64,000 nucleotides of DNA from Patescibacteria group bacterium (GCA_038064915.1 JBBTSB010000004.1:24874-88873); one strand, 5' to 3'; positions 1 through 64,000 are shown, counted from the first letter of the stretch. Numbers and translations are program-made. Notes: a model not told the origin generated them from the sequence alone.

Positions 1-123
1 ATGCGTTTCGAGTTGCGGAGAATACCTACAAAACATCCGTACGTGCCGCAAAAGAAAAGCGTGATGCCGCGGTTCGAGCGAAACAAGTTTGTCTCAAAAA
101 AGTAAGCGAGACGCGCAAGAGCC

Positions 124-381
124 CTACGCCTTCACCAGTGCGCTAAGGCGAGATTTGGTTCTACTAGCTTTGTTTTTGGCGATGGTGTGAGTCTTCGCCG
201 CTTTGTCGAGTGTTTTGTATACCTTCGGAAGGAGCGTCTTTGCTTTATCAAACTCTTTCGCAGAGATTGCCTTTTTGAATTCCTTTACCGCATTGCGATA
301 CAATCGCTTCCGGCGGTCATTGAAACCCTTTTTGCGCTTTGACTGCCTAAGCGCCTTTTTTGCTGATTTGGTGATTGGCAT
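124..381 (-). CDS. rpsT: 30S ribosomal protein S20
   Basis: 85-aa basic protein; N-terminal KSAKKALRQSKRKK is S20-like; sits immediately downstream of uvrB on the same strand. Confidence 0.85.
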   Translation of the reverse strand: MPITKSAKKALRQSKRKKGFNDRRKRLYRNAVKEFKKAISAKEFDKAKTLLPKVYKTLDKAAKTHTIAKNKASRTKSRLSALVKA

Positions 382-386
382 GAGAA

Positions 387-2387
387 CTATCCTACACTAT
401 TCTTTCTCAATTGTAAAATCTGTTCTCTAAGCCAAAGCGCTTTTTCGAATTGTAGGTCATGGACGGCGCGTTCCATTTGTTTTTGGAGTATTTCAATGCG
501 CTGATTCGGTGTGAGCTTGGATTCATCAAATTTGTCGTCAACGTCGTAGCTGTACCACTTGGATATCTTTTCTTGCTTTTTGGATCCACCTAAATCGGAG
601 CGTTTGATTGCTTTGATGATTGTCGCCGGCGTGATGTTATGCTTTTTGTTAAATTCCTCCTGGACCTTGCGACGGCGTGTCGTTTCATCGATGGCGTTTT
701 TCATTGAGCGCGTGACTTTGTCGGCATACATGATGACTTTGCCATCCAAGTGCCGTGCCGCGCGCCCCATCGTCTGGATGAGCGTGGTGGCATTTCGCAA
801 AAAGCCCTCTTTATCTGCATCTAAAATCGCCACGAGCGACACCTCTGGCAAATCTAAACCCTCTCTCAATAAATTTACCCCCACAATCACGTCATAGTTC
901 CCGAGACGCAGATCGTGAATAATTTCCAGGCGTTGCAGGGTTTTTATTTCCGAGTGGATGTAGTTTACCTTGATGCCAGCTTCGGCAAGATATTCCGTGA
1001 GATCTTCCGCCATGCGCTTAGTGAGGGTGGTCACGAGAATGCGCTGTTTTTCCCCGATACGCTTTTTGATTTCTCCTATCAAGTGATCTACTTGACCTTC
1101 CGTAGGATGGATTTCAATGGTGGGATCCAAAAGTCCCGTGGGACGCACGAGCTGTTCCACAATGCCCGCTTTTCCAGATTTTTTTAATTCAAATTCCTTT
1201 GGTGTGGCGGACACGTAAATTGCCTGCTGAATGAGTTTTGCAAATTCCGGAAACCGCAGGGGGCGATTGTCGAGAGCGGAAGGTAAGCGAAAGCCGTATT
1301 CAACTAACGTTCCCTTGCGTGATGCATCTCCAGCATGCATGCCATGGAGTTGCGGGACTGTGAGGTGAGACTCATCGATAACCGTCAAAAAATTACCCTT
1401 TGTCTTAAAAAAATCCACGAGGGTATAGGGCGGCGCGCCGGGCTCGCGAAATTCCAAATGACGTGAGTAGTTTTCGATACCGTAGCAGTAGCCGGTTTCT
1501 TTGAGCATCTGCATATCGCGTTCCGTGCGTTGCTTGAGCCGATCAGCTTCCAAAAACAAGCCGCGCTTCTCTAATTTTTTGATGGTCAGCAAAAGTTCTG
1601 TTTTGATATTGGCAATTGCTACATCAATCTTGTCGTCTATGGCAACCCAATATTTTGCCGGAAAAATTTTTGCCTGCAGCACGCGTTCGTATTTTGGTTC
1701 TTGATACTGAATTTTTTCCAGATCCACCTGTGCCACCGAAATCTTGGTATTCTTGAGATTGATTTTGATGACATGGTCTCCAGTCGCGGGAACAATTTCC
1801 ACTTCCTCGCGTGTTTTGCGAAACGTGCCGCGCTTCAGCTCAATGTCCTGGGTGTATTGGAGGCGACGCAAGGTCGCGACGATTTCAGAAGCTTTTATCT
1901 TTTGTCCATCAAATAGTTCAAAGCTCATTTTTTGGTAATCTTTTGGATCGCCTAGGTTGTAAATGCACGACACCGATGAAACGATGATCACATCATCTCT
2001 GCTCAACAGCGCTTCCGTGGCGGCGTGGCGAAGACGATCAATTTCTTCATTGATCTTTGCATCTTTTTCTATGTAAGTGTCAGAGTGGGGAATATACGCT
2101 TCTGGTTGATAATAGTCGTAGTAGGACACAAAATAGTGCACGGCATTGTTCGGGAAAAATTCCTTAAACTCCTGATACAGCTGTGCCGCCAGCGTCTTAT
2201 TATGCGAGATGACCAGCGTCGGCTTTTTGATGTTGGATATGACATTGGCGATCGTAAACGTCTTGCCACTGCCCGTAACTCCCACAAGCGTCTGATGTTT
2301 GTGTCCGTCCTGAAGCAGGCGAGTCAATTTCTCGATGGCTTCGGGCTGATCCCCCTTGGGCTTGAATTTGGAGTTTAATTGAAACAT
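387..2387 (-). CDS. uvrB: excinuclease ABC subunit B
   Basis: 666 aa; Walker A GVTGSGKTFT, helicase motifs and a C-terminal UvrB/UvrC interaction helix; full-length similarity to UvrB. Confidence 0.95.
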   Translation of the reverse strand: MFQLNSKFKPKGDQPEAIEKLTRLLQDGHKHQTLVGVTGSGKTFTIANVISNIKKPTLVISHNKTLAAQLYQEFKEFFPNNAVHYFVSYYDYYQPEAYIPHSDTYIEKDAKINEEIDRLRHAATEALLSRDDVIIVSSVSCIYNLGDPKDYQKMSFELFDGQKIKASEIVATLRRLQYTQDIELKRGTFRKTREEVEIVPATGDHVIKINLKNTKISVAQVDLEKIQYQEPKYERVLQAKIFPAKYWVAIDDKIDVAIANIKTELLLTIKKLEKRGLFLEADRLKQRTERDMQMLKETGYCYGIENYSRHLEFREPGAPPYTLVDFFKTKGNFLTVIDESHLTVPQLHGMHAGDASRKGTLVEYGFRLPSALDNRPLRFPEFAKLIQQAIYVSATPKEFELKKSGKAGIVEQLVRPTGLLDPTIEIHPTEGQVDHLIGEIKKRIGEKQRILVTTLTKRMAEDLTEYLAEAGIKVNYIHSEIKTLQRLEIIHDLRLGNYDVIVGVNLLREGLDLPEVSLVAILDADKEGFLRNATTLIQTMGRAARHLDGKVIMYADKVTRSMKNAIDETTRRRKVQEEFNKKHNITPATIIKAIKRSDLGGSKKQEKISKWYSYDVDDKFDESKLTPNQRIEILQKQMERAVHDLQFEKALWLREQILQLRKNSVG

Positions 2388-2397
2388 ACTGAATACA

Positions 2398-2985
2398 ATG
2401 ATTGGCTATCTTGCTGGCAAACTGCAGGCGATTACCCCAAAATACGCGATTCTTGACGTAAACGGCGTAGGCTATAGGGTGGTCATCGCAGAAAAAATGC
2501 ACTCTAGTCTAGCATCGGTAGGCGAAGAAATCAAGCTCTACACGCACTTTACGATGAACCCTCGGGATGGCCAAGTGGAGCTCTATGGATTTGCTACACA
2601 GGAAGAGTTGAGTTTCTTTGAACTGCTTACCAGTATTTCAGGCATCGGTCCCAAGAGCGCGCAAGGGATACTCGCCAAAGCCGAACTACAGCCATTACAG
2701 CTGGCAATCTTGCAGGGAGATGAAGTCTATCTCAAAAAAGTAGCAGGCCTAGGTCCCAAAACCGCCCAACGCCTCATCCTGGAACTCAAAGAAAAAATCG
2801 CCAGCGTCCACCTAAGTCCGGGCTCACAAGCAAACCTTACATCAGAATCCGAGGCGGTCGAAGCACTCATGGCCCTTGGATACTCGCAATATCAGGCACG
2901 AGATGCCTTGAAGCTCGTCGACTCCAAACTCGAAAAATCGGAGCACAAGATCACCGCGGCATTGAAAATATTGGCAAAAAAATGA
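2398..2985 (+). CDS. ruvA: Holliday junction DNA helicase subunit RuvA
   Basis: 195 aa; MIGYLAGKL start, OB domain and tandem HhH motifs (GIGPKSAQGIL, VAGLGPKTAQRLI). Confidence 0.9.
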   Translation: MIGYLAGKLQAITPKYAILDVNGVGYRVVIAEKMHSSLASVGEEIKLYTHFTMNPRDGQVELYGFATQEELSFFELLTSISGIGPKSAQGILAKAELQPLQLAILQGDEVYLKKVAGLGPKTAQRLILELKEKIASVHLSPGSQANLTSESEAVEALMALGYSQYQARDALKLVDSKLEKSEHKITAALKILAKK

Positions 2986-3818
2986 TTTCTTTTTTGCAAT
3001 CTGATGAGTGGGCGCAATTTCAAAGATCCCTTGGGCGGAAGGTTTTTGACGTCGAAGGCACAAAGGTGATTCGGCATGATTTGACGTTTAAAAAAAATTA
3101 CCTATATGTGCCGTACCCGGATACGGTGCCGAATTTGCTTCCATTGGCGGAGCAAGAAAAAAGCATTTTCATAAAAGCAGAGCCCATGCACGATGAAGTT
3201 GCTCAAGCGCTCGTGCATCAAGGCTATCAAAAATCATCCAAAAACGTCCAGCCACATCGGACCGTCGTACTTGATCTCACAAATAGCGAAGATGCATTGT
3301 TGAGCGCAATGCACCACAAGACGAGGTATAACATCCGCGTTGCGGAGCGGGAACATGTGGTCGTGGAGCAAAGCACGGATACTAATATTTTTTTGAGCTT
3401 AATGAAAAAGACTACCGCACGCGATAAATTTCACACACATTCCGAATGGTACTATCATCGCCTCATGGCATCTCGCGGATTGGATACAAAACTCTGGATC
3501 GCATGGCACGATGGCAAACCCATCGCCTCCGCTATCACGCTGACCTACGGCGATACGGCATATTATCTCCATGGTGCGTCAGACTACGAATATCGCTCTC
3601 TTATGGGCCCGTATCTTTTGCATTGGAAGATACTTTTAAACTTTAAACACTTAAACTTTAAACTTTATGATTTCTGGGGAATTGATGCAAAAAAATGGCC
3701 CGGCGTGACCCGATTCAAACTTGGCTGGGGAGGGCGGACAATCGAATATCCGGGGGCGTTTGATTTTGCTATTTCAAAACCTTGGTATTTTGCGTATACT
3801 TTATACCATGGATTATAG
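2982..3818 (+). CDS. FemAB-family peptidoglycan interpeptide aminoacyltransferase, copy 1
   Basis: 278 aa; FLQSDEWAQFQ N-terminus and C-terminal YYLHGASDYEYRSLMGPYLLHW...YDFWGI typical of FemX/FemAB; ATGA overlap with ruvA; contains the TTTAAAC repeat element. Confidence 0.75.
   Translation: MISFLQSDEWAQFQRSLGRKVFDVEGTKVIRHDLTFKKNYLYVPYPDTVPNLLPLAEQEKSIFIKAEPMHDEVAQALVHQGYQKSSKNVQPHRTVVLDLTNSEDALLSAMHHKTRYNIRVAEREHVVVEQSTDTNIFLSLMKKTTARDKFHTHSEWYYHRLMASRGLDTKLWIAWHDGKPIASAITLTYGDTAYYLHGASDYEYRSLMGPYLLHWKILLNFKHLNFKLYDFWGIDAKKWPGVTRFKLGWGGRTIEYPGAFDFAISKPWYFAYTLYHGL
3634..3667. repeat. TTTAAAC-heptamer repeat element, in frame in femAB copy 1
   Basis: TTTTAAACTTTAAACACTTAAACTTTAAACTTTA encodes LLNFKHLNFKL. 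Confidence 0.65.
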
Positions 3819-4077
3819 AGATATCATTCGCAAAAACCCCGGACTAATCTGGTACAGCCGAAATTATGACGGCTTTGAGGAGTCAACCGTGGTAGAGGCA
3901 GTTTTAAATTATGGTGATTGGGATGAATTTAAAGCATTAAAAGAATCTCTTAGTGTGGAGAGAGTTGCAGAGATTTTTCGAGAGAACGCCTTTCGCGAGC
4001 GCACCAACTACCGCGACGATGTTCGCCAATACTTCACCCTATATTTTGACAAACATGCACCGCGAGATACTCACTAA
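3808..4077 (+). CDS. small hypothetical protein (90 aa), possible partner of the downstream AbiEii-like gene
   Basis: ATG at 3808 overlaps the femAB stop by 11 nt; the ORF ends 23 nt inside the downstream nucleotidyltransferase gene; no recognisable domain. Confidence 0.35.
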   Translation: MDYRDIIRKNPGLIWYSRNYDGFEESTVVEAVLNYGDWDEFKALKESLSVERVAEIFRENAFRERTNYRDDVRQYFTLYFDKHAPRDTH

Positions 4078-4666
4078 AGAACAAATCGAACTACTTCCCG
4101 TGATATCGAAATTCAAAGGAGATTTTGGGCTCGTCGGAGGTACTGCCGCAGCCTTGCACATAGGACATCGGCGCTCAATTGACTTCGATATGTTTTCATT
4201 AAAGTCATTTGTCAATGAGGATATACGAAAAATTTTGACAAGCGCATTTCCCATTGAACAAGAATTAGTAGATCGAGATGGCGAATATACCATCAAGATA
4301 AATAGTGTAAAAGCCACATTTTATCAGTATCGCATTCCCATTGATTTTCCGGATGTTTTTGAAAACTCGATGCGAGTAGCTGATCTCGTGACCATTGCCG
4401 CCATGAAGATCCATGCGTTAGGGAGTCGCGCCAAGTGGAAGGATTACGTTGATCTCTACTTCATTTTAAAAAACAAACATACCATAGATGAGCTGGATGC
4501 AAAGGCGCATGAGATTTTGCATGGTGAATTCAATGCACGTCTTTTTCGACAGCGACTTGCGCTATTTTTCGATATTCGCTACGACGAACAGGTGGAGTTT
4601 ATGCCTGGATTTGAAGTCTCATCTCGCGAAATTAAAGAGTATTTACGAGAAGTGAGCTTAAGCTAA
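4055..4666 (+). CDS. AbiEii/DUF1814-like nucleotidyltransferase (putative type IV toxin-antitoxin or abortive-infection toxin)
   Basis: GLVGGTAAALHIGHRRSIDFDMF matches the GGTAL...R.S.DxD signature of AbiEii nucleotidyltransferases; start chosen at the in-frame ATG 4055 (the ORF track extends to 3953). Confidence 0.6.
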   Translation: MHREILTKEQIELLPVISKFKGDFGLVGGTAAALHIGHRRSIDFDMFSLKSFVNEDIRKILTSAFPIEQELVDRDGEYTIKINSVKATFYQYRIPIDFPDVFENSMRVADLVTIAAMKIHALGSRAKWKDYVDLYFILKNKHTIDELDAKAHEILHGEFNARLFRQRLALFFDIRYDEQVEFMPGFEVSSREIKEYLREVSLS

Positions 4667-4671
4667 ATAGC

Positions 4672-4698
4672 AAAAACCCTCATAAAATAAGGGTTTTT
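4672..4698. terminator. hairpin with flanking A and T runs after the AbiEii-like gene (bidirectional)
   Basis: AAAAACCCTcataaaataAGGGTTTTT. Confidence 0.4.
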
Positions 4699-4704
4699 AG
4701 CGTA

Positions 4705-4734
4705 TTGACAAATAGCACTCTACTGTGCTATACT
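4705..4734 (+). promoter_or_regulatory. sigma70-like promoter for the GC-rich islet A
   Basis: TTGACA, 18-nt spacer, TATACT. Confidence 0.45.
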
Positions 4735-4794
4735 ATTATCATACTGAAATCAGGGTCCGGTTGAGGAGCTAGACCTTTGAAAACTCGATTTTTC

Positions 4795-4834
4795 GGCACG
4801 TGTGGCCACCCAGGCCATACGTGCCCTTTTGTTT
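4795..4834 (+). promoter_or_regulatory. leader hairpin plus U tract (attenuator-like intrinsic terminator) in the 5' UTR of the small ORF at 4882
   Basis: GGCACGT...ACGTGCC 7-bp stem enclosing a tGGCC/GGCCa sub-stem, followed by CTTTTGTTT. Confidence 0.35.
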
Positions 4835-4881
4835 GCTCGCGACAATCCCGTCGTGGTGCAAACCGATGAGGAGGAATATAA

Positions 4882-5097
4882 ATGAAGAAGCTGGAAAAAA
4901 TCGCTAACCTCATGATAGGGGCCGGAGCTGGCATCATGATGATGACCAGTGGCATCCTCGCCCTGGGGGAGCCGACCGGCTATCTGAACATCCAGATTCT
5001 CGTCTGGATCTCCCGCGGCACATGGGGACTCATGCTCCTTGGCGGAGTTCTCATGGCAGCAGCGAAAGACCGGGAGCACGCCCACCGCAAGGCGTAG
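4882..5097 (+). CDS. small Gly/Ala-rich membrane protein (71 aa) in GC-rich islet A
   Basis: canonical SD GAGGAGG 8 nt upstream; two predicted TM segments; GC and GC3 far above genome average. Confidence 0.5.
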   Translation: MKKLEKIANLMIGAGAGIMMMTSGILALGEPTGYLNIQILVWISRGTWGLMLLGGVLMAAAKDREHAHRKA

Positions 5098-5227
5098 CTC
5101 CGGGATCGTACAAAGATGGAGGAGCGCCGACGGAACTCCGTCGTGATTTGCTCCTCCCTCCGAACTGGAGCGTGAGTGGATGTTCTTTTACCATATCTCC
5201 TCAACCCCTCATGCTCCAATTCGGGGA

Positions 5228-5260
5228 TGCCCGGTCGCTTGACTGGGCTTTTTTTATTTT
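5228..5260 (+). terminator. rho-independent terminator closing islet A
   Basis: GCCCGG tcgcttga CTGGGC followed by TTTTTTTATTTTT. Confidence 0.5.
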
Positions 5261-5284
5261 TAAAAGCGAGTATGCTTAGAGGTA

Positions 5285-6445
5285 ATGAGAAACCTCTACC
5301 ATTGGTGTCTTGCGGTACTTGCGTCGATCATCTATGGATTTCCCTCCCATGACGTAAAGGTCATTGGGGTTACGGGAACCAAGGGAAAGTCTACGACGGC
5401 TTTTATGATCGCAAAAATCTTTGCCGATCAGGGCCTTCCCATCGCCATGATCAGCTCCCTGGGCTATCGGATCAAGGATCAGGAATGGCCAAATCTTCTC
5501 AAGATGACCATGCCGGGACGCTTTCGACTACAGCAGTTTATAGCAAAAGCCCGACGGGCGAAATGCCAGTATGTCGTTGTAGAAGTCACTTCCGAAGGAA
5601 TCGCCCAGCATCGTCTCGTTGGCGTTCGTGTTGACTGTGCCGTGTTTACCAACTTACACAAGGAACACATTGAAAGCCACGGTGGTTTTGAACAATACAA
5701 AGAAGCCAAGAAAGTGCTATTTCACAAAACCAAGAACATCCACGTGATGAACGCTGAAAATCAGCATTCGGAGGAATTTTTGGCATTGCCCGCAATGAAA
5801 AAAATCAGTTTTGGTATGGAGCATGGCGATTTGAAACAGAATACCCTGGAGCTCCGTCTCAACCTAGCAGGTGAGTTCAATATCTACAACGCCCTCGCCG
5901 CAATGGGTGTTGCACATGCCTACGGACTGGATTCTTTGAAAGCGAAAGCGAGTGTTGAATCCATCGATCGCGTACCCGGACGAATGGAGTTTGTTGAACT
6001 AGGCCAACCATTTGAGGTTGTCGTTGATTACGCGCATACACCGGAATCGCTGGAGGGTGTTTACCAAACCCTCAAGCCAAAGAACGGCAAGCTGATTGCT
6101 GTTCTTGGAGCTGCAGGTGGGGGACGTGATACATGGAAAAGGCCAGTTTTTGGTGAGCTGGCTGATCGCTATTGTGATGAAATCGTTCTCACCAATGAAG
6201 ATCCGTACGAAGAGGATCCGGAAAAAATACTCAATGAAATCGCTTCCGGAATTCGTACGTCAAAGGCAAAACGCATCATTGATCGCCGCGAAGCGATAGC
6301 CACTGCCATTGCGGATGCACAAGTGGGTGATGTTGTGGTGATCACCGGGAAGGGTTCTGAAACCTCCATGGCGGTGGCGGGAGGCAAGCATATTCCCTGG
6401 TCTGATCTTGGGGTTGCATCGGAGGTACTTCACATGCGATCATAG
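5285..6445 (+). CDS. Mur ligase family protein (MurE-like, short form)
   Basis: 386 aa; GVTGTKGKSTT P-loop, Mur ligase central and C-terminal domains; lacks a long N-terminal domain. Confidence 0.65.
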   Translation: MRNLYHWCLAVLASIIYGFPSHDVKVIGVTGTKGKSTTAFMIAKIFADQGLPIAMISSLGYRIKDQEWPNLLKMTMPGRFRLQQFIAKARRAKCQYVVVEVTSEGIAQHRLVGVRVDCAVFTNLHKEHIESHGGFEQYKEAKKVLFHKTKNIHVMNAENQHSEEFLALPAMKKISFGMEHGDLKQNTLELRLNLAGEFNIYNALAAMGVAHAYGLDSLKAKASVESIDRVPGRMEFVELGQPFEVVVDYAHTPESLEGVYQTLKPKNGKLIAVLGAAGGGRDTWKRPVFGELADRYCDEIVLTNEDPYEEDPEKILNEIASGIRTSKAKRIIDRREAIATAIADAQVGDVVVITGKGSETSMAVAGGKHIPWSDLGVASEVLHMRS

Positions 6446-6448
6446 GGT

Positions 6449-6793
6449 ATGAGATGGTTTTTTATTTTTGTTGTTCTGATTTCGTTTACGACAGCGGTTT
6501 TTTTCTTTGGTAAGCCATCGCCGAATGAGCCGGCGCACATCGGACTGCCGGAATCACGTTCCTATGTCATCACCTATCGTGATGGGGTATTCAGCCCTAC
6601 GAATTTGAGGATCCGATCCCGCGATTCGATCACCTTTAGAAATGATTCACTCCGTGTGATTGCCATTCCCGAATTCAATTCTGGCGAAATAAGCCCGAGA
6701 GGTGATTATACGAGAGTTTTTTCTACGCCGGGGGTGTATTCATATACAAATCAATTTCAACCCAAGGAAGATGGTATGATAATAGTTCAATGA
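6449..6793 (+). CDS. hypothetical secreted/membrane-anchored protein, possibly cupredoxin-like fold
   Basis: N-terminal hydrophobic segment; beta-rich C-terminus; no metal ligands recognised. Confidence 0.35.
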   Translation: MRWFFIFVVLISFTTAVFFFGKPSPNEPAHIGLPESRSYVITYRDGVFSPTNLRIRSRDSITFRNDSLRVIAIPEFNSGEISPRGDYTRVFSTPGVYSYTNQFQPKEDGMIIVQ

Positions 6794-6794
6794 C

Positions 6795-8111
6795 ATGAAA
6801 CTTACCTTTTATGGTGGAGCAGGCGATGTGACAGGAGCAAACTACCTTCTCGAAGAAGGAAATCTTCAGCTAATCGTGGATTGCGGCCTTCACCAGGGAA
6901 GCAAGTATGCCGAGGATCTCAACTACACGCCGTTTGCATACGAACCCAAGCTTATTGAATTTGTTTTTATCACCCACAGTCACATTGACCATATCGGGAG
7001 ACTTCCAAAGCTCTACCGTGATGGATTTCGTGGGACGGTGTATGCGACGGATGCAACTGCGGATCTCATGGCGGTGGCATTGCCAGATAATATGTCTCAT
7101 ATCCTTCATGAGGCTGAACGTGATGGGCATGAGCCGTTGTTTGAACAAAGAGATCTCGATGGAATAATGAAGTTGGTGAGGGGGGTGGACTATGGTGAGA
7201 AGATTCCACTACGTGAAGGTGTTACGGCTACTCTTCACGATGCTGGGCATGTTCTGGGATCGGCAATTGTGGAAATTCAATGGCACGATAAAAAGATTTT
7301 CTTTTCCGGAGATTTGGGAAATCCTCCTACGCCACTTTTGCGGCCTACCGAATTCGTCCACGATGCAAATTATGTTGTTATGGAGTCTGCGTACGGTGAT
7401 CGTGTACATGAGGCTCGTGAAGAACGTCGTGAAAAACTTGCTCAAATAATTCAGGAAACTATTGCTCGCAAGGGGACATTGATGATTCCCTCGTTTGCTT
7501 TGGAGCGCACCCAGGATTTGTTGTTTGAGCTCAATGAGTTGCGTCAGCAGAATAAAATTTCCTCCGTTCCCATATTTCTCGACAGCCCTTTGGCGATAAA
7601 ACTGACAGGTGTGTATGAAAAATACTTCGGAAAAAATTCTTTTGATTTTCCCGGGATTGAATTTACCGCCACACCCGATGAGTCTAAACGCATAAATGAT
7701 GTTCCCGCCCCCAAAATCATTATCGCCGGTTCGGGTATGAGTCAGGGGGGAAGAATTTTGCATCATGAACGGCGGTATCTTTCTGATCCCGTCAGTACCA
7801 TTCTTTTTGTAGGTTACCAGGTAGATGGAAGTTTAGGCAGAAGAATACAACGGGGTGATCAGATGGTGACGATTTTTGGTGAAACCGTTGCTGTTCGCTG
7901 TCATGTAGAAACCGTGAGCGGGTATTCTGCTCATGCCGACCAGCCTGCACTCATGCACTGGGTGAAAGTCGCAAATTCAAATGGAAGCTTAAAAAAAGTA
8001 TTTGTTGTGCAAGGCGAGGAACATACAGCCAAAACCCTGGCAAATCTCATCCGTGAAGAGCTCGATGTGAGTGCTCTTGCCCCTCAGCCCGGAGAGGTCG
8101 TAGAACTTTAG
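6795..8111 (+). CDS. MBL-fold beta-CASP family ribonuclease/hydrolase
   Basis: 438 aa; HSHIDH metallo-beta-lactamase motif, beta-CASP region and C-terminal RNA-specificity-like domain. Confidence 0.7.
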   Translation: MKLTFYGGAGDVTGANYLLEEGNLQLIVDCGLHQGSKYAEDLNYTPFAYEPKLIEFVFITHSHIDHIGRLPKLYRDGFRGTVYATDATADLMAVALPDNMSHILHEAERDGHEPLFEQRDLDGIMKLVRGVDYGEKIPLREGVTATLHDAGHVLGSAIVEIQWHDKKIFFSGDLGNPPTPLLRPTEFVHDANYVVMESAYGDRVHEAREERREKLAQIIQETIARKGTLMIPSFALERTQDLLFELNELRQQNKISSVPIFLDSPLAIKLTGVYEKYFGKNSFDFPGIEFTATPDESKRINDVPAPKIIIAGSGMSQGGRILHHERRYLSDPVSTILFVGYQVDGSLGRRIQRGDQMVTIFGETVAVRCHVETVSGYSAHADQPALMHWVKVANSNGSLKKVFVVQGEEHTAKTLANLIREELDVSALAPQPGEVVEL

Positions 8112-8134
8112 TATTGGCCCGCCTGGCCGCGAGG

Positions 8135-8172
8135 CTGGCACTCTTGACATGAGAGTGCCAACGCAGTAACCT
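8135..8172 (+). promoter_or_regulatory. CIRCE-like inverted repeat (HrcA operator) overlapping the lon promoter
   Basis: CTGGCACTC-N9-GAGTGCCAA with TTGACA inside the spacer, 17 nt, TAACCT; the ATG follows 6 nt after the -10. Confidence 0.5.
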
Positions 8173-8178
8173 GATCAT

Positions 8179-10506
8179 ATGGATATTCCAAAAGAACTAC
8201 CATTAATTCCTCTCAAGAATGTTGTTTTATTTCCCCATGTGGCTATACCACTGTTGGTTCAGCGTCCAAAGTCAATGGGAAGTCTCGCCGAAGCGGTTGG
8301 AAAAGAACAACTTGCTGTTTTTGTTGCACAGAAAAATATCTACGACGACGTAGAACCAAAAGATCTTTTTACCGTGGGAACAGTGGGAAAAATCTTTGAA
8401 GTCCACCGTTTGCCGGACGGTTCTTCAAAGATCGATGTCGAAGGAATTGCGCGAGTACAGATCAAGAATTTTTCGCAGTTCGAACCATTTTTTACTGTTG
8501 AAGTTGAGGCCTTGCCGCAGACGATTCGCCACGATGTAGAAACCGAGGCCCTCATGCGTGCCACGGTAGAACAATTCAAGCAGCTTATTGAGGTTCGCAA
8601 TATGCCGGCCATCTTGCCGGATCTTATGAACATTTTGAATCAGATCAAAGATCCCTACCAAATAGTCTATCTCATTACGATTAATTTAAATCTCGATTTA
8701 AAAGAGCAACAGGAAGTTCTTGAAATCGGCGATGCAGCCGAAGCTTTAAAAAAAATGAATTTCTATATTACCCGTGAATTGGAAATCATTGAAGCAGAAA
8801 AACGGGTAGTCAAAGAAACTCGGAAATCGCTTGGCAAAATGCAAAAAGAGGTTTTCTTACGCGAGCAGATGCGCAGTATCGAAAAAGAGTTGGGCATGGA
8901 TAGTGAAAAAAGCGATATTGATACTATTCGAACGAAAATCAAAGAGGCACAGATGCCCAAGGACGTTGAGACCAAAGCGCTCAAGGAACTTGCTCGATTT
9001 GAAAAAATGCCGCCTTTCAGCCCGGAGATTTCCTATTTACGGACGTACTTAGATTGGCTCGTAGATCTGCCGTGGTCCAAGAAGAGTGGCGGAGAGATTG
9101 AACTTGCTGAAGCTGAAAAAATTCTCAATGAGGACCACTACGGTTTGAAAAAAGCGAAGGAACGTATAATCGAATATCTTGCTGTGCAGAAACAGGTGGG
9201 CAAAATCAAAGGTCCGATCTTGTGTCTTTTTGGTCCTCCCGGTGTAGGAAAGACCTCTATAGGAAAATCAATCGCTCGGGCACTGGGGAGAAAATTTGTC
9301 CGTATTTCCCTCGGCGGTCTTCGCGATGAAGCGGAAATTCGTGGACATCGTCGTACGTACGTGGGAGCGTTGCCGGGGCGCATCATACAGGGCATCAATA
9401 CTGCCGGTACTTCAAACCCCGTCTTTATGCTCGACGAGATAGACAAGGTTGGTGTTGATTTTCGTGGCGATCCCTCGGCCGCTCTTTTGGAGGCACTGGA
9501 TCCCGAGCAAAACTTTGCCTTTTCCGATCACTACCTTGAAGTTCCCTACGACCTGTCGGATGTATTTTTTATCGCAACGGCAAACCAACTCGATACCATC
9601 CCACCTGCACTCCGCGATCGCATGGAAATCATAGAATTTCCCGGCTACACCGAGCATGAAAAGCTCAACATTGCCAAAAACTACCTCATGCCAAAACAAC
9701 TCAAGGAAAACGGACTCAATGCACCGGCGGTTTCCATTGCTGATGCGGCGATTGCTGACGTGATTCGCAAGCATACGCGTGAGGCTGGCGTGCGCGACCT
9801 TGAACGTCAAATCGCAACGATCTTGCGTAAAGTCACTCGGCAAACCGTCGAAAAGAAGATTAAAGGTAAGCTTGCTGTCACGCAAAAAATGCTTCATGGC
9901 TATCTTGGACCCGAAAAATATACCCATCAGATGGCGGAGACAAAAGATGAAGTGGGCGTAGCGACCGGTCTTGCATGGACGCCCGTAGGCGGTGAGGTAC
10001 TTTCCATTGAGGCTTCGAAAATGCCCGGCAAAGGACGTCTTATTCTCACGGGTCATCTCGGGGACGTAATGAAGGAATCCGTAGAAGCTGCGCTCTCGTA
10101 CGCGCGCAGCAAGGCGGCGAGTCTGGGCATCAAGCAGGATTTTTACAAAGAAGATATCCACATCCACGTGCCGTCAGGGGCGATCCGAAAAGACGGCCCA
10201 TCTGCTGGTGTGGCCATGGCAAGCGCTATCATTTCCCTCATGACCAACCGCCCACTACGTAAAGATGTGGCGATGACCGGAGAGATCACTCTTCGTGGAA
10301 AAGTACTTGAAATCGGCGGCGTCAAAGAAAAAGTGCTCGCGGCACATCGTGCCGGTGTGAAGATTGTTATTTTGCCACAGGAGAACAAAAAAGATGTCGA
10401 AGAAGATATTCCGAGAGAAATCCGTCGCGATCTCAAATTTAAATTTGTCAAAACCATCGACAACGTCCTCTCGATCGCGATCAAGAACCATCTCTTTAAA
10501 GCGTAG
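8179..10506 (+). CDS. lon: ATP-dependent protease La
   Basis: 775 aa; N-terminal LON domain, AAA+ GPPGVGKTS, C-terminal protease domain with DGPSAG Ser. Confidence 0.95.
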   Translation: MDIPKELPLIPLKNVVLFPHVAIPLLVQRPKSMGSLAEAVGKEQLAVFVAQKNIYDDVEPKDLFTVGTVGKIFEVHRLPDGSSKIDVEGIARVQIKNFSQFEPFFTVEVEALPQTIRHDVETEALMRATVEQFKQLIEVRNMPAILPDLMNILNQIKDPYQIVYLITINLNLDLKEQQEVLEIGDAAEALKKMNFYITRELEIIEAEKRVVKETRKSLGKMQKEVFLREQMRSIEKELGMDSEKSDIDTIRTKIKEAQMPKDVETKALKELARFEKMPPFSPEISYLRTYLDWLVDLPWSKKSGGEIELAEAEKILNEDHYGLKKAKERIIEYLAVQKQVGKIKGPILCLFGPPGVGKTSIGKSIARALGRKFVRISLGGLRDEAEIRGHRRTYVGALPGRIIQGINTAGTSNPVFMLDEIDKVGVDFRGDPSAALLEALDPEQNFAFSDHYLEVPYDLSDVFFIATANQLDTIPPALRDRMEIIEFPGYTEHEKLNIAKNYLMPKQLKENGLNAPAVSIADAAIADVIRKHTREAGVRDLERQIATILRKVTRQTVEKKIKGKLAVTQKMLHGYLGPEKYTHQMAETKDEVGVATGLAWTPVGGEVLSIEASKMPGKGRLILTGHLGDVMKESVEAALSYARSKAASLGIKQDFYKEDIHIHVPSGAIRKDGPSAGVAMASAIISLMTNRPLRKDVAMTGEITLRGKVLEIGGVKEKVLAAHRAGVKIVILPQENKKDVEEDIPREIRRDLKFKFVKTIDNVLSIAIKNHLFKA

Positions 10507-10670
10507 TTGCTTTATCCATATTTCTCAAAAAGATTCATTGCCGATTCTTTCTCATGTCAGCTGGGCAAAGGAACTCACCGAGCCCTCAATAGATTCAGGT
10601 TGGGTACACTTTACAGATCATCGGGTGTTGAGGACAGCAACAAAACGTAGAGTATTCAAGCAAAATCAAT

Positions 10671-10699
10671 TTGACGCTCTTTGGGGACGGAGCTACAAT
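10671..10699 (+). promoter_or_regulatory. promoter upstream of the mgtC leader ORF
   Basis: TTGACG, 17 nt, TACAAT; the ATG of the 33-codon ORF lies 7 nt after the -10 (leaderless). Confidence 0.45.
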
Positions 10700-10705
10700 A
10701 GAGAC

Positions 10706-10807
10706 ATGAAGAAAAAAATGACCATCGAGGATTTAGCACGAATGCATGTTTTGGCAAAAAAAGTTGATAGAAGAGAAATCTTAGAACTAAAACATAAAAT
10801 TGCATGA
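10706..10807 (+). CDS. 33-codon upstream ORF translationally coupled (ATGA) to mgtC; possible leader peptide
   Basis: MKKKMTIEDLARMHVLAKKVDRREILELKHKIA; its stop overlaps the mgtC start. Confidence 0.3.
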   Translation: MKKKMTIEDLARMHVLAKKVDRREILELKHKIA

Positions 10808-11247
10808 TTGAACTCATCGTTCTCAAGCGGCTACTGATGGCGCTTCTCCTCGGGGCGATTATTGGGTATGAACGACAGCGTGCGCATAAAGCGGCCGGGT
10901 TGCGGACGCATATGCTCGTGTGTGTTTCCACAGCGCTCGTTACCATAGTTGCGATGTATGCGTTCGAAGAAATGGGCGGTGCTAATCCAGAATCGAGCGC
11001 GCGTATAATTTCGGGCATTTTGACCGGAATCGGATTTATTGGTGGAGGCGCAATTCTGCGGAATGAGTCGCGAGTTTCCGGCTTGACCACGGCGGCCAGT
11101 CTTCTAACCGTCGCAACGATCGGTATCGCGGTCGGTGTCGGGTTTACCTATGCAGCGATTGCGGTGACGCTTGTGAGCTATATCATCTTGACGTTGTTTT
11201 GGCGTATTGAGTCGAAGATTGAAGGCTATGAATCTCGGGATGAATAA
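10804..11247 (+). CDS. mgtC: MgtC/SapB family membrane protein
   Basis: 147 aa; GAIIGYERQRAHKAAGLRTHMLV signature of the MgtC family. Confidence 0.8.
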   Translation: MIELIVLKRLLMALLLGAIIGYERQRAHKAAGLRTHMLVCVSTALVTIVAMYAFEEMGGANPESSARIISGILTGIGFIGGGAILRNESRVSGLTTAASLLTVATIGIAVGVGFTYAAIAVTLVSYIILTLFWRIESKIEGYESRDE

Positions 11248-12367
11248 TTTTTGGTACGCAGTTGCCCTGCTCGTTGCTTCTATCATTGGCATAGGTTTTT
11301 TTGGCATACCGTACACCTTTGCGCAGACGGGATTTGGCATCAGCTTGATTATTTTTGTTGTGTTGACTGGTCTTGTTTTGCTTACGAGTCTGTTGTACGG
11401 AGAGGTCATCTTGCGGACACATAGCCGGCATCAATTTGTCGGTTTTGTACACGCCTATCTTGGGCCTTGGGCTCGCCGCATCAACCTCTTTACGTTTTGG
11501 GTTTCCGTTTATGGAGCTATTATCGGTATTTTGATTATTAACGGGCAGTTTTTGAGCACCATCATCGGCTCATTTGGTTTTCACATGAGTCCGGTTGCAC
11601 TCAGCATGGTGTTCTTGATACTTGCCACCATACTTGTATATGCGGGATTAAAAACTGTTTCTCATGTTGATTTTTTTGTGATGGTGGCCGCCATTGCGAT
11701 CATCCTGCTTCTGGTCATTGTGGGTATGCCGGAAATCAAGGCCGATCATTTTACGTTCGCCACCGGACTTCCTTGGTTTTTACCCTTTGGCGTGATTCTT
11801 TTTTCTCTCAATGGAACTCAGGGAATTCCTCTGGTTCGTGAAGCTCTCATTGGTAGAGAGCATTTATTTCGGCGGGCGCTTATGTATGGAACGCTTATTC
11901 CCGCTGGTGCTTACTTGATGTTCACGATTGCTGTTTTGGGTATCTCCGGTCCGGGAACCGTTCCCGAAGGAATTCCCGGTCTTGTCGGACATCTCGGGTC
12001 ATGGGTTGTTGTCATAGGGTCGCTTTTTGGCTTTCTGACATCATCAACTATTTTTCTGAGCATTGTCACTGCATTTCGTACCTCGCTTCGAGAAGATCTT
12101 CATTTGCGACGGCGGGGAGATTTTTTACTACCGCTTCTTCCGCCGGTGATTTTGTTTTTGCTTGGTGTGCAAAACTTTATTGAAATCATTGGTCTCGTTG
12201 GAGGAGTGGCAGTGAGCATTGATATGATCTTGCTCCTGTTCGTATACGCAAAAGCAAAAGATCATGGCACGCGCATTCCCGAATATTCCATGAATATCCC
12301 AAATTCTGTGCTCTATGGTATGATGCTCTTGTTCGCATGTGGCGCACTCTACACACTTATTGCTTGA
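11228..12367 (+). CDS. amino acid permease-like polytopic membrane transporter
   Basis: about 11 TM segments; resembles the aromatic/neutral amino acid transporter family; start uncertain (11207, 11228 or 11243). Confidence 0.5.
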   Translation: MNLGMNNFWYAVALLVASIIGIGFFGIPYTFAQTGFGISLIIFVVLTGLVLLTSLLYGEVILRTHSRHQFVGFVHAYLGPWARRINLFTFWVSVYGAIIGILIINGQFLSTIIGSFGFHMSPVALSMVFLILATILVYAGLKTVSHVDFFVMVAAIAIILLLVIVGMPEIKADHFTFATGLPWFLPFGVILFSLNGTQGIPLVREALIGREHLFRRALMYGTLIPAGAYLMFTIAVLGISGPGTVPEGIPGLVGHLGSWVVVIGSLFGFLTSSTIFLSIVTAFRTSLREDLHLRRRGDFLLPLLPPVILFLLGVQNFIEIIGLVGGVAVSIDMILLLFVYAKAKDHGTRIPEYSMNIPNSVLYGMMLLFACGALYTLIA

Positions 12368-13530
12368 GGTGGTTATTTCCGGTATTCGTTTTTTCCGTGC
12401 CTTTTCAGGCGCGTTTTGTTCTTGGATCGTGGACGCAACCCTTCAATGAATGGACGAGCGCGTTTTTGTGGGGAACGGATATTTTATTTGTTCTTCTCAT
12501 AATTTTCAATTTCCAATTTTCAATTTCCAAAAAAGACTTGTTGCTGTTTGCCTTTTTGGCAATCGCGGCGATTTCTATTTCCCAGGCTCTCATTCCCGCT
12601 GTTTCATGGTATCGGTTTGCGAAATTGCTTGAATACATACTTCTTTTTTTCTTCGTGCGGCAGCAAAAGCTTTCTCCACTCGTATACAAGGCCGTTGTGG
12701 CTTCAGCTCTATTGCAATCGCTGATCGCCATCGTCCAATATGTCGTTCAACATGATCTTGGCTTGCGCCTCCTTGGCGAGAGTGTACTTGATCCCCATGG
12801 TCAAGGCGTTGCGGTGGTCGCTGCAAATTCTCAGACGTACCTTCGCGCCTATGGCACGACGCCACATCCCAATATTCTTGCAACATGGCTCATGCTGGGA
12901 ATTTGGGCTCTGTGGGCATGGAGGCCAAAATGGCACCTATTCGTACTTCCTGTTTTGCTTGTTTCACTATTTCTGACTTTTTCCCGCACTGCCATCGCCG
13001 TGTGGGTCTTGTGTTCGATGATTATGTGGTTCTTTCACCGTCGAGACCCTCTCAAGATCATTGCGGTCACCGCTGTAGTTGGTTTTCTTTTCGCAATCAG
13101 TTTTTGGCCTCAAGTGTATTCTCGTTTACATATTTCTTCTAGCGATGAAGCTGTTTCGCAAAGAGTATTTTACAATGATATAGCCGGAAAAAATATACTA
13201 ACCGTTGGCAACGGCATTGGCCAGTTTGTTCCAAATCTTATGCAGAAGCTTCCTCTCTATCCTGATTTTATCTACCAGCCTGCGCACAATATGTTCTTGC
13301 TCATGATGAACGAAATAGGAATTTTGGGATTGGCAACTTTTTTACTATGGCTTTTTGTTGCTGTTCGGAAGTCTCACGTCTTGTTGGCAATTATCTTGTT
13401 GGCGGTATTTGATCACTATTTTTGGACACTTCAGCAAGGGGGATTAATCATGTGGGGATTGTTGGGATTTTTTGTTCGTGATAGAATACAAGAGCCAACT
13501 TATGAGCAAGAAAATCCTTCTATTTCCTAG
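12337..13530 (+). CDS. O-antigen ligase (Wzy_C/WaaL-like) family membrane protein
   Basis: polytopic protein with TFSRTA motif in a periplasmic loop; start uncertain; carries a tandem AATTTTCAATTTCC repeat in frame. Confidence 0.55.
   Translation: MWRTLHTYCLRWLFPVFVFSVPFQARFVLGSWTQPFNEWTSAFLWGTDILFVLLIIFNFQFSISKKDLLLFAFLAIAAISISQALIPAVSWYRFAKLLEYILLFFFVRQQKLSPLVYKAVVASALLQSLIAIVQYVVQHDLGLRLLGESVLDPHGQGVAVVAANSQTYLRAYGTTPHPNILATWLMLGIWALWAWRPKWHLFVLPVLLVSLFLTFSRTAIAVWVLCSMIMWFFHRRDPLKIIAVTAVVGFLFAISFWPQVYSRLHISSSDEAVSQRVFYNDIAGKNILTVGNGIGQFVPNLMQKLPLYPDFIYQPAHNMFLLMMNEIGILGLATFLLWLFVAVRKSHVLLAIILLAVFDHYFWTLQQGGLIMWGLLGFFVRDRIQEPTYEQENPSIS
12495..12522. repeat. tandem 2 x AATTTTCAATTTCC inside the waaL-like CDS
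   Basis: aattttcaatttcc aattttcaatttcc encodes IIFNFQFSIS; same 14-mer family as the groES-groEL spacer inverted repeat. Confidence 0.5.
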
Positions 13531-14278
13531 TGTTTTCTTCTTTTTTGTGGTTTCCGTTTCTTCCGCGCAAGCAGCATCGGACTCCAACCGGTATCTCATC
13601 CACTCTTCAAGTAGTTTTTCTCGAAAAGCTTTGGGAACCGTTCGCCATGATTTTGGCGATAGCTTTAGCGTCGAACTCAACGGTTTTCAGTTTCGCATGG
13701 CCAAAATGCTCAAGCTAGATATTGAAAAAGTTCCGGCTCTGTATATTTCGGCTCACGGTAATGGCCAAGCAACGACTGCAATCGTTGCATCTGATACTAT
13801 AGTAGACGTTGCCGTGCTTGACACGGCGACTTCCCACGGCATTTCTGTCATGGATATCATCGGTGAACGCTCCCGTTTGTATGAAGTGTGCAATAGTCGT
13901 GGTGTTTGTTTTGCCGATGATGTTGCGGTCGCAATCAGAAATGCTGTTCATGATGGAGCAGACGTTATCAATATGAGTTTTGGGGCGGAAGACGCAAACG
14001 ATCTTATGGATGCCGCTATTAATGCTGCTGCACGCGAAGGAGTATTGCTTGTTGCAGCCGCAGGAAATAATGGACCATTTCTCGACACAGTAGAGTATCC
14101 CGCAAGCCACCCCTCGGTCGTTTCCGTGGGAGCGCTTACCCGTGAAGGTGATGTGGCAGAATGGAGTTCTCGAGGGGATGTGGACGTTTGGGAAATAGGT
14201 GAATATGAAAATGTTGCCGGAACTTCAATTGCTTCAGCATACTTCACCGCGCGCCAAGTTCATCTTTTGGAACAATGA
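13502..14278 (+). CDS. secreted subtilisin-like serine peptidase (S8)
   Basis: signal peptide MSKKILLFPSVFFFFVVSVSSAQA; Asp (AVLDTA), His (SHGISV) and Ser (GTSIAS) boxes. Confidence 0.7.
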   Translation: MSKKILLFPSVFFFFVVSVSSAQAASDSNRYLIHSSSSFSRKALGTVRHDFGDSFSVELNGFQFRMAKMLKLDIEKVPALYISAHGNGQATTAIVASDTIVDVAVLDTATSHGISVMDIIGERSRLYEVCNSRGVCFADDVAVAIRNAVHDGADVINMSFGAEDANDLMDAAINAAAREGVLLVAAAGNNGPFLDTVEYPASHPSVVSVGALTREGDVAEWSSRGDVDVWEIGEYENVAGTSIASAYFTARQVHLLEQ

Positions 14279-14931
14279 TAAATCGAGTCATACGATACCT
14301 TATCGCTTATGACTTTGTGCTCAACTTTGCGTTTGGGCTTTTGTCGCCGATTTTTGCTATTTTTGTATTGCAAAGAATCGCAGGTGATAATATTCGTGTT
14401 GTCGGCACGGCCATAAGTATTTACTGGCTTGCTCGTATTCTTTCCACGACACCACTTTCTCGTTTTATGGATAAAACCGACGGGGAACGCGACGAGTTTT
14501 ACTTTACGATCATTGGTACAATCATCACCTCCACGGTACCGATTCTCCTCATTTTTGCCGATGTACCCTGGCATCTGTATCTCATCCAATTCATCCATGG
14601 ACTTTCAAACTCCATGGCGGTGCCGGGATGGCGGATTTTGTTTACTGATCATATTGATAAAGACAAAGTCGGTTACGAGTGGTCGGTTGAAGATATTGCC
14701 ATTGGTATTGCAGTGGGTTCGAGTGGTTACCTTGGCGCATTGCTGGCCGACAAATTTGGATTTGAGACGGTACTCATATTGCTAGCAGGCCTTGGCTACA
14801 TGGCGGCAATCTTGCTGGTTCCGCTGTCGCCGGAATTTAAGCGTCTCAAGGAACTCCGCCGCGAACATCGCATGGCCGATATCCGTCACCGCAGGGAGCA
14901 TGCTGTACATCCATCGCATCACGTGAAATAA
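14275..14931 (+). CDS. MFS-like membrane protein (half-size, 6 TM)
   Basis: six hydrophobic segments; weak similarity to the C-terminal half of MFS transporters. Confidence 0.4.
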   Translation: MINRVIRYLIAYDFVLNFAFGLLSPIFAIFVLQRIAGDNIRVVGTAISIYWLARILSTTPLSRFMDKTDGERDEFYFTIIGTIITSTVPILLIFADVPWHLYLIQFIHGLSNSMAVPGWRILFTDHIDKDKVGYEWSVEDIAIGIAVGSSGYLGALLADKFGFETVLILLAGLGYMAAILLVPLSPEFKRLKELRREHRMADIRHRREHAVHPSHHVK

Positions 14932-14939
14932 TTTATATT

Positions 14940-15944
14940 ATGGCTTTTCGGATTATGCTTGCTGGCGGGGGGAGTGGGGGACATGTATATCCTCTTGTTG
15001 CCATTGCTGAAGAAATCAAACGTCTTGCGCCGGAGTACCACAAGCATGTTCGCATGCGGTTTATTGGCGACGGCGTTCTCTTGGCGCAGGAGGCGAAAAA
15101 AACTGGTGTTTCATGTTGTTTGATCCTTGCACCGAAATGGCGACGCTACAAAAGTGGTAAAAATTTTTTGGATATTCTCAAAGTCCCTGTCGCACTTCTT
15201 CAATCTCTTTTTTATGTTTGGACCTACATGCCCGATGTCATGCTCGTAAAGGGCGGTTATGCGGCATTTTTTCCGGCACTTGCGGCTCGGCTCATGTTTA
15301 TCCCTCTGGTGGTGCATGAGTCGGACTCTGTCCCCGGCAAAACAAACGCCTACTGGGGGCGACATGCGCGGCGCGTATTTGTCTCATTTGAGCATGCGGC
15401 GCAATTTTTTTCCTCCGGACAGGCGGAACTCGTCGGGCAACCAATTCGTCACGAATTTCGTGCTCTTCCTGCAATAAAGCCCCATGACAAGCCCATTGTC
15501 TTTGTTACGGGAGGGAGTCAAGGCGCGCAGGCCATCAACGAAATTGTTGACCTAGCTATGGCGGAACTTTCCAAGTCTTTCCATGTCATTCATCAGCGTG
15601 ATGGATCCTGGGATGCAGAGCAAATGGCCCAGGCTTATGCGGATGCGGATGTCATCGTATCGCGCGCAGGATCGGCAATATTTGAAATCGCAGCCGTTGG
15701 AAAACCCGCCGTTCTGATTCCCCTCGATGGCTCCGCACAACAACACCAGCTTTTCAATGCGGAGGAATTTTCCGGGCATGGTGCGATTGTGGTTCCGCAA
15801 GCCAACCTTCAACCCCACATCCTCATCCATGAGATCCAGCGGGCTTATGATGAGAGGGAAAAGCGAAGCCTCGCGATAAGAGCTTTTGCAAAGCCCGACG
15901 CCGCAATGATCATAGCAAAAGAACTTCTTACCGCACGACGATGA
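14940..15944 (+). CDS. murG: undecaprenyldiphospho-muramoylpentapeptide beta-N-acetylglucosaminyltransferase
   Basis: 334 aa; GGGSGGHVYPLVAIAEE N-terminal motif and GT28 C-terminal domain. Confidence 0.9.
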   Translation: MAFRIMLAGGGSGGHVYPLVAIAEEIKRLAPEYHKHVRMRFIGDGVLLAQEAKKTGVSCCLILAPKWRRYKSGKNFLDILKVPVALLQSLFYVWTYMPDVMLVKGGYAAFFPALAARLMFIPLVVHESDSVPGKTNAYWGRHARRVFVSFEHAAQFFSSGQAELVGQPIRHEFRALPAIKPHDKPIVFVTGGSQGAQAINEIVDLAMAELSKSFHVIHQRDGSWDAEQMAQAYADADVIVSRAGSAIFEIAAVGKPAVLIPLDGSAQQHQLFNAEEFSGHGAIVVPQANLQPHILIHEIQRAYDEREKRSLAIRAFAKPDAAMIIAKELLTARR

Positions 15945-16681
15945 CTATCCTAGGATTCAATACCATTGCCCTTTCGCCTGGATCCTATCTTTTTCATGGA
16001 CAGGAAATGATTGGGAAAAAGTCGTTCTCGCTGCAGCTTGCACGTGATCTTGCTGATTCTGCCGACATCATCATGGTGCAATCTGATATTGATTCTGTGA
16101 GGGAGATGAAGCGTTTTCTATCATTGAGCCCTCTCAATGGCGATTACAAAATCGCGATTGTTGACAATGCGCATAACATGCAAGAAGAAGCGCAAAACGC
16201 GCTGCTCAAAATTCTCGAAGAACCAACCGCGAGCTCTATTCTCATTCTTATTTCTTCACAACCCGAATCTTTACTCCAAACAATTACATCTCGTTGCCGA
16301 CAGATATTTTTTCCTCCCCACAAACCGGAAACAGTACGTGCGTTTTTGAAAGAAAGGTCATTCACCAAAGAACAGGAAGATTTTTTGGTGCAGTTTTGTA
16401 ACGGAAGTATCGGCCTTTTGGCGAATCAGGAAAATATCAAGGAATTCATTCAGGAATATAGTGTCCTTGCAAAAGCTACGCTTGATCAAAAGTTTACGCT
16501 TGCCAAAAAACTCGCGGACGACGAGAAGCTTCAGCAAAAAATTCTCTATTGGATGCTCTACTTGCGATCAAAAAACATCTACAAGCCGTTACAAGGACTT
16601 CTCGCGCTTCACAAGACTATCTCGCAACCACAATTCAATAAGCAATTGGCTTTAGAAAATTTTATGCTACAGTTATTATGA
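15941..16681 (+). CDS. holB: DNA polymerase III delta-prime subunit
   Basis: AHNMQEEAQNALLKILEEP and SRCRQIFF motifs of the clamp-loader delta prime subunit. Confidence 0.8.
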   Translation: MTILGFNTIALSPGSYLFHGQEMIGKKSFSLQLARDLADSADIIMVQSDIDSVREMKRFLSLSPLNGDYKIAIVDNAHNMQEEAQNALLKILEEPTASSILILISSQPESLLQTITSRCRQIFFPPHKPETVRAFLKERSFTKEQEDFLVQFCNGSIGLLANQENIKEFIQEYSVLAKATLDQKFTLAKKLADDEKLQQKILYWMLYLRSKNIYKPLQGLLALHKTISQPQFNKQLALENFMLQLL

Positions 16682-17196
16682 TGGACAAAACCAAATTTGA
16701 TCATATAGTAGATTTTTATAAATCGGACATCTCTTCGGTTCGTACGGGCCGTGCGACGCCGGCGCTCGTCGAGGATGTCGCAGTAGATGCGTACGGACAA
16801 AAAATGACCATCAAAGAGCTAGCTTCAATCAGTACGCCGGAGCCGCGCACGGTGGTAATTCAACCGTGGGACAAGGGCGTCCTGGAGAATATTGTTTCCG
16901 GCATTCAGAAGAGTAGTGTTGGGCTTGCCCCGATCGTGGACGGCGACCTCATCCGACTCTCCGTTCCTGCGCTTACCGAGGAGCGGCGAAAAGAGTTTAT
17001 CAAGATCGTCAAGCAGAAAACAGAAGAAGCGAAAATCAAAATCCGCCGTGTTCGCGAGGAACTACACAAGTCATTTGATGACATGAGCAAGGATGAAGCG
17101 TTCCGCGCAAAAGAAGATCTCCAAAAAATCGTGGACGAATACAATCACAAACTCGAAGAACTCGAAAAGAAAAAAGAATGGGAGTTGATGCAATGA
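16678..17196 (+). CDS. frr: ribosome recycling factor
   Basis: 172 aa; full-length match to the RRF fold sequence pattern. Confidence 0.95.
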   Translation: MMDKTKFDHIVDFYKSDISSVRTGRATPALVEDVAVDAYGQKMTIKELASISTPEPRTVVIQPWDKGVLENIVSGIQKSSVGLAPIVDGDLIRLSVPALTEERRKEFIKIVKQKTEEAKIKIRRVREELHKSFDDMSKDEAFRAKEDLQKIVDEYNHKLEELEKKKEWELMQ

Positions 17197-17204
17197 CATC
17201 GAGT

Positions 17205-17234
17205 TTGACTCGGTGTTTTTGTTTGGCGTATAAT
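17205..17234 (+). promoter_or_regulatory. promoter positioned for a leaderless mRNA
   Basis: TTGACT, 18 nt, TATAAT; the ATG at 17240 is about 6 nt after the -10. Confidence 0.5.
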
Positions 17235-17239
17235 GCATC

Positions 17240-17485
17240 ATGCACAAGATTAATAGGAAAACGAGGGTAGAAGTGTTGCTAGAGCAAAATAATAGCGATA
17301 TCAAAGCTGTTCTTGAATATGTAAGCATACTTCCTGGAATGAAAAAGACTTTGGATCAACACACTAAACAGCTCGAGAAAATTACTGATGACGTAGAGGC
17401 AATTAAGGTGGGTCAGAAAGGGTTTGAAGAGCGATTGACGAAGGTTGAAACAAAACTCGAACGCCGTTTGCTGAAAACGGCATGA
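17240..17485 (+). CDS. small coiled-coil protein, paralog family member 1
   Basis: 81 aa; LDQHTKQLEKI...GFEERLTKVETKLERRL shared with the ORFs at 36423 and 36695. Confidence 0.5.
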   Translation: MHKINRKTRVEVLLEQNNSDIKAVLEYVSILPGMKKTLDQHTKQLEKITDDVEAIKVGQKGFEERLTKVETKLERRLLKTA

Positions 17486-18483
17486 CCGTTCTTATTTTTC
17501 TCATCGTTTTGTCGGTGATCATTTTTGTCCACGAGTTGGGGCATTTTGTGATGGCGAAGCGGGCGGGGATGAAAGTCGAAGAATTTGGATTTGGATTCCC
17601 ACCGCGACTGTGGGGGTACAAGCCGAAAGACAGCGAGACGACCTATACTATTAATGCGATCCCGTTCGGTGGGTTTGTAAAAATTCTCGGAGAAGACGGA
17701 GAATCCAAAGACAACCGTAGTTTCACGGCAAAAAAGTTCTGGCCGCGCGTCAGCGTCATCATTGCCGGCGTGGTGATGAATTTTCTCCTCGCCGCCGTGC
17801 TCTTTAGTATCGTGAATGGTATTGGTAGCGAAGCAAAAATATTAATCACTGCCGTTGCAAAAGACAGCCCCGCGTATACCGCCGGAATTCGCATGGGTGA
17901 TGAACTCATTGGGTTTGAGAGCATTGACGCTGTGCAGTATTATATTGCTCAACACAAAGGTGAGGAAATCACACTTCAACTCTCACGTGGTTCGGTAAAG
18001 CTCACACCTCGTGAAAATCCACCTCCCGGGGAAGGCGCAATCGGTATTGCATTTACCAAAACGGAAGCAGTTTCCTATTCCTGGTATGAATCTATTGTGT
18101 TTGGCTTTCGAGACGCGGCGGTGGGTGTATGGATGATTCTCAAGGGATTTGGGACGATTATAAAAAATCTGTTTATCACGGGCAAGGCGGGAGTGGAGCT
18201 TGCCGGTCCGGTGGGAATCGCGATTATTTCCGGTCAGGCCGCACGTTTAGGCTTGGTCTATTTGCTTCAATTTGTTGCCGTCATTTCACTGAATCTTGCG
18301 GTTATCAACATTGTTCCATTTCCGGCTCTGGACGGTGGACGGTTGCTGTTTCTGATCATAGAAAAAATCAAAGGCAGTCCGCTTCCCAAACGCCTCGAGA
18401 ACGGCTTTAACACCGTTGGCTTTATTTTCCTCCTGCTCCTGATGTTTTATATTACGACAAAGGATGTGCTAAAATTCTTCTAG
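17482..18483 (+). CDS. rseP: RIP metalloprotease RseP (site-2 protease)
   Basis: HELGHFVMAKRAG zinc motif, PDZ domain and C-terminal LDGG motif. Confidence 0.85.
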   Translation: MTVLIFLIVLSVIIFVHELGHFVMAKRAGMKVEEFGFGFPPRLWGYKPKDSETTYTINAIPFGGFVKILGEDGESKDNRSFTAKKFWPRVSVIIAGVVMNFLLAAVLFSIVNGIGSEAKILITAVAKDSPAYTAGIRMGDELIGFESIDAVQYYIAQHKGEEITLQLSRGSVKLTPRENPPPGEGAIGIAFTKTEAVSYSWYESIVFGFRDAAVGVWMILKGFGTIIKNLFITGKAGVELAGPVGIAIISGQAARLGLVYLLQFVAVISLNLAVINIVPFPALDGGRLLFLIIEKIKGSPLPKRLENGFNTVGFIFLLLLMFYITTKDVLKFF

Positions 18484-18484
18484 T

Positions 18485-19678
18485 ATGAGATTATCTAATC
18501 TATTCACTCGCACCACCCGCGAGAATCCTGCTGATGAAGTGTCGGTCAATGCACAATTGCTTGAACGGGCGGGGTTTGTGTATAAAAACAACGCTGGCAT
18601 CTATTCGTATTTACCTCTTGGATGGCGCGTGATTGAAAAAATTAAAAAAATAATAAAAGAAGAAATGGATGCGGTTGGGGGTACTGAAGTACTCATGCCA
18701 GCGTTGATTGATAAAAAATACTATGAGGCCGCCGGACGGGCTGATATAAAAGTGGGTTTTAAGACAGGAGATGATCAGTTTATTCTTGGCTGGTCACACG
18801 AAGAAATATTGACGTCGATGGTCGGGAGGTACTTGAGTTCCTACAAGGATTTGCCATCTTCCATTTATCAAATTCAGACAAAATTTAGAAACGAAGCCCG
18901 GGCAAAATCGGGTCTCCTTCGTGGCCGCGAGTTCATGATGAAAGATATGTATAGTTTTCATGCCAATGAGCATGATTTTTTGGAATATTACGAAAAAGTT
19001 GGGCGGGCCTACCAGAATGTATTTGAACGATGCGGCCTCAAGGCATACTACACGCTTGCGGCGGGCGGGGATTTTACAGCGAGCAATACCCATGAATTCC
19101 AGGTTTTGACAAAGTCCGGAGAGGATTTAATTTTGCTCTGTCCGAAGTGCAGTTGGGCGATCAACAAGGAAATTGCCAATATGACGATTTGTCCAAAGTG
19201 CGGTGAGGAGCTTATCGAAGAGAAATCCATTGAAGCTGGAAATATTTTTCCACTGGGAACAAAGTACAGCAAAGCGCTCGGTTTGCAGTTCACTGATGAG
19301 AAAGGAGAAAAACAGCATGTCATCATGGGTTGCTATGGTATCGGTATTTCGAGGCTTTTGGGGACGATCGTAGAGGTTCATCATGATGATAGAGGCATGA
19401 TGTGGCCAGACACTGTGTCGCCATTCAAAGTGCATCTCGTTGCGCTACCTGGCGGGGACGATGAGGCAGAAAAAATATATAGCGAAGGCATGTTGTATGA
19501 TGATCGCCAAGATAAAACTGCCGGTGAGAAATTTGCCGATGCCGATCTCATTGGTTGTCCGATTCGCGTTGTAGTGAGCAAGAAAACCTTGGAACAAAAT
19601 TCTGTTGAAGTAAAACAACGCGCCGAAAAGGAATTCACGCTCATCCCCTTGACACAAATCCACGAAATGCTAAAGTAA
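18485..19678 (+). CDS. proS: prolyl-tRNA synthetase (compact form with inserted Cys4 ribbon)
   Basis: class II motifs, CPKC...CPKC insertion and C-terminal anticodon-binding domain. Confidence 0.85.
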   Translation: MRLSNLFTRTTRENPADEVSVNAQLLERAGFVYKNNAGIYSYLPLGWRVIEKIKKIIKEEMDAVGGTEVLMPALIDKKYYEAAGRADIKVGFKTGDDQFILGWSHEEILTSMVGRYLSSYKDLPSSIYQIQTKFRNEARAKSGLLRGREFMMKDMYSFHANEHDFLEYYEKVGRAYQNVFERCGLKAYYTLAAGGDFTASNTHEFQVLTKSGEDLILLCPKCSWAINKEIANMTICPKCGEELIEEKSIEAGNIFPLGTKYSKALGLQFTDEKGEKQHVIMGCYGIGISRLLGTIVEVHHDDRGMMWPDTVSPFKVHLVALPGGDDEAEKIYSEGMLYDDRQDKTAGEKFADADLIGCPIRVVVSKKTLEQNSVEVKQRAEKEFTLIPLTQIHEMLK

Positions 19679-19684
19679 TCGACG

Positions 19685-19773
19685 AACCTAGAAAACAGTC
19701 TCTCGAATAGGTGTTTGCCTGTTCTTTCAATACTATTCGAGACTGTTTTCTAGGTTTTTTGCTTGTTGATCAT
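19685..19773 (+). terminator. long-stem rho-independent terminator after proS
   Basis: AACCTAGAAAACAGTCTCTCGAATAG ... CTATTCGAGACTGTTTTCTAGGTT, about 24-bp stem, then TTTTTT. Confidence 0.7.
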
Positions 19774-19793
19774 TTTTTTGATAGGGTACGCAC

Positions 19794-20843
19794 ATGCTCA
19801 ATAAGTTTTTCGGCTTGTTCTCAAAAGATATCGGTATTGACCTAGGAACGGCCAATACGCTCGTATATGTGAAAAATGAAGGTATTATCATTAACGAGCC
19901 CTCGATTGTTGCACTCAACCAAAAGACGGGACAAATTTTAGCCATCGGACAGGAAGCTCGAAAAATGGTCGGAAGAACACCGGCATTCATAGCTGTCACG
20001 AAACCACTCATTGCGGGAGTAGTTTCTGATTTTGAGGTGACTGAACAAATGCTCAAATATTTCATTGATCGCGCACATCAAAAATCATTCACGCTTGCTC
20101 CGCGACCTCGAGTTGTCATTGGTATTCCTTCGAGTATCACCGAAGTGGAAAAAAAAGCGGTAGAAGATGCCGCATACAATGCCGGTGCCCGCGAGGTATA
20201 CCTGATTGAGGAGCCAATGGCTGCGGCTCTCGGTGCCCGACTTCCTGTGCAGGAAGCCGCCGCGAACTTTATCGTTGATATAGGAGGTGGAACCACGGAT
20301 GTCGCCATGATCTCCATGGGAGGTGTTGTTGCATCCCGATCGTTGAAAATTGCTGGAGATCGGCTTACGCAAAATATTTCCCAATTTGTGCGTGAGGAGC
20401 ACAACATGCTCATTGGCGAGACCACGACTGAAACGATCAAGACCACCATTGGCTCTGCCTATCCGCTGGCCGAGGAGCAGACCATGCGCATTCGTGGGAG
20501 GGACGTTCTCACCGGTTTACCAAAGGAGATGACGATCACTTCTCAAGAAGTCCGCAAGGCAATGCATTCCTCTATTCGCTCGATCGTCGTTTCCATCAAG
20601 AGTACGATAGAAGAAACACCGCCAGAACTTATTGCTGATCTCATAAACCGAAGTATTATTTTGACCGGAGGCGGCAGCTTGCTCCGTGGTCTCGACGAAC
20701 TTATCCACCATGAGACAAATCTTCCTGTTCAAATTATTGATGATCCTCTTACGTCCGTCGTGCGTGGATGTGGAATGGTTCTCGAGCACATTGAAGAGTT
20801 AAAACCTATTCTCGTATGGTCGGCAAAAGAAGCATATATTTAA
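19794..20843 (+). CDS. mreB: rod shape-determining protein MreB
   Basis: DIGIDLGTANTLVYV actin-like ATPase start; full length. Confidence 0.95.
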   Translation: MLNKFFGLFSKDIGIDLGTANTLVYVKNEGIIINEPSIVALNQKTGQILAIGQEARKMVGRTPAFIAVTKPLIAGVVSDFEVTEQMLKYFIDRAHQKSFTLAPRPRVVIGIPSSITEVEKKAVEDAAYNAGAREVYLIEEPMAAALGARLPVQEAAANFIVDIGGGTTDVAMISMGGVVASRSLKIAGDRLTQNISQFVREEHNMLIGETTTETIKTTIGSAYPLAEEQTMRIRGRDVLTGLPKEMTITSQEVRKAMHSSIRSIVVSIKSTIEETPPELIADLINRSIILTGGGSLLRGLDELIHHETNLPVQIIDDPLTSVVRGCGMVLEHIEELKPILVWSAKEAYI

Positions 20844-21517
20844 ATTTTCTTTTTCTCCTGTTGGCGTGTGGAATTGTTTTTTTTCTCAATGCCGCTGTTT
20901 TGCATAATATTCTTCCCGACCGTATGTATCGCGTGCTTGGGCTAGTTGTCAAAAAAGATGTGCGAGTGATCGGGGAATCCATCGCTTCAGAAGCGCTTGA
21001 GCGTGAGAACGCCATCTTACGGAAACAGTTGGATGTTGCACAAAAAATTTCCCGAACACTGAAGCTCGCGAACATTATTTCTATCGAGCGGACCATTCTC
21101 GTTTCGACGATTGTTATTGATTTGGGCGTTGCAGATGGTATCGAGGAGGGGATGGTCGTGATTGGCTCCGGAAACGTGCTCACCGGCAGGGTGAGCGAAG
21201 TTTTTGAGCACACCTCGCGCGTGATACTTGTCGATGATCCGCGCATCATCGTGAGTGTCCGCCTTCAGGGAACTTCGCTTCTTGCCGAGTCACGTGGAAA
21301 TCGCAGCAATCGAATTGATCTGAACCTCGTCGCACACAACGAAACGGTGCACGTTGATGATACGATTGTCACGAGCGGATTGGACCAGTTTCCCGAGGGA
21401 TTGGCCGTGGGATGGGTTACCGATGTCCAGCCCGGCGACAACAGCCTTTTCCAAAAAATTTCTGGATCGGTGTTTTTTAATTTTTATGAAAGTCCACTAC
21501 TTTTTGTTATTTTTTAG
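20816..21517 (+). CDS. mreC: rod shape-determining protein MreC
   Basis: N-terminal TM, coiled coil and beta-rich C-terminal domain; position in the mreBCD operon. Confidence 0.8.
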   Translation: MVGKRSIYLNFLFLLLACGIVFFLNAAVLHNILPDRMYRVLGLVVKKDVRVIGESIASEALERENAILRKQLDVAQKISRTLKLANIISIERTILVSTIVIDLGVADGIEEGMVVIGSGNVLTGRVSEVFEHTSRVILVDDPRIIVSVRLQGTSLLAESRGNRSNRIDLNLVAHNETVHVDDTIVTSGLDQFPEGLAVGWVTDVQPGDNSLFQKISGSVFFNFYESPLLFVIF

Positions 21518-21758
21518 TCTTGGTTTCATCCTGGATCAGTTCGGGAGTCTCCTTTTTCCTGGACGATTGTGGGTGACGCCACTGGTTCTGATCGCCTGCA
21601 TGATTGCGGATAGATTGTTGTATCAGCATCTTTTGGTTTTCCTTTTCTGTGCGATCATCATGGATCTTTTTTCAGGACTGCCATTTGGGTTGACGACCAT
21701 GATGTTTGTCATTTTTGGCCTTTGCATTGAGGTTTTGCGCAAATGGATTAGGATATAG
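21486..21758 (+). CDS. mreD: rod shape-determining protein MreD (short)
   Basis: small polytopic protein after mreC; start chosen at the in-frame ATG 21486. Confidence 0.5.
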   Translation: MKVHYFLLFFSLGFILDQFGSLLFPGRLWVTPLVLIACMIADRLLYQHLLVFLFCAIIMDLFSGLPFGLTTMMFVIFGLCIEVLRKWIRI

Positions 21759-21760
21759 AT

Positions 21761-23494
21761 ATGTTACCAAAAAAGTACAACGTACAGCGGCTCGAGGAAG
21801 AGGCCGTAAGTCCGGAAGAAACGCTTTTGGACACGGAGAGCAGACATTCGGCGGTTGAACTGCCCATCAGCCGCAACGTGGTTCGCGCCCTCTATGGCAT
21901 AGTAGGATTGGTGATGCTTGGTTTTCTCGTGCAGGCGTTCCAACTCCAAATTGTTGAAGGAAAAACGTTTGCACTCCTTGCTGATCAAAGTCGATTTAAT
22001 CGCTACCCGGTGCCGTCCTTGCGCGGAGTCATATATGACAGAAACGGAAAGCCCATCGTGGAAAATGAACCTGTTTTCGACTTGGTCGCCGTACGCAGTG
22101 AACTCAACGATGAGGAGCTTCTTGAGGGGCATCAGCATGAGGGAGTTTTTGTAGTAAAAAAAAATATTCCCAAAGAAGAAGCTATTCGTCTTCAAGTTGC
22201 TGAACAGCCGGGTTTGTATGTTGCCACCTATGCTCGAAGGTCGTATGTGTATGGAAAAGCGTTTGGACACGTGGCGGGCTATACGTCGCAAGTCACGCCC
22301 GATGATATTCTTGAAAATGATTCGTTTCATTTACAGGAGCGTACGGGGCGTATAGGACTTGAAGCATTTTATGATTCCATCATTAGGGGAGAAGGATATG
22401 AAATATTTCTCAATCCTGAAACGATTCGGACACAATCTCCCATTTCAGGTCAGAGTATTTTTACCACGTTGGATATTGATGTTCAGCTAAATCTATTTGC
22501 ATCGGTTGATGCGGTATTTCGTTCTGCGGGCGTCCGGCGGGGCGCGGCGATTGTGCAAAACGTAAAGACGGGCGAGGTGCTTGGCATTGTGAGTATGCCT
22601 ACGTTTGATCCAAACGATATCACCGGAGAAGTTCTGCAAAATCAAGATCATCCTTTGTTCAATAGGGTTATTAGCGGTCTTTACAGTCCCGGGTCAACAA
22701 TTAAACCCCTTTACGCTCTCGTTGGACTTACGGAAGGCGTCGTTAATCCTTCGACGACGATTTTTGCGGATGGAGCCATTGAAGTGCAAAGCGAGGTCGA
22801 TTCGTCGCAGTATTTTACTTTTCGAGATTGGAAGGTGCATGGGTGGACTGATATCTATAAAGCGATCGCGGATTCCGTCGATGTCTATTTTTATGCGCTT
22901 GGCGGGGGGTATGGGGAAATTCGAGGTGTCGGTATCGATGTGATTGAAAAGTATTTGCGGTCAGCGCACGCCGATCAGAAAACAGGTATTGATCTTCCGT
23001 TTGAAACAAAGGGGTTTGTGCCTTCAAAAAAATGGAAGAGAGAAACGAAGAATGATTCTTGGTATATTGGAGACACCTACAACGTTTCCATAGGACAAGG
23101 CGACCTTCTGGTGACTCCCCTATGGCTTAATACGTATATTGGGGCAATTGCAAACGGTGGGAAACTCATGAAACCGTACATCGTACAGAGTGAGCCTGAA
23201 GTTGTGGGAACGTTGCCGTTTGATGAAAAAACGATGGCGATTGTGCGCAAGGGAATGCGCCAAACCATTACAGACGGCACGGGACAATTGCTCAAAGATT
23301 TGCCAAAGCCTGTTGCCGCAAAGACGGGAACTGCTCAAGTTACGGGCCGGGGTTTGAATTCTCTTTTTGTCGTCTACGGTCCTACCGATGATCCGGAAAT
23401 TGTCATGACGATACTGGTAGAAAATATCCCACAAAGCCAATCTCTTGCCATGCAGGTTGCACGCCAGTTTTTAATGTGGTATTTTACTCGGTAG
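21761..23494 (+). CDS. mrdA: penicillin-binding protein 2 (transpeptidase)
   Basis: SPGSTIKP, SIGQG and KTGTA motifs; dimerisation and transpeptidase domains. Confidence 0.9.
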   Translation: MLPKKYNVQRLEEEAVSPEETLLDTESRHSAVELPISRNVVRALYGIVGLVMLGFLVQAFQLQIVEGKTFALLADQSRFNRYPVPSLRGVIYDRNGKPIVENEPVFDLVAVRSELNDEELLEGHQHEGVFVVKKNIPKEEAIRLQVAEQPGLYVATYARRSYVYGKAFGHVAGYTSQVTPDDILENDSFHLQERTGRIGLEAFYDSIIRGEGYEIFLNPETIRTQSPISGQSIFTTLDIDVQLNLFASVDAVFRSAGVRRGAAIVQNVKTGEVLGIVSMPTFDPNDITGEVLQNQDHPLFNRVISGLYSPGSTIKPLYALVGLTEGVVNPSTTIFADGAIEVQSEVDSSQYFTFRDWKVHGWTDIYKAIADSVDVYFYALGGGYGEIRGVGIDVIEKYLRSAHADQKTGIDLPFETKGFVPSKKWKRETKNDSWYIGDTYNVSIGQGDLLVTPLWLNTYIGAIANGGKLMKPYIVQSEPEVVGTLPFDEKTMAIVRKGMRQTITDGTGQLLKDLPKPVAAKTGTAQVTGRGLNSLFVVYGPTDDPEIVMTILVENIPQSQSLAMQVARQFLMWYFTR

Positions 23495-23496
23495 AC

Positions 23497-23952
23497 ATGA
23501 CACAATATTTTTCTGCTGAAGGTCTAGAAAAGCTTAAACAAGAGTTGGCTGAACGCGAAGGAACCATTCGTGCCGAGATAGCTCGGCGTATTTTGGATGC
23601 AAAAGAACTGGGTGATCTTTCCGAGAATGCGGAATATGCAGAAGCAAGAGAATCGCAAGGGATGAATGAAGGGAGAATTCAAGAACTGCAAGATATCATC
23701 AAAAACGCCATCGTCATCGGGCCGAACCAGCAAAACAAAACCGTCATGGTTGGTTCTACAGTGAGTGTAAAATTCAATGGCAATGAACGGCAATTTACCA
23801 TTGTTGGTCCGTCGGAGTCCAATCCTACGCAAGGCTTTATTTCCAACGAATCTCCGCTGGGTATGGCATTTATCGGCAAAAAAAAGGGAGAAGAGTTTGA
23901 AGTTCTCGTTCCCAGTGGTAAAATGAAGTATAAGATTTTAGATATCAAGTAA
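23497..23952 (+). CDS. greA: transcription elongation factor GreA
   Basis: MTQYFSAEGLEKLKQEL... coiled-coil N-domain and FKBP-like C-domain. Confidence 0.9.
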   Translation: MTQYFSAEGLEKLKQELAEREGTIRAEIARRILDAKELGDLSENAEYAEARESQGMNEGRIQELQDIIKNAIVIGPNQQNKTVMVGSTVSVKFNGNERQFTIVGPSESNPTQGFISNESPLGMAFIGKKKGEEFEVLVPSGKMKYKILDIK

Positions 23953-25196
23953 TGCCACTGGATGAAATCAAGCAAGCTCGGCTTGAAAAATTAAAGAAGA
24001 TCGAAGATCCCTACCCCACGCATACATCGCGTACGCATACGATTGCGCAAGCCGATGGTGAGGACGTTTTGATTTTGGTGGGTCGTGTGATGGCAATGCG
24101 GGGCCACGGAGCGATCACGTTTATGGATTTGCGGGATGGGACGGGATCAATTCAACTTTTTCTTGAAGGCGAGAAAAATCTCATAGACATTGGGGATTTT
24201 ATAGAAGCCGAAGGAAAGCTTTTTATCACAAAAGCTGGCGAGAAAACCCTCCGCGTCTCGAGCTGGAAGATGCTCGCAAAATCTCTCCTCCCACTTCCTG
24301 AAAAATGGCACGGATTGCAGGATGTCGAAGAGCGCTATCGCAAGCGTTACCTGGATTTGCTCATGAATCCGGAGACCAAGGCCATTTTTGAACAGCGGGC
24401 GTTGATTATCCAGAAAATGAGAACTTTTCTCCTAGAACATCATTTCGTAGAAGTGCAAACTCCTACGCTACAGCCTCTCTATGGCGGTGCGTCGGCGCGG
24501 CCGTTTAAGACGCACATGAACGCCTTGGATATGGATTTATTTTTGCGGATAGCCCCGGAGCTTTATCTTAAGCGATTATTGGTGGGGGGTTTTGAGCGTG
24601 TGTTTGAATTTACAACTAATTTTCGCAATGAAGGCATGGATCGGGAGCACAATCCGGAATTTTCCGCCGTGGAGTTTTATATTGCATACAAAGATTACGA
24701 ATGGGGAATGGATTTTATTGAGGATTTGCTGTGCACGATTGCACCGGAAAAATTCAAAAAACCCTTCAAAAGAATTAGATATGCCGAGCTTATGCAACCG
24801 TATAATTCATTGGAAGACGAAGTTTTCAAAGAGAAAGTACGCCATACGCTCATCCAGCCAACATTTGTCTACGATTATCCAAAAGACATGTTCCCGCTGG
24901 CAAAAGACGTATTTCAGTTTTATGCAGGAGGGTTTGAATTGGTTAAGGCGTTCAGTGAACTCAATGATCCGATTGACCAGCGCGAGCGTTTTGCTGCACA
25001 GGAAAATTTGAGAGCGAAGGGCGATGAGGAAGCACAACGTATGGATGAGGATTTTATTGAAGCACTCGAATATGGTATGCCGCCAGCCGCAGGTTTTGGC
25101 ATCGGCCTGGATCGTTTGATTGCCTATTTGACCGACTCTCACTCCATCCGGGAAGTAATCCTGTTTCCGTTGATGAAACGAAAGAAAGACGAATAA
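23952..25196 (+). CDS. lysS: lysyl-tRNA synthetase (class II)
   Basis: OB anticodon-binding domain and class II motifs 1-3. Confidence 0.9.
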   Translation: MPLDEIKQARLEKLKKIEDPYPTHTSRTHTIAQADGEDVLILVGRVMAMRGHGAITFMDLRDGTGSIQLFLEGEKNLIDIGDFIEAEGKLFITKAGEKTLRVSSWKMLAKSLLPLPEKWHGLQDVEERYRKRYLDLLMNPETKAIFEQRALIIQKMRTFLLEHHFVEVQTPTLQPLYGGASARPFKTHMNALDMDLFLRIAPELYLKRLLVGGFERVFEFTTNFRNEGMDREHNPEFSAVEFYIAYKDYEWGMDFIEDLLCTIAPEKFKKPFKRIRYAELMQPYNSLEDEVFKEKVRHTLIQPTFVYDYPKDMFPLAKDVFQFYAGGFELVKAFSELNDPIDQRERFAAQENLRAKGDEEAQRMDEDFIEALEYGMPPAAGFGIGLDRLIAYLTDSHSIREVILFPLMKRKKDE

Positions 25197-25251
25197 AAAG
25201 CCAAAACCCCGTCGTACAGACCGGGGCGGCCGCGCGCGGGGTTGGGTGGTA

Positions 25252-25455
25252 CTAGAAATGCGAGTAGGGATCTAGACGTCGCATGTCACTCTTGAGCTCA
25301 GAAAATCGACCCGGATAGAGTCGGTCAAGCTCTTGGATGACCTCCAGGACTTCGCCGAAATCCGGACCATCGGCAAGCCACGCTCGAATCCTACTTTCAA
25401 TTATGCGCTTCGAGGCGCTTCTGTCCTGGGAGAGTTTTCGGAGCTGTTCTTTCAT
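25252..25455 (-). CDS. small hypothetical protein (67 aa) in GC-rich islet B/C
   Basis: SD GAGAGGAG 4 nt upstream; palindrome GCTACGatatataaCGTAGC in its promoter region; terminator hairpin CCCCG...CGGGG plus T run at its 3' end. Confidence 0.45.
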   Translation of the reverse strand: MKEQLRKLSQDRSASKRIIESRIRAWLADGPDFGEVLEVIQELDRLYPGRFSELKSDMRRLDPYSHF

Positions 25456-25718
25456 ATCTCTCCTCTCGCTTCCTGACGGGTGGAAGCTACGATATATAAC
25501 GTAGCAACTGTCAATAAGTGACAGTGAGCCTCCCGCTCAAAAAACGAAGCCCCGTTCAACACTCTGTCGAACGGGGGTTCGACTAGCGCGAGCGGGGCAG
25601 GGCGGGGGAGCAATCTTCATTGAAGTCCTCCAATGGTTTTATAAATAGCATGAAAAATATGTACTGTCAAGCATAAAAAATGACGCCGCCCCGCTATGGT
25701 CGACTGTGGTTAAGTCGT

Positions 25719-25964
25719 TCAGCGGGGCGTGGAACCTTCCTCCTTCAGAAGCTCTAGATGTCCGATTACTTGCTGGTCTTTCCACCAGCGTGCCGCCTTT
25801 CCGATCACTTCTCCCTCTAGTACCCACCACTGGGAGTTGATGAAGGGAAACGGACATCGAATTCGATGCAGCGTGTAGATGCCTGGCTGTAACAGATGTG
25901 TCCGCGCATCGGAGAGATCGGAGGCATCGATGAGCTCCAGGGGGTACTTCGTTCTGACCTTCAT
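25719..25964 (-). CDS. small hypothetical protein (81 aa) in GC-rich islet B/C
   Basis: SD AAGGAGG 5 nt upstream of ATG; followed (minus strand) by a 9-bp stem plus T6 terminator; the ORF track extends it to 26141 antisense of serS, which is rejected. Confidence 0.45.
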   Translation of the reverse strand: MKVRTKYPLELIDASDLSDARTHLLQPGIYTLHRIRCPFPFINSQWWVLEGEVIGKAARWWKDQQVIGHLELLKEEGSTPR

Positions 25965-26018
25965 GGGACCCTCCTTGGGATTCCAAGAATACGATATTTG
26001 TGCTAAATTTACAAGATC

Positions 26019-27290
26019 ATGCTTGATATCAAATTTATTCGCGAAAACCCCGACATCGTAAAGCAAGCGGCGAAAAACAAAAACGTTGCCGTTGATATTG
26101 ATAAACTTCTCGCACTTGATGAGCGCCGGAGACATTTGCAAGGGGAACTTGATCAGGCAAATAGCTTTCGCAATGCCATTGCTGATGCGTCAAAGAGCGG
26201 GAAGCCCAGCCCCGATCAAATCGCCGAAGGCAAAAAATATAAAGAGCAAGCGAGTACGCTTGAGGGAGAGTTGAAGATCGTAGAAACTGAATTTCATGAG
26301 CTCATGCTCATGGTGCCGCAAATTTCAGATCCATCAGTGCCTGAAGGTGCGAAGGATGATGATAACAAAGAAATCCGAACATGGGGCGAAATTCCAAGCT
26401 TTGATTTTGAACCAAAAGATTATATGGCCATCATGGAGTCATTGGATTTGGTGGATGTGGAACGTGGCGCAAAAGTTTCCGGCTTCCGCGGCTATTTTCT
26501 CAAAAATGAAGCTGTTCTGCTTTCGCAGGCATTGTGGATGTTCGCGCTTTCCCAGCTTATAAAAAAAGGCTTTACACCGATTATCGCTCCCGCCATTGCA
26601 AAAGAGTTGGCATTTCGTGGTACAGGCTGGTTACCGCAAGGGAAAGATGAGATATACAAAATAGGGGAGGACGAATTTTTGATCGGAACTTCAGAAGTTT
26701 CCGTCATGGCATACCATAGCGATGAAATTTTGAAAGAAAGCGATCTTCCAAAAAAATACGTTGCATTCTCGCCTTGTTTTCGCTCCGAAGCCGGGTCATA
26801 TGGCAAAGATACGAAAGGCATCCTTCGTGTACATGAATTTTATAAAATCGAGCAAGTCATTCTTGGCAAGGCCGATCATGAGGATTCGGTGCAGTGGCAT
26901 GAAGAAATTACCAAAAATTCTGAAGAACTTGTCCAGGCTTTGAATCTACCCTATCGGGTTGTACTGAATTGTGCAGGAGATCTGGGGCTTGGCCAGGTCA
27001 AAAAATACGATATTGAAACGTGGCTTCCGTCGCAACAGCGCTACCGCGAAACGCACTCGGCCTCCTATTTTCATGACTTTCAGACACGCCGGTTGAATAT
27101 CAAATATCGAGACAACAAAGGTGATACGCAGTTTGCCTACTCACTCAACAACACCGCCATTGCCACCCCGCGAATTCTAGCCAACATCCTAGAGAACTAC
27201 CAGACTAAATCGGGAACCGTCAAAATCCCCGAAATTCTCAAGCCCTGGATGATGGGCTGTGACGAAATATTCCCGCCGTCCACTTCGTGA
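26019..27290 (+). CDS. serS: seryl-tRNA synthetase
   Basis: MLDIKFIRENP N-terminal coiled-coil arm and class II catalytic core. Confidence 0.95.
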   Translation: MLDIKFIRENPDIVKQAAKNKNVAVDIDKLLALDERRRHLQGELDQANSFRNAIADASKSGKPSPDQIAEGKKYKEQASTLEGELKIVETEFHELMLMVPQISDPSVPEGAKDDDNKEIRTWGEIPSFDFEPKDYMAIMESLDLVDVERGAKVSGFRGYFLKNEAVLLSQALWMFALSQLIKKGFTPIIAPAIAKELAFRGTGWLPQGKDEIYKIGEDEFLIGTSEVSVMAYHSDEILKESDLPKKYVAFSPCFRSEAGSYGKDTKGILRVHEFYKIEQVILGKADHEDSVQWHEEITKNSEELVQALNLPYRVVLNCAGDLGLGQVKKYDIETWLPSQQRYRETHSASYFHDFQTRRLNIKYRDNKGDTQFAYSLNNTAIATPRILANILENYQTKSGTVKIPEILKPWMMGCDEIFPPSTS

Positions 27291-27929
27291 AAGTTTTGTC
27301 TCGATCTCCGGATGCCGTTTGAGATAATCGGCGACTTTTGGTGCGATGATGTCTTCTTGGCAAATCAACTGGATATGTTTTGGCATCAAGCTTTTGAGAA
27401 CGCCGTAGTGCGTACAACCAAGTATCAAAGTATCAATGTTGTGTTGTGAAAGCGGTTTTACGTACTCATCGACAGTTTTTTTATAAATTTTTCCCGATTC
27501 GATCATCGGTACGAGCTTGGGTGCGGCTTGTTGGAAGACTTCAGCATCAGGAAGAAGTTTTTTTATTTCAGATACATAGGTGCCCGAGTCGACGGTACTT
27601 TGTGTCGCAAGAACTCCGATCCGCTTACCGTGGGCCTCTTCTGCGGTCGGAATTATAATACCCAATGCGCGGTACCCCTCGTGCTGTAATCTGCGCAAGG
27701 CACGAGCAGAGGCCGTATTGCAAAACAAAAAAACTATTGCGCAATCGTGCGAGAATAAAAAGTCTAATGCCCTTTTTGTGAAGCGATAAACGTCCTCTTG
27801 AGATTTGTCGCCGTAGGGAAGGTTTTTGGTATCGCCCAGATATACGTAATCGTATTGTGGTAACGCCGCAACCACCGGCTTCATCAAAAAAAGCCCTCCA
27901 AGTCCTGAATCAAATACACCGATTTTCAT
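27189..27929 (-). CDS. murI: glutamate racemase
   Basis: VFDSGLGGL and GCTHYG motifs; the C-terminal ~30 codons overlap serS convergently. Confidence 0.85.
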   Translation of the reverse strand: MKIGVFDSGLGGLFLMKPVVAALPQYDYVYLGDTKNLPYGDKSQEDVYRFTKRALDFLFSHDCAIVFLFCNTASARALRRLQHEGYRALGIIIPTAEEAHGKRIGVLATQSTVDSGTYVSEIKKLLPDAEVFQQAAPKLVPMIESGKIYKKTVDEYVKPLSQHNIDTLILGCTHYGVLKSLMPKHIQLICQEDIIAPKVADYLKRHPEIETKLSRSGRREYFVTAHHPGLENFGDFDGSRFSLVVL

Positions 27930-27997
27930 GATTTGTCAAATTTAGCGTTCTATGCTACAGTAAAGCCTCGCCCAACAAGCGATTTTATTTTACCACA

Positions 27998-29314
27998 ATG
28001 TTGATTCCCTGGCTTGCTATCTTCGATATTGGCACGATTCGGGCAAACTTCAAAAAGCCGATCGATGTCGCTAAACTCACAACTAAAAGTGAAAATTTTG
28101 CGTTGCTCGTACCCATTTTTAACGACATCAAGTTTCTCCACAATGTAGAATTTCTCAAAGATTACGCCGAACATGTCGTCCTGTGTACGACCACGCAGGA
28201 AACGCCGGAGTTTCTAAGCAAGCTTACCAACCTTGCCAACGAGCACAAGTTTCGCATTAGCTACTCTACGATCGCTCCCGGAAAAAAGAATCCGTGGGCC
28301 ATTTACAACAAAACCCTTCTCGCCCACGAAACAGTACTCAAAGAAAGTGTCGCAGGCATGCGTGAAAAATTTGTGATTTTCATTGACGCGGACACGGTTG
28401 TAGATGGGGATTTGCGTTTACTTGCTGGTGCCATGGAAGATCATAATTTTGATCTGGCATCCGTCAAAGTCTTGCCGATGCATCGAACAAGAATCATCCA
28501 AAAACTCCAAGGCGTGGAGTATGACATCGCGATGCAAGCGCGCCTCATTTATCCGTGGCTTACCAGTGGGGCAGGTATGATCGCCAAGCGGGAGATGATG
28601 GAAAAGATCATGAAAAATCATTCGCTGTTTTTTAACGGTGGCGATATCGAAATCGGCAAGCTCGCGGATCTCCTGGGCTACCACGTGGGCCACATTCCAA
28701 TGAAGTTCTATACGGAAATTCCAGCTACCACCATGGCGTGGATCCGTCAGCGCTTCTCCTGGATGTCCGGATGTTTTCGCCACGCGATCATCAACTTTCA
28801 TCACAATCTACGTCACCCGTTTCACTTTATCTACTTCTCGTTCATGATCTATTTTCTGTTCCCGCTCAAAGTCTATCAGATGGCGCAGCACTGGATGATC
28901 CTTCCCTATATCCTAGCGCTTTACACGTTGCTTACGATTGTCGCCAACTGGAAAGTCCGTAGCCGTTGGATGCTCGTATTTCCCATTTACGCGCTTTTTC
29001 AGGTGCTCGTGCTGATTTGGTTTGGTGTCTTTCGCTATGTTGTCACGGTGTATAAAACGGGAAACTTTGGGCGTATCAAAATCCATCACGCCCATCATGC
29101 AAAAGCCCCGAAGCGATTTGCCTCCTTCAAGGCCGTTCTGAATCACTCGACCATTTTTGCCGTGATCGCGCTGATTATTTTCTCTACGAGCTTCTCCCTC
29201 CAAAAACGCGTATTTGGTAGAACCTTTGAAACCGAGCTGATTATTATTTCTGCAAAAAATGCTACGTATAACGCTGTTGCACAACTCTTTCCTATCCGCG
29301 TAGCGAAGAATTAA
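27998..29314 (+). CDS. membrane-embedded family 2 glycosyltransferase (processive synthase-like)
   Basis: FIDADT (DxD) and QRFSW (QxxRW-like) motifs; C-terminal TM bundle. Confidence 0.7.
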   Translation: MLIPWLAIFDIGTIRANFKKPIDVAKLTTKSENFALLVPIFNDIKFLHNVEFLKDYAEHVVLCTTTQETPEFLSKLTNLANEHKFRISYSTIAPGKKNPWAIYNKTLLAHETVLKESVAGMREKFVIFIDADTVVDGDLRLLAGAMEDHNFDLASVKVLPMHRTRIIQKLQGVEYDIAMQARLIYPWLTSGAGMIAKREMMEKIMKNHSLFFNGGDIEIGKLADLLGYHVGHIPMKFYTEIPATTMAWIRQRFSWMSGCFRHAIINFHHNLRHPFHFIYFSFMIYFLFPLKVYQMAQHWMILPYILALYTLLTIVANWKVRSRWMLVFPIYALFQVLVLIWFGVFRYVVTVYKTGNFGRIKIHHAHHAKAPKRFASFKAVLNHSTIFAVIALIIFSTSFSLQKRVFGRTFETELIIISAKNATYNAVAQLFPIRVAKN

Positions 29315-29425
29315 AAAGTATGTCGAACTTGTGTCATGTCGCCGACGCTTCGCTCTTCTGAAAGAGGTGGTCACTCCGGTCACCTCTTTCAAACCTTATT
29401 AACAACATTAACGTCTAAACTATAT

Positions 29426-29611
29426 ATGGAAGATCCAATAATCATACAACAACCGTCAGGTGGTTCCGGATGGGGAGCAGGGTTTGGAATGGTTATCGCG
29501 GTGATTATTTTGGTCGCCGCCGCTATCTATCTTGTTCCCCGTATTCGCAGTCAGGACAAAGAACGAGATGTAGATATAAAGGTCAATCTCCCCACGGGCG
29601 AGCAACAATAA
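29426..29611 (+). CDS. small single-TM protein (61 aa)
   Basis: Gly-rich N-terminus, one TM segment; GC above average; no SD. Confidence 0.3.
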   Translation: MEDPIIIQQPSGGSGWGAGFGMVIAVIILVAAAIYLVPRIRSQDKERDVDIKVNLPTGEQQ

Positions 29612-29820
29612 ATCCGGGGTATTAAAAAGCGCACAGTTGCCTGGCGCTCTTTCCCCGCAGCCCAATTGCTGCGGGGTTGCGTCGTGCTGGCGTGGTGGAA
29701 TCTTGAAAGCCATACAGAAGCGTCGACGGCTCGTCATAACATAAACTCCTATTGGGGGGATCCCGGTCCCCGTGCCGTACTCCGCTTCCATGGTATGCTT
29801 TTTTGCGGTATAGTCAATCA

Positions 29821-30486
29821 ATGCTTGAGTTTTTAAAGTTCTATAATCGTCCTCAAACCTACAAGGCGGAGATTCGCGTTGAGGTAGAAAATAGGAGCAA
29901 TAAAAAAGCAAAAGGACATCTTGTGGTGCCGTTGCCGCGGACGACGGAATATCAGACAACAACACCGGAGTTTCGCGAGCCGACGATGGCATTTGATCTT
30001 GAACTGGAAGCAGGAGAAAAAAAATCCGTGTCGGTTGTTTTCAAGGCCCACGTGATGCCACGCAAATACAATGGCAAGATTGCACCAGAAATTGTCCAGG
30101 CAAATGAATTTGTGATAAGCTACCTGACCTACGGCAATGCTATAGATGGGTTGTACACCGCGCAAGAGGCGCGAGAGAAGCGGGTCGTGGACTGTGGCGG
30201 ATTTGATACGCTCTTGCAAGATGAGCTCAAGAAGAAGGGCATTGCGAGCAATGTAGTGGCCGGATTTTGGAGCGATGGGAAAATGCATGCTTGGCTAGAG
30301 ATTGAAGGAAATATTTCCGCGGATCCGTCTATGGAATGGCTTCGTGCACGAAGAAAAACCAAAAAATCGGGAAAACTTGGTTTTGTCGGCAGTGACCGGA
30401 TAGTTTTTTCGATGGGAGAGCCCTTCTTACAAAAACCAATCACTGATTTACCACATGAAAACCATCTTTACATCACTCGCGCCTAA
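29821..30486 (+). CDS. transglutaminase-like cysteine peptidase domain protein
   Basis: CGGFDTLL...GKMHAWLEIEG fits the Cys...His-x-W-x-E core of the transglutaminase-like superfamily. Confidence 0.55.
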   Translation: MLEFLKFYNRPQTYKAEIRVEVENRSNKKAKGHLVVPLPRTTEYQTTTPEFREPTMAFDLELEAGEKKSVSVVFKAHVMPRKYNGKIAPEIVQANEFVISYLTYGNAIDGLYTAQEAREKRVVDCGGFDTLLQDELKKKGIASNVVAGFWSDGKMHAWLEIEGNISADPSMEWLRARRKTKKSGKLGFVGSDRIVFSMGEPFLQKPITDLPHENHLYITRA

Positions 30487-31615
30487 CGTCGAAAAAGACG
30501 ATGCTCAACTTGCGTTTCGGCTTTTGTTTTCGCCGTGGCAATGGAAGCGTGGTCCATATATACAAAAATTTTATGAAACGCTGAAAAACTATCTCGGTCG
30601 CGAATATGCGTTCGTGTTTGAAAGCGGCCGTACGGCACTCTATGCAATTCTCAAGTGTTTGGATCTGAAAACAGATGACGAAGTTCTTTTACAGGCTTTT
30701 ACATGCGTTGCCGTGCCCAATGCGGTACTTTGGGCAGGAGCAAAGCCGGTGTATGTGGATTGCAACGATAGCTATACGATGTCAGTTGAAGATCTGAAGC
30801 GAAAAATTACCCCGCGGAGCAAAGTACTTATCATCCAACATACGTTTGGAATTGAATCGGATATGCCCGAACTCATGGCTGTCGCGCGAGAGCACAAGCT
30901 TTTTGTCATTGAAGATTCAGCACATGCACTTGGGTTGGTCAAGCCTCAAGCTGATGCGGCGTTTTTTAGTTTTGGACGCGACAAGATTATATCTTCTACG
31001 TTTGGTGGCGCGGTGGCGACGAATGATCCGGTTTTGGGAGAGCACCTTCGCGCGATCAAGCTCGGTATGCTGTATCCTTCGGGAAGATGGATTTTACAGC
31101 AGTTATTTTACCCCATCATCATGTACATCGTACGAAAAACATACGATTATGGAATCGGGAAAGTATTACTCTCCCTTGTACGATCATTTCGATTGATTTC
31201 CAAGCCGGTGTATCCGGAAGAAAAACTTGCAAAAAAGCCCGCGTGGCAACCACGCCGATTGCCCAATGCCATAGCACTACTCGCTTTGCAACAGTTTGTG
31301 AAACTTGAGAGATTTAATACGCACCGCAAACGTATTGCTTCGATGTATCAAAAACATTTTTCCGGTTCAGGAATTTTGCGATTTGCGCTTCATGCAAACG
31401 TTCCTCGGCAAAAAGGAATATTCCTGGGAGATTGGTACACGACCGCAATAGCGCCTGCTGGAGTGAGCTATGATGCCATCGGCTACGATCCTTCAACCTG
31501 TCCAAATGCCGAGCGGCTTACTAGGGACATCATCAACCTTCCTACCGATATTCATATTACCGAACAAGATGCACAGCGGATCATTTCTACAATCAAAAGC
31601 CTGGGAGCAAACTAA
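30455..31615 (+). CDS. DegT/DnrJ/EryC1/StrS family PLP-dependent aminotransferase
   Basis: AFTCVAVPNAVLWAGAKPVYVDC, EDSAHALG and SFGRDKIISSTFGGAV motifs. Confidence 0.8.
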   Translation: MKTIFTSLAPNVEKDDAQLAFRLLFSPWQWKRGPYIQKFYETLKNYLGREYAFVFESGRTALYAILKCLDLKTDDEVLLQAFTCVAVPNAVLWAGAKPVYVDCNDSYTMSVEDLKRKITPRSKVLIIQHTFGIESDMPELMAVAREHKLFVIEDSAHALGLVKPQADAAFFSFGRDKIISSTFGGAVATNDPVLGEHLRAIKLGMLYPSGRWILQQLFYPIIMYIVRKTYDYGIGKVLLSLVRSFRLISKPVYPEEKLAKKPAWQPRRLPNAIALLALQQFVKLERFNTHRKRIASMYQKHFSGSGILRFALHANVPRQKGIFLGDWYTTAIAPAGVSYDAIGYDPSTCPNAERLTRDIINLPTDIHITEQDAQRIISTIKSLGAN

Positions 31616-32420
31616 CCAAGCGCTCGGCCATCAGACATTCCGGGTCGGTGGTGTGCTTTGTATAAAAACGATTGCCCGTCGCGGGACGTTTTTACTTGTT
31701 CCCCATACACGGACGATCAATCAGGAAATCATCGAACTCGGGCGGAACGAGCACTGCGATTTTATCCGCGTTTGTCCGTTGACTCTCGATTCTCCGGAGG
31801 CACGTTTAAACTTTAAACTCTTAAACTTTAAACGTGCTCCTATTCACGTCCATCCGGAACACGCATGGATTGTGGAACTCAAGGATGATGAGACATTGTT
31901 TGCAGGTATGCGCAAAACCACACGCTACTCTATAAAAAAAGCACAAAAGGACGGAATAGTTGCCCACATCAGTACGGACCTTGAAGCATTTTGGAAGCTG
32001 TATATACTAACTGCTCAACGACAGCAGTTTGTGCCATTTTCGCGAAAGTTACTGGAAGCGGAATTCCAAGCTTTTGGAGACGATGCATTCATCGTCATGA
32101 CTGACCACGCCTCTGCATTTGTCGTGACAACGGAAGATGAAGCCTTCTATCATCATGGTGCATCAACCCATCACCCAACGGCTTCGTATCTAGTGCAATG
32201 GACGGCGATGCAGGAGGCACGGCGCCGCGGAAAGAAATTTTACAATTTCTGGGGGGTGTGGGACGATCCCCATTCACCGCAGTATGGATTGTCTCAATTC
32301 AAACGAGGCTTTGGAGGGTTTCAAGAATCATACGTGCCGACGCAAGATTTTATTTTGACAAAAAAATACTGGCTTAATTACATCATTGAAAAAATTCGCA
32401 AGCTACAAAGAGGATTTTGA
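31569..32420 (+). CDS. FemAB-family aminoacyltransferase, copy 2
   Basis: FLQSKAWEQ N-terminus and C-terminal YLVQWTAMQEARRRGKKFYNFWGV; start set at ATG 31569 to avoid overlap with the DegT gene; contains the TTTAAAC repeat element. Confidence 0.7.
   Translation: MHSGSFLQSKAWEQTNQALGHQTFRVGGVLCIKTIARRGTFLLVPHTRTINQEIIELGRNEHCDFIRVCPLTLDSPEARLNFKLLNFKRAPIHVHPEHAWIVELKDDETLFAGMRKTTRYSIKKAQKDGIVAHISTDLEAFWKLYILTAQRQQFVPFSRKLLEAEFQAFGDDAFIVMTDHASAFVVTTEDEAFYHHGASTHHPTASYLVQWTAMQEARRRGKKFYNFWGVWDDPHSPQYGLSQFKRGFGGFQESYVPTQDFILTKKYWLNYIIEKIRKLQRGF
31804..31833. repeat. TTTAAAC-heptamer repeat element, in frame in femAB copy 2
   Basis: GTTTAAACTTTAAACTCTTAAACTTTAAAC encodes RLNFKLLNFKR. Confidence 0.65.
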
Positions 32421-33198
32421 GGAGCAAAAACGCCGCAAGTTTATTTCGCGTGCGAACCGTTTTATTATTTCTGCTCTCATCACTTCTGCGATCGCAGTTG
32501 TTCTTTTGTTTTTAGCGAATCTTTTTGATGTTCGGGTATTGACGATTCAGTCGCCGTCGTTGATTCCTGCCGAAGACGTGGAAGCAAAAGCGTGGGAAGT
32601 GCTCAATGACCGTCGTTTTGGCATAGCTCGCAAGAAGAATATTCTCCTTTTTTCCCCGCAAAAAATCGGTCCCGCGCTGCAAAAAGAATTTCCGCGTATT
32701 GATGCAGTCGATATCCGTCGCACCTCACTACACGAACTTTCCATTGTTGTTTACGAGCGGGTATCTGTGGGTTTGTGGTGTATTATGATCATGCAACAGT
32801 GCTACTACTATGACGCGTCGGGAACCGCATATGCCAACATCGTGCCATCCTCCGGATATCTTTTTGTTGCGGTTAATGATTATCGGGATCGCAACATATC
32901 ACTTGGTGAGTCAGTCGCCCCTGAAGACTGGCGTTTGCATATCTCTGAAGTCAAAAAAATTCTTCAGTTTGGAGGAATACCTATCACCTCAATTGAAATA
33001 CCCGGAGATTCTCATGATGAGTTTATTATCATTACCCGTGAAGGATGGAAGATTTTTTATGTTAACGATGGCTCGATTCGCACGCAGACCAACAGTCTCT
33101 TGGTGTTTTTGCGCGAAAAACTTGCCCCTTCAGCACGTGCAAATCTGGAATATGTTGATCTTAGAATCGAGGACCGGATATATTATAAACAAAAATAG
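32386..33198 (+). CDS. FtsQ/DivIB-like cell division protein (single TM plus POTRA-like domain)
   Basis: N-terminal cytoplasmic tail, one TM, then a beta-rich extracytoplasmic domain. Confidence 0.5.
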   Translation: MKKFASYKEDFEEQKRRKFISRANRFIISALITSAIAVVLLFLANLFDVRVLTIQSPSLIPAEDVEAKAWEVLNDRRFGIARKKNILLFSPQKIGPALQKEFPRIDAVDIRRTSLHELSIVVYERVSVGLWCIMIMQQCYYYDASGTAYANIVPSSGYLFVAVNDYRDRNISLGESVAPEDWRLHISEVKKILQFGGIPITSIEIPGDSHDEFIIITREGWKIFYVNDGSIRTQTNSLLVFLREKLAPSARANLEYVDLRIEDRIYYKQK

Positions 33199-34855
33199 AG
33201 TTACCGATGGTAGTGACGGGCTGATAGTCGGCAAGCCAGGAGTATTTTTTGTATTTTTCGTTTTGCAGGAAGGTCGCTGATATTGCGAGCCAGCCATCGG
33301 TTTGGCTCTTTTGCAAAAAATCTCGCTCATTTTTATATTTATCCGATGTAAGCCACACGAAGGAATCACCCAAGTAGTACTGCTGGTCCGCCCAGCCGAA
33401 GTAATCAAGCTCGATCTTTTTGATATCGTTTTTCTCAACCCAATCAGCGAAACGCTTCAGGTCTTGTCCCCAATCCAGGTTTGAATCGACGACATACCGA
33501 TAGCCACCACTCGGACCACCGACGGTTTGGTTAAAATATGTTAAGTAATATGGGAAAATTCGAAAGTTTTCCAAAAGAAACCATGCGATCAATACCGGCA
33601 CCGCAAAAAATACTTTCCTAGGCAAACGAACAAGTTGCCCGGAAACCAGAATGATCATGAACGGATATACGGGCAGGAGATGCCTCACGCCGATATTCAA
33701 GGTGCTATGGATGCTCGTGGCCCAATAGATCACGAGCCATAAAATCATCGCGATTTCGTCGATGTGATCTTTAAACTTGAAACGTGAAACTTTAAACCTT
33801 GCTATCGCGATTGTGATAGCGGTCAATAACAGCGCGAGCCAGGAAAGCGGTTCTTTGATCAGATAAACGAACGGAAAATAGATCGGTCCCGCGCTCGTGG
33901 TAACGGTATCTCGAAAGTAGACCGTATTTCCGCCGGCGGATCGTTGTGTTACCATAAGCAACCCCAAACCATACTGCGCAGGAGCCCGCAGGATCGGTTT
34001 TCCGGATGCCCACACAACCGGATCAGCAAGTAGTCGATTTCCAAATGTTTGGAGCAACGTTTCGGTGTCGTGATGTTGGCGGTCAATTGGATAGTGCCAA
34101 ACGTGAAATGCATACACAGGCCATACGACAACAACAAACCCAACGATCATCAACAAGGCTGTCTTGGTGATCATTCGCCAATTCCAAGTGCAAGCGACAA
34201 TCACGAAAAGAGGAATAAGAAGAACAGTCGAAAATTTCATGAGCAAAGCCAGTCCAAACATAACAGCTGCATACCAAAAATATTTTCGTGTTGGTTCTTT
34301 TAAGTAACGTACAAACCAATAAGTTGCAATGAGTACGCCAAGCGCCGCAGGAATATCGGTAGTCACAAAGCGGCTATGCGCCATGACGGTCGGTGAAAAT
34401 GAAAAGAGCGTGACCGCCAAAAGGCCAGCCTTGTCTCCATAGCGTTGTCGCGTCCACCAAAACACCATCCATCCAGCAATAATAAAGATGATAAGCGGAG
34501 GAATTTTTGCTACATGAGTAATGAGCTCAGCATTGTTGCCGGTATGGTAAATCAGTTTCCGACCAAACTCCCACTGGTCGTTGATGTTGGTGGTCCAGGA
34601 ATTTGTTGCAAATGCGTCGTGATTGAGTTCAAGAGGTAGGAGCGCAATACCGGCAAGATCTTTTGCCAACGGCGGATGCTCGGGATTGAGCCGCATATCC
34701 TGCTTTGCAACATACGAATATCCTGCACCAATGTGAGGATCCTCATCAACGATAATTGAATCATTCCAAGCGCTGGCATAAGCAACGACAGCGGCGATTG
34801 CGATAATGATTACTGCACTAGCGCGTGACAATCGAAATGAGAGTTTCATATTCAT
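33161..34855 (-). CDS. GT-C glycosyltransferase, PMT/ArnT (GT39/GT83)-like
   Basis: IVDEDPH loop-1 motif and about 11 TM segments; contains the TTTAAAC repeat element. Confidence 0.7.
   Translation of the reverse strand: MNMKLSFRLSRASAVIIIAIAAVVAYASAWNDSIIVDEDPHIGAGYSYVAKQDMRLNPEHPPLAKDLAGIALLPLELNHDAFATNSWTTNINDQWEFGRKLIYHTGNNAELITHVAKIPPLIIFIIAGWMVFWWTRQRYGDKAGLLAVTLFSFSPTVMAHSRFVTTDIPAALGVLIATYWFVRYLKEPTRKYFWYAAVMFGLALLMKFSTVLLIPLFVIVACTWNWRMITKTALLMIVGFVVVVWPVYAFHVWHYPIDRQHHDTETLLQTFGNRLLADPVVWASGKPILRAPAQYGLGLLMVTQRSAGGNTVYFRDTVTTSAGPIYFPFVYLIKEPLSWLALLLTAITIAIARFKVSRFKFKDHIDEIAMILWLVIYWATSIHSTLNIGVRHLLPVYPFMIILVSGQLVRLPRKVFFAVPVLIAWFLLENFRIFPYYLTYFNQTVGGPSGGYRYVVDSNLDWGQDLKRFADWVEKNDIKKIELDYFGWADQQYYLGDSFVWLTSDKYKNERDFLQKSQTDGWLAISATFLQNEKYKKYSWLADYQPVTTIGNSIFVYNISGPRF
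33769..33798. repeat. TTTAAAC-heptamer repeat element (reverse orientation), in frame in the GT39-like gene
   Basis: CTTTAAACTTGAAACGTGAAACTTTAAACC; the minus strand encodes RFKVSRFKFK. Confidence 0.55.
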
Positions 34856-35762
34856 TCAACATAATACCCAGAAGTAGTAGGAATAACGCTAGTGTTGCGA
34901 TTGCATGGCTTTCCTGTACGCGATGTTCATGCAGTACAACCTCATGCACGTCATATATTTGATACCATTTCCGACTGAAATCATATATCCACCACAATCC
35001 TTCCCCGGCGAAAATCATCAAGACGGGCAATAGGAGAACACTTTGACAACTTGCCACAAGCCACGATAGCAGAAGTACTTGCACGGTGGGAAAGTGTCCG
35101 TGAATTTTCCGACGTCGCCAGAGTTTTATGATGTTTCTCAACAAGCCAATAGCGCTCAATAGAGCAACGGGCCAAAAAAGCATGGGATACCCTACTACCC
35201 AGTTCATGCTGCCAAATCCATTCACCAGGTAGTGCCAGATGACGGGTGTAGCGACAATAATGCCCGTCACCATAAGCAGTGCAAACCCACTCATGAGATG
35301 ATTACGCGACGCAAGGTATTTATCATGCGAAAAATCACGCTTGATCGAGTGCCAGTAGGCCGCAACAACAACGATCAGGACCAAAGGTACGAAAACAAAA
35401 GATGTTGATGAGTAAAAGCCGAGGCCGAGCAAGCCTCCTGAAAGCGCAAAGTCAGAGAGTCGAGCGGACGTTTTTCCTTTCCAGAAAAAATACAAGCCCC
35501 ACACCAAAAAAAACGGTGCTGGAGAAATATCCCATGAAGAAACAGCCAGGAAGAAACTTGCGAGACCAGCAATTTCCCAATTAAAAAGTTTCTTGGTCAG
35601 TAGGTACGTTCCGGCAACCGTAAGCACACTTAACAGAGCGTAGGGAATAAAGACGTGATCAAGGCCTCGGAACCGAAACACAATGGCGACTACCAAAACA
35701 ATCACCACCACCCACCATTCGTGATTTCTGTGTTTCGTAGGATATATTGGCATTGAAATCAT
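34818..35762 (-). CDS. polytopic membrane protein, GT-C/ArnT-like N-terminal region
   Basis: multiple TM segments; adjacent to and overlapping the GT39-like gene. Confidence 0.45.
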   Translation of the reverse strand: MISMPIYPTKHRNHEWWVVVIVLVVAIVFRFRGLDHVFIPYALLSVLTVAGTYLLTKKLFNWEIAGLASFFLAVSSWDISPAPFFLVWGLYFFWKGKTSARLSDFALSGGLLGLGFYSSTSFVFVPLVLIVVVAAYWHSIKRDFSHDKYLASRNHLMSGFALLMVTGIIVATPVIWHYLVNGFGSMNWVVGYPMLFWPVALLSAIGLLRNIIKLWRRRKIHGHFPTVQVLLLSWLVASCQSVLLLPVLMIFAGEGLWWIYDFSRKWYQIYDVHEVVLHEHRVQESHAIATLALFLLLLGIMLNEYETLISIVTR

Positions 35763-35799
35763 TATACTCTTGCATTGTGCACTTTAGTATGCTAAAGTT

Positions 35800-36102
35800 G
35801 TGGATATGCAATGGAACACCAAGCAAACAAATGAGCTTTTCATGGCTATTTTACAGCTCAAAACGACCGACGAGGCTCGACGCTTTTTCCGTGATTTGCT
35901 TACGGAAGACGAGCTTATAGAATTCGGTAACCGTTGGCTTGCCGCACGGCTCCTTGCCAAAGGCGTTTCCTATACAAAAATCCAAGACCGCACCCGTCTT
36001 TCCAGCACCACCATCGCCCGCGTCTCCAAATGGCTGAACAAAGGTATGGATGGGTACAAATTGATGATCGCCCGCCTCTCTCATCACACCAAACCCTTGT
36101 AG
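35800..36102 (+). CDS. YerC/YecD-like TrpR-related DNA-binding protein
   Basis: LAARLLAKGVSYTKIQDRTRLSSTTIARVSKWL HTH pattern of the YerC family. Confidence 0.7.
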   Translation: MDMQWNTKQTNELFMAILQLKTTDEARRFFRDLLTEDELIEFGNRWLAARLLAKGVSYTKIQDRTRLSSTTIARVSKWLNKGMDGYKLMIARLSHHTKPL

Positions 36103-36181
36103 GAAGGGATTGTTTGCTTTCTCACGCGTTCAATCTCTTCCTGGAAGGGATTTTTTACTTTCAGGAAGGAGAGGAGAATTC

Positions 36182-36340
36182 ATGGAGTTCGAGATCGTCA
36201 ATGAGTTCATCCGCAAGGTTCAACAGCTTATCCTGGACCGAGAAGCAGGTCTCGAGACGCGCGATGCGGTACTTGATGCACTCGAAGAGCTTCTTGAAGA
36301 CGCCAAGCGTTCTCTCCATAAGCTACGCGTTGCTGAATAG
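36182..36340 (+). CDS. small acidic helical protein (52 aa)
   Basis: SD AGGAGAGGAG 6 nt upstream of ATG; the ORF track extends it upstream to 36110. Confidence 0.35.
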   Translation: MEFEIVNEFIRKVQQLILDREAGLETRDAVLDALEELLEDAKRSLHKLRVAE

Positions 36341-36385
36341 TACAACAGGGGTTGGCAGATATCCCAAAAACTGCCTTTTCAAGAA

Positions 36386-36413
36386 TTGACATCCAGGAGG
36401 TAGACGATATAAT
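36386..36413 (+). promoter_or_regulatory. promoter for the coiled-coil gene pair
   Basis: TTGACA, 16 nt, TATAAT; the ATG at 36423 is about 9 nt downstream (near leaderless). Confidence 0.5.
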
Positions 36414-36422
36414 TGAGAAATC

Positions 36423-36698
36423 ATGGCAAAGCAAACAATTCTAACAAAAGAGGATTTTGAAAGCATTTTGGATAAAAAGCTCAAGAGTCACACAAAGGAT
36501 ATTAAAGTTCATGTGACTAAAGAAATCAAAAGAGAGGTTGGTGATCTAGCCGCAATGACTGCGCGTGGATTTCGATCTGTTGATGAGCGTTTTGACCAAG
36601 TTGACCGAAAGATTGATAAATTGACGACTATATCCGAAAATCACGAGAAACGCATCAAACGCGTGGAAAAGGCGGTTGGCATTCCTGAAATTGTATGA
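36423..36698 (+). CDS. small coiled-coil protein, paralog family member 2
   Basis: 91 aa; shares LxxHTKxI...GF...ER...KL with members 1 and 3. Confidence 0.45.
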   Translation: MAKQTILTKEDFESILDKKLKSHTKDIKVHVTKEIKREVGDLAAMTARGFRSVDERFDQVDRKIDKLTTISENHEKRIKRVEKAVGIPEIV

Positions 36699-36979
36699 AA
36701 AACAAAGTGAGTAAAGAACTCCAGGAGACGGCAAATCAAGTACAGCAAGAAATCGCGGATAGATTTGTTAAGATTTTTGCACAAAAAATCGAGGAAATGG
36801 TTGAGGAATTTAGCGGGCATTTGGACAAGCACATGGATGAGCTCGAGGATTTAATTGAAGAAGGTTTTATGAGCCTCCATGAGCATTTGCAAACTTCCGA
36901 GCGTGTGAAGCAAATCGAGAAGCGGCTGAAGAAACTCGAAAAGCTTGACGAAAAAATCGAAAAGCGCTATATTACCTAA
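36695..36979 (+). CDS. small coiled-coil protein, paralog family member 3
   Basis: 94 aa; overlaps member 2 by 4 nt; shares the family motif. Confidence 0.45.
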   Translation: MKNKVSKELQETANQVQQEIADRFVKIFAQKIEEMVEEFSGHLDKHMDELEDLIEEGFMSLHEHLQTSERVKQIEKRLKKLEKLDEKIEKRYIT

Positions 36980-37064
36980 AGCATGATTTTCAACACACGC
37001 AAAACTGGATTCTGGAGCTGGACTTCACGTAACCCGTAAAGTCCGAATTTAATTTGAAAATACG

Positions 37065-37097
37065 ACTCCCTTCGGACTTTCCGGAGGGAGTTTTTTG
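37065..37097 (+). terminator. rho-independent terminator after the coiled-coil pair
   Basis: ACTCCC ttcggactttccgga GGGAGT followed by TTTTTT. Confidence 0.55.
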
Positions 37098-37173
37098 TTG
37101 GCCAGATTGATCAGAACTATTGATACATCAAGCCAGCACGGAGCCCCCGATGCTGGAGAAGGAGAGATAAACT

Positions 37174-37389
37174 ATGTCGTATGGCATACTGACCCACGTT
37201 CCGTGTAACGAGCGGAACTTCGATACTCATGGCCGCGAGCTTCGCTGCGTGTCGAAGGCGGGACACCTCGATGACCAGATTGGACATCGGTTCGAGTACC
37301 TGAACGAGGCCGAGAAGCCTCAGCCCGAGCCTCCTGAGCCACCACGTGGATGGGCACAGATGGGCCCGACGATGGGCTGGCTCACGTAA
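37174..37389 (+). CDS. small hypothetical protein (71 aa) in GC-rich islet D
   Basis: SD AAGGAG 10 nt upstream; very high GC3; Pro/Glu-rich C-terminus. Confidence 0.4.
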   Translation: MSYGILTHVPCNERNFDTHGRELRCVSKAGHLDDQIGHRFEYLNEAEKPQPEPPEPPRGWAQMGPTMGWLT

Positions 37390-37424
37390 TTCCGTTCCAT
37401 TGAGCGGTCCAACCGCTCAACTGC

Positions 37425-37462
37425 GCCGCGGAGGGGAGACCTTCCGCGGCTGTTTTATTTTT
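37425..37462 (+). terminator. rho-independent terminator after islet D ORF
   Basis: GCCGCGGA ggggagacc TCCGCGGC followed by TGTTTTATTTTT. Confidence 0.55.
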
Positions 37463-37467
37463 CAAGT

Positions 37468-37494
37468 AAAAAAAACCGCTCATGGGCGGAAAAT
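37468..37494 (-). terminator. minus-strand intrinsic terminator
   Basis: minus strand reads CCGCCCATGAGCGG followed by TTTTTTTT. Confidence 0.45.
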
Positions 37495-37549
37495 AATATC
37501 TAGCAGGGGCGGGGGTAGGACAAAACACTGTACTACCCCGCGCCCCCTA

Positions 37550-37711
37550 TCAGGTACTGGTTGCCCGGGCTTCTGCGCCCGGTTTTCCCTCCGTTGTGTC
37601 GGGGTTGTCCTTTGGAGGCGGAGTGTACCGCCTCTTCACCTCAGCGTGACGGGCCTTCTTGCGAAGATCCGCCTCCCCGAGGTCATCCATGCCTTCTCCG
37701 TAAACGGGCAT
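37550..37711 (-). CDS. small basic/disordered protein (53 aa), convergent to the islet D ORF
   Basis: SD AGGGGGA 5 nt upstream; perfect TATAAT about 60 nt upstream on the minus strand; followed by long hairpins and a U8 terminator; below the 60-aa ORF-track cutoff. Confidence 0.3.
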   Translation of the reverse strand: MPVYGEGMDDLGEADLRKKARHAEVKRRYTPPPKDNPDTTEGKPGAEARATST

Positions 37712-37813
37712 GTTTCCCCCTACATTGTCGAGCTACTCGCGCGATAGCCCGAGATTGGCGAGTTTCTACGCGATAATCCATTATAGAACTGACATTATCA
37801 ACAAGTAAAGCGT

Positions 37814-37856
37814 TTGGCACTCACCCCTTGACAGTGCCAACGCATTTTACTAAGAT
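37814..37856 (+). promoter_or_regulatory. CIRCE-like HrcA operator overlapping the groES promoter
   Basis: TTGGCACTC-N9-CAGTGCCAA (consensus TTAGCACTC-N9-GAGTGCTAA) with TTGACA inside, 17 nt, TAAGAT. Confidence 0.6.
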
Positions 37857-37865
37857 ACACATACT

Positions 37866-38153
37866 ATGAAAATCAAACCACTTCATGACCGGGTGCTTCT
37901 CGAGGCGGTAAAAGAGGAGCGCAAAAAGGGCGGAATCATTTTGCCCGAGACGGTCGAAAAGGAACGTCCGCAGGAAGGTATCGTCATTGCCGTCGGTCCC
38001 GGCAAGTTTGACGAAGATGGGAAGCGTATGCCCATGACCCTCAAAAAGGGCGACAAGGTTTTGTTTACGAAGTATGGTCCATCAGAGGTCAAGGTGGACG
38101 ATAAGGAGTACTTGATAGCACGAGAAGACGATATTATAGCAGTAATTGAATAA
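37866..38153 (+). CDS. groES: co-chaperonin GroES
   Basis: 95 aa; MKIKPLHDRVL...IIAVIE. Confidence 0.95.
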   Translation: MKIKPLHDRVLLEAVKEERKKGGIILPETVEKERPQEGIVIAVGPGKFDEDGKRMPMTLKKGDKVLFTKYGPSEVKVDDKEYLIAREDDIIAVIE

Positions 38154-38155
38154 TT

Positions 38156-39877
<1,722 letters not shown>

Positions 39878-39917
39878 GCGAAGCGAAACCCTGAGCCTGT
39901 CGAAGGGCTAACAACCT

Positions 39918-39953
39918 CACAAGCCTCACAGAAATGCTGGGCTTGTGGGTTTA
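39918..39953 (+). terminator. hairpin terminator after groEL
   Basis: CACAAGCC tcacagaaatgct GGCTTGTG followed by GGTTT. Confidence 0.4.
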
Positions 39954-40198
39954 AATTCCAAAAACTCGAAACCCCGCGGCCGTTCACTTTTAGCAAACCG
40001 GTTATCGCAGGGTCGAGGTACTACTAGTCTTTCGGAGGCAAAAGCCCCGCGAAGGCGATGTTTCGACGAAGCCATTTCCGTTCTTCGGGTGGGGTTTCTT
40101 CCCACCGCCGAAGTACTTCCTTGTCGTCAACGCTCATGCTTTTAGTATAGATCCAATTTTAAAATCTTTGCAAGCACGGACTTGCAGCGTTTAGGGTT

Positions 40199-40972
40199 GT
40201 GGTTATGATGGTTTTCAGATATCTTAAAAAAATGCCTCACTCGATAAAAATTGCATTTTTTGTATTTCTTCTCTTAATTGCAACGGGAACATATTTTTTA
40301 TTTCACTCGCCTCAAGGCATCCCTGTCACTGAGATAACCATTGACGACATTGAATATCAAACGGCGGAATATCCCAATGGAGCAACTGGATACGCAATTT
40401 CATGGCCGCAATGTGGAGGGGAGTATCCTCGAATGCCTTATGATTTTGGCATTATTGGAGTTACCAATGGGCATTCACTAAGTTATAATCCGTGTTTTAA
40501 ATCCGAGTTGATATGGGCGCAAAAAGCAAAATATCTTCCATCATTTTATCTGAACTTGGATTTTCCCTCTCGTATGCATGATACTCCGCCGCGTTCGTAT
40601 GGATATCGTACGGCCCAAGACGCATATGAATTTGCGAAATCTCAGGGTGTCGAAGGTGGTACTTGGTGGCTTGATGTACAAATCATGAGCCGGTGGTCAT
40701 CGGATAAAGCCACCAATGCTCAAATTGTTCTCGGTGCAATTGAATACTTTAACGAGCAAAATGTTTTTATTGGTCTTTCTACGACGCCCTACCAGTGGCA
40801 TGAGGTGGTAGGAGATTTACAAACAAACCTACCCAATTGGATTCCCGGGCGAGCCAACAAGGAAGCGGCGGCAACATACTGTACCGAAGGAATAAGTTAC
40901 TCCGGAGGCCCTGTGCTTCAGCTTGCATATATCGAAAACGGTTTTGAGGCAGTTTACTCATGCGGGCAGTAG
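40199..40972 (+). CDS. secreted GH25/DUF1906-like putative peptidoglycan hydrolase
   Basis: N-terminal TM/signal; GYAISWPQCGG ... FGIIGVTNG ... pattern resembling the GH25 lysozyme TIM barrel. Confidence 0.45.
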   Translation: MVMMVFRYLKKMPHSIKIAFFVFLLLIATGTYFLFHSPQGIPVTEITIDDIEYQTAEYPNGATGYAISWPQCGGEYPRMPYDFGIIGVTNGHSLSYNPCFKSELIWAQKAKYLPSFYLNLDFPSRMHDTPPRSYGYRTAQDAYEFAKSQGVEGGTWWLDVQIMSRWSSDKATNAQIVLGAIEYFNEQNVFIGLSTTPYQWHEVVGDLQTNLPNWIPGRANKEAAATYCTEGISYSGGPVLQLAYIENGFEAVYSCGQ

Positions 40973-41073
40973 CAGAAGAAATGCGGGGCAGGTTTGCTGC
41001 GTTTAGATAGACTTTTCTCATATTTTTTGCGATACTGACCCCGTCCAGGCTAGAGCTTGGCGGAGGAGGGAAT

Positions 41074-41250
41074 ATGTCACCGGTGCGAGCAATTATGGGG
41101 GTGGCGGGTGCGCTCGTAGCATGCTTCAGTTTTCTTGGCATGATGAGCGGGATCGCTCCCGGATTCCTTTTTTACCTAGTCGCTTTTATCGTCGGCGGCG
41201 CATTGGTAGTGTACGCACTGCCGTCGCATTCCTACCCACCGAGACGATGA
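41074..41250 (+). CDS. small Gly/Ala-rich two-TM protein (58 aa) in GC-rich islet E/F
   Basis: SD GGAGGAGGG just upstream of ATG; hydrophobic. Confidence 0.4.
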   Translation: MSPVRAIMGVAGALVACFSFLGMMSGIAPGFLFYLVAFIVGGALVVYALPSHSYPPRR

Positions 41251-41393
41251 TACCAAACTGGACCCGGTGCTGGGCCGCGACAGCCGGAATGATTGCGGCC
41301 GGCTTCGGCGGGCACATCATCATCGCCACACTTTGCGGAATAGCGGCCCTGATATTCTGGGTTTGTTATCTCTGCGAGGACGAAGTTCGTTAA
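41247..41393 (+). CDS. small TM protein (48 aa), translationally coupled to the previous ORF
   Basis: ATGA start/stop overlap; hydrophobic with Cys pairs. Confidence 0.35.
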   Translation: MIPNWTRCWAATAGMIAAGFGGHIIIATLCGIAALIFWVCYLCEDEVR

Positions 41394-41457
41394 ACCGGGG
41401 TCGTCATGCCAAACAGGTGGACTACCCCGGGAGCTGTACTTGTGTTAGTATTTTAAT

Positions 41458-42390
41458 ATGGATATTCAAACAAAACCCAAGTCTGGTCCTCGCGACTTTT
41501 TTATACATTTACTGGGATTCGGGACGCTCTATGCAAGCGCGGTAAGTCTTATTTCACTTTGGTTTCAATACATCAATATCAAACTTCCTGATCCTCTGAA
41601 TCAATACTATTCATACGGATACGAGCAGCTTCGGGTGCCGATGGCGGTGCTTTTTGTGGTGTTTCCGGTATTTTTGTTTTTATCACGCTGGATGAACAGT
41701 AAGATCGCAGAGGATCCGGCAAGAAAAGAGCTTCGCATTTACAAATGGCTGGTGTACTTTACATTGTTTGTATCTGCGGTGACGGTAATCATCGATCTCA
41801 TCACGCTTATCTACAATTTTCTTGGAGGTGAGTTGACCGCACGATTCGGACTCAAGGTTCTCGTGGTGCTGATCGTAGCACTTGGCGTATTTGGCTATTA
41901 TCTGTGGAATTTGCGAGCTGATCTTGCGATGGCGCGAAGTAAACGCAAAGCGCTTTTTTGGGGAGCGATCGTGGCAATTGTCGGAAGCATCATTGCAGGA
42001 TTTGTGATTGTGGGTTCTCCTACGACAGCTCGAGCTCTGAGATTTGATGAGCGTCGAGTACAGGATTTGCAAAGCATCCAATGGCAAATTACCGATTACT
42101 GGCAGCGGACTGAAAAATTACCCACGGCACTTTCGGTGCTAGAAAATGAACTTGCTGGCTACACAAATCCTATGGATCCTGAAACGCAGGTTCTGTATGA
42201 GTATCGTGTAGTTAACCCACTCACGTTTGAATTGTGCGCAGTATTTACTACGGAAGGGACATGGCCGTCTAGGGAAAAATATCCTGCCGTTGTTCGTGTT
42301 CCGGAACAGTCGAATTGGAGCCACGAAGTCGGTCGTGCGTGTTTTGAAAGGACGATAGACCCCACACTCTACCCCAAGCCACTACGGTAA
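41458..42390 (+). CDS. membrane protein with 4-TM N-terminal domain and extracytoplasmic C-terminal domain (hypothetical)
   Basis: 310 aa; no confident family assignment. Confidence 0.45.
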   Translation: MDIQTKPKSGPRDFFIHLLGFGTLYASAVSLISLWFQYINIKLPDPLNQYYSYGYEQLRVPMAVLFVVFPVFLFLSRWMNSKIAEDPARKELRIYKWLVYFTLFVSAVTVIIDLITLIYNFLGGELTARFGLKVLVVLIVALGVFGYYLWNLRADLAMARSKRKALFWGAIVAIVGSIIAGFVIVGSPTTARALRFDERRVQDLQSIQWQITDYWQRTEKLPTALSVLENELAGYTNPMDPETQVLYEYRVVNPLTFELCAVFTTEGTWPSREKYPAVVRVPEQSNWSHEVGRACFERTIDPTLYPKPLR

Positions 42391-43559
42391 TGTTCGAGAT
42401 TCTCAAAAAAGATTCTAAATCAAACGCCCGTCTGGGCGTTTTGACGACACCGCATGGTGAGATCCACACGCCGGCGTTTTTGCCGATCGGTACCAAGGGT
42501 GCGGTGAAGGCGCTTACCAACGAAGAGCTCGTCGGCTTGGGCGCGGAAATCATCCTCGCAAACACCTACCACCTCATGGTGTCACCGGGAAGTGAAATCA
42601 TCCGCAAGGCAGGAGGGCTGCATAAATTTATGAATTGGGATCGGCCCATTTTTACGGACTCGGGTGGATATCAGGTGTTTAGTTTGGGTGAGAAAATCTC
42701 CTCCCGACCTCCCCTTAATGGTAAGGGGAGGAGCGAAGGGGATAGTGAAGTAGGAGCATTTAATAAAAAAATCAGCGAAGAAGGCGTGACGTTTCAATCC
42801 GGAATTGATGGGAGAGAGTTTACGCTTACTCCGGAGCATTCGGTGAAGGTACAGCAAGATCTCGGCAGTGATATCACTGTGGTGCTTGATGAATTTACAG
42901 GAGAAATTACCAATTATTTACGTGTAAAAGAAACCGTGGAGAGAACAACACGCTGGGCAAAGCGTTCCCGTGAGGCATTGAGAGGTGAAACCTCTCAATT
43001 GCAGTATGCGGTGGTGCAAGGGGCTATCTTTGAAGATTTGCGGAAACAGTCGGCGTTGGAATTGCGCGAAATGGATTTTGATGGGTATTGTATTGGCGGC
43101 GTGGCTGTGGGAGGAGAAACGAGTGAAGAGCAATACAAAGCAGTTGAGTACTCTCTTCCGCATTTGCCCGAAGACAAGCCTCGACATCTATTGGGCGTTG
43201 GTACTCCGGAGCAAATCATCGAAGCAGTAAAGCGCGGGATTGATACGTTTGATTGCGTCATTCCCACGAGAGAAGCTCGTCACGGGAAAATTTACTTAGG
43301 GGTGAAACCCCTAAACTCCGAATTGAGGGGTTTCACCCCTCAAACTTTGGACATCAGCAAAACAATTTTTAAAGAAGATTTTACTGCGCTCGATTCCACG
43401 TGTGACTGCGAAGCGTGTACGAAGTATACACGAGCCTATCTACATCATTTATTTAAATCCAGCGAAATATTGGCAATGCGACTACTCACGATGCATAATG
43501 TGAGATTTTATTTGCGACTTATGGAAAAGATACGGGAGGCGGTCGCCGCGTCGGGTTAG
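42390..43559 (+). CDS. tgt: queuine tRNA-ribosyltransferase
   Basis: GAVKALT, DSGGYQVFSL and zinc site CDCEAC...H; carries two extra in-frame segments relative to E. coli Tgt. Confidence 0.9.
   Translation: MFEILKKDSKSNARLGVLTTPHGEIHTPAFLPIGTKGAVKALTNEELVGLGAEIILANTYHLMVSPGSEIIRKAGGLHKFMNWDRPIFTDSGGYQVFSLGEKISSRPPLNGKGRSEGDSEVGAFNKKISEEGVTFQSGIDGREFTLTPEHSVKVQQDLGSDITVVLDEFTGEITNYLRVKETVERTTRWAKRSREALRGETSQLQYAVVQGAIFEDLRKQSALELREMDFDGYCIGGVAVGGETSEEQYKAVEYSLPHLPEDKPRHLLGVGTPEQIIEAVKRGIDTFDCVIPTREARHGKIYLGVKPLNSELRGFTPQTLDISKTIFKEDFTALDSTCDCEACTKYTRAYLHHLFKSSEILAMRLLTMHNVRFYLRLMEKIREAVAASG
42708..42731. repeat. GC-rich perfect palindrome inside tgt (in-frame insertion 1)
   Basis: CCTCCCCTTA atgg TAAGGGGAGG; lies within an extra ~22-codon segment (SSRPPLNGKGRSEGDSEVGAFNK). 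Confidence 0.6.
43298..43340. repeat. GC-rich perfect palindrome inside tgt (in-frame insertion 2)
   Basis: AGGGGTGAAACCCCT, 13-nt loop, AGGGGTTTCACCCCT; perfect 15-bp arms; encodes about 12 extra residues. Confidence 0.65.
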
Positions 43560-43583
43560 GACGGGCGACCGCTCTCGAGGGAG

Positions 43584-43766
43584 CTAGCGACGGGTGACGC
43601 TCATCAGACGAGGGAGGGGGATTTCGATTTCTCCTACGCCTGCAACGTCGACACGAACGCGGACCTGGGCGTTGCCGTTGTCCTTGTACCCTTTGTAGAC
43701 CACGGCGAGGGGTATCGTGACGACATCCCCCTCTTTTGCCTCCTGTAAGAACTGGTCGAGTATCAT
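43584..43766 (-). CDS. small beta-rich protein (60 aa), weakly CsrA-like, in GC-rich islet G
   Basis: SD AAGGAGGTG 3 nt upstream of ATG; GDVVTIPL...NAQVRVRVDV loosely resembles CsrA GDEVTVTVL...GNQVRIGV; the ORF track extends it antisense into the exonuclease gene, which is rejected. Confidence 0.4.
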   Translation of the reverse strand: MILDQFLQEAKEGDVVTIPLAVVYKGYKDNGNAQVRVRVDVAGVGEIEIPLPRLMSVTRR

Positions 43767-43811
43767 GCGCACCTCCTTGGACTTTATAGCTATATCATAT
43801 ATCATGGATGC

Positions 43812-44492
43812 ATGTCCAAACTTGTTTTTGATATAGAAACCATCGGTGAGGATTTTGATCTGATTGACGAGACCACCCAGGAAATTCTCACCAAGTACGA
43901 TGATGATATCGAAAAAGTAAAAAACGGCCTTGGATTTTCGCCGTTGACCGGACAAATCGTTTGTATTGGCGTGCTTGATGTTGAAAAAAACAGGGGCGCA
44001 CTGTATTATCAAGCGCCAGACGACGACTCCTCCTTCGCTAAAGCTTCGGAGGACGAGGCTTCTAATTTTAAATTTATCGTAGCCTCGGAAAAAGAAATGC
44101 TTGAAAAGTTTTGGCAGGGGATTACCGCGTACGATCAAGTAGTCAGCTTCAACGGTCGCGCCTTTGATGCTCCATTTCTTGCAATCCGCTCCGCCATCCA
44201 CAGCGTTCGTCCCTCAAAAAATCTCATTCCTTATCGTTACGCGACTGACACCAACCACATCGATCTCTACGATCAACTGACGTTTTATGGATCGAGTCGG
44301 AGCAAAGGGAATTTGCATATGTTTTGTCGGGCGTTTGGCATCAAAAGCCCGAAAGCTGACGGTGTCACTGGTGATGATGTGACGAGGCTCTTTAAGGAAA
44401 AAAAATACCTCGACATCGCCCGCTACAACGTCGGCGATCTCAAAGCCACGGCGGAACTCTACAAATATTGGAATGAATTTATTAGATTTTAA
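43812..44492 (+). CDS. DEDD-type 3'-5' exonuclease (PolB-exo/YprB-like RNase H fold)
   Basis: LVFDIETIG Exo I motif and downstream Exo II/III-like acidic residues. Confidence 0.6.
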   Translation: MSKLVFDIETIGEDFDLIDETTQEILTKYDDDIEKVKNGLGFSPLTGQIVCIGVLDVEKNRGALYYQAPDDDSSFAKASEDEASNFKFIVASEKEMLEKFWQGITAYDQVVSFNGRAFDAPFLAIRSAIHSVRPSKNLIPYRYATDTNHIDLYDQLTFYGSSRSKGNLHMFCRAFGIKSPKADGVTGDDVTRLFKEKKYLDIARYNVGDLKATAELYKYWNEFIRF

Positions 44493-47205
44493 AAAATATT
44501 ACCAGCAACTCAACAAAGAACAGCGTCTTGCTGTAGATTCAATCGAGGGGCCGGTAATGGTGATTGCTGGTCCCGGCACGGGGAAGACGCAGATATTGAC
44601 GCTCCGCATTGCAAATATTCTCCAGAGAACGGATATTCCTGCGGAGGCGATTTTGGCAGTGACATTTACGGAAGCTGGTGTGATTGCGATGCGAAAACGG
44701 CTTACTGAAATCATCGGCTCACAGGCCTACGAAGTCAATATCAATACTTTCCACGGCTTTGCGCAAAACGTCATACAAACCTACCCCGAATCATTTCCTC
44801 GCATCATTGGCTCGGTAAATATCACGGAAGCTGATCAGATCCGTATCATGGAAGAAATTTTGGAAGAAACGAAGGGATTGAAAATTTTGCGTCCTTTTGG
44901 TGACCGCTTGCACTATCTACGCGACGCTTTGCACGCGATTCAAACTCTCAAACGCGAAGGCCTAAGCGTGGAAGATTTTGAAAAAATCGTGGAACAAGCA
45001 GCAAAGGCCTATGATCCTGAAGAAATCAATACAAAAGCAGAGCGTATCAAACTGGAAAAACAAATAGAAAAAAACGCCGAGCTCGCCACGATTTACGGCG
45101 AATACGAGAAAAGATTAACCAAAGAAAAACTCTATGATTTTGACGATATGATCACCGAAGTGCTTGCAGCACTAATGACGAATGATGAATTACGAATGAT
45201 TTTGCAGGAGCAATATCAGTACGTGCTCGTAGATGAACATCAGGATACGAACAACGCACAGAATAGGATCTTGGAATTGTTGATGAGTTATCATGATGAT
45301 CCCAATCTTTTCATAGTAGGCGATGAGAAGCAGGCGATTTTTCGATTTCAGGGCGCGAGTCTCGAAAACTTTCACTATTTTAAAAATAAATTTCCGGAAG
45401 CAAAGCTCATTACGCTCACTGAAAATTATCGTTCTACGCAATCAATTCTCGATGCGGTAGCTACAAAATTAAGAGCACTTGCTGGACACAAGGAAAAAAA
45501 AATTCAACTTCTTGAGGCCAGTGATTCAGATAGCGAACTCTTTACAATTGCCAAGCTCATTAAAGCAAATGAAAACAGCGCTGTGCTCTATCGCGATAAT
45601 CGTGATGTAATCCCACTTGCGAGGATGTTTGATAAGCTCGGCATTCCCTACCACATTGAGTCTGACCTCGATATTTTGACTGATCCCGACATCCGTAAGT
45701 TGCTTCTCATTTTTCATGCCATTGAGCAGTTTGACAAAAAAGTCATCTACCTTGATCTTTGGGGAGTCGATGCTTTTGAGGCAGAACAGCATCTTCCTCG
45801 AATCCAGAAGCAACTTTCTCTGTGGAAGACCGTGGCGTACAACAAATCGCTCTTGGAACTGTTCGATACGGTGGTGCAGGAGTCGGGTCTTCTCAAGTCT
45901 ATCTTAGCTCGGCCAGATGCAGTCGAAGCCATTGAAAAACTGTCGGTTCTTCTCGATCAAATCCGTCGCATGCTCGAGGTGCATCCGGGAGCGAATTTGC
46001 AGGATTTTTTGGCGCAGCTTGACCGCATGGATCGCCATAGACTATCCATCAAGGGCGCACTAGCCGGTGCGCATCCAGGAAAAGTACGTCTCATGACCGC
46101 ACATCGCTCCAAGGGTCTTGAATTTGACTATGTCTATGTTATCAATGCGTATGATGGACATTGGGGGAATCGAAAGCGAGTAGAGAAATTAAAGTTATTG
46201 ATACCAGAACAACAAGGCGCAGATGATGATCGCAATCTTTTTTATGTCGCTCTAACGCGCGCTCGCAAAGAAATCACTATTAGCTACGCAAAGATGTCTC
46301 TCGATCAGCGTGAGCAGATTCCATCACAGTTTATAGGAGAACTCAAGCAAGAATTAATCGAAAAAATCGAAGAAGAAAAGTTTGACAAACAAATACTATT
46401 TTCACCATCACGGCACACGGGAGCGACGGATATCAAGAATTTGGATTTTGTCAGAGAATTATTTAAGAAACGGGGTTTTGCGGTTACACACCTGAATAAT
46501 TACATCGAATGTCCCTGGAAGTATTTCTTTGTAAACCTGCTGCGCGTCCCCAAGGCCCCCGAAGCTCCGCAGATGTATGGAACAGCAGTGCATGCGGCGT
46601 TGAGCGATATTTTGAATGCCGAAACAAAATCAAAAACATATCTCATTAGTCAATTTAAAAAGCACTTAGCTGTTCAACACCTAAGTGTACATGAGCGGGA
46701 GGATTATGAGGAGCGCGGAGTGGAGGCGTTAGGGAAATATTGGGATGAATATCATGCAACATGGACAAATCCAGTGCTGACGGAGTATAAAATAAAGGGT
46801 GTAGAACTGACGTCTGAAATCTTGCTTACGGGGAACTTAGATAAAATAGAATTACTCAATGACCACGATGTAATTGTAACTGATTTCAAGACAGGCAAAC
46901 CAAAAAGCAGAAACGAAATTATGGGGAAAACTCGCACAGGTGATGCAAGCTATTATCGACAACTGGTCTTTTATAACTTGCTTCTGAATAAACACAAGAA
47001 CGGCATGTATAAAATGCAAGCAGGGGAATTGGATTTTGTTGAACACGGGAGGAAAGAGCAATTTCGAATTACGAATGACGAATGTCGAAATTTGGAAAAA
47101 GAAATTAAAAGAGTTGCAAACGAGATACTAAATCTCAAATTCTGGAACAAAAAATGTGATGAAAAAAACTGCGAATGGTGCAGTTTGAGGGGGATGATGA
47201 AGTGA
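44473..47205 (+). CDS. UvrD/PcrA-type helicase fused to a C-terminal Cas4/AddB-like PD-(D/E)xK nuclease with Cys cluster
   Basis: GPGTGKTQ Walker A, DEHQDTN, TAHRSKGLEFDYV helicase motifs; C-terminal DFKTGK...YYRQL nuclease core and Cys at C...C-x4-C-x2-C. Confidence 0.8.
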   Translation: MNLLDFKKYYQQLNKEQRLAVDSIEGPVMVIAGPGTGKTQILTLRIANILQRTDIPAEAILAVTFTEAGVIAMRKRLTEIIGSQAYEVNINTFHGFAQNVIQTYPESFPRIIGSVNITEADQIRIMEEILEETKGLKILRPFGDRLHYLRDALHAIQTLKREGLSVEDFEKIVEQAAKAYDPEEINTKAERIKLEKQIEKNAELATIYGEYEKRLTKEKLYDFDDMITEVLAALMTNDELRMILQEQYQYVLVDEHQDTNNAQNRILELLMSYHDDPNLFIVGDEKQAIFRFQGASLENFHYFKNKFPEAKLITLTENYRSTQSILDAVATKLRALAGHKEKKIQLLEASDSDSELFTIAKLIKANENSAVLYRDNRDVIPLARMFDKLGIPYHIESDLDILTDPDIRKLLLIFHAIEQFDKKVIYLDLWGVDAFEAEQHLPRIQKQLSLWKTVAYNKSLLELFDTVVQESGLLKSILARPDAVEAIEKLSVLLDQIRRMLEVHPGANLQDFLAQLDRMDRHRLSIKGALAGAHPGKVRLMTAHRSKGLEFDYVYVINAYDGHWGNRKRVEKLKLLIPEQQGADDDRNLFYVALTRARKEITISYAKMSLDQREQIPSQFIGELKQELIEKIEEEKFDKQILFSPSRHTGATDIKNLDFVRELFKKRGFAVTHLNNYIECPWKYFFVNLLRVPKAPEAPQMYGTAVHAALSDILNAETKSKTYLISQFKKHLAVQHLSVHEREDYEERGVEALGKYWDEYHATWTNPVLTEYKIKGVELTSEILLTGNLDKIELLNDHDVIVTDFKTGKPKSRNEIMGKTRTGDASYYRQLVFYNLLLNKHKNGMYKMQAGELDFVEHGRKEQFRITNDECRNLEKEIKRVANEILNLKFWNKKCDEKNCEWCSLRGMMK

Positions 47206-47301
47206 TGGTAGGGGGGATGAGTGCTCGGCACTTGGCGTCATCACACCCACCCCCAGGAGCAATTAGTTGTATAGTATAGAAAATATCGCTACACTGCAAG
47301 C

Positions 47302-47982
47302 ATGAAAAAAGTCGCAGTATTTGATATCGATGGTACGATTTTTCGATCAAGCCTGTTGCTAGAGCTTGTTGAGGCACTTATCCAGGCAAAAGTTTTTAGT
47401 AAATATGCCCAGGCGCATTATCTTGATACCTGGGAAAAGTGGCGGGATCGCGAGGGAAGCTATAGTGAGTTTATCGAGAGCGTGATCCAAGCTTATTTGC
47501 ATTATATCAAAGGCGTGCGGCGTGCTGATGTATGGAAAGTAGCCGAGCGTGTGATTGAAATCCAGAAGAAGCGTACCTACCGCTATACTCGTGATCTCGT
47601 AAAAAAACTCCAAAAAACTCATTTCCTCTTGGCCATCTCGCACTCACCCTACGAAGCTGTGGCGCCATTTGCAAAAAGTTGGGGATTTTCAAAGGTGTAT
47701 GCCCTAGTTTATGAAGTAGACAAAAAAGTACGATTTACGGGCAAGACGCTTTATGAGGATATTATTTTTGATAAAGCAAAGGTTCTCCAACGCGCTTTGG
47801 AGCACAACGATCTAGATTTGAAAGGTTCTATTGGTGTCGGTGACACAGAATCAGACATCAGATTTCTCGAGATGGTCGAGCACCCAATCGCCTTTAATCC
47901 GTCCTCAAAACTCTACGCTGTTGCCAAAAAGAAAAAATGGGATATAATTGTAGAGCGAAAAGATGTTATCTATAAAATTTAA
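47302..47982 (+). CDS. HAD-IB family hydrolase (phosphoserine phosphatase-like)
   Basis: VAVFDIDGTI motif I, and GVGDTESD motif IV. Confidence 0.7.
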   Translation: MKKVAVFDIDGTIFRSSLLLELVEALIQAKVFSKYAQAHYLDTWEKWRDREGSYSEFIESVIQAYLHYIKGVRRADVWKVAERVIEIQKKRTYRYTRDLVKKLQKTHFLLAISHSPYEAVAPFAKSWGFSKVYALVYEVDKKVRFTGKTLYEDIIFDKAKVLQRALEHNDLDLKGSIGVGDTESDIRFLEMVEHPIAFNPSSKLYAVAKKKKWDIIVERKDVIYKI

Positions 47983-49273
47983 AAAGGAACAAGGTGCAAT
48001 AGCAGTTCGCTTGAGCGAAGAAAAAATAAGCTACTTTACGGGTAGCGAGCTTGTGGTTGGCATCGGGCCCAAAAAAGATCTTACGACTCGCAAGTGGAGA
48101 CTTATTGCACGCCAAGTAATCTCTATGGCGAAGCAGTACAAGCTCAAGGAAATCAGTGTCAACGCAAAAGACTTTGACTTGGACGGTGTAGAGCTGGCTA
48201 TCAATTTTGAAATGGCCAACTATCAATTTTCGAAGTATAAATCAATAAAAGATGACATTGTGGAAACGATCTATTTGCAACACGCTAACCAAAAAGAGGT
48301 TGAACGGGGTCAGATCATTGGCGAAGAAGTTAATAACACTCGATCGCTTGCGAATACTCCCGGTGGTGACATGACTCCTCTGATTTTTGCAGAACGCGCA
48401 AAGGAAGCCGCCAAAGGCACGAAGGTGCAAGTGAAGGTTTTGGATAAAGACGATATGAAATCTCTGAAAATGGGAGGTGTGCTCGGAGTGGCGCAGGGAT
48501 CCAGCGAAGAGCCGAAGTTTGTTATTTTGGAATATTATGGCTCAAAAAAAAGCGATGCTCCGATCGTCCTCGTTGGCAAAGGAATTACATTTGATTCTGG
48601 CGGATTGAATGTTAAACCCGGCGATTATATGACCGATATGCACCTGGATATGTCCGGAGGTGCGGCGGTGGTTCATAGCATAGTCGCGGCGGCAAAGCTC
48701 GGAATCAAAAAAAACATTGTTGGTCTCATTCCAACCGTAGAAAACATGCCCTCCGGTTCCAGCTATCGTCCCGGTGATGTACTGCGCACCATGTCTGGTC
48801 AAACCATCGAAGTGGGCAACACGGATGCTGAAGGGCGCGTGGTGCTCTCTGATGCCTTGACCTACGCTGAAAAGTACAAACCCATGCTCGTAGTGGATGT
48901 GGCAACGCTCACGGGAGCGGCGGAAGTGGCGCTCGGTCAGCGAGCAAGCGCTATTTTTAGCAAAGACAAAGATCTCCTGCAAAAATTTCAAGAACTCGGT
49001 GAAGCAAGCGGCGATTATGTCTGGCCACTGCCACTATGGGATGAATACGAAGATGAAATCAAAGGAAATTTTGGTGATTGGTCAAATATTGGCAAAACAA
49101 AATGGGGCGGGGCCATCACAGGTGCAATATTTTTGTATCAGTGGGCAAAAAACTATCCGTGGGTGCACATTGACATGGCGCCACGTATGCTTGCGGTAGA
49201 AGGCGAGTATCTTGCCAAGGGTGCCGCCGGAGCGCCGGTGAGACTTCTTGTGAAGGTATTGGAGATGGTATAA
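47963..49273 (+). CDS. pepA: leucyl aminopeptidase (M17)
   Basis: NTDAEGRVVLSDAL signature and VGKGITFDSGG motif. Confidence 0.85.
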   Translation: MLSIKFKKEQGAIAVRLSEEKISYFTGSELVVGIGPKKDLTTRKWRLIARQVISMAKQYKLKEISVNAKDFDLDGVELAINFEMANYQFSKYKSIKDDIVETIYLQHANQKEVERGQIIGEEVNNTRSLANTPGGDMTPLIFAERAKEAAKGTKVQVKVLDKDDMKSLKMGGVLGVAQGSSEEPKFVILEYYGSKKSDAPIVLVGKGITFDSGGLNVKPGDYMTDMHLDMSGGAAVVHSIVAAAKLGIKKNIVGLIPTVENMPSGSSYRPGDVLRTMSGQTIEVGNTDAEGRVVLSDALTYAEKYKPMLVVDVATLTGAAEVALGQRASAIFSKDKDLLQKFQELGEASGDYVWPLPLWDEYEDEIKGNFGDWSNIGKTKWGGAITGAIFLYQWAKNYPWVHIDMAPRMLAVEGEYLAKGAAGAPVRLLVKVLEMV

Positions 49274-49280
49274 TGATTTC

Positions 49281-50924
49281 ATGTATGAACTCGCTCTCGT
49301 AGTCATTGTTGCCGCGCTTTTGGCGATCGTGATGCGCATGCTGAAGCAGCCGCTGGTTTTGGCATACCTCGCGACTGGCTTGCTGTTCAGTGCGCTGGGA
49401 CTGTACCACATCGCTTCCAATGAATCATTTTCCCTTCTCTCTGATCTTGGAGTGATGTTTTTGCTGTTTCTTGTCGGCCTTGAAATCAACTATACGTCGA
49501 TTAAAATGGTCGGAAAAACAGCCGTTCTCCTTGGCTTGGGGCAAATTCTCCTGACCTTCGGTGTGGGGTTTGTCATAGCGCTCCTGTTTCATTTTTCCAC
49601 CCTCACCGCGGCCTACATCGCCATCGCACTTACCTTTTCCAGCACCATCATTGTCGTAAAACTGCTTTCCGAGAAAAAAGATCTCAACAGTTTGTATGGA
49701 AAAATCAGTATTGGTTTTTTGCTCGTACAAGATTTTGTGGCGATTTTGTTGTTGGTCGTGCTTTCGGGAGGGCCACTTGTTTCTACGCTCATCAAGGGTG
49801 TAGTCCTCCTTGCGGTCATGTTTTGGCTTGGTCGCAAGGCGATTCCGCTCTTGTTTAACAAAATCGGCCGATCTCAAGAGCTTCTCTTCATCGTGAGCCT
49901 TGCCTGGGTGTTTGTGGTGACATCGATTGTTCAAAAGCTCGGCTTTTCTGTGGAGATTGCGGGATTTCTCGCGGGTATCGGCCTTGCAAACTCCTATGAA
50001 AACTTTCAAATTGCAAGCCACATACGCCCACTGCGAGACTTTTTCATACTCATTTTCTTTGTGATGCTGGGGGCTTCGATCACGTTCTTTAATTTTGCTG
50101 GTCTTGGCTGGCCTATTATCATTTTTTCACTCTTTGTTCTCATTGGAAATCCGCTCATCGTCCTTGTTCTTATGGGACTTACTGGGTATCGGCGAAGGAC
50201 GAGCTTTATGACAGGCATCACGATGGCGCAGGTTTCGGAATTTAGCCTTATTCTTGCTGCTCTTGGTTTTAAGCTCCACCACATCAATGAGCAGGCCGTG
50301 GGTTTGATCACTGCAGTGGGAGTCATCACCATTGTTGTATCAACGTATCTCATTATCCACGGTGATTCTATTGTACAAAAACTATGGCATATGTTGGCTG
50401 TCTTTGAAAAATTGGATCCGTTGAGCGAAGACGGTTTTGCTTCGATGGAGTTTCACCGACCCACGATTCTTATCGGTGCCCAGCGAATTGGCCACATCAT
50501 AGCTTCACATATTCGAAAAGACGAGCTTTTGATCATTGATTTTGATCCGTCGGTTGTCGAGCGGTTTAAGAAACACGGCTATGCATGTTTGCTTGGCGAT
50601 ATTTCCGATCGCGATATTTTTGAAAAGGCCAATTTTGACGAGAGTAAGCTCGTCATTTGCACGAGTCCGGATGTGCAGGACAACTTGTCTTTGTTAACGC
50701 AGCTAAGGCACACCAAAGGTCCCCGGAAGATTATTTTGCGAGCGGACAATGATCATGATTCCACGATTCTTTACAAAAAAGGCGCTGACTATGTCATCCG
50801 GCCGCATCTGACTTCAGGCCATTATATTGGAGAAATTTTGGGCAATAAGGAAGAGCGCGACCGCTCCCTCTGGCACGCCCGAGAAAAAGATTTTAAGATT
50901 GTCTCAAGAGAACTACAACATTAA
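49281..50924 (+). CDS. CPA2-family cation:proton antiporter with C-terminal RCK/TrkA-N domain (Kef-type)
   Basis: about 12 TM segments followed by a Rossmann-like RCK domain. Confidence 0.8.
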   Translation: MYELALVVIVAALLAIVMRMLKQPLVLAYLATGLLFSALGLYHIASNESFSLLSDLGVMFLLFLVGLEINYTSIKMVGKTAVLLGLGQILLTFGVGFVIALLFHFSTLTAAYIAIALTFSSTIIVVKLLSEKKDLNSLYGKISIGFLLVQDFVAILLLVVLSGGPLVSTLIKGVVLLAVMFWLGRKAIPLLFNKIGRSQELLFIVSLAWVFVVTSIVQKLGFSVEIAGFLAGIGLANSYENFQIASHIRPLRDFFILIFFVMLGASITFFNFAGLGWPIIIFSLFVLIGNPLIVLVLMGLTGYRRRTSFMTGITMAQVSEFSLILAALGFKLHHINEQAVGLITAVGVITIVVSTYLIIHGDSIVQKLWHMLAVFEKLDPLSEDGFASMEFHRPTILIGAQRIGHIIASHIRKDELLIIDFDPSVVERFKKHGYACLLGDISDRDIFEKANFDESKLVICTSPDVQDNLSLLTQLRHTKGPRKIILRADNDHDSTILYKKGADYVIRPHLTSGHYIGEILGNKEERDRSLWHAREKDFKIVSRELQH

Positions 50925-51834
50925 GAAGTTTCTCAACTTCCTTGAGACTGTCGAGGTCGTGAATTGAAATTAGCAGAGGGTTTAAATGTTTAAAAGTTTC
51001 AAGTTTAAAGTTAGGAACTAAGTCGCTTTTGGTAACAAAAATATATTCCGGTTTTTCTAAGAGTTTTTTGTTGAATGTCGCAAGTTCCGAGCGTACTATT
51101 TCGTAGTCTTTTTCCGGGTGAGGGGAATCTGCGGCAATACAGTGAAAGAGCACTTTAGTGCGTTCTATGTGGCGCAAAAATTTAATTCCCAATCCTTTGC
51201 CACTCGACGCACCTTCAATGAGCCCCGGGATATCTGCGAGAATAAGTCCGCCATGCCAAACGCCAAGATTCGGTTCCAGCGTAGTAAACTGATAGTTTGC
51301 AACTTTGCTTTTAGCGTTGGTGAGTTCATTGAGAAGACTCGACTTACCGACATTGGGTAGACCGATGAGGCCGACATCGGCGATCAGTTTGAGCTCAAGG
51401 CGGATGGTATACTCTTCTCCTTTTGTGCCAGGTTCAAACTCCTTGGGACTTGTGTTTTCGGGACCTCGAAAGTGAAAGTTGCCACGGCCTCCTTTACCGC
51501 CTTGGGCGATCATGACGCGCTCGCCGACTTTGGTGATTTCGATATTTTTGGGATGGACTACCGTACCCACGGGAACTTTTAAAACTAAATCTTCCCCTCG
51601 AGGTCCATCCACAAATTGCCCACGGCCATTGCCACCATCCTGGGCTTTCCAGTCTTTTTTATTGCGAAATTGGTAGAGCGCCCCTAAATCTGAAATTCCT
51701 TCCAGGTACACGCTTCCACCGTGTCCGCCTGAACCACCCACGGGGCCGAGGGATTTCATGTTGGAGTTAAATGCAACCTTTCCATTACCACCGTTGCCGG
51801 CCTTTACGTTGATTGTCACGTCATCAATAAGCAT
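50893..51834 (-). CDS. obg: GTPase Obg/CgtA
   Basis: N-terminal Gly-rich Obg fold (GNGGNGKVAF...GGSGGHGGSV) and G1-G5 GTPase motifs; C-terminal tail contains the TTTAAAC repeat. Confidence 0.9.
   Translation of the reverse strand: MLIDDVTINVKAGNGGNGKVAFNSNMKSLGPVGGSGGHGGSVYLEGISDLGALYQFRNKKDWKAQDGGNGRGQFVDGPRGEDLVLKVPVGTVVHPKNIEITKVGERVMIAQGGKGGRGNFHFRGPENTSPKEFEPGTKGEEYTIRLELKLIADVGLIGLPNVGKSSLLNELTNAKSKVANYQFTTLEPNLGVWHGGLILADIPGLIEGASSGKGLGIKFLRHIERTKVLFHCIAADSPHPEKDYEIVRSELATFNKKLLEKPEYIFVTKSDLVPNFKLETFKHLNPLLISIHDLDSLKEVEKLLNVVVLLRQS
50979..51012. repeat. TTTAAAC-heptamer repeat element (reverse orientation), in frame in the obg C-terminal tail
   Basis: GGTTTAAATGTTTAAAAGTTTCAAGTTTAAAGTT; the minus strand encodes NFKLETFKHLNP. 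Confidence 0.55.
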
Positions 51835-51847
51835 GTACTATTAAACC

Positions 51848-52951
51848 ATGGAACTCACAGTTTCTCAATTTTTGGAAGCGGTGAATCTGCATTTGCGTCA
51901 GCAACAGGTCACCGTGTATGGAGAGGTGACCGGGCGCATCAACCGGCGTGGGGGAGTGACATACTTTACGATTCATGATCAAGAGGAAGACGCAAGCATG
52001 ACCTGCATGGGGTTTAACTCGATCATGGACAAGCTTGGAATAGAGTTGGAGGAGGGGATGGTGATTAAAGTCAGCGGGTATCCCGAAATTTGGAAACGCA
52101 ACGGAATGTTTTCATTCAAAGCTTTTCAGATCATGCTTGCGGGTGAAGGGACACTCAAGCGACAGTTTGAAGCCTTGAAGAGAAAGTTAGAGACAGATGG
52201 GTTATTTAGTGAAGAGTACAAAAAACCTCTTCCCAGTTTTATTAAATCCCTAGGTTTGATTACGGCGGAGGGTCGCGAAGCGCAAAATGATTTTTTAAAG
52301 CATCTCACATCTGTTGGAATTTCGGTCAATTTATATGATGTACGCGTGGAAGGTGCAAGCGCCGTAGAGCAGGTTTGCGAGGCTATCGCATATTTTAATC
52401 AGCACGAACCGGAAACAGAAGTCTTGGTCATCACCCGCGGTGGAGGCTCCATGGAGGCTCTACAAGCCTTTAATAGCGAAGATATCGCCCGAGCCATATT
52501 TGCGTCACGTATTCCTGTGATTTCGGCCATAGGACATGAACGGGATGTGACGATTGCCGATTTTGTGGCAGATGTGCGGGCTTCTACACCAACCGATGCG
52601 GCCAAAATCATCAGTGCTGACTGGCAATCGGCTCCTCTCACACTTCAAAATATAGCGCAATCTCTCAATACAGATGTGAACCGGCTTATTGCTGAGCTTC
52701 GACAGACGATGGCGGTATGGAATTCGCAGGTTCAGCAAAGTATAGACCATACATTTAAACACTTAAACTTGAAACTCTTAAACTACGAGCATCAACTCAC
52801 GCTTTCCAATCCTGAATTAAAACTAAAACAAGGATATGCGATTGTACGGGATAGTAAAAACAAAATTATTAAAAATATTGCAGATATAGCTGACAGTGAT
52901 ATAGTAGAAGCGCAATTCGCATATGGCAAAACAAAGCTCAAAAGAATTTAA
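51848..52951 (+). CDS. xseA: exodeoxyribonuclease VII large subunit
   Basis: N-terminal OB fold, catalytic core and C-terminal coiled region; followed by xseB; contains the TTTAAAC repeat. Confidence 0.8.
   Translation: MELTVSQFLEAVNLHLRQQQVTVYGEVTGRINRRGGVTYFTIHDQEEDASMTCMGFNSIMDKLGIELEEGMVIKVSGYPEIWKRNGMFSFKAFQIMLAGEGTLKRQFEALKRKLETDGLFSEEYKKPLPSFIKSLGLITAEGREAQNDFLKHLTSVGISVNLYDVRVEGASAVEQVCEAIAYFNQHEPETEVLVITRGGGSMEALQAFNSEDIARAIFASRIPVISAIGHERDVTIADFVADVRASTPTDAAKIISADWQSAPLTLQNIAQSLNTDVNRLIAELRQTMAVWNSQVQQSIDHTFKHLNLKLLNYEHQLTLSNPELKLKQGYAIVRDSKNKIIKNIADIADSDIVEAQFAYGKTKLKRI
52753..52783. repeat. TTTAAAC-heptamer repeat element, in frame in xseA
   Basis: ATTTAAACACTTAAACTTGAAACTCTTAAAC encodes TFKHLNLKLLN. 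Confidence 0.55.
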
Positions 52952-53132
52952 CTTTAAAAAAGCCTTCGCAGAACTCGAGGATATTTCATCATGGTTTCAA
53001 AATCCGGATATTGATCTGGACGAAGCGCTCAAAAAGTATGAACGAGGCTTAGTCTTGATCAAAGAAGCCCAAGCACATCTCAAAGAAACCGAGAATCAGT
53101 TCAAGGTGATCAAAAAGAGTGAGGTTGATTAG
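52923..53132 (+). CDS. xseB: exodeoxyribonuclease VII small subunit
   Basis: 69 aa; FEEALAELEDI-like helical hairpin (FKKAFAELEDISSWFQNPDIDLDEALKKYERG). Confidence 0.8.
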   Translation: MAKQSSKEFNFKKAFAELEDISSWFQNPDIDLDEALKKYERGLVLIKEAQAHLKETENQFKVIKKSEVD

Positions 53133-53461
53133 CGTGGTAGTTGTTTCTCGAGGTGCTCTTTTTCTCTAGCAAGTTCCTGGATGCGCGCAGTGAGATGTAT
53201 AATTTCATCATTTAGTTCTTTTTTCAATGCTCGGTCTCGTGCGGCCTGATTTGGATTAAGTTGCATGAGTGATAGCCGCTCATTTACGGCATCCAGCGCA
53301 TCTCTTTTTTCCGCTACGATTTTTTGAGCGGCCGCGAGTTCTTTATTAAGTTTATCGATTGGCGTCTCAAAATCACTTGCAAGTCGTAAATTTCGACGCG
53401 CAACGGCTTCCTCTAAATCCGCTAGTGATTTCGCTTTTGGTTTGAATTCGTTTTCCTTCAT
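53129..53461 (-). CDS. coiled-coil hypothetical protein (110 aa)
   Basis: heptad-rich sequence; no domain recognised. Confidence 0.4.
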   Translation of the reverse strand: MKENEFKPKAKSLADLEEAVARRNLRLASDFETPIDKLNKELAAAQKIVAEKRDALDAVNERLSLMQLNPNQAARDRALKKELNDEIIHLTARIQELAREKEHLEKQLPR

Positions 53462-54762
53462 GTCAATACTTTATCAGTTTCTCGGCGGAGAAGTATCCAC
53501 AAAAGAATAATTTTAACCAAACTGCCAACAAAAAAGCCCAGTGCGAGGCCGCGCACGCCCATGAAGCGGGAAAAATAGTATCCGGCGCCAAGAGCAAAGA
53601 CGAGGCCGCCGATGCTGATAAGGGTGGGGGTGAGACTATTTTTGAGTGCATAAAAACTTCGGGCCAAGAGATGACTCAAGCTTTCCGTAGGAATAGCGAG
53701 TGCAAAAAATGAAAACGTGGCCGCCGTAAGTGCAATTTCATCAGCACCAAACTCTCCTCCTCCGAGCAAAATACTGATGAGTGGACGGCGGATCAGGTAC
53801 ATCACCAATGCAGCAAGAATAGTGACGGAGACGATTACTTTTCCCGTAAACCATAGCTCGTTGTTGAAATCATCCTTTGTTTTTGCGCGCGAAAGTGCAG
53901 GAAATACCGTGAGAGCAAATGTCGCGCCGATGACATTGACCGGCATGCTTTCAAAATTGCGTGCAAAATTCATGATCGCGATTGATCCAGCACCCAATGA
54001 CGAAGCAATGATCGTAAATCCCGCAAAAGTGAGTTGTTCGATCGGATGTCCTGCCATCTTGGGAATCATGAGCCGAACAAAATTGCGATAGACATCACTA
54101 AAATGAATTTTTGGTCGGTAGGCAAGCCACTTTCTCGTTGCGATCAAGCGGGGGATCAAATGCAAGACTGCTCCTGCAAGTGTCCCTACGGCAACGCCAT
54201 AAATTCCCCAAATAGGCACAAGGAATATTGTTCCCAAAATAATGCCGGTATTGTAAAGCGCAGCGGATATCCCAAACCAAAAAAACCGTTCATGGCTCAC
54301 GAGGATACTTCCCAGCGTATTGCTGATTGCAAAAATAATTGGGGAGAGCAGGAGGATGCGCATGAGAATGACAAAACTGTGTCGAGCAACATCATCAAAA
54401 CCAGGTACGATAAGATGACTCAGTTGCGGCGCAAGAAAAAAAGAAATAACACCGCACACAAAAACTACCAAAAGAGAGCTATTCAGAACAGAATTAATAA
54501 ACTCTGGTCGCTCTTCGTCTTTCGTGGAGGTAAAGAGGGGAATAAATGCGGCTGTAAGAGCCCCCGCAACAAAGATATTTAAGATCAAATCCGGTACCGT
54601 GAATGCCGCATTATAGGCATCCAGTACGGGAGAGGCTCCAAAGGTGTGAGCAAACTGCCGATCACGCAAAAGGCCTAATATATAGCTCAAAACGGTGGTA
54701 ATTGCGAGTGCCGCTGACCCCTTGAAAAAAGTTTTTCGATTTATGATATAATGGAGTTGCAT
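53458..54762 (-). CDS. murJ: lipid II flippase MurJ/MviN (short form)
   Basis: LSYILGLLRDRQFAHTFGASPVLDAYNAAFTVPDLILNIFVAGALTAAFIPLF N-terminal signature; 12 TM segments. Confidence 0.75.
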   Translation of the reverse strand: MQLHYIINRKTFFKGSAALAITTVLSYILGLLRDRQFAHTFGASPVLDAYNAAFTVPDLILNIFVAGALTAAFIPLFTSTKDEERPEFINSVLNSSLLVVFVCGVISFFLAPQLSHLIVPGFDDVARHSFVILMRILLLSPIIFAISNTLGSILVSHERFFWFGISAALYNTGIILGTIFLVPIWGIYGVAVGTLAGAVLHLIPRLIATRKWLAYRPKIHFSDVYRNFVRLMIPKMAGHPIEQLTFAGFTIIASSLGAGSIAIMNFARNFESMPVNVIGATFALTVFPALSRAKTKDDFNNELWFTGKVIVSVTILAALVMYLIRRPLISILLGGGEFGADEIALTAATFSFFALAIPTESLSHLLARSFYALKNSLTPTLISIGGLVFALGAGYYFSRFMGVRGLALGFFVGSLVKIILLWILLRRETDKVLT

Positions 54763-56077
54763 GAAACGATTCGCCTATATCCTGCTGATTATGGCATGTT
54801 TTTTGGTCCCTGTGAATGGGACAGCTTCGGTGCAAGAAGAAATTGAATCGAGAAACAAGCAGATTGAGGAGCTCCAACGGCAAATCGCTGAATACCAAGA
54901 ACAAATCCTCGCTACGAGTAGTAAGGCGAAGACGTTGAGCACCGAGATTTCCCGATTGAATAACCAGATCTCCAAAATTCAGCTCGAAATAAAAAGCCTA
55001 GGACTTGCCATTACACAAACAGATTCTGAAATTGATGTGACGCAAAAAAGTATCGGTGAAACACAGGCGGAAATTGATATTCACAAACAGGCGCTGGGCA
55101 GCGCTCTACTGACACTTTACCAAACCGATCAGCAAAACCTTACCCAAGTTTTGGTAAAAAATCCTCGCCTCTCTGATTTTTTTAGTAGCGTAAAAACACT
55201 TGATGATGCCCAAAATGTTCTTCGCACCAATATTATTGCGTTGAGAGATTTAAAAGCTGATCTTGAATATAAGCAAAATAACCTTGAGGAGAAACGCTCC
55301 GAACTCCAAGAATTGAAATCTCTCCAGGAATCTCAACGCCGCACCCTTGATCTGAATAAAAATACAAAAGACAAGCTTCTGAAGGATACCAAAGGGGAGG
55401 AAAAAAAGTACCAAACACTTCTCAATCAGTCACAAGATCAACTCAAAAAAATTCGCGAACAAATAACTTACCTCAACCAGAGCGGTGTTACGGTCGAGGA
55501 GGCCATCAAATTTGGCCAAATGTCGGCTATTCGCGTAGGTATGAGACCGGCGTTTCTTATCGCGATACTGGAAGTGGAGTCTCGGTTGGGAAAAAATGTC
55601 GGCACCGGTACTTGGGAAAAGGATATGTATCAGTGCTACTTGAACCTTGCAAAAATTTATCCAACACGCGCGGCATACTATACGAAACGTGCCGAAGATG
55701 AAAAGGCGGCATTTTTCAAGATTATCAACAAGCTTGGCCTCGATCCGAATACGGTAAAGGTGTCTCGCGAACCCAGTTATGGATGCGGGGGAGCGATGGG
55801 ACCGGCGCAATTTATCCCGACCACCTGGCTTGGGTATGAAGCGGATGTGATACGATATACAGGGCATGACCCCGTAAGTCCATGGAATATCGAAGATGCG
55901 TTTATGGCTGCTGCCATCAAGCTATCACGTGGCGGTGCGGCGGCGGGAACACGTGCAGGAGAAATACGCGCCGCGAAAGCATATATTAGTGGAAATGCCA
56001 ATTGTACTTCAAGTATATGTAACTATTATGCAAATTTGGCGCTCGACAAGGCGGCTATTATCGAACAAAATCTTTAG
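54761..56077 (+). CDS. secreted coiled-coil protein with C-terminal MltB-like lytic transglycosylase domain (PcsB/CwlO-like architecture)
   Basis: signal peptide, about 230 aa of coiled coil, then GCGGAMGPAQFIPTTW resembling the MltB active-site region. Confidence 0.55.
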   Translation: MKRFAYILLIMACFLVPVNGTASVQEEIESRNKQIEELQRQIAEYQEQILATSSKAKTLSTEISRLNNQISKIQLEIKSLGLAITQTDSEIDVTQKSIGETQAEIDIHKQALGSALLTLYQTDQQNLTQVLVKNPRLSDFFSSVKTLDDAQNVLRTNIIALRDLKADLEYKQNNLEEKRSELQELKSLQESQRRTLDLNKNTKDKLLKDTKGEEKKYQTLLNQSQDQLKKIREQITYLNQSGVTVEEAIKFGQMSAIRVGMRPAFLIAILEVESRLGKNVGTGTWEKDMYQCYLNLAKIYPTRAAYYTKRAEDEKAAFFKIINKLGLDPNTVKVSREPSYGCGGAMGPAQFIPTTWLGYEADVIRYTGHDPVSPWNIEDAFMAAAIKLSRGGAAAGTRAGEIRAAKAYISGNANCTSSICNYYANLALDKAAIIEQNL

Positions 56078-57185
56078 CGGAACACTGGTGGTACTGACGC
56101 TTCTGGTGACCAGTAGTTTTTTGTTTTCGCGAACGATTGACGTTTCGAAGCAAGCGTTTTCGCTGTTCACGAATACGGAATTTTCCATTTCAAAAAAAAT
56201 CCAAGATGGCATTGCGATGCTCAAAGCTTCTCCACCGCTTGCATATTCAGGATCGCGACAGCAAGTGGCACTTGCTATTTTGAATAAACAAACGGGGGAA
56301 ATTCAAGAAGAGCGGATTTGGATCACTCCCGGAGGCGATCTCATTTCCAGTTCACTGCCGATTCGAATACAATGGTGGAATTCGTTCAATACCTACTATG
56401 AAATTGACGATCGTCCGGAACTAATCGTCGTAGCTAATAAATTTTTAGTGGAACGCAAGTATCTCCCCGAGCAGACCACACTGCGTCTTGATCTTGATGC
56501 CCCACGGAGCAAGTATACCGACATGGTATATGCACCATACTCGGAAAATCTTCACTGGCCCGATGTTGTTGACGACGGGAAGGAATATATCAACCGTCAT
56601 GCCGAGCAGGCATTTAAAGAACTGAAAACCGCCAAGGTGCAATCGCGCTCTCAACCCGGGAAGCTTGTAGTTGACGTAGTACCCAAGGACCTCGTAAAAA
56701 CCATAGTTTTAGTCGAGCATGTCGATCCGGGATGGCTGGAATTTTCTGACGACGGAGGTAGGGCTCTGGTGGAGCGTGCTTTAGTGATCATTGGAGCAAA
56801 TCAGCAGTGGGCGTATCGCTATACGAGCTCAAAAGCGAACGCTTACGGCCTTGCGCAGTTTATCGAACCCACCTACGACCTTATGGTTGATCGTTACCCG
56901 GATGCTGGGTTGATCAAAGACCACACGCTTGGCATGGTGGACCATACGAACGCTTTTAAGGCAATTGCGTTGTTATTTGACAACGAGGCCCATGAAATCC
57001 AAAGCAAAGCCAGCATTCCTGCAACTCGCGAAATGCTCGCCGCGGCCTACAACGGCGGCCCGGGTCGCGTCATTCAAGCAGTAAAAAGCGATGGACAGGA
57101 TTGGGCGAATAGTGATATATTTCCCGACGAAACTAGCAACTATGTCAAAAAATACGGCCTCATCAAAAAGCTCAATATCTTCTAA
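56028..57185 (+). CDS. membrane-anchored SLT-domain lytic transglycosylase
   Basis: AYGLAQFIEPTY...AAAYNGGPGRV SLT motifs; start uncertain (the ORF track begins at 55896 inside the upstream gene). Confidence 0.5.
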   Translation: MQIWRSTRRLLSNKIFSGTLVVLTLLVTSSFLFSRTIDVSKQAFSLFTNTEFSISKKIQDGIAMLKASPPLAYSGSRQQVALAILNKQTGEIQEERIWITPGGDLISSSLPIRIQWWNSFNTYYEIDDRPELIVVANKFLVERKYLPEQTTLRLDLDAPRSKYTDMVYAPYSENLHWPDVVDDGKEYINRHAEQAFKELKTAKVQSRSQPGKLVVDVVPKDLVKTIVLVEHVDPGWLEFSDDGGRALVERALVIIGANQQWAYRYTSSKANAYGLAQFIEPTYDLMVDRYPDAGLIKDHTLGMVDHTNAFKAIALLFDNEAHEIQSKASIPATREMLAAAYNGGPGRVIQAVKSDGQDWANSDIFPDETSNYVKKYGLIKKLNIF

Positions 57186-58203
57186 AATCTACGTCGCCAT
57201 GTCTGGCGGTGTTGATTCTTCTGTTGCAGCAGCACTCCTCAAACAACAAGGACATCAGGTAACCGGAGTGTTTTTCAAACCGTGGCAACCCGAGGGATTT
57301 TACTGCAATTGGAAGCAGGATCGGCAAGACGCAATGCGAGTGGCGGCAAAACTCGGCATTCCATTCAAAACCTGGGATTTTTCTATAGAATATGGCCGCG
57401 AAGTCGCGCAGTATATGATTGATGGATATCGGGATGGAATTACGCCAAATCCCGACGTGATGTGCAACAAAGAAATCAAGTTTGGTCTATTTTTGAAAAA
57501 AGCTCTTGCCGATGGTGCAGATTACATAGCAACAGGGCATTATGCACGCCTTCGTCAAGGCTCCGACGGACAAGCGCATCTTCTCAAATCAAAAGACAAA
57601 AATAAAGACCAGACGTATTTTTTGTGGACACTGAAGCAAGATCAACTCAAGCACGTGTTTTTTCCGATTGGCGGGTATACAAAACCTGAAGTAAGAAAGC
57701 TCGCCAAAAAATTCGGCCTGCCTACACACGCCAAAAAAGACAGTCAGGGCGTATGTTTTGTCGGTAAGCTGGATATGCATGACTTTTTGACAGAATATAT
57801 AAAACCTGAACCTGGGCCAATTATTTTCGACGGAAAAGAAGTTGGAACTCATGACGGCACAGCCTACTACACCATCGGCCAACGACATGGACTGAATATT
57901 ACTACTGGAGGAGGGCCATTTTATGTCATCGACAAAAAGCGCAATACGCTTTTTGTCTCAAAATCAAAAATAAAAAATCAAAATGCAAAATTGGCGGAAA
58001 TAAATTGGATTTCAAACCCAAAACTGCCACTAAAAGCAAGCGTGAAAATTCGTTATCGGACAAAAGAAGTTCCTGTGATGATTAGTCCTGACTTTAGACT
58101 ATCAACTACGCACTTCTTCACTTCTCCAAGCCCTGGTCAGTCTGCGGTGTTGTATCGCGGGCAGGAAGTTTTGGGAGGAGGGATACTCCAGTCATCTCAA
58201 TAG
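57142..58203 (+). CDS. mnmA: tRNA-specific 2-thiouridylase
   Basis: SGGVDSSVAA PP-loop and catalytic Cys region; start uncertain (57142 or 57199). Confidence 0.85.
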   Translation: MSKNTASSKSSISSKIYVAMSGGVDSSVAAALLKQQGHQVTGVFFKPWQPEGFYCNWKQDRQDAMRVAAKLGIPFKTWDFSIEYGREVAQYMIDGYRDGITPNPDVMCNKEIKFGLFLKKALADGADYIATGHYARLRQGSDGQAHLLKSKDKNKDQTYFLWTLKQDQLKHVFFPIGGYTKPEVRKLAKKFGLPTHAKKDSQGVCFVGKLDMHDFLTEYIKPEPGPIIFDGKEVGTHDGTAYYTIGQRHGLNITTGGGPFYVIDKKRNTLFVSKSKIKNQNAKLAEINWISNPKLPLKASVKIRYRTKEVPVMISPDFRLSTTHFFTSPSPGQSAVLYRGQEVLGGGILQSSQ

Positions 58204-59590
58204 GCTGTGGAATTCCCATAAGTTCAAGGATTGTGGGTGCAACATCTGCGAGAATACCATCGGGCTCAGTGGGTAGTGTGTAGTTGGTGGTGTTATATTG
58301 ATTTCCGATGAAATAGATCGGAACGGGACTTCCATCGTGACGGCTTTCCGGCTCGCTGGTAAAGCGATCAATCAATGCTTCAGCATTTCCGTGGTCGGAC
58401 GTAATGAGCAGTATGCCGTCTTGTGCCAGTACAGCATCCATAATGATACCAACCGCATTATCCACCGTTTCCACACCCGTTCGTGTTGCCTCATAGTTTC
58501 CCGTATGCGCAAGCATGTCGGCATTGGCAAAATTTGCAACGATAACATCGTAGTTTGGGAGTTCAGCAACGATACGATTTGCAACGTTCTCCGCTCCCAT
58601 GGTGGGTTCCGCCTCAATATCCTTCACGGATTGAATAAGGACATCATTTTCATTCTCGTATGGCTCATTTTTCAATCCGTTAAAAAAGTATGTAACATGT
58701 GCATATTTTACGGTTTCCGCAATGTGAAGTTGTGTAAGGCCAGCTTTGCTGATGAGTTCCGAAAGATTGTTATTGAGTTCAGGTGGGCCAAACAGAAAAC
58801 GCTCATCCTTGTCCGTATACTTTGTCATAGTATAAGCATCGGGAAACAGCGAATACAACTGCCGAATACTATCTTCACGAAAATTGAAAAAAAAGAAAGC
58901 ATCGCCAGGGCGCGTTCCTTCATACGTCGTGGCTGCCAACGCAGGGATTTTTGTGTCCGGTGTACCTTGCTTGTACAATTCTTCGATTTTGGCAGTAAAA
59001 TCTTCTGTCTTTTCTCCTTTTGCCAGCGCGATGAGGTCGTAAGCTTGTTGAGTCAGATCCCAATTCTTGTCTCGATCCATTCCATGGTTGCGGCCGATGA
59101 TAGTTGTCGGCGATACAGGGAGTTTTTTGAGAAGCCCTGCGCCATCATGGATTCCGGAATCTTTGCCATCCGTAAACAAATGGAGAAAGATTTGAGATGT
59201 CGTTCCCATTTCGATGAGTGCTTGCAGGTGGGAGAGATCAGCATGGACATTTCCCGCCGTAAGGAGTCCTATGATATGAACGCGCGGATGAGAAAAAACG
59301 TCTACTAAAACTTTATTGGAAAAGAAAGAACCATCTTTAATTGCGCGACCGATTCGCGTCGAATACTGTTGTACGGTTCGTCCGGCGCCGATTGTGAGAT
59401 GTCCTACCTCACTATTGCCAAAATCTCCCCAGTTTAGCCCCACGGCAAGACCTGATGCCTGAAGTAAAAGAAGTGGATAGTGGTTAGTGATATAGTCCAG
59501 ATTGGGTTTCCGTGCCTCGAGCAGAGGATTACCCGCGCGCTTCAGAGAATATCCCCAGCCGTCGAGAATTGCCAAAACAAGTGGTTTCAT
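58118..59590 (-). CDS. gpmI: 2,3-bisphosphoglycerate-independent phosphoglycerate mutase
   Basis: MKPLVLAILDGWGYS start, metal-binding and phosphotransferase domains; the 3' end overlaps mnmA convergently by about 86 nt. Confidence 0.9.
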   Translation of the reverse strand: MKPLVLAILDGWGYSLKRAGNPLLEARKPNLDYITNHYPLLLLQASGLAVGLNWGDFGNSEVGHLTIGAGRTVQQYSTRIGRAIKDGSFFSNKVLVDVFSHPRVHIIGLLTAGNVHADLSHLQALIEMGTTSQIFLHLFTDGKDSGIHDGAGLLKKLPVSPTTIIGRNHGMDRDKNWDLTQQAYDLIALAKGEKTEDFTAKIEELYKQGTPDTKIPALAATTYEGTRPGDAFFFFNFREDSIRQLYSLFPDAYTMTKYTDKDERFLFGPPELNNNLSELISKAGLTQLHIAETVKYAHVTYFFNGLKNEPYENENDVLIQSVKDIEAEPTMGAENVANRIVAELPNYDVIVANFANADMLAHTGNYEATRTGVETVDNAVGIIMDAVLAQDGILLITSDHGNAEALIDRFTSEPESRHDGSPVPIYFIGNQYNTTNYTLPTEPDGILADVAPTILELMGIPQPIEMTGVSLLPKLPARDTTPQTDQGLEK

Positions 59591-59628
59591 ATATACTCGT
59601 ATCATAATGAATTTTAACCCCAATCACA

Positions 59629-61161
59629 ATGTCATTGGAACTATCTACGCTCATCAAAGCGGTTATTGCGTTATGTCTCGGTGCGGTCGGTGGATATCTT
59701 CTTAGCGTACTCATCATCAGTCGTCGGGTAAACTCTGCAAAGGAAAGGGCAGACAAAATGCTTTCCGAGGCCAGACAAAAGGCCCAGGATTTGCAGTTGG
59801 AAGCTAACGAAAAATCACTCAAGATTCTTGAGGATGCTAAAAAAGAGGAAGAGGTGAGAAACCAGCAGATTTTGCGCATAGAGAATCTGTTATCCAAGAA
59901 GGAGTCGGAAATGGAATCAAAGTCGCGAGAACTTGAAGGAACCAAGAAACAGCTTGAACTGAAGCTCGTAGAAAGTGAAAGCGTAAAAAAAGAACTTGAA
60001 GAAAAGCGCCAACAGCAACTGACGGAACTAGAACGTATCACGGGTCTTCGACGCGACGAGGCAAAGGACATGATGATGAAAAGTATCGAAGATGAATATC
60101 GCGACGAACTGTATCAAAAAATGAAAAAACTCGAACAGATGAATCGGGACGAACTTGATGGCAAGGCTCGCGAAATTCTCACCATGTCAGTTCAGCGTTA
60201 CGCTGGCTCGCATATTGCAGACGCTACGACGACGGTGGTCAGTCTTCCTTCCGATGAATTGAAAGGTAAAATCATCGGCAAAGAAGGAAGAAATATCAAG
60301 ACAATTGAGAGACTTACGGGTGTGGATATTATCATTGATGACACGCCTGAGGCTCTTGTCGTTTCGGGGTTTGATCCGGTTCGCCGCCAAATAGCAAAAC
60401 TCGCCATTGATAAACTAATCCAAGACGGCCGAATACATCCTGGCAAAATTGAAGAAATGGTAGAGAAAGCGAAAGAAGATATCAATGAAAAAATCAAGCA
60501 AGCAGGTGAAGCTGCGCTCTTTGAGGTTGGAGTTGGCGTCGTTGATCCAAAACTTACGTATTTGCTTGGCCGCCTTGCGTACCGTACCAGTTTTGGTCAA
60601 AATGTCCTCGTGCACTCCATAGAAATGGCTCATGTTGCGGGCATGCTCGCTTCGGAACTCGGCGCAGATGCTACGGTTGCAAAGAAGGGCGCACTCTTCC
60701 ATGATATCGGCAAAGCAGTGGATCATGAAGTTCAGGGAACACATGTAGAAATCGGGCGCAAGATTTTGCAAAAATTCGGGATGGATGAAAAAGTCATTCG
60801 TGCCATGGAAGCACACCACGAAGAGTATCCCTACTCCAGTCTCGAGTCACGCATTGTGCAGGCCGCTGATGCTATTTCCGGCGCTCGTCCCGGTGCTCGG
60901 CGCGATACGGTGGAAGTCTACATCAAACGCCTTGAAGAATTGGAGCGTATTGCAAATTCCTTCGAGGGTATCGAAAAATCATATGCCATCCAAGCAGGTC
61001 GTGAACTACGAGTGTTTGTGACACCAGCGAAGGTTGATGACCTATCGGCAATGAAATTGTCGAGGGATATAGCCAAAAAAATCGAATCGGAAATGAAATA
61101 TCCAGGAGAAATCAAAGTCAATGTCATACGCGAAACGAGGGCCATAGAATACGCGAGATAG
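59629..61161 (+). CDS. rny: ribonuclease Y
   Basis: N-terminal TM, coiled coil, KH domain and HD domain (FHDIGKA). Confidence 0.9.
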   Translation: MSLELSTLIKAVIALCLGAVGGYLLSVLIISRRVNSAKERADKMLSEARQKAQDLQLEANEKSLKILEDAKKEEEVRNQQILRIENLLSKKESEMESKSRELEGTKKQLELKLVESESVKKELEEKRQQQLTELERITGLRRDEAKDMMMKSIEDEYRDELYQKMKKLEQMNRDELDGKAREILTMSVQRYAGSHIADATTTVVSLPSDELKGKIIGKEGRNIKTIERLTGVDIIIDDTPEALVVSGFDPVRRQIAKLAIDKLIQDGRIHPGKIEEMVEKAKEDINEKIKQAGEAALFEVGVGVVDPKLTYLLGRLAYRTSFGQNVLVHSIEMAHVAGMLASELGADATVAKKGALFHDIGKAVDHEVQGTHVEIGRKILQKFGMDEKVIRAMEAHHEEYPYSSLESRIVQAADAISGARPGARRDTVEVYIKRLEELERIANSFEGIEKSYAIQAGRELRVFVTPAKVDDLSAMKLSRDIAKKIESEMKYPGEIKVNVIRETRAIEYAR

Positions 61162-61232
61162 GGGCTGTTGATAGGATACTTGCAAAAACCTAGCAAATAC
61201 GCCTATAATTAAATATCAAGGTCGATATGTAC

Positions 61233-61262
61233 TTTAAATCTTAAACATTTAAACTCTAAACC
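61233..61262. repeat. TTTAAAC-heptamer repeat element copy in the hup 5' UTR
   Basis: CTTTAAATCTTAAACATTTAAACTCTAAACC between a TATAAT at 61205-61210 and the hup ATG. Confidence 0.6.
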
Positions 61263-61265
61263 TAT

Positions 61266-61547
61266 ATGCAATCAGTAAAAAAGACCCAGTTTATTCAGTC
61301 ACTTGCGGAGCGTTTCAACGTCCCCAAGAAGCAGGCAGCCGAATGGCTCGAAGGATTTGTTGAGGAAATCACCAAGATCATGAAGCGTGGAGATAAACTC
61401 AATATCAGCGGTTTTGGCATCTTCAAGGTTGCCGCCCGCGCCGCTCGCGAAGGACGCAATCCTCGCACTGGAGAGACCATCCAGATCAAGGCATCCAAGA
61501 AAGCAAAGTTTGTGCCCTCAAAGGCTCTGAAAGAAGCCGTACTGTAG
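61266..61547 (+). CDS. hup: DNA-binding protein HU
   Basis: 93 aa; GFGIFKV and RNPRTGE arm motifs. Confidence 0.9.
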   Translation: MQSVKKTQFIQSLAERFNVPKKQAAEWLEGFVEEITKIMKRGDKLNISGFGIFKVAARAAREGRNPRTGETIQIKASKKAKFVPSKALKEAVL

Positions 61548-61553
61548 GTTATT

Positions 61554-61590
61554 AAGGTTCGACCTTAATGAAGTCTCAAGGTCGAACCTT
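61554..61590. other. perfect 13-bp hairpin downstream of hup
   Basis: AAGGTTCGACCTT, 11-nt loop, AAGGTCGAACCTT; no U tract on the + strand. Confidence 0.4.
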
Positions 61591-61598
61591 AAAATCCC

Positions 61599-62504
61599 TT
61601 GGATAGAAATTTGGCATTAGAATTTGTAAGAGTCACCGAAGCCGCGGCAATAGCCGCGGCTTCATGGATTGGGAAGGGCGACAAAAATGCCGCAGATAAG
61701 GCGGCGGTTGATGAGATGCGTGATCGCTTTAATCAGATTGATTTCAAGGGCCGTGTCGTTATCGGTGAGGGAACAAAAGACGAAGCGCCGGAATTGTTTG
61801 AAGGTGAATTGCTTGGCACAGGCAAAGGATCTGAAATGGATATTGCAGTGGATCCCTTGGAAGGCACGACAAATACTGCATTCGGGTATCCCAATGCCAT
61901 GTCAGTCATTGTGGCCGGTGCAGCGGGTTCGCTCATGCCTATGCCGAAGGGTAAGTTTTATATCGAGAAGATTGCCGTTGGACCTCAAGCTGCAAAAGTC
62001 ATCGATCTGGAAGCACCCGTCAAAGTAAATATAAATAAAGTCTCCAAAGCTCTCGGCAAATCGCCTCAAGAAGTCACAGTTGTGGTCTTGGAACGCGATC
62101 GACATAAGGCATTGATCAATGATCTCCGCAAAGCTGGTGCTCGCGTACGCTTGATAAATGCCGGCGATTTGGCTCCTGGCATCGCAACATGCTTTCCGGA
62201 TTCGGGTATCGATATGGTCATGGGCACGGGTGGGACACCCGAAGCAGTCCTTGCCGCCGCTGCTATCAAAATCATGGGCGGGCAGATTTTCGCTCGTTTT
62301 CCTGAAGAAAAAAAGATTTTTGATGCAAATGATCTTGCAAAAGGAAATCAGCTTACATTTACCGCCACTGGCATCATTGAAGGTCCGCTTTTGAAAGGTA
62401 TAACTATATCAGATCATATTATCACGACCCATTCCGTCGTCATGCGTTTAGCCTCAAAAACTATTCGATACATAACTACTCACCACCATGCCAAGTCTCA
62501 ATGA
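61599..62504 (+). CDS. glpX: fructose-1,6-bisphosphatase class II
   Basis: LALEFVRVTEAAAIAAASWIGKGDKNAADKAAVDEMR GlpX N-terminus; TTG start codon. Confidence 0.85.
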   Translation: MDRNLALEFVRVTEAAAIAAASWIGKGDKNAADKAAVDEMRDRFNQIDFKGRVVIGEGTKDEAPELFEGELLGTGKGSEMDIAVDPLEGTTNTAFGYPNAMSVIVAGAAGSLMPMPKGKFYIEKIAVGPQAAKVIDLEAPVKVNINKVSKALGKSPQEVTVVVLERDRHKALINDLRKAGARVRLINAGDLAPGIATCFPDSGIDMVMGTGGTPEAVLAAAAIKIMGGQIFARFPEEKKIFDANDLAKGNQLTFTATGIIEGPLLKGITISDHIITTHSVVMRLASKTIRYITTHHHAKSQ

Positions 62505-63417
62505 AGTTGCAAAAAAACTCGTAGCACCTGGGAAGGGAATTCTCGCCGCAGATGAAAGTTTTGGAACGATAGAAAAGCGTTTTGCAAAGATTGGCATCGA
62601 ATCAACACACGAGAATCGTCGAACATATCGTGAATTACTATTCTCTACTCCGGGCCTAGATCAATATATTTCTGGTATTATCCAATTTGACGAAACAATA
62701 AGAGACCAAATTTTAAAAAACCCAAACATTATTTCGATCATCAAGGTTGACGAAGGCTTCGACAAGGAAACGGGCGTCATAAAACCAATGTCTGGCCTTG
62801 CACAGCGTCTTGAGGAGTATAAAAAACTTGGAGCGCAGGCCGCAAAGGCCCGATCAGTTATTATCGTGGGCAAGGAGCAGTATATTATAGAAAATGCAAA
62901 GGCACAGGCTGAATATGCAAAACTATGCCAGGATCTGGGAATTGTGCCCATGGTGGAGCCGGAAGTGCTTATGGATGGCGGTCACGGCATTGAGGAATGC
63001 GAAAAAACCACCGAGGAGACACTTCGCGTGGTGTTTGATGAATTGAACTCCGCTGGTGTTGCCATTGATGGTATCATTCTGAAACCCAACATGGTGGTAT
63101 CAGGCATGGTATCTGGACAAAAAGCTACTCCGCAACAAATTGCTGAAGCGACGGTCCGAGTACTCAAGAAGACTGTTCCCGACAATTTGCCGGGCATTAC
63201 TTTTCTTTCCGGTGGACAATCCGAAGAGGAAGCCACAGAAAATCTTCAAGCGATCAACCGTATCGGCGGTCCGTGGCGGCTTACGTTTTCCTACGGTCGT
63301 GCGCTACAAGATTCCGTTCTCAAAACCTGGGCGGGCAAAGCCGAAAACATCCCTACCGCGCAGGCAAAACTCCTCGAACGCGCTAGGGCGAATAGTGAAG
63401 CGACTGCCAGTGCTTGA
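62488..63417 (+). CDS. fba: fructose-bisphosphate aldolase class I
   Basis: KGILAADESFGTIEKRF and Schiff-base Lys region of class I aldolases. Confidence 0.85.
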   Translation: MPSLNEVAKKLVAPGKGILAADESFGTIEKRFAKIGIESTHENRRTYRELLFSTPGLDQYISGIIQFDETIRDQILKNPNIISIIKVDEGFDKETGVIKPMSGLAQRLEEYKKLGAQAAKARSVIIVGKEQYIIENAKAQAEYAKLCQDLGIVPMVEPEVLMDGGHGIEECEKTTEETLRVVFDELNSAGVAIDGIILKPNMVVSGMVSGQKATPQQIAEATVRVLKKTVPDNLPGITFLSGGQSEEEATENLQAINRIGGPWRLTFSYGRALQDSVLKTWAGKAENIPTAQAKLLERARANSEATASA

Positions 63418-63994
63418 TCTCTTTTTTGACGAAACGCTCTTCTGGAATTTGAGGAATCTTTCGTAGCTCGCGCAAGGCATCATCGGAAAGTGTGGCCAAA
63501 TACTCCACATCCAATTTTCCAGTTGTAGCGAAGCGATCTATATTTTTGCGCGCAATAAACGCGTCGGGATTGCCGATATTGATGCCGGCAAGAAATACCA
63601 GAGCAATGATGAATATGTTGAGCGCAAACGGTTCCTCGCGCTGATGGGCGAGAATTTTATACACGAGCACAAAAAATATTATGGCGAGAAAGATAATAAC
63701 CAGGTAACTATAGAGGCGCAATTCAGTAAATCCATACGCGGTTTCGTATAGGTGCAAACGCTTGAATGCCGATGCCATGATCACAAACACCTGGGCAATC
63801 AACGCGCTACTCAACCAACGCGGTGAGCGTTCTGCGTACTTGTCTACCGCAAAAAGGAGGAGGAAGGATAGCAACGCTACCGCAATGAGCTCAAAGAATC
63901 CTTTTCGTGCGTACTCTGCATAGGTAAACCCCTCGAGAGTAATATTTTCAATACCTCCGAAAAGATAACGAAGCTGAATGAGAATAAAAAGCAA
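63383..63994 (-). CDS. polytopic membrane protein, N-terminally truncated by the window edge
   Basis: ORF open to the window end; several TM segments; no family assigned. Confidence 0.4.
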   Translation of the reverse strand: MLFILIQLRYLFGGIENITLEGFTYAEYARKGFFELIAVALLSFLLLFAVDKYAERSPRWLSSALIAQVFVIMASAFKRLHLYETAYGFTELRLYSYLVIIFLAIIFFVLVYKILAHQREEPFALNIFIIALVFLAGINIGNPDAFIARKNIDRFATTGKLDVEYLATLSDDALRELRKIPQIPEERFVKKEIKHWQSLHYSP

Positions 63995-64000
63995 GAATAG

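Follow-up and report, generated by a model that had tools for sequence, protein, structure and literature searches.

A double hairpin inside tgt of a Patescibacteria bacterium: a probable REPIN-like member of a dispersed hairpin family associated with Y1 HUH genes

The coding sequence of the gene for tRNA-guanine transglycosylase (tgt) contains a perfect palindrome made of two small hairpins in inverted arrangement. The gene lies in a window of 64 kb, by which we mean the whole stretch of DNA that was analysed; the contig was read over this window together with about 18 kb of flanks (8–10 kb per side), about 82 kb in all (CAYHVA010000003.1, GCA_964360345.1). A Patescibacteria MAG has an annotated Tgt that matches the protein encoded by the tgt of the window exactly, and a look-up of the cluster of this protein returned one variant only, with a frameshifted C-terminus and an unchanged doublet. 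The features to which the text refers are the following, in coordinates of the window.

37400..37420, no strand assigned: intergenic single hairpin TTGAGCGGT-CCA-ACCGCTCAA, upstream of groES
42390..43559, plus strand: tgt (tRNA-guanine transglycosylase), the host gene, 389 aa
42708..42731, plus strand: hairpin CCTCCCCTTA-ATGG-TAAGGGGAGG (PPLNGKGR) of the 'first' tgt insert, from a different hairpin family
42977..42999, plus strand: single hairpin of the same family as the doublet, in tgt (site B), ATTGAGAGGT-GAA-ACCTCTCAAT, encoding ALRGETSQL
43296..43343, plus strand: candidate REPIN-like doublet of two self-complementary hairpins, inverted, in frame in tgt, net gain of 12 aa
43296..43314, plus strand: hairpin 1 of the doublet, TTAGGGGT-GAA-ACCCCTAA, at the top of the covariance-model matches in the window
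43298-43312: left arm of the palindrome, AGGGGTGAAACCCCT, followed by the spacer aaactccgaattg
43315..43322, plus strand: spacer between the two hairpins, ACTCCGAA, 8 nt
43323..43343, plus strand: hairpin 2 of the doublet, TTGAGGGGT-TTC-ACCCCTCAA, covariance model 15.2 bits, E 0.12
43326-43340: right arm of the palindrome, AGGGGTTTCACCCCT
46664..46686, plus strand: one-mismatch hairpin ACTTAGCTGT-TCA-ACACCTAAGT in a uvrD-like helicase gene, in frame (HLAVQHLS)
61551..61592, no strand assigned: intergenic doublet ATTAAGGT-TCG-ACCTTAAT / AAGGT-CGA-ACCTTAA

Re-reading of the window confirmed both the sequence and the coordinates of the palindrome at 43298-43340, with its perfect 15-bp arms, as a preliminary description of this DNA had given them. 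That description had overlooked that each 15-nt arm is a hairpin on its own, so that the 48-nt tgt element is a double hairpin which may alternatively form one long hairpin. The two hairpins measure 19 and 21 nt and have perfect stems of 8 and 9 bp with 3-nt loops; hairpin 2 reads as the reverse complement of hairpin 1 with a further G:C pair, and hairpin 1, together with its flank, is ACTTAGGGGT-GAA-ACCCCTAA. Spacers similar to ACTCCGAA are present in tgt orthologues (ACTCCGGA, GTTCGGGA), and spacers containing CCGAA occur also in doublets that flank a RAYT-like gene (locus L195). The predicted folding energy of the 48-nt element is –17.7 kcal/mol as DNA (z = –6.0) and –28.4 kcal/mol as RNA (z = –5.0), a fold strength that was matched by none of 200 shuffles. 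The palindrome is not a product of chance, since the 15-mer arm has five matches with up to 3 mismatches in the window (0.93 expected; none of 100 shuffles reached five) and since, by calculation, only about 0.001 perfect 15-bp inverted repeats with a spacer of up to 20 nt are expected per 64 kb.

Scans of the 64-kb window with Rfam 15 and for tRNA/tmRNA gave no match at gathering score. An intrinsic terminator, which requires a G+C-rich hairpin and then a T run, placed downstream of a gene, was considered for the tgt element and rejected: the element is inside an ORF and AAACTTTGGAC comes next. A MITE was rejected as well. Such elements have 70–300 bp, terminal inverted repeats of 15–30 bp and a target-site duplication, against only 48 nt for the tgt element and 19–23 nt for single copies of the hairpin family, and no direct repeat was found at the borders of the 48-nt element (tac/TTAGGGG...CCTCAA/act).

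The doublet is read in frame and its peptide is LGVKPLNSELRGFTPQ. It had been proposed that this segment is frame-preserving and hairpin-forming, lies between the RHG and CxC motifs of Tgt and adds about 12 residues; both points are borne out, an HMMER alignment to Zymomonas mobilis TGT opening a 12-residue gap exactly there. Several close relatives are entirely without the segment. The AlphaFold model of Tgt (mean pLDDT 86.7) places the 12-residue insert in a loop between strands 300-303 and 318-321, modelled at pLDDT 82-84. This surface loop comes after the RHG motif and gains 12 residues from the doublet, which is most likely carried as a tolerated passenger and not as an adaptation of Tgt.

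The first tgt hairpin lies inside an insert of about 23 aa that is predicted to be disordered (pLDDT below 50). The preliminary description had assigned both tgt inserts to one family and had read CTAAACTC and CTCAAACTT as echoes of TTTAAAC repeat units. The CCTCCCCTTA insert belongs to another hairpin family, and the echo is unsupported: the TTTAAAC arrays are tandem repeats of a heptamer, distinct from the hairpins and with no sequence relation to them, and were ruled out as their kin. What stands of that interpretation is an in-frame hairpin of a dispersed family that genes tolerate, while the shared family of the two inserts and the link to TTTAAAC fall.

Along the ~82 kb of contig, nine hairpins of the family are found at seven places, and six of the nine are inside genes. 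The window has four copies of the core AGNGGT-NNN-ACCN'CT, and in each of them N' complements N. The site-B hairpin of tgt (42977) brings no net insertion and scores 18.8 bits (E 0.009) with the covariance model described below; the uvrD-like hairpin (46664) scores 17.6 bits (E 0.02). Outside genes, the hairpin at 37400 is followed by a terminator-like hairpin and shares its exact sequence with the site-B hairpin of the L001 tgt orthologue, and the doublet at 61551 begins 4 nt past the stop codon of the HU gene (ctGTAGgtt). Beyond the window by 3 kb, an epimerase gene carries a 21-mer that equals tgt hairpin 2 in 21/21 nt (L205:14641-14661), and guaA, just outside the window on the same contig, has the hairpin TTGAGGTGT-GAA-ACACCTCAA within the gene. 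A palindrome unique in the genome had been named as evidence against a dispersed family; the identical 21-mer in the epimerase gene of the same contig shows that it is not unique, and the copies in tgt, the uvrD-like gene, the epimerase gene, guaA and other CPR genes agree with the proposal of a dispersed family tolerated inside genes.

The same sites were recovered from the other direction, with a covariance model that was built solely from hairpins of Y1 loci (see below) and then run on the 64-kb window. Its best match is 43294-43316 (21.6 bits, E = 0.0012) and its second 42977-42999; the next distinct matches are, in order, 46664, 61549, 37399 and 43322, which makes six best in all. The window has a modest overall excess of perfect hairpins whose stem is 8 bp or longer (21 versus ∼14 in shuffles), and the hairpin signal of the window lies with the family, not with hairpins at large. 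An enrichment of GTGAAAC/GTTTCAC in the window was also considered and rejected (11 observed versus 9.8 expected).

The family extends far beyond this contig. A scan of one genome per species with the pattern TTGAGNGGTNNNACCNCTCAA gave at least 124 sites, and the N positions are complementary in 85 of the 124 listed, versus 25% expected. CPR genomes account for 26 sites among the matches listed; of these, 22 are complementary, and 11 of the 22 fall within ORFs of at least 150 aa, where those listed occupy only the two stop-free reading frames. The host ORFs among the matches listed include PurD (two copies), MiaA, MurD, TruB, an E1beta-E2 fusion and RsmA. In MiaA the copy is a double hairpin whose peptide, VKPLLSGSTAQ, is much like that of the tgt doublet. 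Members of the family share the consensus (C)ACTT[G/A]G-NNNN-triloop-NNNN-C[C/T]AAGT(G), with the variants TTGAG, GTAG, TTAG and TGAG. The conserved foot, T[T/G][A/G]G, occupies stem positions –8 to –5 (T 66%, T 80%, G/A 81%, G 80%) and is paired within the stem, whereas the GTAG guide of classical REPs is unpaired. Copies in the window have the feet TTAG and TGAG, and GTAG is found in L002 and several other loci. Over all loci examined, 16 of 24 doublets with the same stem are in inverted arrangement, and several of the inverted ones flank a Y1 gene or sit within it.

Orthologues of tgt show how such sites change. Tgt was compared in 34 sequences from related CPR bacteria, for seven of which the DNA was compared too; the proteins vary chiefly at three loops. 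In the nearest relative, at 84% identity, the doublet site is empty. The doublet is present in two relatives that are further removed, with the central stem base altered together in all four arms, which read AGgGGT/ACCcCT in the window and AGcGGT/ACCgCT or AGtGGT/ACCaCT in the other carriers. The extra residues could have been conserved in relatives with non-palindromic DNA, an outcome that the preliminary description took to speak against its reading; instead, the relatives that carry the doublet encode them by a palindrome whose four arms have changed together. At the same site one relative has a single hairpin split by 21 nt, and others have a non-palindromic insert or the heptamer repeat (AATTNCC)n. 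On a neighbour-joining Tgt tree from which the variable columns had been left out, the carriers of the doublet, three in all, do not form a clade and their nearest neighbours are empty at the site, so the doublet site in tgt is dynamic. Unrelated palindromes, perfect or nearly so, occupy site B of tgt in L003 (40 nt) and L124 (36 nt); the comparisons at site B and at the uvrD-like site drew on four to eight orthologues.

A gene for a Y1 HUH protein is repeatedly found among the hairpins. On a Campbellbacteria contig, hairpins directly precede the start and straddle the stop of a Y1_Tnp (IS200-like) gene, two more are inside this gene and two others are ∼7 kb away; a Saccharibacteria contig shows a like arrangement around its Y1_Tnp gene, the two flanking copies being inverted. 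Outside the host genome, the loci with Y1 genes bracketed in this way are L004 and L054+L091, together with the metagenomic loci described next. The CPR Y1 protein matches Pfam PF01797 (Y1_Tnp) with E = 1.3e–7 and 32.2 bits (curated cut-off 23) and NCBIfam REP_Tyr_transpos with 26 bits (cut-off 80), and its alignment shows the HUH motif (HYH/HFH) and the YVNLN tyrosine.

To this we can add 80 metagenomic loci that encode relatives of the CPR Y1 protein and carry no taxon label. Counting perfect hairpins (stem 8 bp or longer) that lie no more than 200 nt from the gene on the 5' side or 250 nt on the 3' side, we found a 5' hairpin at 56 of the 80 loci, a 3' hairpin at 52, hairpins on both sides at 39 and a hairpin inside the gene at 61; at 51 of the 80, at least two hairpins have an identical stem. 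Triloop hairpins number 202 across the Y1 loci versus ∼9 in shuffles, and hairpin density falls from 1.89 per kb near the Y1 gene to 0.16 per kb elsewhere, against ∼0.03 per kb in shuffles. The Y1 genes themselves contain in-frame hairpin copies. In the ∼82 kb of the host contig, no Y1/RAYT-like gene was found (tblastn of the window with the CPR RAYT-like protein; look-up of flanking genes).

Real additions of length are the tgt doublet (12 aa) and the first tgt insert (∼23 aa). Seven other in-gene sites, aligned to solved homologues, have zero net length gain: tgt site B, the epimerase, GuaA, both PurD copies, MurD and the MiaA doublet. Orthologues of the uvrD-like protein with and without the hairpin are equal in length and have similar residues there (HLA.QPLS), and the left arm in the epimerase gene, TTG AGG GGT GAA, encodes the native LRGE (cf. 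4zrm 'mLRGEevhifGDGE'). The word insertion, used in the preliminary description, thus suits the tgt doublet and not the family generally, eight in-gene sites of which add no length. As most single in-gene copies are length-neutral and overlie native segments, simple insertion may not be the route of spreading: eight length-neutral sites are predicted by in-place rewriting and not by cut-or-copy-and-paste transposition.

The family copies, the bracketing of Y1 genes, the inverted doublets and the ranking of covariance-model matches together point to a REP/REPIN-like family. The tgt element is probably a REPIN-like doublet of a hairpin family that is widespread in Patescibacteria (CPR), with the Y1 enzyme as its likely agent. 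By analogy with REP and RAYT, the Y1 enzyme would recognise the folded single-stranded hairpin together with its foot sequence, and would generate or maintain the hairpin copies. CPR genomes have very little intergenic space, so that copies would persist mainly inside genes; they would do so in the two stop-free frames (L[R/S]G.T[S/A/P]Q or.EG..PS.) and at variable surface segments of proteins.

The length-neutral copies also invite a reading without any mobile element or dedicated enzyme, in which palindromes are made in place when, in the course of replication or repair, hairpin-templated template switching or a short inverted duplication turns existing coding sequence into a perfect palindrome, and in which the likeness between copies reflects which palindromes pass selection. 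It would account for the seven sites compared with solved homologues, which are length-neutral and overlie native segments, for the uvrD-like site, length-neutral as well, for the native LRGE motif in the left arm of the epimerase copy, for the equal length and similar residues of uvrD-like orthologues with or without the hairpin, and for the unrelated palindromes of 40 and 36 nt at tgt site B in L003 and L124; the co-change of four arms between orthologues is expected of repeated arm-to-arm copying. We nevertheless consider this reading unlikely. It leaves unexplained a common foot motif, stem length and triloop over hundreds of loci, the recurrence of a 21-mer without any change in unrelated genes of a single genome, the presence of one and the same hairpin in unrelated genes over CPR classes, and the 12-fold concentration of hairpins, with matching stems flanking the gene, at the Y1 HUH gene. 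Because in-place rewriting alone gives no account of the consensus, the cross-gene identity and the Y1 concentration, we keep the REP/RAYT-type identity of the family. One could also think of functional structures of the tgt mRNA (in stability, processing or translational pausing) that are kept by selection on RNA folding: tgt, with 1.8% of the window, holds 5 of the 21 perfect hairpins (stem 8 bp or longer) found there, its doublet has a strong RNA fold, and pairing is kept by compensatory changes in hairpins at orthologous positions. A role specific to the tgt mRNA is made very improbable by the spread of the same hairpins over many unrelated genes and intergenic DNA, on either strand relative to transcription, by the absence of the doublet from close relatives, and by one-mismatch hairpins (5 G.T, 13 A.C and 23 other), in which the G.T wobble is not favoured; nor is any Rfam family matched in the window.

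Selection might instead act on the protein, the 12 extra residues serving to lengthen a beta-hairpin of Tgt adaptively (to contact tRNA or a partner, for instance) and the DNA palindrome being incidental. The peptide is dictated by the palindrome, however, the same peptide types occur in unrelated enzymes, and in other lineages the same loop is occupied by unrelated sequence, including the heptamer repeat, which together make an adaptive extension highly unlikely; the closest relative and many others are also without the insert. On the other side, the insert lies between two strands and is modelled at pLDDT 82-84, and three orthologues have similar peptides (VKPLNS.L.GFT). Finally, hairpins could accumulate by a biased uptake or recombination drive, in the manner of DNA uptake sequences, through point changes where the protein tolerates them. 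CPR bacteria rely on imported nucleotides, in-gene copies are length-neutral, and identical copies and inverted pairs exist, all of which would suit such a drive; the tight association with the Y1 HUH gene would be unexpected. Free variation of the loop and, with compensation, of the inner 4 bp fits a structure-specific partner, not a sequence-specific uptake receptor, and we see little chance that uptake is the explanation.

Within the REP/REPIN-like reading, we put forward, tentatively and as something short of probable, that intragenic spread proceeds by replacement: native coding sequence might be rewritten, with no change of length, into a family hairpin, via hairpin-templated copying or short-patch conversion tied to the Y1 HUH enzyme. 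Only products with a tolerated peptide would survive, and the tgt doublet would be one rewritten hairpin plus its inverted duplication. If replacement is true, orthologous CPR genes record the birth of REPs. Few bacterial repeats are as common as REPs with their RAYT partners, and the mechanism of REP dissemination is unresolved even for those of E. coli (PMC8266576). A mostly intragenic family in ultra-small CPR genomes offers many comparisons of orthologues with and without a copy, and such comparisons let the event that creates a copy, be it insertion or in-place rewriting, be read directly. The family accounts for some of the unusual added or hypervariable loops of CPR proteins, and annotators should bear in mind that such loops are repeat-derived; in essential enzymes, repeats at the DNA level are here seen to drive coupled amino-acid changes. 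We found no report of REP/RAYT or of in-frame palindromes in Patescibacteria/CPR in the literature searched. Intragenic REPs as such are already known from other phyla.

Among known systems, REP/REPIN with RAYT (PMC3116915, PMC3337134, PMC8266576, PMC6006769) is the one to which the family is compared most fully. Both consist of short stem-loop repeats (about 20–40 nt per unit in REPs) that appear dispersed in the genome, both have frequent inverted doublets that can fold into a longer hairpin, and a conserved tetranucleotide at the hairpin foot may be a further point in common; the REP/RAYT 'REPtron' would also find its like in other CPR genomes, where the Y1 HUH gene is bracketed by the same hairpins. 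The guide tetranucleotide of classical REPs is unpaired and lies 5' to the hairpin foot (PMC3733652, PMC6006769). In the CPR family, by contrast, stems are perfect, of 8–12 bp, with 3-nt loops, and the foot T[T/G][A/G]G is stem-paired. While REP/REPIN sequences are predominantly extragenic, six of nine CPR copies on the contig and 11 of the 22 listed are in ORFs, the Y1 genes of the CPR family carry in-frame copies, and most single in-gene copies are length-neutral. The CPR Y1 protein further differs from RAYT in scoring under the NCBIfam RAYT cut-off and in its host phylum, Patescibacteria.

Intragenic REPs of the GTAG/CGTC type have been described in Opitutus terrae, Thauera and Rickettsia conorii (RPE-4/6), as singles and dimers in frame in genes for known proteins, some of which have two (PMC3733652). 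The dimers encode 20–30 aa, described as added residues, and many of the host genes act in replication or repair (PMC3733652). The CPR family likewise has a copy in a gene of replication/repair type, here the uvrD-like one. It differs in that the doublet (12 aa) is the only clear addition, single copies replacing native segments, and in phylum and consensus.

Quasipalindrome correction, or template-switch mutation, has reportedly been treated by Ripley and by Loytynoja and Goldman. It gives rise to perfect hairpins and to seemingly simultaneous compensatory changes at constant length; length-neutral copies and coordinated change of four arms are seen here too. As a general process, it predicts neither a shared consensus nor a tie to one gene. 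The RPE-1 repeats of Rickettsia are ∼100–150 bp long and are not known to have an associated transposase. The element studied here has 19–48 nt, below the RPE-1 length, and its family is linked to a Y1 gene. It resembles RPE-1 (summarised in PMC3733652) in that in-frame palindromic repeats lie in functional genes of a reduced genome, at the protein surface. In IS200/IS605 elements, a Y1 HUH enzyme acts on subterminal single-stranded DNA hairpins and is guided by a tetranucleotide at the foot (PMC6006769), which by analogy is like the arrangement proposed here; unlike the ends of these elements, CPR hairpins are found also far from the Y1 gene and on other contigs of the same genomes, as REPs are.

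The short REP/REPIN-like hairpin that flanks the Y1 HUH (RAYT-like) genes is also found inside them, in frame and at two recurrent positions, in 61 of the 80 metagenomic loci compared (L125-L204), for example at L140:2931-2967 and L137:2919-2955. One of these positions lies directly 3' of the YVNLN tyrosine motif, where the encoded peptides include H.LRGPTSQ and HQLGGSTSKLV.

Palindromes at equivalent positions of tgt differ between relatives. At site B, where the window carries a single family hairpin, the palindrome of L123 is a family member by score (23 bits), and two other relatives have unrelated palindromes instead:
L003:1040-1077, perfect palindrome of 40 nt, ATCGGTAATAAGTTATCATA|TATGATAACTTATTACCGAT
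L124:3974-4009, palindrome of 36 nt with one mismatch, GCTTGAATAAAACCGCAT|ATGCGGATTTATTCAAGC
At site C, the loop occupied in the window by two inverted family hairpins, the gene encoding the relative's Tgt P0003 (L121:7995-8039) contains a 21-nt imperfect palindrome that apparently splits a family hairpin; the sequence reads TTGAGCGGT-TCA-ACC | CTGCCTACCGGCCAGGCGGGC | GCTCAA, which suggests a nested event. In the tgt of another relative the same loop is occupied by an in-frame (AATTNCC)n array (L122:10892-10930).

Hairpins also occur near both ends of tgt. The one at codons 11-19, encoding S/N-K/A-A-R-L-G-L/V-L, is preserved among orthologues with differing stems (AAACGCCC-GTCT-GGGCGTTT in the window, TCAAAAGCCCG-NCT-CGGGCTTTTGA in the orthologues), so that the K>N and L>V changes are coupled via the palindrome:
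window 42422-42441
L121:7149-7173
L122:10034-10058
L124:3473-3497
The stop codon is spanned by the hairpin GCGGTCGCC...GGCGACCGC (window 43539-43573). In P0121, the Tgt encoded by another assembly of this population, the C-terminus is frameshifted from residue 385.

Another hairpin family, with the sequence CC(T/C)CCCCTTA-loop-TAAGGGG(A/G)GG, is hosted in frame by tgt, one uvrD-like gene and further long ORFs, where it gives peptides of the PPL..KGG type; the tgt of L123 carries it at another site. No gene associated with this CC(T/C)CCCCTTA-type family was found. Its copies are:
window 42696-42743
L124:7146-7169
L163:1162-1184
L172:953-975
L123:10214-10238

The window further contains heptamer arrays:
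3635-3667, 31805-31833 and 50980-51012, three TTTAAAC arrays of about four copies each
12501-12530 and 38152-38180, AATTTCC/AATTTTC arrays
Two of the three TTTAAAC arrays lie within ORFs (2982-3818, plus strand, and 50893-51834, minus strand), and the intergenic one is framed by the inverted repeat GGAGGCACG...CGTGCTCC. Of the AATTTCC/AATTTTC arrays, one lies close to where ORF 12337-13530 begins and the other in the groES-groEL gap.

Among the sites listed in the search for the hairpin core across one genome per species is also TATACCACGCAA-TTGAGCGGT-NNN-ACCACTCAA, a conserved element of Acidobacteriota and other genomes (L019, L074, L089, L114, L077; L013, L061, L119). It has a non-complementary central pair and is possibly a separate structured element caught by the pattern. 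Outside CPR, the family 21-mer with conserved flanks is found inside multicopy repeats of Mailhella (L016, L020, L056, L062, L088, L101, L113), WOR-3 (L073, L075, L105) and Calothrix (L006, L011, L029), one example being TTGAGGGGT-TTY-ACCCCTCAA followed by ACTCCCC(ACCAA). On a Cytophagales contig (L094), a copy of the repeat adjoins a distant Y1 homologue.
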